20,000 bases of DNA from an uncultured virus (IMG/VR IMGVR_UViG_3300030049_000016) (IMGVR_UViG_3300030049_000016); one strand, 5' to 3'; numbered from the stretch's first letter, positions 1 to 20,000 are shown. Notes: generated by a model from the sequence alone, not told the origin. Translations and numbers: made by a program.

Positions 1-1
1 T

Positions 2-682
2 TTGAAAGATGGAAAACCTGATAATAAAATTATTTATGTTTTGACTGATATCAATACAAGAATTAGAGCTAGACTTTACAATGTTATTGGTGAGTTTTAT
101 ATGAATAGAGATAGAGGAACTGCTATTTCAAATAGATCCTCTACTACAGAATATGAAGGTGAAAAAGTATTAGTCCATACATCTTCTATTCAAGATGCTA
201 TGATCAGTAATTTAACTATGGAAGTTATTAACGAAAGAACCTTTGTTCATAAAGAAACAGTAAAATATATCATTAGATCTTTTCCAAGTGTATCCGAAAG
301 CATGTTAACAGACGCTTTAGTTAAAATAGCCATGATAGCAGATGCTCAGAGTCATTCTAAAGAACAGAATTTAATAAAAATACAAGACGGGAAACCTTTG
401 TATATTGGTATCAAAGTTCTTATTACAAATCTAATCAAGAATTCATATGCATATTGTAAAAGAAATAAAATAGATATTTCTAACAGAAAAGAAATATTTG
501 TTAAATGTCTTAATATCTATTCGGCATCTAGAATCTCAGATGACGATATTGCAGCAGTTAAAGATAGCATTGTTCATCTTGTGGAAATTATGGGTGAAAC
601 TAAAAGAGAGGCTACTAAATCTTCTCTCAGATTGGCTATTATCATGTATATTCTTGTTAGAAGTTTTAGATTTATTAAATAA
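2..682 (+). CDS. C-terminal part (5'-truncated by window) of a probable phiKZ gp68-like non-virion RNA polymerase subunit
   Basis: Frame open from the window edge. Segments 'DNKIIYVLTDINTRIR..LYN' and terminal 'SSLRLAIIMYILVRSF' resemble gp68-family C-termini as recalled. Not search-verified. Confidence 0.5.
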   Translation: MKDGKPDNKIIYVLTDINTRIRARLYNVIGEFYMNRDRGTAISNRSSTTEYEGEKVLVHTSSIQDAMISNLTMEVINERTFVHKETVKYIIRSFPSVSESMLTDALVKIAMIADAQSHSKEQNLIKIQDGKPLYIGIKVLITNLIKNSYAYCKRNKIDISNRKEIFVKCLNIYSASRISDDDIAAVKDSIVHLVEIMGETKREATKSSLRLAIIMYILVRSFRFIK

Positions 683-684
683 TA

Positions 685-718
685 TACAAGAGGATGGCCC
701 GATGGCCATCCTCTTGTA
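685..718. terminator. Hairpin between convergent genes, probable bidirectional terminator
   Basis: TACAAGAGGATGGCC-CGAT-GGCCATCCTCTTGTA, 15-bp arms, between stops at 682 (+) and 728 (-). Confidence 0.75.
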
Positions 719-727
719 AGTGTCTAT

Positions 728-1534
728 TTAGATACTCATAAGCATAATACGTTCGATCGTATCGGGGTCTAAGAAAGCTCCGCCTCTAAATTCATCTATT
801 AAATCTTTATATCTATCAAATTCTTGTTTATAATCTTCAATGATATCTTTAAACTTTCCTAATTCTTGACCGCCGCTTAATTCAGCTTCATTTATTTTTA
901 AAATAAGTTTTGTATAAATATAACATTTCGTCATGCATAAACCAAGATCTGCTAAAGGAGCAACTGCATCATGGTGTAAATTTGTAAATTCTTTATCATA
1001 TTCTAATCTACACGTCATAACCCAATCAACACTAAAGTTAGTCATAGGTGTCAGTTTAATAACATTACCTGTTTGTAAGACAGGAGTTGGTGTAATAACT
1101 TCATTGGCAAGTGTTCTGCTGTCAATGGCGGCTTGTGCAAGATTATAAAGATTATTTCCTCTATCATTAAAATCGGTAGGATCTGACATTCTACTATAAG
1201 CAAAAGGATATGATAGGTCAGTAACAGCCGTAATATTCCTATGTTCTCTAACAGCAGGAGGGATTCTATAAACAGCGGACATATTAGAAGTTATAACACC
1301 AGAAATTCCAGGAACGGGACTTGTTGGTTCCATAATACATTGACTTAGATAAATACGTTTTGTAGCACCAGCATAAATATTACAATCAGGAAGAACATAT
1401 GCTTCAATAACAGTATCCATAATTCTTTGATCTAGTGTAACTTTCCATTTATTTGGCTCAAAAGCCACATCAAGAATTCCTTCAGGAATATGTAAATATA
1501 TTTTTCTAAGTATTTGTTCAAAACCATTTATCAT
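728..1534 (-). CDS. Conserved phiKZ-like jumbo phage core hypothetical protein (268 aa)
   Basis: SD AAGGAG before ATG on the minus strand. Motifs 'IP..IL..AF', 'DCN', 'YRIP', 'K.YIY..L', 'L.GGQELG.FK.II..Y' recalled from phiKZ-related core proteins. Confidence 0.65.
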   Translation of the reverse strand: MINGFEQILRKIYLHIPEGILDVAFEPNKWKVTLDQRIMDTVIEAYVLPDCNIYAGATKRIYLSQCIMEPTSPVPGISGVITSNMSAVYRIPPAVREHRNITAVTDLSYPFAYSRMSDPTDFNDRGNNLYNLAQAAIDSRTLANEVITPTPVLQTGNVIKLTPMTNFSVDWVMTCRLEYDKEFTNLHHDAVAPLADLGLCMTKCYIYTKLILKINEAELSGGQELGKFKDIIEDYKQEFDRYKDLIDEFRGGAFLDPDTIERIMLMSI

Positions 1535-1583
1535 AAACAGTACTCCTTTTAGATGAAAAAATTAATTCATAAAATGTTAAGAT

Positions 1584-1592
1584 ATATATTAT
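1584..1592 (+). promoter_or_regulatory. Putative phage early promoter ATATATTAT
   Basis: Resembles phiKZ early motif TATATTAC; upstream of SD and ATG 1629. Confidence 0.6.
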
Positions 1593-1628
1593 TAAAATAG
1601 CTTATGGATAATTCCTCGGAGAATTTGT

Positions 1629-2045
1629 ATGTATAATCATAAACTCGATGTCTATGACATAAGTAAAGATTATAGCGTCTTAAAAGTTAATATAAAATTT
1701 GATGTTTATAAATTTGTAATTAAATCTGTAAAGATGAATGCTATGGTTATAGAAAATATTATTGATGAGATTGCTTTTTCTGATAGAGAACCTATTAAAA
1801 TTAAAACCATTTATGGTACTTATAATCTTAATATCGATACTATTTATAAATGTGAAATTTCAGATATTAATGGGGATGTTAAAACAAAGGTAAGAGAAGA
1901 CGAACCATGCTTATTAAATATTTATATTATTGGTGATCCTGTCAAACCCGATATTAATAAGAAAGAACATGTTAGTTGTGGTAAAACTATAAAAGAAATT
2001 ATTGATGCGGTAAATCATAAATTAACTGATAGGCGTGAAGGATAA
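1629..2045 (+). CDS. Hypothetical protein
   Basis: 138-aa ORF, SD GGAG, downstream of promoter motif. Confidence 0.7.
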   Translation: MYNHKLDVYDISKDYSVLKVNIKFDVYKFVIKSVKMNAMVIENIIDEIAFSDREPIKIKTIYGTYNLNIDTIYKCEISDINGDVKTKVREDEPCLLNIYIIGDPVKPDINKKEHVSCGKTIKEIIDAVNHKLTDRREG

Positions 2046-2051
2046 TCAATC

Positions 2052-2411
2052 GTGGATTTCTCTGAATATAGTACTTTAAAAAAAACCATGTTACGACACG
2101 AACGGGTACATTATTATCTTAAAAAGAGAATGGATAGAAAATTAAGTAAGCTTAAAGAACTAACCGGTCCTACAAATTTAAATGAACTTATTAATTATTT
2201 CAGAACTAGATTAAGTTTAGCAAGTACTGTGTTGATTGCAGGTTATACAGTCAATATTAGTCAACAAACAGTTATATTTAGTATCGTTAGCGATGATAAA
2301 AAACTAGAAAAAATGTTGTATGATGAGATTGTTAATATAACTGGCTTTAATTATAATTTTGAAATTGTTGATTTTGGTTTATATAAGCTCTCAATTAGAA
2401 CAAGGGTGTAG
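2052..2411 (+). CDS. Hypothetical protein
   Basis: 119-aa ORF, AAGGA upstream of GTG, operon-like packing. Confidence 0.65.
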   Translation: MDFSEYSTLKKTMLRHERVHYYLKKRMDRKLSKLKELTGPTNLNELINYFRTRLSLASTVLIAGYTVNISQQTVIFSIVSDDKKLEKMLYDEIVNITGFNYNFEIVDFGLYKLSIRTRV

Positions 2412-2413
2412 AA

Positions 2414-2737
2414 ATGTATCTAAATTGTAAAGTAAGAGATGATAAAATTATTATTTCTAAAAATGATATTGAACAATATCATACTAATATCATCAGAGCT
2501 AAAGATATCGGTCCTTGTTACATAATTGTGAATGATGATGAACAATATAGTAGCATCATCAATAATATTAGAATATTTATCTGCGATGGTGAATTTATTC
2601 ATATGAAAGATAATGACGTTGAAGACATCACTGTTGATAATTTTAAAGATGGTACAAATATAGTAATTAATTGGAAAAATAATAAGAATGCATTAAAACA
2701 ATATAATAGTTTTATTATGAAATTAGCTGCATTATAA
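2414..2737 (+). CDS. Hypothetical protein
   Basis: 107-aa ORF, 2 nt after the previous stop. Confidence 0.65.
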   Translation: MYLNCKVRDDKIIISKNDIEQYHTNIIRAKDIGPCYIIVNDDEQYSSIINNIRIFICDGEFIHMKDNDVEDITVDNFKDGTNIVINWKNNKNALKQYNSFIMKLAAL

Positions 2738-2780
2738 AAAGTCGTAGTATATTTATTTAAATATTTAGAGGAGAACGACG

Positions 2781-2954
2781 ATGTATGGATCTATCTTTGA
2801 GCAAGCGACTAATTCCTGTAGACTTGCTTTATCTGCGGCTAAAACAGAATACCTCTCATTGAAGGATAAAAATATTCCTACTAAAAATAAAATTATTGTT
2901 AATAAATATATCTCTGTTTATAAAGAAAATATGAATATTAAAACTATTGGTTAA
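2781..2954 (+). CDS. Small hypothetical protein (57 aa, MYGSIFEQ...IKTIG), not in ORF track
   Basis: Strong SD GAGGAG 7 nt before ATG; ends just before hairpin 2981. Confidence 0.6.
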   Translation: MYGSIFEQATNSCRLALSAAKTEYLSLKDKNIPTKNKIIVNKYISVYKENMNIKTIG

Positions 2955-2980
2955 ATAGTGTGATATTGTTAATTAAAATC

Positions 2981-3011
2981 ATAAGGATGTGGCAAAATGC
3001 CACATCCTTAT
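2981..3011 (+). terminator. Hairpin, probable terminator
   Basis: ATAAGGATGTGGCA-AAA-TGCCACATCCTTAT, 14-bp arms. Confidence 0.7.
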
Positions 3012-3064
3012 ATTCCTTAATAATTGTATACTTTTTAATATACGCATTTCAAATTTTTTTGATT

Positions 3065-3073
3065 ATATATTAT
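3065..3073 (+). promoter_or_regulatory. Putative early promoter ATATATTAT
   Basis: Motif about 30 nt upstream of ATG 3104 (SD TAAGGAG). Confidence 0.6.
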
Positions 3074-3103
3074 TAATGCGATGACTTAAATAAGGAGCGG
3101 ATC

Positions 3104-3697
3104 ATGAAATATGCTACAAAAGAATCGATGACATATGGATTATGTCTATTTTATATTTTCAATGCTATAGCAGCACCAGTAATGTTTGTCGACGTGTTTG
3201 CTAAGGGAGGAAAGCAATTATTCAGTATAACTGAGTTTTGTGGAGCTGTATTAGCATTATCGGCAACAATAATACTAAAGAAGTATAAAAATAAAATAAT
3301 AAATATATTTCCTATACTCTCTATTTTGGTTGGTATGGGAAATATAATTGTCATACTCGCGACATTACCAATGATATACAAAATATGGATAGATACAACT
3401 ATAACCGTATTCTTCCTAGGGTTTACAACAAGCGTACAGGAGGTTATTGTTGCTAGAAAATTTAAAAGTGTTATGGAGAAGTATATCGTTGAAAAGACAG
3501 TTATGAATAACTGCTCTAAATTGTTAGCACTGTCTGGGGGTATATTAGTAACAACATGTATTTCTCTGACATTGTATCAGGTGTTGTGGATAGAGGCCCT
3601 GGCTGATATATCTTGGACATCTTTGGCCATATGGTCTTGGATACAACTAAGAAGAATTGAGAGTGGGGCTTTACGCCACACTCCTTTTATTTTTTAA
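3104..3697 (+). CDS. Multi-pass membrane protein (about 5-6 hydrophobic segments)
   Basis: SD TAAGGAG; hydrophobic stretches separated by Lys-rich loops; 3' end runs through a hairpin and T-tract. Confidence 0.75.
   Translation: MKYATKESMTYGLCLFYIFNAIAAPVMFVDVFAKGGKQLFSITEFCGAVLALSATIILKKYKNKIINIFPILSILVGMGNIIVILATLPMIYKIWIDTTITVFFLGFTTSVQEVIVARKFKSVMEKYIVEKTVMNNCSKLLALSGGILVTTCISLTLYQVLWIEALADISWTSLAIWSWIQLRRIESGALRHTPFIF
3661..3695 (+). terminator. Hairpin plus T-tract inside the 3' end of CDS 3104-3697
   Basis: GAGTG-g-GGC-TTTAC-GCC-a-CACTC followed by CTTTTATTTTTT. Confidence 0.5.
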
Positions 3698-3710
3698 CAA
3701 TATCTTAAAC

Positions 3711-3719
3711 ATATATTAC
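3711..3719 (+). promoter_or_regulatory. Putative early promoter ATATATTAC
   Basis: Exact TATATTAC; upstream context nearly identical to the 12287 copy. Confidence 0.7.
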
Positions 3720-3757
3720 TTATATAGGTACATCTCGAATTAGTGGAGAAAATAAAA

Positions 3758-4423
3758 ATGTCTATGTTAAAGAGTTTTCTAGAAAGCATTAAAATCATAG
3801 AAACAGACGATGACTATTATAAATATATTATTCGTATTGATGAACTTAGAATTTGTAGTAATAGAACTGCATTAGAATCACATCAGTTAAAGATATTAGA
3901 ATTGATGGTTAACCAATATAGGGCGAATAGTTATTATAAATCAGATATTAATCCCAAATCAAGAAGTGTTGTTCAAGATTGGGTTAAAGAAAATATGACT
4001 CTTCGTCAACAAGCTACTTTGTTATCAGCACTTCGTGGTTGTGATGGTGTATCAAAACACGATCCTGCAAAGAAGTTGACAAGAGCACTTCGTAAAGTTA
4101 TGCTTAATCCTGCCGATCCTGATTTTATGAATGACCCCAATAATACATTCATGAAGGGATCTATATCTATCGAAATCATTAATGAATTTTTAGGTGATAT
4201 TGATCATTATCCCACACATTGGTTAATTCATTTTACTCATGCTGCTATGCTTGTGGGATTCTTTCATCCAGACAACGAGGTTGGTATTATCTGGTTATCT
4301 CTTTATCATGCTATTGTTACTAATTTACATATGCATCCTGAAACTAAAGATGAAGTTAATATAAGACTTCGTGATGGCCGTAGAACTGTTGATGAAGAAA
4401 TTGGAGCACGCGCTCGCATATGA
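3758..4423 (+). CDS. Conserved phage hypothetical protein with His-rich helical C-terminal domain
   Basis: SD GGAG favours ATG 3758 over GTG 3743. Pattern 'SVVQDWV..LRQQATLLSALRGCDG...HW..HF.HA...G..HP...LH..PET....RL' recalled as a widespread phage family of unknown function. Confidence 0.75.
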   Translation: MSMLKSFLESIKIIETDDDYYKYIIRIDELRICSNRTALESHQLKILELMVNQYRANSYYKSDINPKSRSVVQDWVKENMTLRQQATLLSALRGCDGVSKHDPAKKLTRALRKVMLNPADPDFMNDPNNTFMKGSISIEIINEFLGDIDHYPTHWLIHFTHAAMLVGFFHPDNEVGIIWLSLYHAIVTNLHMHPETKDEVNIRLRDGRRTVDEEIGARARI

Positions 4424-4431
4424 GTTAAGTT

Positions 4432-4465
4432 GATATATAAGGAGGATAAATCCTCCTTATATATC
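4432..4465 (+). terminator. Hairpin terminator
   Basis: GATATATAAGGAGGAT-AA-ATCCTCCTTATATATC, then TAATATTTTTT. Confidence 0.75.
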
Positions 4466-4506
4466 TAATATTTTTTATAAAATCTGTAACCAAATTAATT
4501 TTGAAT

Positions 4507-4515
4507 ATATATTAC
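4507..4515 (+). promoter_or_regulatory. Putative early promoter ATATATTAC
   Basis: Exact TATATTAC after the terminator, before SD and ATG 4550. Confidence 0.7.
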
Positions 4516-4549
4516 TTATAGGAAGCATGTCAAATACGGAGTGATTATC

Positions 4550-4807
4550 ATGGCTGTATATGTCGATATTAACGGGCTTAAACTTGCACCTATTTATTGT
4601 GGTGATGGTCCTATTGTCCGCACTGTTGACAATGTTACCATATATGCCACAGAAGAAGACGATGTCGCTATTTTGGCAGATGGCAACGAATTGAAAAGAA
4701 TCATTCTTCTCTGTACCAACATCAGAACAATTGAGCCAGGTATTGTTCACACAATGCGTTGGGGTGGTGAAGATGCTAGATTTATCTTTAACAATTTAAT
4801 CATGTAG
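4550..4807 (+). CDS. Hypothetical protein
   Basis: SD GGAG at 4538-4541 favours ATG 4550. Confidence 0.7.
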   Translation: MAVYVDINGLKLAPIYCGDGPIVRTVDNVTIYATEEDDVAILADGNELKRIILLCTNIRTIEPGIVHTMRWGGEDARFIFNNLIM

Positions 4808-4817
4808 GAGTGATGAC

Positions 4818-5096
4818 ATGAACATGCGTGAAGCTTCTAAAGAAGAGAAATTGGAGATTCTCGGTTCTATGGCTGAGTTCTCCTGGTGCTGGGATGAACA
4901 CTTCCTCGTTAGGATCGAGAATAAATTGTTTTTGTGGTCTGATCCCGATCACTGCGGAAACAATCGGTTTCTCGAACTCAATATTCCATTTACGCAGGCT
5001 GTTGCCAAATATAGCGGTGCTACTGTTCGAGATAAAGGGTGTCAGATAGTTCGTGACTATTGTGGCGATAACATCACTATTCAACTACGAAATTAG
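4818..5096 (+). CDS. Hypothetical protein
   Basis: SD AGGAG, 92 aa. Confidence 0.7.
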   Translation: MNMREASKEEKLEILGSMAEFSWCWDEHFLVRIENKLFLWSDPDHCGNNRFLELNIPFTQAVAKYSGATVRDKGCQIVRDYCGDNITIQLRN

Positions 5097-5107
5097 GAGT
5101 AGTAACC

Positions 5108-5500
5108 GTGTCTCTGTTTGTATTTGCTAAAAATTTGTTCAGATATATAACGATGATTCTATCAAAATCATCGTTATATATTGTAAATATTAGTAAAAAG
5201 AGTAAAACAAAAATAATTACTAATAATAATGATTCATCTGTTACAATTAAAGAAATTATAACAACATATGAACATAGTAATGTTCTTAATTATATCGGAA
5301 TAGACGGTTATATACGTTCACTAGTTTATACTGGAATATGTTCTAATTCTCCTATTGTTAAACGAATTACTTATAATATTAAAAACGATGTAGAAAAAGA
5401 ATGCGCTAATAAACTACTACAGTATTTGAAGTGTTATTATAAATGTTCTGAAGAAATAGATCTAATTAATCAGATCGGTATAATTATAATTGATTGGTAA
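5108..5500 (+). CDS. Hypothetical protein
   Basis: SD AGGAG before GTG, 130 aa. Confidence 0.6.
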   Translation: MSLFVFAKNLFRYITMILSKSSLYIVNISKKSKTKIITNNNDSSVTIKEIITTYEHSNVLNYIGIDGYIRSLVYTGICSNSPIVKRITYNIKNDVEKECANKLLQYLKCYYKCSEEIDLINQIGIIIIDW

Positions 5501-5547
5501 TATCACATGCATGAAAACATAAAAAACTACGAACGGAGAAGGAAACT

Positions 5548-5799
5548 ATGTCTACAGACTATTACCCGAAACAACCAATACCAATAGATACTTTTGTAAA
5601 ATTGGCTATAGTAAATGGAGTTAATATTAATTATTGTTTGGAATATCAGAAAGATGAAATAACATATTTTCATGCTATAAAAACTGTTAATAATAATCCA
5701 GGACTCATTGTTGTCGAGATTGATCATAAAGCTGGTGTTATCGAAGGATTTGGCAGATATGGATGTAATCATACAGACTGGCTAGAGAAATTTCTATGA
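5548..5799 (+). CDS. Hypothetical protein
   Basis: SD GGAGAAGGA, 83 aa. Confidence 0.65.
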   Translation: MSTDYYPKQPIPIDTFVKLAIVNGVNINYCLEYQKDEITYFHAIKTVNNNPGLIVVEIDHKAGVIEGFGRYGCNHTDWLEKFL

Positions 5800-5878
5800 A
5801 AACATTACAATATTAAATTAAATGAATTAATAGGTTAAATTCAATTCAGTATATACAGAAAGAAAAGGAGAATACTAC

Positions 5879-6295
5879 ATGGCATATGATACAATTGATA
5901 ATTTGATGCTTAATGGTACTTATGTGCTGGGAGTTTTTGGTAATAGATATGGTGGTGGTTATATTGCTGCTATGTGTTGGCATATGGATTTGTTGTTAGT
6001 AATTGAAGATGATTATACTGGCGGTGATGATCGAGGGTGTTCCGTAAGTGAATTCTTCTCTACAAATGATGTATACCCCGCAGCATGGGGAGAAACACCA
6101 TCGGCGGCATTAGCGGAATTAGAAACTAAATTAAAGAATATTGTTAGTTCATCGAATTATGATTATGATAAATGGAATACATTAGTTATAGGTACAGTAA
6201 CAGAATATCACAATGCTCGCCAATTGGCACAATACTTAGAATTTCCAAATACACTACAAGTAGCTATAGATGAATGGAAGAAACAATTACTGTAA
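5879..6295 (+). CDS. Hypothetical protein
   Basis: SD AAGGAG, 138 aa. Confidence 0.75.
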   Translation: MAYDTIDNLMLNGTYVLGVFGNRYGGGYIAAMCWHMDLLLVIEDDYTGGDDRGCSVSEFFSTNDVYPAAWGETPSAALAELETKLKNIVSSSNYDYDKWNTLVIGTVTEYHNARQLAQYLEFPNTLQVAIDEWKKQLL

Positions 6296-6336
6296 GTTAT
6301 TTAAACTATATAATAAAAAATTTTAAATGGTAATAA

Positions 6337-6397
6337 AAAAGAGTTAAGTATAGTGGCAGAGAGTAATATCTCTGTACGATAGTTAACTTTTTATTTT
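6337..6397 (+). terminator. Long irregular hairpin with T-tract
   Basis: AAAAGAGTTAA pairs imperfectly with TTAACTTTTT; inner GCAGAGA/TCTCTGT; followed by ATTTT. Confidence 0.45.
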
Positions 6398-6413
6398 ATC
6401 AGGAGAAATTATC

Positions 6414-7247
6414 ATGCTTGAAGAAGCAACTATCCGTCAGAAAATTGGTGAAGATATCACCAACGTTACAAATGGTAATTTCGATGGACCACTCTGGGTC
6501 TGGAGAGATAAAAACGAAACAACAGGTGTCTTGGGGTTAATCTCTAAATTGAACCACCATATTCCCGAAGGGCTTGAGTATGCATGGTTTCACAATAGTG
6601 TTGAGAGATTTATTCAGGACCTTCTCTCAGCAAGTGATTGTAGTAATGAGTCATATGAGACGATTACCAGGTTTATCAACTCTGTTATTAAGGTCGGTAC
6701 TGGTGGAGCCGAGTATACGATTTTCTACCATACCCCATTCGATCGTATAACTGGTGCAGATTCATATCGCCCAGCTATTTTTACTGTAACCCCGGGTGTT
6801 TCCAATATCATATTGCATCACAACGTTCCGACATATGACTGCCGGGCACGTGATGAATACATTAAAAATGGTTATGGAGATCGTGAGTTCTTCCGAACAT
6901 ATCGTCTCAGTGAGAAGCAGTTGAGTGATGGCAAATTCTGGTTTTTAAATGGAGAAGTCTTCGACTCTTCTGGAGAACCTGAGTTATTCACTCTTAAGAT
7001 CGTCACGAATAATGAGGCCGATGTGACATCTGTCACGTTTCCCATTGATGATTATGTGACTGGAGAAATGAATGACGGGCATCTCATTATAACGCTCATC
7101 AATCCCGATAGAGTCAAGAACATTGATATCAATACCGACGACTTCTCATTTGCTGAACTCGGAGATGCTATTTTCAAACGTAAACGAGAGCTTGTCATCA
7201 ACACCGGATACAAATATCCTGATCAAGCGGAGGTTATAGATGTCTGA
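6414..7247 (+). CDS. Hypothetical protein (277 aa)
   Basis: SD AGGAG; long ORF; no recognisable motif. Confidence 0.8.
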   Translation: MLEEATIRQKIGEDITNVTNGNFDGPLWVWRDKNETTGVLGLISKLNHHIPEGLEYAWFHNSVERFIQDLLSASDCSNESYETITRFINSVIKVGTGGAEYTIFYHTPFDRITGADSYRPAIFTVTPGVSNIILHHNVPTYDCRARDEYIKNGYGDREFFRTYRLSEKQLSDGKFWFLNGEVFDSSGEPELFTLKIVTNNEADVTSVTFPIDDYVTGEMNDGHLIITLINPDRVKNIDINTDDFSFAELGDAIFKRKRELVINTGYKYPDQAEVIDV

Positions 7248-7416
7248 GAAAAAACCGATCCGTACTACAGAAGAGCTACTCGAAGCATGGAAACATCTTC
7301 GTAATGCAACTCCGAGAGAGCTTGCGGTTGTCGATCCTTACTTTCTTCCAGAAGTAATGTATCGCCTCAAGGAGATAAATGATGAACTTACAGATCCACA
7401 TCTGTGGCCAACATGA
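7240..7416 (+). CDS. Small hypothetical protein (58 aa, MSEKKPIRTT...HLWPT), not in ORF track
   Basis: SD GGAGG 6 nt before ATG 7240, overlapping the previous gene end; stops just before palindrome 7423. Confidence 0.65.
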   Translation: MSEKKPIRTTEELLEAWKHLRNATPRELAVVDPYFLPEVMYRLKEINDELTDPHLWPT

Positions 7417-7422
7417 AAGATA

Positions 7423-7454
7423 CTGATGCGAGACGAGATCTCGTCTCGCATCAG
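7423..7454. repeat. Perfect 32-bp palindrome without loop
   Basis: CTGATGCGAGACGAGA|TCTCGTCTCGCATCAG; followed by an A-tract, not a T-tract. Confidence 0.9.
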
Positions 7455-7491
7455 CTACAAAAAAACACAATACTGGGGTAGGAGCATGATC

Positions 7492-7806
7492 ATGATTTCG
7501 CCTATATATCCACTAAGTCTAGTCTCTGTTATTTTGATTTTTATTATTGTCTATAGAATTCTAATAGAATTGAAAGCGATTAGTGCCATTAATATGGGAT
7601 TTTATCAAGGATTGCCGAGCACACATTTACGCCAAGTAGAGCATGCTTGTATTGTTATCAGAACACCAATCTTTGAGAATGAACTCAAGTCCGTAGTTAG
7701 ATGTATAAAGAACGATCTGTGGATACAGGCTATCTATCAAAATAAGAAATCAGATTATCCCAATATAGCAAGGTTTGCTAAATATCACAACATTGAACTA
7801 GAATAA
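7492..7806 (+). CDS. Hypothetical protein with N-terminal transmembrane helix
   Basis: SD AGGAG favours ATG 7492 over 7426; hydrophobic LSLVSVILIFIIVY. Confidence 0.6.
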   Translation: MISPIYPLSLVSVILIFIIVYRILIELKAISAINMGFYQGLPSTHLRQVEHACIVIRTPIFENELKSVVRCIKNDLWIQAIYQNKKSDYPNIARFAKYHNIELE

Positions 7807-7820
7807 AGGAGTTTAAGCTT

Positions 7821-8099
7821 ATGACTCTTGACGAAGAAGAACTTGAGCTAAGTAAACAGCTCGATAATATTTACATTGCTATTGTGAATGAATATCATTT
7901 AAGATCTCAGTATATAGTTAAACGATTATTTGAAATTAAGCAACAGAAGATTTTATTACAACCGCTATCTATATCGTTTGATGAAGTACAACCCTGTTAT
8001 AATAAACAAGAATTTCTGGATCGGATGGCACAGCTTCCAAAATTAGATGACTCCGAGAGTCTCTCTGCTATCTTTAAAGAAGAAGGAACATCATCATGA
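7821..8099 (+). CDS. Hypothetical protein
   Basis: SD AAGGAG, 92 aa. Confidence 0.7.
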   Translation: MTLDEEELELSKQLDNIYIAIVNEYHLRSQYIVKRLFEIKQQKILLQPLSISFDEVQPCYNKQEFLDRMAQLPKLDDSESLSAIFKEEGTSS

Positions 8100-8302
8100 A
8101 ACAACTCACTATCTCGACGACATTCGATGATGCACAGCATGAACTCGCACTAAAGGATGTGCTGGATAAGTCAATGCGGTGTGTAATCAATAAGCAGATG
8201 AAAGTGTTATTTGCAGACCCACATCTTGATGTTTCTGATTGCCGGTGGTTTAAAGGACCCCCCGATCTATCTGCTGACACTAAGCTTATTCAAGGTGGTT
8301 AA
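8096..8302 (+). CDS. Hypothetical protein
   Basis: ATGA overlap with the previous stop, SD AAGGA. Confidence 0.6.
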   Translation: MKQLTISTTFDDAQHELALKDVLDKSMRCVINKQMKVLFADPHLDVSDCRWFKGPPDLSADTKLIQGG

Positions 8303-8420
8303 TATTACCAAAGACGGCATAATGTGCTATGACGGTATCCCTGACGATAATATCCTCGTCAAATCTCGCTTGGCGGCCGATGCCGAGATCCTTAAGGATC
8401 TCTTGAAAGAAAAAACATGA
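8295..8420 (+). CDS. Possible small hypothetical protein (start uncertain)
   Basis: Open frame filling the gap; GTG 8295 overlaps the previous gene end. Confidence 0.3.
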   Translation: MVNITKDGIMCYDGIPDDNILVKSRLAADAEILKDLLKEKT

Positions 8421-8490
8421 TCAAATATATACAAGATAAGTCCACTCTTTGAATTGTGTAATCAAACACAGTTCATTGGAGTATGACTAG

Positions 8491-8697
8491 GTGACTAAAG
8501 AACAAGAACTGAAGTTTTGGGATGCTTTGGGCGATGGCTCTGGCTGGCCTAAAATGACGGACGACCCAGAAGTCAACTTTGTGGTAGACTGGTTCGTGGC
8601 CGACAAAGACGATTGGGATTTCTCCTATACCACATGGGACGAACTCCCTGAGGAGGACAAAATCGTCTACCGTTACGAAGCAGAGCATATGAAGTAA
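8491..8697 (+). CDS. Small acidic, Trp-rich hypothetical protein
   Basis: GGAG upstream of GTG; 68 aa rich in D/E/W; ends before hairpin 8704. Confidence 0.65.
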   Translation: MTKEQELKFWDALGDGSGWPKMTDDPEVNFVVDWFVADKDDWDFSYTTWDELPEEDKIVYRYEAEHMK

Positions 8698-8703
8698 AAC
8701 TAC

Positions 8704-8743
8704 ATAGAGGATGTGCCGATGCACATCCTCTATTTTTTTATTT
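8704..8743 (+). terminator. Rho-independent terminator
   Basis: ATAGAGGATGTGC-CGAT-GCACATCCTCTAT plus TTTTTTATTT. Confidence 0.85.
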
Positions 8744-8764
8744 GTAGTCAATTATATTTCAAAT

Positions 8765-8773
8765 ATATATTAT
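8765..8773 (+). promoter_or_regulatory. Putative early promoter ATATATTAT
   Basis: After the terminator, before SD TAAGGTG and ATG 8813. Confidence 0.65.
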
Positions 8774-8812
8774 TATTATGTAATGTTATAACAGAAGGTA
8801 AGGTGTACTAAA

Positions 8813-9370
8813 ATGTCTAACGTTGACAATGATCTTGTCGCGCCACTCAATGCCAAATATATTGAACTTTATAAGGAGCTTGATAGCATACTTAAAGAGA
8901 TCTCCGATGCTCAACTACGAATAACCAATCTCGATAGTGAGCGATTGGAACTTGTAGAACGAATCGCACATATTCGTAATACAGCGACCATGTTTAACAT
9001 AACTTTGACAGAGGTGCTGGTAGAACAGGATATCCCACCAACCGATACGCCAATCGATATCAGTCGGTGTGAGCATGATCTCGATATTGATAAGACTGGC
9101 TTTAATTGGTATAATAAAGTAGCTAATGAGGCAGTTTATCTCAAAAATGGTACTAAACTTACGTTTCTATATAAAGCTAAATCGTATTATGCAACAATAA
9201 TTGATGGTATGCCTGTGACAGATATTGGTGGAATTAAATACTCATCTGTACCATTGTGGTACAAATCGGTAACTTCTGCTATCGGGAGTTCGATAGATAA
9301 AATATCCGTTAGACTCCCAGGCGATCCGGAATGGATATGTGCTCGACGTCTGTTTCGACCTATATCCTAG
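8813..9370 (+). CDS. Coiled-coil protein with C-terminal RAMA/DUF2924-like domain
   Basis: N-terminal heptad pattern; C-terminal 'L..GT.L...YK...Y.A.I.DG.....G..YSS...W...V...RLPG..EW'. Confidence 0.55.
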   Translation: MSNVDNDLVAPLNAKYIELYKELDSILKEISDAQLRITNLDSERLELVERIAHIRNTATMFNITLTEVLVEQDIPPTDTPIDISRCEHDLDIDKTGFNWYNKVANEAVYLKNGTKLTFLYKAKSYYATIIDGMPVTDIGGIKYSSVPLWYKSVTSAIGSSIDKISVRLPGDPEWICARRLFRPIS

Positions 9371-9385
9371 AAAGGTTAATGCCAG

Positions 9386-9424
9386 TGGAGTAGTCTATAT
9401 AGACTACTCCATTATTTTTTATTT
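9386..9424 (+). terminator. Terminator with a perfect 26-bp palindrome
   Basis: TGGAGTAGTCTAT|ATAGACTACTCCA plus TTATTTTTTATTT. Confidence 0.8.
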
Positions 9425-9445
9425 GTGATTAAGCATATTTCAGAT

Positions 9446-9454
9446 ATATATTAC
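9446..9454 (+). promoter_or_regulatory. Putative early promoter ATATATTAC
   Basis: Exact TATATTAC after the terminator. Confidence 0.7.
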
Positions 9455-9524
9455 TTAAGTGAAACAAGTTTACTTCTTAAGTGAACTTTACTGGAATTAC
9501 AACATACATCCTTGGAGTAACATC

Positions 9525-10286
9525 ATGGAAACAGATACAAATACCACCATTTACACGACTATTATTTCTGGGGGTATCACTCCGTTGGTTAATTGGCCGA
9601 TTTCTGGATTCGATAATGCTCGACGTATCAATTTCGATCACGATCGTTATGAATTCGAAGTAGTGACAACCAATCCGAAAGATAAAGATCGGCGTATTTT
9701 TAAACCATCTGGTATAGATTGGGAATTCGCTGAAGAATACGTTGGTAAAATCGATGAATCTCCGCATGATACGTATGTGTCATTGTGGATGAGGCCCCGC
9801 CGTGAACTGAAAGACCTTAAGTTCGATAATGATTATCGTCACTATATCTACCACCACGGAGTGGAGAATGTGCGATTTATCATTCCAGTTAAGCGACTTC
9901 AACAGATTCTGATGATCGCATTTACGACAAGCGATCAGCCTGAGACTGCTGCGGTTTGCAAAATCGTTGAGGGTTTCAATCGGACTGTTCTCGACAACTA
10001 CAAGTATCAACTTCAGCCCATTGCACATGAGAATGCATCAGAAACGTTCTATGTTAGCGATCTTGTATCGCTGATGCGGGAACTTCCTGATCAGTTCATG
10101 ATGGTCGACCATTTCAAGGCTGGCGATAAGGTCGTGATTTCTGAAACCAGACACGCCGTTCATGAAGTATTCAAGGTCGTTGATATCACGGATCTTACTG
10201 GGCGTAAGCACCATCAGGATGTATTTTTGAAAGAGATCCCTGATTGTGTGTTTTCTGGCGATAGTCTGATAAGAGCTTATAAATAA
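9525..10286 (+). CDS. Hypothetical phage protein, probably multidomain
   Basis: SD GGAG favours ATG 9525; GTG 9459 lies at the expected transcription start. Confidence 0.75.
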   Translation: METDTNTTIYTTIISGGITPLVNWPISGFDNARRINFDHDRYEFEVVTTNPKDKDRRIFKPSGIDWEFAEEYVGKIDESPHDTYVSLWMRPRRELKDLKFDNDYRHYIYHHGVENVRFIIPVKRLQQILMIAFTTSDQPETAAVCKIVEGFNRTVLDNYKYQLQPIAHENASETFYVSDLVSLMRELPDQFMMVDHFKAGDKVVISETRHAVHEVFKVVDITDLTGRKHHQDVFLKEIPDCVFSGDSLIRAYK

Positions 10287-10295
10287 TGAGATCTG

Positions 10296-10324
10296 GGAGG
10301 GTGTAATTACACCCTCCAATTTTT
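10296..10324 (+). terminator. Terminator with a perfect 22-bp palindrome
   Basis: GGAGGGTGTAA|TTACACCCTCC plus AATTTTT. Confidence 0.7.
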
Positions 10325-10370
10325 CAATAAAACAGAATATACGATCATATCAAACATCCTGGAGGTAATC

Positions 10371-11039
10371 ATGTTTACACAATCTGACTTCAAGCACTGG
10401 TTTCCTATCGAACAGACCCGTCATTACATCGCCGACATTATTCCCGATGGGGCGAAGGTTTTGGAAATTGGCGCCTGCCATATTCCATTTCCGAAAGCTA
10501 CGACATATGTCGATTATGTCTATGATCCCAAGATCGACAATGTCGTTTGTGATGTTACCAAAGAACGACTTCCTTTTGAAGACAAGTCATTCGACTTCGT
10601 CTATTGTCGGCACGTCATTGAAGACCTGTGGAATCCCTTCCTGGTTCTCAGTGAAATGCAGCGGGTGGCCAAAGCCGGTTACATTGAAACCCCATCTATC
10701 GCACAAGAACTTGCTCGGGGTGTCGGCGCCGGCTCATTTAACTTCCGAGGCCATTGTCATCACCATTGGTTCGTTTATAACGACAGTGGTGTGCTGAAGT
10801 TTATCAGCAAGCTTCCTTGGATCGAACACGTCGAGTTCGACGAAGAACAAATCGAACATATGCTTAAGACATACCCCATATACTGGAATACATACTTTCA
10901 GTGGACGGACAAGTTTGACTTTGAGCATGTCCAGGGTCAATATCCGATGTTGCAGAATGACATCATTTCTGGCTTACATGTCGGATACCAGAATGCAAAT
11001 GCTTTTACAGAGACAATCATCGATCACTATAAAGAATAA
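10371..11039 (+). CDS. Class I SAM-dependent methyltransferase (Methyltransf_11-like)
   Basis: Motif I 'KVLEIGA', 'LPFEDKSFDFVYCRHVIED', 'LSEMQRVAK.G'; SD GGAGG. Confidence 0.85.
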   Translation: MFTQSDFKHWFPIEQTRHYIADIIPDGAKVLEIGACHIPFPKATTYVDYVYDPKIDNVVCDVTKERLPFEDKSFDFVYCRHVIEDLWNPFLVLSEMQRVAKAGYIETPSIAQELARGVGAGSFNFRGHCHHHWFVYNDSGVLKFISKLPWIEHVEFDEEQIEHMLKTYPIYWNTYFQWTDKFDFEHVQGQYPMLQNDIISGLHVGYQNANAFTETIIDHYKE

Positions 11040-11106
11040 TAAAAATATGTGATTGATAAAGAATACGTTATATTGTTGAAACTATTTGATCTCTTACTAT
11101 AGATCA

Positions 11107-11133
11107 CTGGAGTGAGTTTTGTATTCACTCCAG
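11107..11133 (+). other. Intergenic hairpin
   Basis: CTGGAGTGA...TCACTCCAG; no T-tract. Confidence 0.55.
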
Positions 11134-11155
11134 AATTATGTAGTAACTGAAAACT

Positions 11156-11281
11156 ATGGGAAGAATCCTCAATAACCGTGAAGCACTCGGTTATATCTAC
11201 AACAAGGAATCTGGAGAGTTTTACTCCCTAGATGACAAAGCTACAGTCAATGAACTCTATGACACCTATAATTGGTGTTAA
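11156..11281 (+). CDS. Possible small protein or gene remnant (41 aa)
   Basis: MGRILNNREALGYIYNKESGEF... fills the gap; no clear SD. Confidence 0.3.
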   Translation: MGRILNNREALGYIYNKESGEFYSLDDKATVNELYDTYNWC

Positions 11282-11300
11282 ATGAACTTAGGAGATCGAG

Positions 11301-12206
11301 ATGTCACTAGATAGAAAAATTACCCGCAATGCTGATGGTTCTGTTTCATCTCTGAGTGATAAATTGGACGAGGCTATCGATTATGGTCTCAGTCGGCTCA
11401 TGGATGTCACGTATCATAATGCATATAGTGATAGTGGGGAGCTATTATCATTAAAGTCGTTCGGTGCAATATGGCCGCTTGGGTGGATTCCAAATGATCT
11501 TGCTGATGATATCCTGATATTTGGTCCTGACAGCGAACAGATGAATCCGAGTGTACTCTGGCCGATAGATATATCATTGGCTATTCCACAAGACGATGGT
11601 ACTATCCAACTGATGCATGTACAAACTATATCCCCAAGAGAACTGCGGGGAAAGGTTTCTAATTTTGCACAGCACATCGTAAAGGTCTCCACTGCATTCA
11701 TCCTGAGGAATGGGACTTATACTACAGAAGTTAACTACTTTGGTTATCTCAATAAGAAATGGAGTGCGCTTAAACCAATAATACGCATGGTTACATACAA
11801 TCAGAATGGAGGTCTCACAGCTGGTAAGAACTATGCTAATTTTAATATCAATGTAAATGTGACGATGGCTATGTCTGTTGCATTAACTAGGCGGTATATG
11901 TGGGAAGTTACCTTTCAAATAAAAGATAGCCCAACTCTCTTATTTCTAACAAACCCATCAGGTATTAGAGAACTCTTTCAGAATCGTGATGTTCCTGTTG
12001 GAGAAAATAGAAAAAAGGCTCTTCGTAACTGGGTTCGTGCACATACACGAGAACTAAAGAATTCTCAGAACGAAGAAGATATCGTCTTCGTACGTCGACA
12101 TTTCAGAGGTAAAACATCTTTTGATTGGCAGGGGTACTCCTGCACTATAACACCTAGTGAATATGATCTTGAAAAGTACTTCTCTAGTAAAGAAACTAAA
12201 CAATAG
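11301..12206 (+). CDS. Conserved phage hypothetical protein with paired VRxH motifs
   Basis: SD AGGAG; C-terminal 'RELF..RD.P.G..R..AL.NWVRAHTR...VRRHFRG...F.W.G..C.I.PS.YD'. Confidence 0.8.
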   Translation: MSLDRKITRNADGSVSSLSDKLDEAIDYGLSRLMDVTYHNAYSDSGELLSLKSFGAIWPLGWIPNDLADDILIFGPDSEQMNPSVLWPIDISLAIPQDDGTIQLMHVQTISPRELRGKVSNFAQHIVKVSTAFILRNGTYTTEVNYFGYLNKKWSALKPIIRMVTYNQNGGLTAGKNYANFNINVNVTMAMSVALTRRYMWEVTFQIKDSPTLLFLTNPSGIRELFQNRDVPVGENRKKALRNWVRAHTRELKNSQNEEDIVFVRRHFRGKTSFDWQGYSCTITPSEYDLEKYFSSKETKQ

Positions 12207-12220
12207 TCATAAACTATGTG

Positions 12221-12271
12221 CAAGGAGATGTGGTATATACCACATCTCCTTGGATCGCTTATTATTTTTTT
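12221..12271 (+). terminator. Perfect 32-bp palindrome with downstream T-tract
   Basis: CAAGGAGATGTGGTAT|ATACCACATCTCCTTG, then GATCGCTTATTATTTTTTT. Confidence 0.75.
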
Positions 12272-12286
12272 AACAATATCTTACGC

Positions 12287-12295
12287 ATATATTAT
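12287..12295 (+). promoter_or_regulatory. Putative early promoter ATATATTAT
   Basis: Context TTTTTTAACAATATCTTAnnCATATATTA shared with the 3711 copy. Confidence 0.7.
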
Positions 12296-12342
12296 TTGTA
12301 TGTAGTTCAATGTCATAACTATAACTTAAAAGGATATGGGTC

Positions 12343-12693
12343 ATGCTAGAAGTATCTCAGAGAAAAGTAACCGATACCATATCGGTATTGATCAATCTTC
12401 CCAATGACGATTCACCAAAACATAATTTTATTTTAGATATTTTCTTTGAACCGTATTTAAAAGATATAGGTCCACATCGATATATTGTATTATCACAACA
12501 CAATGATAATATTCGCGTACAATTAAACATGGTTAATACAATTTCAATAGATAGTAATAGTGTTTTTCTTATATATGAATTCTACAAGTATTATGTAAGA
12601 ATAACTAATCATTCCGATAATAATGATATTAAACTTATACACGATAAGTTACTTAATTTATGGATAGGTGGACATATGGTATCGTTAAAATAG
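12343..12693 (+). CDS. Hypothetical protein
   Basis: SD AAGGA, 116 aa. Confidence 0.65.
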   Translation: MLEVSQRKVTDTISVLINLPNDDSPKHNFILDIFFEPYLKDIGPHRYIVLSQHNDNIRVQLNMVNTISIDSNSVFLIYEFYKYYVRITNHSDNNDIKLIHDKLLNLWIGGHMVSLK

Positions 12694-12759
12694 TAGTGAT
12701 CAAATTATATATTTATTAAATGTATGTTTAGATATGAAATATCCAGAATGACAAAACAC

Positions 12760-12791
12760 GATAGTAGATGAGAGTACTCTCATCTACTATC
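12760..12791. terminator. Perfect 32-bp palindrome, probable terminator
   Basis: GATAGTAGATGAGAGT|ACTCTCATCTACTATC plus AGTATTTTATTT. Confidence 0.7.
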
Positions 12792-12834
12792 AGTATTTTA
12801 TTTAAAAATAAACGATAATGAAATTTATTCAAAT

Positions 12835-12843
12835 ATATATTAT
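12835..12843 (+). promoter_or_regulatory. Putative early promoter ATATATTAT
   Basis: Context TTCAAATATATATTAT shared with the 8765 copy. Confidence 0.65.
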
Positions 12844-12880
12844 TTATTTGACATATCTAGCATAAAAAAAGGACATCGCT

Positions 12881-13450
12881 ATGCTTGACTACACACCAGA
12901 CAAAGTCATATTTCGTCATTATGACACTATTGATCATGACGTATATGATCGGAAGTTCATAACTGGGACTATCCATAATGGTTCCAAAGCAAACCTCAAA
13001 CGTTGGGCAATGCTCAATGGTTTGTTGAACATCATGGAAGATGAAGACGGACTTCAGGGAGGGAGGTCTCTCCACGTATCATATGGATCGACAAAGCCGG
13101 GATGTAACAAACGCATTGCACAAATGCAATATCATCCATGGCTCATTGTCCCTCCAGAAGAATTAAGTGTGTTCATTATGCCAGTCAGAGGAAATCTATT
13201 CCGACACAGAGTAGGATTTATCATAGATTCTGAGTGGCTGAAGAATCGCATCCGCTCAATCAAGAAGTCTTATGGTCTTCTCGATGAGAATATATACAAT
13301 CCTCACATCACTGTGAGCGTTGGTACGAAAATACCGGCCAAGTTGTCGAAGCCAAACTTCGCCATCGTGATTATTGGTGAACAAACGTTGCCATATGTAA
13401 CCAAACACGTACAAGAAGAAATATCGAATAGAACATCGGCATATGCATAA
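12881..13450 (+). CDS. acb1: 2H phosphoesterase, Acb1 / T4 57B-like (putative anti-CBASS nuclease)
   Basis: Two HxS/T motifs (LHVS, PHIT). 'GFIIDSEWLKNR...YNPHITVS' parallels T4 57B 'VLVLDSEYLRCR...YTPHITLS' as recalled. Confidence 0.7.
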   Translation: MLDYTPDKVIFRHYDTIDHDVYDRKFITGTIHNGSKANLKRWAMLNGLLNIMEDEDGLQGGRSLHVSYGSTKPGCNKRIAQMQYHPWLIVPPEELSVFIMPVRGNLFRHRVGFIIDSEWLKNRIRSIKKSYGLLDENIYNPHITVSVGTKIPAKLSKPNFAIVIIGEQTLPYVTKHVQEEISNRTSAYA

Positions 13451-13457
13451 TAAAAGA

Positions 13458-13497
13458 AGTCTGGTGGACAAATGTCCACCAGACTCTTTATTTTTTT
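13458..13497 (+). terminator. Rho-independent terminator
   Basis: AGTCTGGTGGACA-AA-TGTCCACCAGACT plus CTTTATTTTTTT. Confidence 0.85.
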
Positions 13498-13513
13498 CAT
13501 AAAGTTATAAAAT

Positions 13514-13522
13514 ATATATTAC
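13514..13522 (+). promoter_or_regulatory. Putative early promoter ATATATTAC
   Basis: Exact TATATTAC after the terminator. Confidence 0.7.
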
Positions 13523-13567
13523 TAATAAGGAATAGAATATAGATAGATAAATAAATAGGAGTATCGC

Positions 13568-14311
13568 ATGTCTTCTATACTTGGTAAGGATATTACTTAT
13601 ATTACTGTTACTAAAAATTATACAAATAATTATGTTATTTGTGAAAATGGTAATACCATCATTGATGTTGATACAGAATTTTTATCATGGTGTGATAACA
13701 AAGTATTAGAAGAATTTATTATCCGGAGAACTGAAATTTTTAATCGAAAAGATATTTTTACTAAATATGGATATATACTACCCGATATAAATAACATTGC
13801 TTGTTATAAAGTTGAGATGGTAGTAGAATCAACTTCATTAAAATATTTTATTAAAACTGGCGAGATTGATAAAATGCGAGTGATACGTTTTGATATTAAA
13901 AATATGCCTAATGTAATTGATATTTCTGATATTAATAAATTTATTTTACAAAAATATAAAATTACTACCGATGATGTCGAGAATATTTATTGTATATATA
14001 ATACGAAAACTTATCCGTATAAAACTATGATGGTTAAAAAAGAAATAGCAGATGAAATAAATAAACTTAAAAAGTTTAAAAGATTTGAATGTGGAATAGT
14101 AGCACATCCTTATAGTAGAGAAGAGGTCATTCCTTTGTTTATTAATGAAGATTATAAAAATAATGAAGAGTATATTTCATTATCTAAATATATTGAAGAT
14201 TTTAAGAAAACTAATAAGAAATACAGATTTTATACATGGGTATATTCTTGGTGTGTTTCTTGTTCTAAGTTTTTAAAACTGTTAAACCCTAAGAATCTTT
14301 TTAGAAAATAG
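13568..14311 (+). CDS. Hypothetical protein (247 aa)
   Basis: SD AGGAG; very AT-rich ORF. Confidence 0.75.
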   Translation: MSSILGKDITYITVTKNYTNNYVICENGNTIIDVDTEFLSWCDNKVLEEFIIRRTEIFNRKDIFTKYGYILPDINNIACYKVEMVVESTSLKYFIKTGEIDKMRVIRFDIKNMPNVIDISDINKFILQKYKITTDDVENIYCIYNTKTYPYKTMMVKKEIADEINKLKKFKRFECGIVAHPYSREEVIPLFINEDYKNNEEYISLSKYIEDFKKTNKKYRFYTWVYSWCVSCSKFLKLLNPKNLFRK

Positions 14312-14317
14312 ATTATT

Positions 14318-15496
14318 ATGCTTGAATTAATAGTAGATTACTTAAAATCAAATATAGTTGCTAGTGGTCTTATTGTAGGTTCAGTGTCCGGTTTTCTACT
14401 ATATATAATAAAAGGTATTCCAAAAGCTACATTTGATACTTTTTTAAAATATTTTTCTGTATCATTGACTGTAAGAAATGATGATCCTATATTTAGTGAT
14501 ATAGCAAATTATGTAACAAAACTAAGAAATAATGTAAAACATTTTCATTATTCTAATGATAAATATGAATTTAATGAAATAATTTATTCTGTAGATAGTA
14601 ATAGAATTGTTACTATAAATAGAATTACTGAAAATAATCAAATAAGTTGGGGTAGTGGTAAGAATAAGGTAGAGACGATTATCATAAAGTGGTATCTCAC
14701 AAGAAATACAAAGCTAATAACAAAGTTTGTAGAACAGTTAAAATTATCTAATGAAGATAGTAAAATGATAGATGTTTATAGTAGAAGTAATGATTATTTC
14801 GAAATCATTAAAAAGAATAAGAGAAGTATAAATTCTATTTATCTTAATGGTGATATATTAGATAATCTTTTGAGTGATATAAAATTATTTATATCTAGTG
14901 AACAAAAAGAATGGTATGTAAAGAGAGGTATTCCATATCACAGAGGATACTTGTTTTGGGGTCCTCCTGGAACTGGAAAATCATCTTCTATATTAGCTAT
15001 CGCTTCTCATTTTAACTTACCTATATTTTATTGTAATTTTAGTAACATACGTAGTGTTTCTGCATATAACAATAAAATGAAAATTGTAGTTTTAGAAGAT
15101 GTTGATACTTTGAATATTGGCAATAAGCGCGATAGTACAGACGATGTTGACAAACGCATATGCGATGATAAATCCAATGTTCCTCCTGAGCATAAAGATA
15201 ACAATAATGTTACACTTGTCTCTTTTCTGTCTTTAAGTGATGTGTTAAATGTTTTAGATGGTATCATTGCTCCAGAAAATTGTATTGTGATTATGACATC
15301 TAATCATCCTGAAGTTCTTGATAGTGCACTTATTAGACCTGGTCGTTGTGATGAAGCTATTAAGTTTGATTTATTAGATCAAAATACCGCAGATAGAATG
15401 AAGAAAGATTTTGATATGGATGACCTTGATGTGATAACTCCTATTTCGGCAGCTGCTTTACAAAATGAACTTCTTAAAGCAAGAAAAGTTCTATAA
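14318..15496 (+). CDS. BCS1-like membrane-anchored AAA+ ATPase
   Basis: N-terminal TM segment; 'WY..RGIPY.RGYL..GPPGTGKSS' Walker A; Walker B 'VVLEDVD'; 'LNVLDGI'; SRH 'MTSNHPEVLDSALIRPGRCD'. Confidence 0.9.
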   Translation: MLELIVDYLKSNIVASGLIVGSVSGFLLYIIKGIPKATFDTFLKYFSVSLTVRNDDPIFSDIANYVTKLRNNVKHFHYSNDKYEFNEIIYSVDSNRIVTINRITENNQISWGSGKNKVETIIIKWYLTRNTKLITKFVEQLKLSNEDSKMIDVYSRSNDYFEIIKKNKRSINSIYLNGDILDNLLSDIKLFISSEQKEWYVKRGIPYHRGYLFWGPPGTGKSSSILAIASHFNLPIFYCNFSNIRSVSAYNNKMKIVVLEDVDTLNIGNKRDSTDDVDKRICDDKSNVPPEHKDNNNVTLVSFLSLSDVLNVLDGIIAPENCIVIMTSNHPEVLDSALIRPGRCDEAIKFDLLDQNTADRMKKDFDMDDLDVITPISAAALQNELLKARKVL

Positions 15497-15604
15497 TAAA
15501 TGGCATGCAGAGGAGAATAACTCATGATACCTACAAAATTTTATAAAAAATATTACGATTAATAATATAGAAATATAGAAGGACATGATAAACAAGCAGT
15601 TAAA

Positions 15605-15841
15605 ATGACATTATACTGTTTTACTTGTACTAAAATTCTTTATTCTTATTCTGTTCAGTGTGCACTTGTTAGAAACAAAATGTATAATACAGAAGATTTA
15701 CATTGGGTAGATTCTATTATTGGTATATCTAAATGCCTTAGTATAAAAAGAATAGCTAGGTTTAATGAAAAATATAGAGTAAGTAGATTTCTAAGAAAGT
15801 ATGTTAATAATAGACTCAGGATGATACAACGACACGAATAA
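15605..15841 (+). CDS. Hypothetical protein, possibly the 3' part of an interrupted gene starting at 15524
   Basis: 78-aa ORF without a good SD; in-frame SD-led ATG at 15524 is cut off by TAA TAA. Confidence 0.4.
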   Translation: MTLYCFTCTKILYSYSVQCALVRNKMYNTEDLHWVDSIIGISKCLSIKRIARFNEKYRVSRFLRKYVNNRLRMIQRHE

Positions 15842-15863
15842 TCACTTTCCCAAAAGGACTACC

Positions 15864-17669
15864 ATGTCAACGAAAGATGAAAAGTTACATGTACTAACGT
15901 GCTGTTTTAACCCAGAGAATTATAAAGTTCGATATAAGTTGGATCATGACTTTACTGAATATCTTAAAGATTTCCCTAATGTTATTCATTATAAAATCGA
16001 ACTGGCATTTGGCGATCAGGAGTTTGTAACAACATCTATTGATAATCCTAACCATATGCAATTACGTACAAATACTATTCTCTGGTATAAAGAAAACTTG
16101 TTAGAAATTCTACGTAAATCAAAATTACCTAAGGATTGTAAGTTTGCATGGATGGATGCTGATATTACTTTTAGTAATGTCAATATCATTAATGATACAT
16201 TATCAGCACTTAATGAAAATAGCATTGTTCATATGTTTGATAAGAAGATTAATCTCGGTCCTGATGAAGAAGAACTTAATAGTAGTACTGGTAGTATTGC
16301 TAAGTATATTAACACTAGTAATTTCGGCGGCGCGTCTGGCTTAGCATGGGCAGCAAATAATGAATTTATTAATGCAATTGGTGGACTTATCGATTGGTGT
16401 ATTATTGGTTCTGCCGACTGGTGTATGTCAGCAGCTATGCTAGATTGTTTATCTGAATTGGAGTATGATAAATATAATGAATACACCAAACCACTACTTG
16501 ATGCATGGCATGCTAAATTACAGGAAAATGATATTGGTGTAGGATATGTGCATGGTATATGTTATCATCATTTTCATGGTCATAAGAAGGACCGTGGGTA
16601 TGATTGGCGACATAATATTCTTATGAAACATGAGTTTGACCCTAGTAATGATTTACTTTATTTAGATAATGGACTATTGGATATTAGTGTAAAGAAAATG
16701 GAATTACGTAATGAATTGCGCGAATACTTCCATAGTCGCCAAGAAGATAACGATGTCGAAAATATACTACATGTAGTAACTACGGTATTCAATCCATCTG
16801 GTTATAATAGTCGATATTTTCTATATAATCAGTTTAAACGATATATGGCTAAATTTAAGAATGTTGTTCTTTATACAGTTGAATTAACTATTGGTGATCA
16901 GCATCATGTTGTAACAGATAACTATAATCCGCGTCATTTACAACTACATACTAACAATGTGTTATGGTATAAAGAAAATCTTATTAATGAAGGTATTAAG
17001 AAACTAATTCCTGCTTCAGCTAAAAATATCGCATACTTTGATGCAGATATGGCGTATTATGATGATAATTGGCCTATGTACATTGTTGATAAACTGAAAG
17101 AGTGTGATGTTGTACAATGCTGGTCGTCTTTGGATTTCTTAGATGAAAATTATAATGTATATAAAACACGTAATAGTTTTATGTCAGATTATATGTCTGG
17201 TCTGCGTCCATCTTTGGATAATCCATTGGGTCCTCCTGGTCTAGCATGGGCAATGACACGCGAAGCTTATGACAAGATTGGGAGAATTTATGATAAAAAT
17301 ATTGTTGGTGCTAATGATAGGGATTTCTGCCATATTCTTGTTAATGAACATTACCGAATGCCAGAAACATTGAATGGATATGATGAACTTATGAGATATA
17401 ACAATATTGTACGTGCTGCTAATCTATCATACGGATATGTCGACTTGGTCGCAATGCATTATTTTCACGGACATACAAAAGACCGTGGATATGGTGTACG
17501 AGATTCCATCTTAAATGACATTGATATATCACAAGATCTTAGTTATGATGAGAATGGGCTTCTTCAGATAGTTAACAATAAAGACCATATCTACTTAAAA
17601 CTAAAGAAATACTTCGATTCTCGTAATGAAGATGTAGGACATGTGGTAAAAGACGCTGCTGCTGAATAA
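15864..17669 (+). CDS. Tandem two-domain GT-A-type glycosyltransferase-like protein (601 aa)
   Basis: Two roughly 300-aa repeats, each with 'LHV.T..FNP..Y..RY', 'LWYKENL', DxD ('DAD'), 'GLAWA', 'G..D', 'H.FHGH.KDRGY..R', 'YF.SR.ED'. Confidence 0.75.
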   Translation: MSTKDEKLHVLTCCFNPENYKVRYKLDHDFTEYLKDFPNVIHYKIELAFGDQEFVTTSIDNPNHMQLRTNTILWYKENLLEILRKSKLPKDCKFAWMDADITFSNVNIINDTLSALNENSIVHMFDKKINLGPDEEELNSSTGSIAKYINTSNFGGASGLAWAANNEFINAIGGLIDWCIIGSADWCMSAAMLDCLSELEYDKYNEYTKPLLDAWHAKLQENDIGVGYVHGICYHHFHGHKKDRGYDWRHNILMKHEFDPSNDLLYLDNGLLDISVKKMELRNELREYFHSRQEDNDVENILHVVTTVFNPSGYNSRYFLYNQFKRYMAKFKNVVLYTVELTIGDQHHVVTDNYNPRHLQLHTNNVLWYKENLINEGIKKLIPASAKNIAYFDADMAYYDDNWPMYIVDKLKECDVVQCWSSLDFLDENYNVYKTRNSFMSDYMSGLRPSLDNPLGPPGLAWAMTREAYDKIGRIYDKNIVGANDRDFCHILVNEHYRMPETLNGYDELMRYNNIVRAANLSYGYVDLVAMHYFHGHTKDRGYGVRDSILNDIDISQDLSYDENGLLQIVNNKDHIYLKLKKYFDSRNEDVGHVVKDAAAE

Positions 17670-17703
17670 ACTCATAGAGAATCAGAAGTTATCGCACGAA
17701 GTG

Positions 17704-17735
17704 TAAGAGACTGGTGCGTGCGCACCAGTCTCTTA
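17704..17735 (+). terminator. Hairpin terminator (32 bp, 2-nt centre)
   Basis: TAAGAGACTGGTGCG-TG-CGCACCAGTCTCTTA plus TTACATTTTATTT. Confidence 0.75.
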
Positions 17736-17772
17736 TTACATTTTATTTAAACATAAGATCATATAAATATGA

Positions 17773-17789
17773 ATAATAGACTCTATTAT
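17773..17789. promoter_or_regulatory. 8-1-8 inverted repeat, operator-like
   Basis: ATAATAGA-C-TCTATTAT, just upstream of the structured element. Confidence 0.35.
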
Positions 17790-17812
17790 AAAATTATTCT
17801 AAGATAGAAGTG

Positions 17813-17905
17813 TTCGATTGCACGTGCCTGGAAAACACGCGTCTCAGCAGTGATGTGGCAATTGGCCTACAACAAGCACATCATCTAACGTACCAGGCAA
17901 TCGAG
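17813..17905. ncRNA. Candidate structured RNA (multi-stem junction with pseudoknot), family not recognised
   Basis: TTCGATTG/CAATCGAG closing stem; CACGTG/CACGCG hairpin whose loop CCTGG complements CCAGG (17893-17897); TGATGTG/CACATCA stem; GC-richer than flanks. Confidence 0.55.
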
Positions 17906-17976
17906 TAGGTGCTCACCATAATGTTGAGATTTTGAGCACTCAACTTTTTGAAGAATTAAACCAGAAGGATCAAAAA

Positions 17977-19104
17977 ATGCAGATCAAAGAAGCAATACAT
18001 AATCTATTTTTCAATGTGTTGAAATTAAAAGAGAATGATACTTTATGGTTAGAATTTGATAATCCTTCTGTTGGTAGTCTTATGGTTAATACTATTAAAA
18101 ATTTTAAACAGAACACAAATTTTAAAGTAAATTATGTTGATGTACAAGCTGATATTCTTAGATTATCTATATCTAAAAGTAATATTGAAGAAAGAGAATT
18201 TGTCGATGAGATGATGCGTAAGATGAAATTGTGTAATAAATATATAAGATTTGTTGACGATGGTGCTATTAGTCATTTTTGTTCTTTATATGAACAGTTC
18301 GGTATTAAAGAACTTGTTGGTAAAAGAAGAATGTTAATGTCTGAAGTTACTCGATATAGAGTTAATAATCTCAAGTGGGTAGTCTCTGTAATTCCCTCTA
18401 TACCATTAGCAAATTTTTATAAATGTGATTTTGATGAATTTTCAAAGATGATTATTGATGGTATTAATTTGAATTATGCAGAACTTGAAAAGTATGCAAC
18501 TCCACTTATAGATATCTTAAATCAAAAAGGTAAAACTGTTCGTATATATAGCGATGCTCGATTTACTGATCTTACATTCAAGCTATCTGGAGCTGGCACT
18601 GAACTTTGTGCTGGTAAGATCAATATCCCAGACGGTGAAGTATTTACATCTCCTGAATTAAATAGTGTCAATGGTACAATTATGTTTGGCCCTAGTTACT
18701 ATAATGGAGAATTCTTTAAATATATTTATTGTGAATTTAAAGATGGTGTTTGTTATAAATCTCTTGCAGAAAGTGAAGAGCGTACAAATGCTTTAAATAA
18801 GATTCTAGATGTTGATCCTGGAGCAAGAAAAGTTGGTGAATTTGCACTTGGGTTAAATACTAAAATCACTAAGTCGACAGGATTTGTTTTGACTGATGAA
18901 AAAGTATTTGGATCTATACATCTTGCTTTAGGTAAAGCTTATGAAACTATGTCGGATAATGGGAATAGATTGGCCAATCATTGGGACCTTGTTCACAATC
19001 AACAATTAAGATATGGTGGCGGTGCCCTTTATATCGATGGTGTTCTTATAAGAAAAGATGGATTATTTGTTCCAGAAGAACTTACACCTCTAAATACTTT
19101 ATAA
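17977..19104 (+). CDS. Peptidase M29 family aminopeptidase (AmpS/AmpT-like)
   Basis: 'NIPDGEVFTSP', 'GEFALG', 'DEK..G..HLALG.AY', 'HWD' supply the E/E/E/H/H/D metal ligands and the Tyr; SD AAGGA favours ATG 17977. Confidence 0.9.
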   Translation: MQIKEAIHNLFFNVLKLKENDTLWLEFDNPSVGSLMVNTIKNFKQNTNFKVNYVDVQADILRLSISKSNIEEREFVDEMMRKMKLCNKYIRFVDDGAISHFCSLYEQFGIKELVGKRRMLMSEVTRYRVNNLKWVVSVIPSIPLANFYKCDFDEFSKMIIDGINLNYAELEKYATPLIDILNQKGKTVRIYSDARFTDLTFKLSGAGTELCAGKINIPDGEVFTSPELNSVNGTIMFGPSYYNGEFFKYIYCEFKDGVCYKSLAESEERTNALNKILDVDPGARKVGEFALGLNTKITKSTGFVLTDEKVFGSIHLALGKAYETMSDNGNRLANHWDLVHNQQLRYGGGALYIDGVLIRKDGLFVPEELTPLNTL

Positions 19105-19107
19105 TGA

Positions 19108-20000
19108 ATGGCTATTGTAGAGGTACCAACTAAAGATTTAATGGAACTTAGATTACATACACAAGTTATGATACATCCTGGCAATGCACTTGGTATTAAG
19201 AGTGGCGGAATAGCAGATGCTTTTGAAAAAGAATATCCTAATTCTTTTGATATGTATAAAACAGGTGGATTTGTAGAAGGTACTTTTAGAGTAGGAACCG
19301 TTCTTGAAACTATAGAGAAAAATCATGTTATTCTTCATCTCATTACGAAAAATCATTATGGCGATGTTATGTCATATGACGATCTTAGAGTGTGTCTTAA
19401 TAACTTAAAAGACTATTTGTTAGATAATTCATTTATAGATAGATCAAAATATGTTTGTTGTATTCCTATTCTCGGGTGTTATAATAATCAATTAGATACA
19501 GATACTGTTGTTAAAATGTATTATGATATTTTAGATGATATACCAAATATAATTCAATTATGTAGACAACCAGAAAGTTATAATAGATTTCCTCAATATC
19601 TTGGTCTTTGTGGTCATATACGATTTAATAATAAGAAACTATTAAAAGTTGAATTATCTACTTTTATAAATAATGTATTTCCTACAGCACTTAAAGCCAT
19701 AGTGATAACAGATACGAATAATGATTTTAATAGAACAGTCGAAGACGTTGTTGATGAACTTAATATAAAACTTATTAAAGTACCAACAGATTTTAAACAA
19801 TTTAAAAAGAATGGTTTTTATATTAGAAATTCTATTATGTTTAATATTTGTACAGCATTCTTATCTATTAATAAAAACAAATTCTATTCGTCTTTATCTT
19901 ACTTTTTAGAAGAGAAGGTTGTTAAGTATAATAGAAACTGTGATGATCTCAGAGTTATTAAAAAATATAATGAACCAGATCTTTTTGTTCCAGATAGAAA
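19108..20000 (+). CDS. TARG1/DarG-like macrodomain fused to a degenerate YspA/SLOG-like domain (3'-truncated, not in ORF track)
   Basis: Frame open from ATG 19108 to the window end. 'HPGNALG..SGGIA..F...YP', 'LHLITK', 'SYDDLR.CL', 'PILGC'; then 'LGLCGHIRF...IVI...P.DF..F.K.G..IRN..M'. Confidence 0.7.
   Translation, partial: MAIVEVPTKDLMELRLHTQVMIHPGNALGIKSGGIADAFEKEYPNSFDMYKTGGFVEGTFRVGTVLETIEKNHVILHLITKNHYGDVMSYDDLRVCLNNLKDYLLDNSFIDRSKYVCCIPILGCYNNQLDTDTVVKMYYDILDDIPNIIQLCRQPESYNRFPQYLGLCGHIRFNNKKLLKVELSTFINNVFPTALKAIVITDTNNDFNRTVEDVVDELNIKLIKVPTDFKQFKKNGFYIRNSIMFNICTAFLSINKNKFYSSLSYFLEEKVVKYNRNCDDLRVIKKYNEPDLFVPDR

Follow-up and report, generated by a model that had tools for sequence, protein, structure and literature searches.

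What kind of element, if any, is formed by the GC-rich, helix-rich segment 17813-17949 that immediately precedes the gene of an M29 (aminopeptidase T-like) peptidase in the uncultured virus IMGVR_UViG_3300030049_000016? The segment lies near the end of the 20,000-nucleotide stretch of DNA analysed here (hereafter "the window"), whose coordinates are used throughout unless a genome position is specified. In the first-pass annotation it had been described as an unrecognised, pseudoknotted RNA endowed with a terminator/antiterminator-like switch and resembling a riboswitch or an attenuator, or else a free small RNA or a ribozyme. The explanation that we consider best, with a probability of roughly 45%, is that, in a jumbo phage of phiKZ-like and probably nucleus-forming type, the mRNA for the M29 aminopeptidase has a structured 5′ leader to which the segment belongs.

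The phage and the neighbourhood of the peptidase gene

The window comes from a 208-kb virus record of IMG/VR, and DNA nearly identical to it is present in many peat metagenomes. The PHROGs matches include several split RNA-polymerase beta subunits, the PhuZ tubulin, the tail sheath and also virion proteins characteristic of jumbo phages of the phiKZ type, so that, judged by its gene content, the genome is that of a phiKZ-like jumbo phage, probably of the nucleus-forming kind; among cultured phages, none exceeds 27% identity to it in an RNA-polymerase beta subunit. The motif TATATATTA occurs 46 times in the genome, with 28 copies in spacers and 43 of the 46 on the plus strand, usually in the form TTTCA..(A/G)ATATATATTAC...TG, and it matches the early-promoter consensus of phiKZ-type phages as tabulated for phiKZ (TATATTAC), 201phi2-1 and OBP in table 2 of PMC7058600. 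The conservation of this motif indicates that the divergent peat phage keeps the promoter of the virion RNA polymerase. The features surrounding the segment are the following.

1583, 3064, 4506, 8764, 9445, 12834 and 13513: copies of the early-promoter motif (motif map)
10371-11039: class I methyltransferase (PF08241)
14318-15496: BCS1-like AAA ATPase (phrog_7485, PF00004)
15864-17669: 601-aa protein, apparently a ~300-aa module duplicated in tandem
17703-17736, plus strand: strong intrinsic terminator of the upstream operon, with a 15-bp stem, a 4-nt loop and a T-rich tail (−25.5 kcal/mol)
17737-17812, plus strand: AT-rich spacer (~17% GC) containing TATAAATATG at 17762-17771 and AAAATTATT at 17790-17798
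17977-19104, plus strand: M29 (aminopeptidase T-like) peptidase gene, 375 aa (PF02073, E 3.4e-27)
19108-19998: phosphatase-like protein (phrog_335)

The earlier assignment of an M29 peptidase with its SD sequence and start codon directly downstream of 17813-17949 proved correct: AGAAGGA is found at 17963-17969, the ATG at 17977, and the product belongs to PF02073, its nearest relatives displaying 41% identity over 98% of the length. Since the phosphatase-like gene begins 4 nt past the peptidase stop, the two genes are probably co-transcribed. The terminator at 17703-17736, the sole terminator-like site reported by a scan of 17500-18100, delimits the peptidase transcription unit on its 5′ side.

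As to other genes of this phage, most of the 111 homologues of the 601-aa protein are 330-370 aa long and cover just 48-49% of it, a few relatives carrying glycosyltransferase family 2 (PF00535) or other domains. A 968-aa ORF (genome 80348-83254) is matched by terminase large subunit profiles only over its first ~130-250 residues, which also match DnaC/primase-like P-loop profiles; such a pattern may point to an interruption or fusion of the terminase gene, for instance by an intein or an intron.

Base composition, helix density and folding stability

The 93-nt core of the segment (17813-17905) contains 50.5% GC, compared with 32.4% genome-wide, ~17% in the spacer upstream of it and 30% in the downstream peptidase gene, whose GC3 is 0.17. 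A content of at least 50% GC is reached in just 2.9% of the 12783 intergenic 93-nt windows of the genome, which fall in seven spacers, five of them within the tRNA cluster. The persistence of a high GC content in non-coding DNA of an AT-rich genome suggests selection and, since the adjacent gene is fully AT-rich, the island is not simply recent foreign DNA. The only ORF crossing the core (17810-17908, GTG start, 32 codons) was rejected as a small protein because it has no ribosome-binding site, a GC3 of 0.53 as against a gene median of 0.20 and no tblastn match among 50,697 phage records.

The tRNA cluster itself (genome 122148-123039, 124241-124588 and 125582-125983) encodes six tRNAs according to ARAGORN, and a seventh, weak tRNA-like match is found at genome 125243-125319 (Rfam tRNA, 29.2 bits versus a threshold of 29). 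The cluster also comprises several hundred bases of GC-rich non-coding sequence lacking Rfam matches at E <= 0.1, which may represent further unannotated RNAs. Just before the GC-rich core of the peptidase leader the sequence TAAGATAG is followed by GTGTT (17800-17816), and a similar TAAGATAGTGTTG occurs at genome 122391, ahead of a GC-rich non-coding stretch of the tRNA cluster; the likeness between these two cases may reflect a shared start signal or chance.

Enumeration of the complementary segments recovered all the stems originally listed for 17813-17949. In the closing stem 17813-17820/17898-17905 seven of the eight pairs are of the Watson-Crick type and one is U-G, and the longest perfect helix at this place is 17814-17821/17897-17904 (8 bp); in the hairpin 17821-17826/17836-17841 five of the six positions pair, the sixth being an A-C mismatch. 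CCAGG (17893-17897) is complementary to CCTGG (17827-17831), and this complementarity extends to the 7 bp of TGCCTGG/CCAGGCA (17825-17831/17893-17899). The third stem, 17851-17857/17877-17883, has seven perfect pairs and is extended by a G-U pair at 17850/17884. Further downstream are GTGCTCA/TGAGCAC (17909-17915/17933-17939; 7 bp) and GTTGAG/CTCAAC (17923-17928/17939-17944; 6 bp), the latter being followed by TTTTT at 17945-17949. Overall, these 137 nt contain four perfect helices of at least 7 bp, whereas 2000 dinucleotide shuffles averaged 0.49 (P(>=4) = 0.001), and at least four such helices are found in only 0.3% of 1306 native 137-nt windows of the same genome with GC between 0.40 and 0.56, P values that are inflated by selection inasmuch as the region had been chosen by eye for its stems.

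The minimum free energy (MFE) of the core is −27.4 kcal/mol, which corresponds to a z-score of −2.19 on the plus strand, where 3 of 200 shuffles were as good, and of −1.79 on the minus strand. Once the flanks are added z falls to between −0.9 and −1.1, with 34-35 of 200 shuffles folding equally well. Moreover, z <= −2.2 was obtained for 19% of the 500 intergenic windows scanned (up to genome position 106,515, about half of the spacers of the genome), mostly owing to terminators. In our judgement, helix density and the GC island are genuine anomalies of 17813-17949, whereas thermodynamics alone would not pick the region out. The earlier claim that this is an unrecognised RNA candidate stands in so far as the segment is non-coding, helix-rich, GC-rich and devoid of Rfam matches.

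Fold of the core and the question of the pseudoknot

The structural elements of the leader, as found in the predicted folds, are listed below.

17813-17905, plus strand: GC-rich core domain formed by a long-range helix and an enclosed hairpin (MFE and centroid fold)
17908-17940, plus strand: hairpin S1, GGTGCTCA/TGAGCACT, eight pairs including one G-U, 17-nt loop (−9.9 kcal/mol)
17923-17949, plus strand: hairpin S2, GTTGAG/CTCAAC, 10-nt loop, then TTTTT (−5.5 kcal/mol), mutually exclusive with S1
17944-17968, plus strand: U-run CUUUUUG, which may pair weakly with CAGAAGG of the ribosome-binding site (−3.6 kcal/mol)

In both the MFE and the centroid fold the core consists of a nested long-range helix of 12-13 bp, made of 17813-17818/17900-17905 and 17825-17831/17893-17899 (P1b) with a 6-nt bulge between them, in which the 3′ strand CCAGGCAATCGAG (17893-17905) pairs continuously with the 5′ segments TTCGAT(TG) and (TG)CCTGG, the repeated TGC permitting a slip in register. 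The enclosed hairpin P2 (17850-17857/17877-17884) has 8 bp and a 19-nt loop, with a pair probability of 0.92-0.94, and P1b reaches 0.72-0.83 in long transcripts. On the other hand, the hairpin 17821-17826/17836-17841, which would present CCUGG in its loop and on which the proposed pseudoknot depends, has a pair probability of 0.01-0.05. With folding tools lacking a pseudoknot model, the CCUGG and CCAGG bases are predicted to be engaged in the nested 7-bp helix (0.72-0.83), and the pseudoknot that had been annotated would be possible yet unnecessary.

An alternative long-range fold, in which 17809-17817 pairs with 17932-17940 and 17841-17849 with 17922-17930, would dissolve both downstream hairpins. 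It is the MFE structure of a 186-nt stretch (−42.6 kcal/mol, compared with −36.3 kcal/mol for the centroid), but the pair probabilities of its helices are just 0.07-0.20, and long-range helices of such length, when G-U pairs are allowed, are by our estimate expected by chance. The closing helix of the core ends at 17905 and S1 begins at 17908, so that the core helix and the downstream hairpins do not overlap.

Downstream hairpins, U-run and terminators

Within the 3′ part of the leader the prevailing fold is S1 (probability 0.73-0.82), which ends 4 nt ahead of the U-run, whereas the pair probability of S2 is 0.01. Accordingly, read-through is the predicted default. The complementary segments for the two mutually exclusive hairpins of the original description are present, but the terminator role ascribed to S2 fell away: with its 6 bp, 10-nt loop, −5.5 kcal/mol and probability of 0.01 S2 does not qualify as an intrinsic terminator, and it is absent from the output of the terminator scan of 17500-18100. 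The clear plus-strand terminators of this genome have stems of 10-17 bp and free energies of −13.5 to −30.5 kcal/mol.

The U-run could also pair with the ribosome-binding site across an 11-nt loop, with a probability of 0.41-0.54; from this modelled pairing a regulatory role may be proposed. Leader hairpins in which a U-run masks the ribosome-binding site are characteristic of the fourU-type thermometers, and U-runs and purine-rich ribosome-binding sites very often pair by chance. The present leader is like those thermometers in that its U residues 17945-17949 can pair with AGAAGG and unlike them in that the pairing amounts to just −3.6 kcal/mol and closes an 11-nt loop.

Putative promoter, strand and transcript

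The spacer 17737-17812 contains no copy of the early-promoter motif, none being present between 13513 and 21215 on the motif map. Because the peptidase gene follows a strong terminator and has no early promoter nearby, it probably possesses its own, non-early promoter, which we place in this spacer. A single TATG is found there, at 17768-17771, where about 0.5 occurrences would be expected by chance in a spacer of such composition (estimate). The sections of PMC4666361 dealing with phiKZ promoters give a late motif TATG with G at +1 and a middle motif AAanTTACc near −24; by analogy, TATG and AAAATTATT resemble the late and middle motifs, respectively, and may be putatively assigned as promoter elements.

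It is context that favours the plus strand, since the neighbouring genes and the early promoters are all on this strand. Furthermore, the G-U pairs 17813/17905 and 17850/17884, which extend helices on the plus strand, are A-C mismatches on the minus strand. The opposite consideration, from which the strand had been deemed ambiguous, is that the A-C mismatch of the hairpin 17821-17841 becomes a G-U pair on the minus strand; this is true, but the hairpin lies outside the preferred fold.

In public sequencing runs the stretch is present in 18 DNA runs from peat and, in small shares, in six RNA runs, and the covered parts of three RNA runs and one DNA run contain no sequence variants. One peat RNA library yielded two 151-nt pieces, 17820-17970 and 17964-18114 (depth 2, devoid of information on ends or strand), the first of which spans the T-run and passes position 17949 by 21 nt. 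These pieces may be carried-over DNA; should they derive from RNA, a single transcript would cover both the leader and the beginning of the gene, with read-through of the U-run.

Search for relatives

The annotated lack of a family match was upheld: Rfam 15 gave no match in the whole window at gathering thresholds and, at E <= 10 over 17600-18100, none overlapping the core, the four matches obtained being all within 17693-17814 on the minus strand, far below threshold and mainly on the upstream terminator. One of these, to the ManX thermometer (17697-17756, minus strand, E 9.1), was dismissed as noise outside the element. ARAGORN detected no tRNA or tmRNA in the window, and on the basis of these results and those of Rfam a tRNA or tRNA-like identity was rejected.

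Comparison of 17670-17980 with 50,697 phage records by blastn in distant mode gave no match, and a short-word BLAST search of the phage's own genome returned only the element itself; a repeat or mobile element was discarded in view of this single copy and of the lack of related sequences or terminal repeats in the genome. Searches of IMG/VR via the peptidase, the 601-aa protein and an RNA-polymerase subunit retrieved only contigs that are 100% identical, in one of which the leader is the same base for base, and a pattern scan of IMG/VR with two anchors of the element found only the same phage. Among ~5.8 billion protein clusters the best non-self matches are 41% identical for the peptidase and 38% for the 601-aa protein, and with flanking proteins this distant a synteny-guided comparison is impossible.

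M29 genes elsewhere have no comparable leader: the distant homologues in two jumbo viral contigs are without any, and most of the 75 evaluable metagenome loci (80 in total) have less than 60 nt upstream. A covariance model built from the single sequence with its nested structure matched none of these 75 loci and none of the loci of 601-aa-protein homologues in genomes and IMG/VR; in the phage genome and 110 other loci (15 + 15 + 80; 300 kb, 116 kb and 263 kb) it matched only itself, and against the whole records of phiKZ, 201phi2-1, Proteus phage 10 and two jumbo IMG/VR contigs its best E was 2.2. A model derived from one sequence is insensitive, and these blank searches weigh little for this reason.

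Comparison with known leaders

The closest known counterparts are found among the phages of the same type. The relevant parts of Putzeys et al. 2024 (PMC10914365) describe 17 short structured RNA candidates of phiKZ with ends in 5′UTRs, two of them confirmed by northern blotting, and those of PMC11512511 report 11 sRNAs of 201phi2-1, eight of which come from 5′UTRs; in the portions of both reports concerned with their origin, such 5′UTR-derived ncRNA candidates are attributed to premature termination inside leaders. The element discussed here, known from its sequence, shares with them the kind of phage (split multisubunit RNA polymerases, PhuZ and a TATATTAC-type early promoter), a size of less than 250 nt, a structured fold, a hairpin and U-run within the leader and a position after a promoter region (putative in the present case) and before the ribosome-binding site of a gene. 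In fact, it occupies, in a phiKZ-type genome, a leader between a terminator and a ribosome-binding site. It differs from them in having no similarity of sequence or structure (the covariance model giving a best E of 2.2 in the whole-record search), in preceding an M29 peptidase gene instead of one of the tail protein gp182/gp277 family and in carrying a terminator much weaker than those of its own phage. By analogy, the element is best filed as a sequence-unrelated candidate among the structured 5′UTR RNAs of phiKZ-type phages.

With the transcriptional riboswitches it has in common a multi-helix 5′ domain and two exclusive hairpins, one of them beside a U-run, upstream of a ribosome-binding site. 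Unlike them, it has no conserved aptamer, family match or ligand, its closing helix does not overlap the platform and its terminator hairpin is limited to 6 bp with a 10-nt loop and −5.5 kcal/mol. The literature on jumbo phage riboswitches and phiKZ promoters yielded no described riboswitch of jumbo or phiKZ-type phages.

Alternative explanations

The segment could be an ordinary spacer in which several inverted repeats have come together by chance, without any function that depends on structure. A z-score that shrinks to −0.9 to −1.1 when the flanks are included (34-35 of 200 shuffles being as good) and that is at or below −2.2 in 19% of the 500 scanned intergenic windows is what such a spacer might give, as are alternative long-range pairings of a length which, with G-U pairs, we estimate to be that expected by chance. 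Furthermore, no homologue, second copy or Rfam match emerged from the collections searched, the region was picked by eye among many windows, and a per-window P of 0.001 is not rare in a large scan. The composition is harder to reconcile with chance, in that a 93-nt block of 50.5% GC stands beside a spacer of 17% GC, the 50% level is attained by 2.9% of the windows, mostly in the tRNA cluster, and the AT-rich adjacent gene (GC3 0.17) shows that the island is not simply recent foreign DNA; likewise, only 0.3% of native windows of comparable GC contain at least as many helices. Overall, a chance origin appears unlikely, while deserving serious consideration. A DNA-level element (a site for protein binding or for recombination) or a relic (what is left of a lost gene or mobile insert) would account for the palindromes GCACGTGC at 17820-17827 and CAATTG at 17859-17864, for a composition unlike that of the surroundings and for the roughly equal folding of the two strands (z of −2.19 and −1.79). 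Yet the sequence is present as a single copy, without terminal repeats or relatives in the genome, it resembles none of the 50,697 phage records either as DNA or as a 32-aa peptide, and the cumulative GC skew has no inflection across the window, all of which leaves this explanation only a slim chance.

Two further readings accept a functional RNA but not a simple leader. A GC-rich island within an AT-rich spacer is a hallmark of RNA genes, and the other islands of this genome are mostly tRNAs; when to this are added a hairpin with T5 at the 3′ end and the short intergenic phiKZ transcripts documented in part of PMC10914365, such as a 141-nt RNA upstream of PHIKZ302, a free-standing gene for a trans-acting small RNA, reaching from the AT-rich spacer as far as the U-run at 17949 without being tied to the peptidase gene, comes into view. 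That its terminal hairpin is far weaker than the terminators of the phage and has a probability of 0.01, that a piece from the RNA library runs 21 nt beyond the T-run and that no target or homologue is known make such a gene decidedly improbable. In a riboswitch, or another switch sensing a ligand or a protein, the core would be the aptamer and the exclusive hairpins the antiterminator/terminator platform. The succession of a multi-helix core, two mutually exclusive hairpins and a U-run, all ahead of the ribosome-binding site, is suggestive of this organisation, and so is the competing full-length fold (MFE −42.6 versus −36.3 kcal/mol for the centroid) that would dissolve both hairpins. Nonetheless, no Rfam family is matched even at E <= 10, no conservation was seen across 80 metagenome loci and 15 viral loci of M29 homologues or in five whole phage records, no nucleotides are shared by closing helix and platform, the S2 terminator hairpin is very weak (−5.5 kcal/mol), the alternative pairings reach only 0.07-0.20 and an aminopeptidase offers no rationale for a ligand. 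We hold such a switch to be highly improbable, and the riboswitch, attenuator and ribozyme readings of 17813-17949 are unsupported. As regards the attenuator, transcription and translation are thought to be spatially separated in nucleus-forming phages, a separation that would rule out ribosome-coupled attenuation.

A possible pathway and its meaning

If the segment is a structured leader of the peptidase mRNA, transcription would probably start in the AT-rich spacer past the terminator 17703-17736, at a non-early promoter that would be read by the non-virion RNA polymerase of the phage itself. The initial ~95 nt of the transcript would then fold into a rod, with the bulged 12-13 bp helix enclosing the 8-bp hairpin, to be followed by a second hairpin (17908-17940) and by the U-run, whose weak pairing with the ribosome-binding site would partly mask this site. 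The fold would presumably act after transcription, through protection of the 5′ end or tuning of translation, and a minority of the transcripts may stop at the U-run to give a 5′UTR-derived small RNA of ~140-180 nt. In this sequence of events the helices, the unusual composition and the location between terminator and gene are observed, as is the lack of a known family; promoter, strand and every functional step are offered as proposals.

A bolder version, which we rate as very improbable, is that the element represents the first member of a new class of sensing-leader RNAs in a nucleus-forming jumbo phage, its bulged rod being an aptamer for a metabolite, a peptide-derived signal or a phage protein. 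Were this true, the leader would switch on binding from one to the other of two folds, one allowing read-through and one terminating or masking the ribosome-binding site, so as to time or dose the auxiliary aminopeptidase, and the lack of homologues would reflect the poor sampling of this lineage of peat phages rather than an absence of function.

At present the element is a single orphan candidate whose value lies mainly in its being a target for end mapping and structure probing. If real, the structured leader of the M29 aminopeptidase mRNA would add a sequence-unrelated example, from a very divergent uncultured peat lineage, to the structured 5′UTR RNAs of phiKZ-type phages, and would suggest that in these phages auxiliary genes such as that of an aminopeptidase are subject to post-transcriptional regulation.
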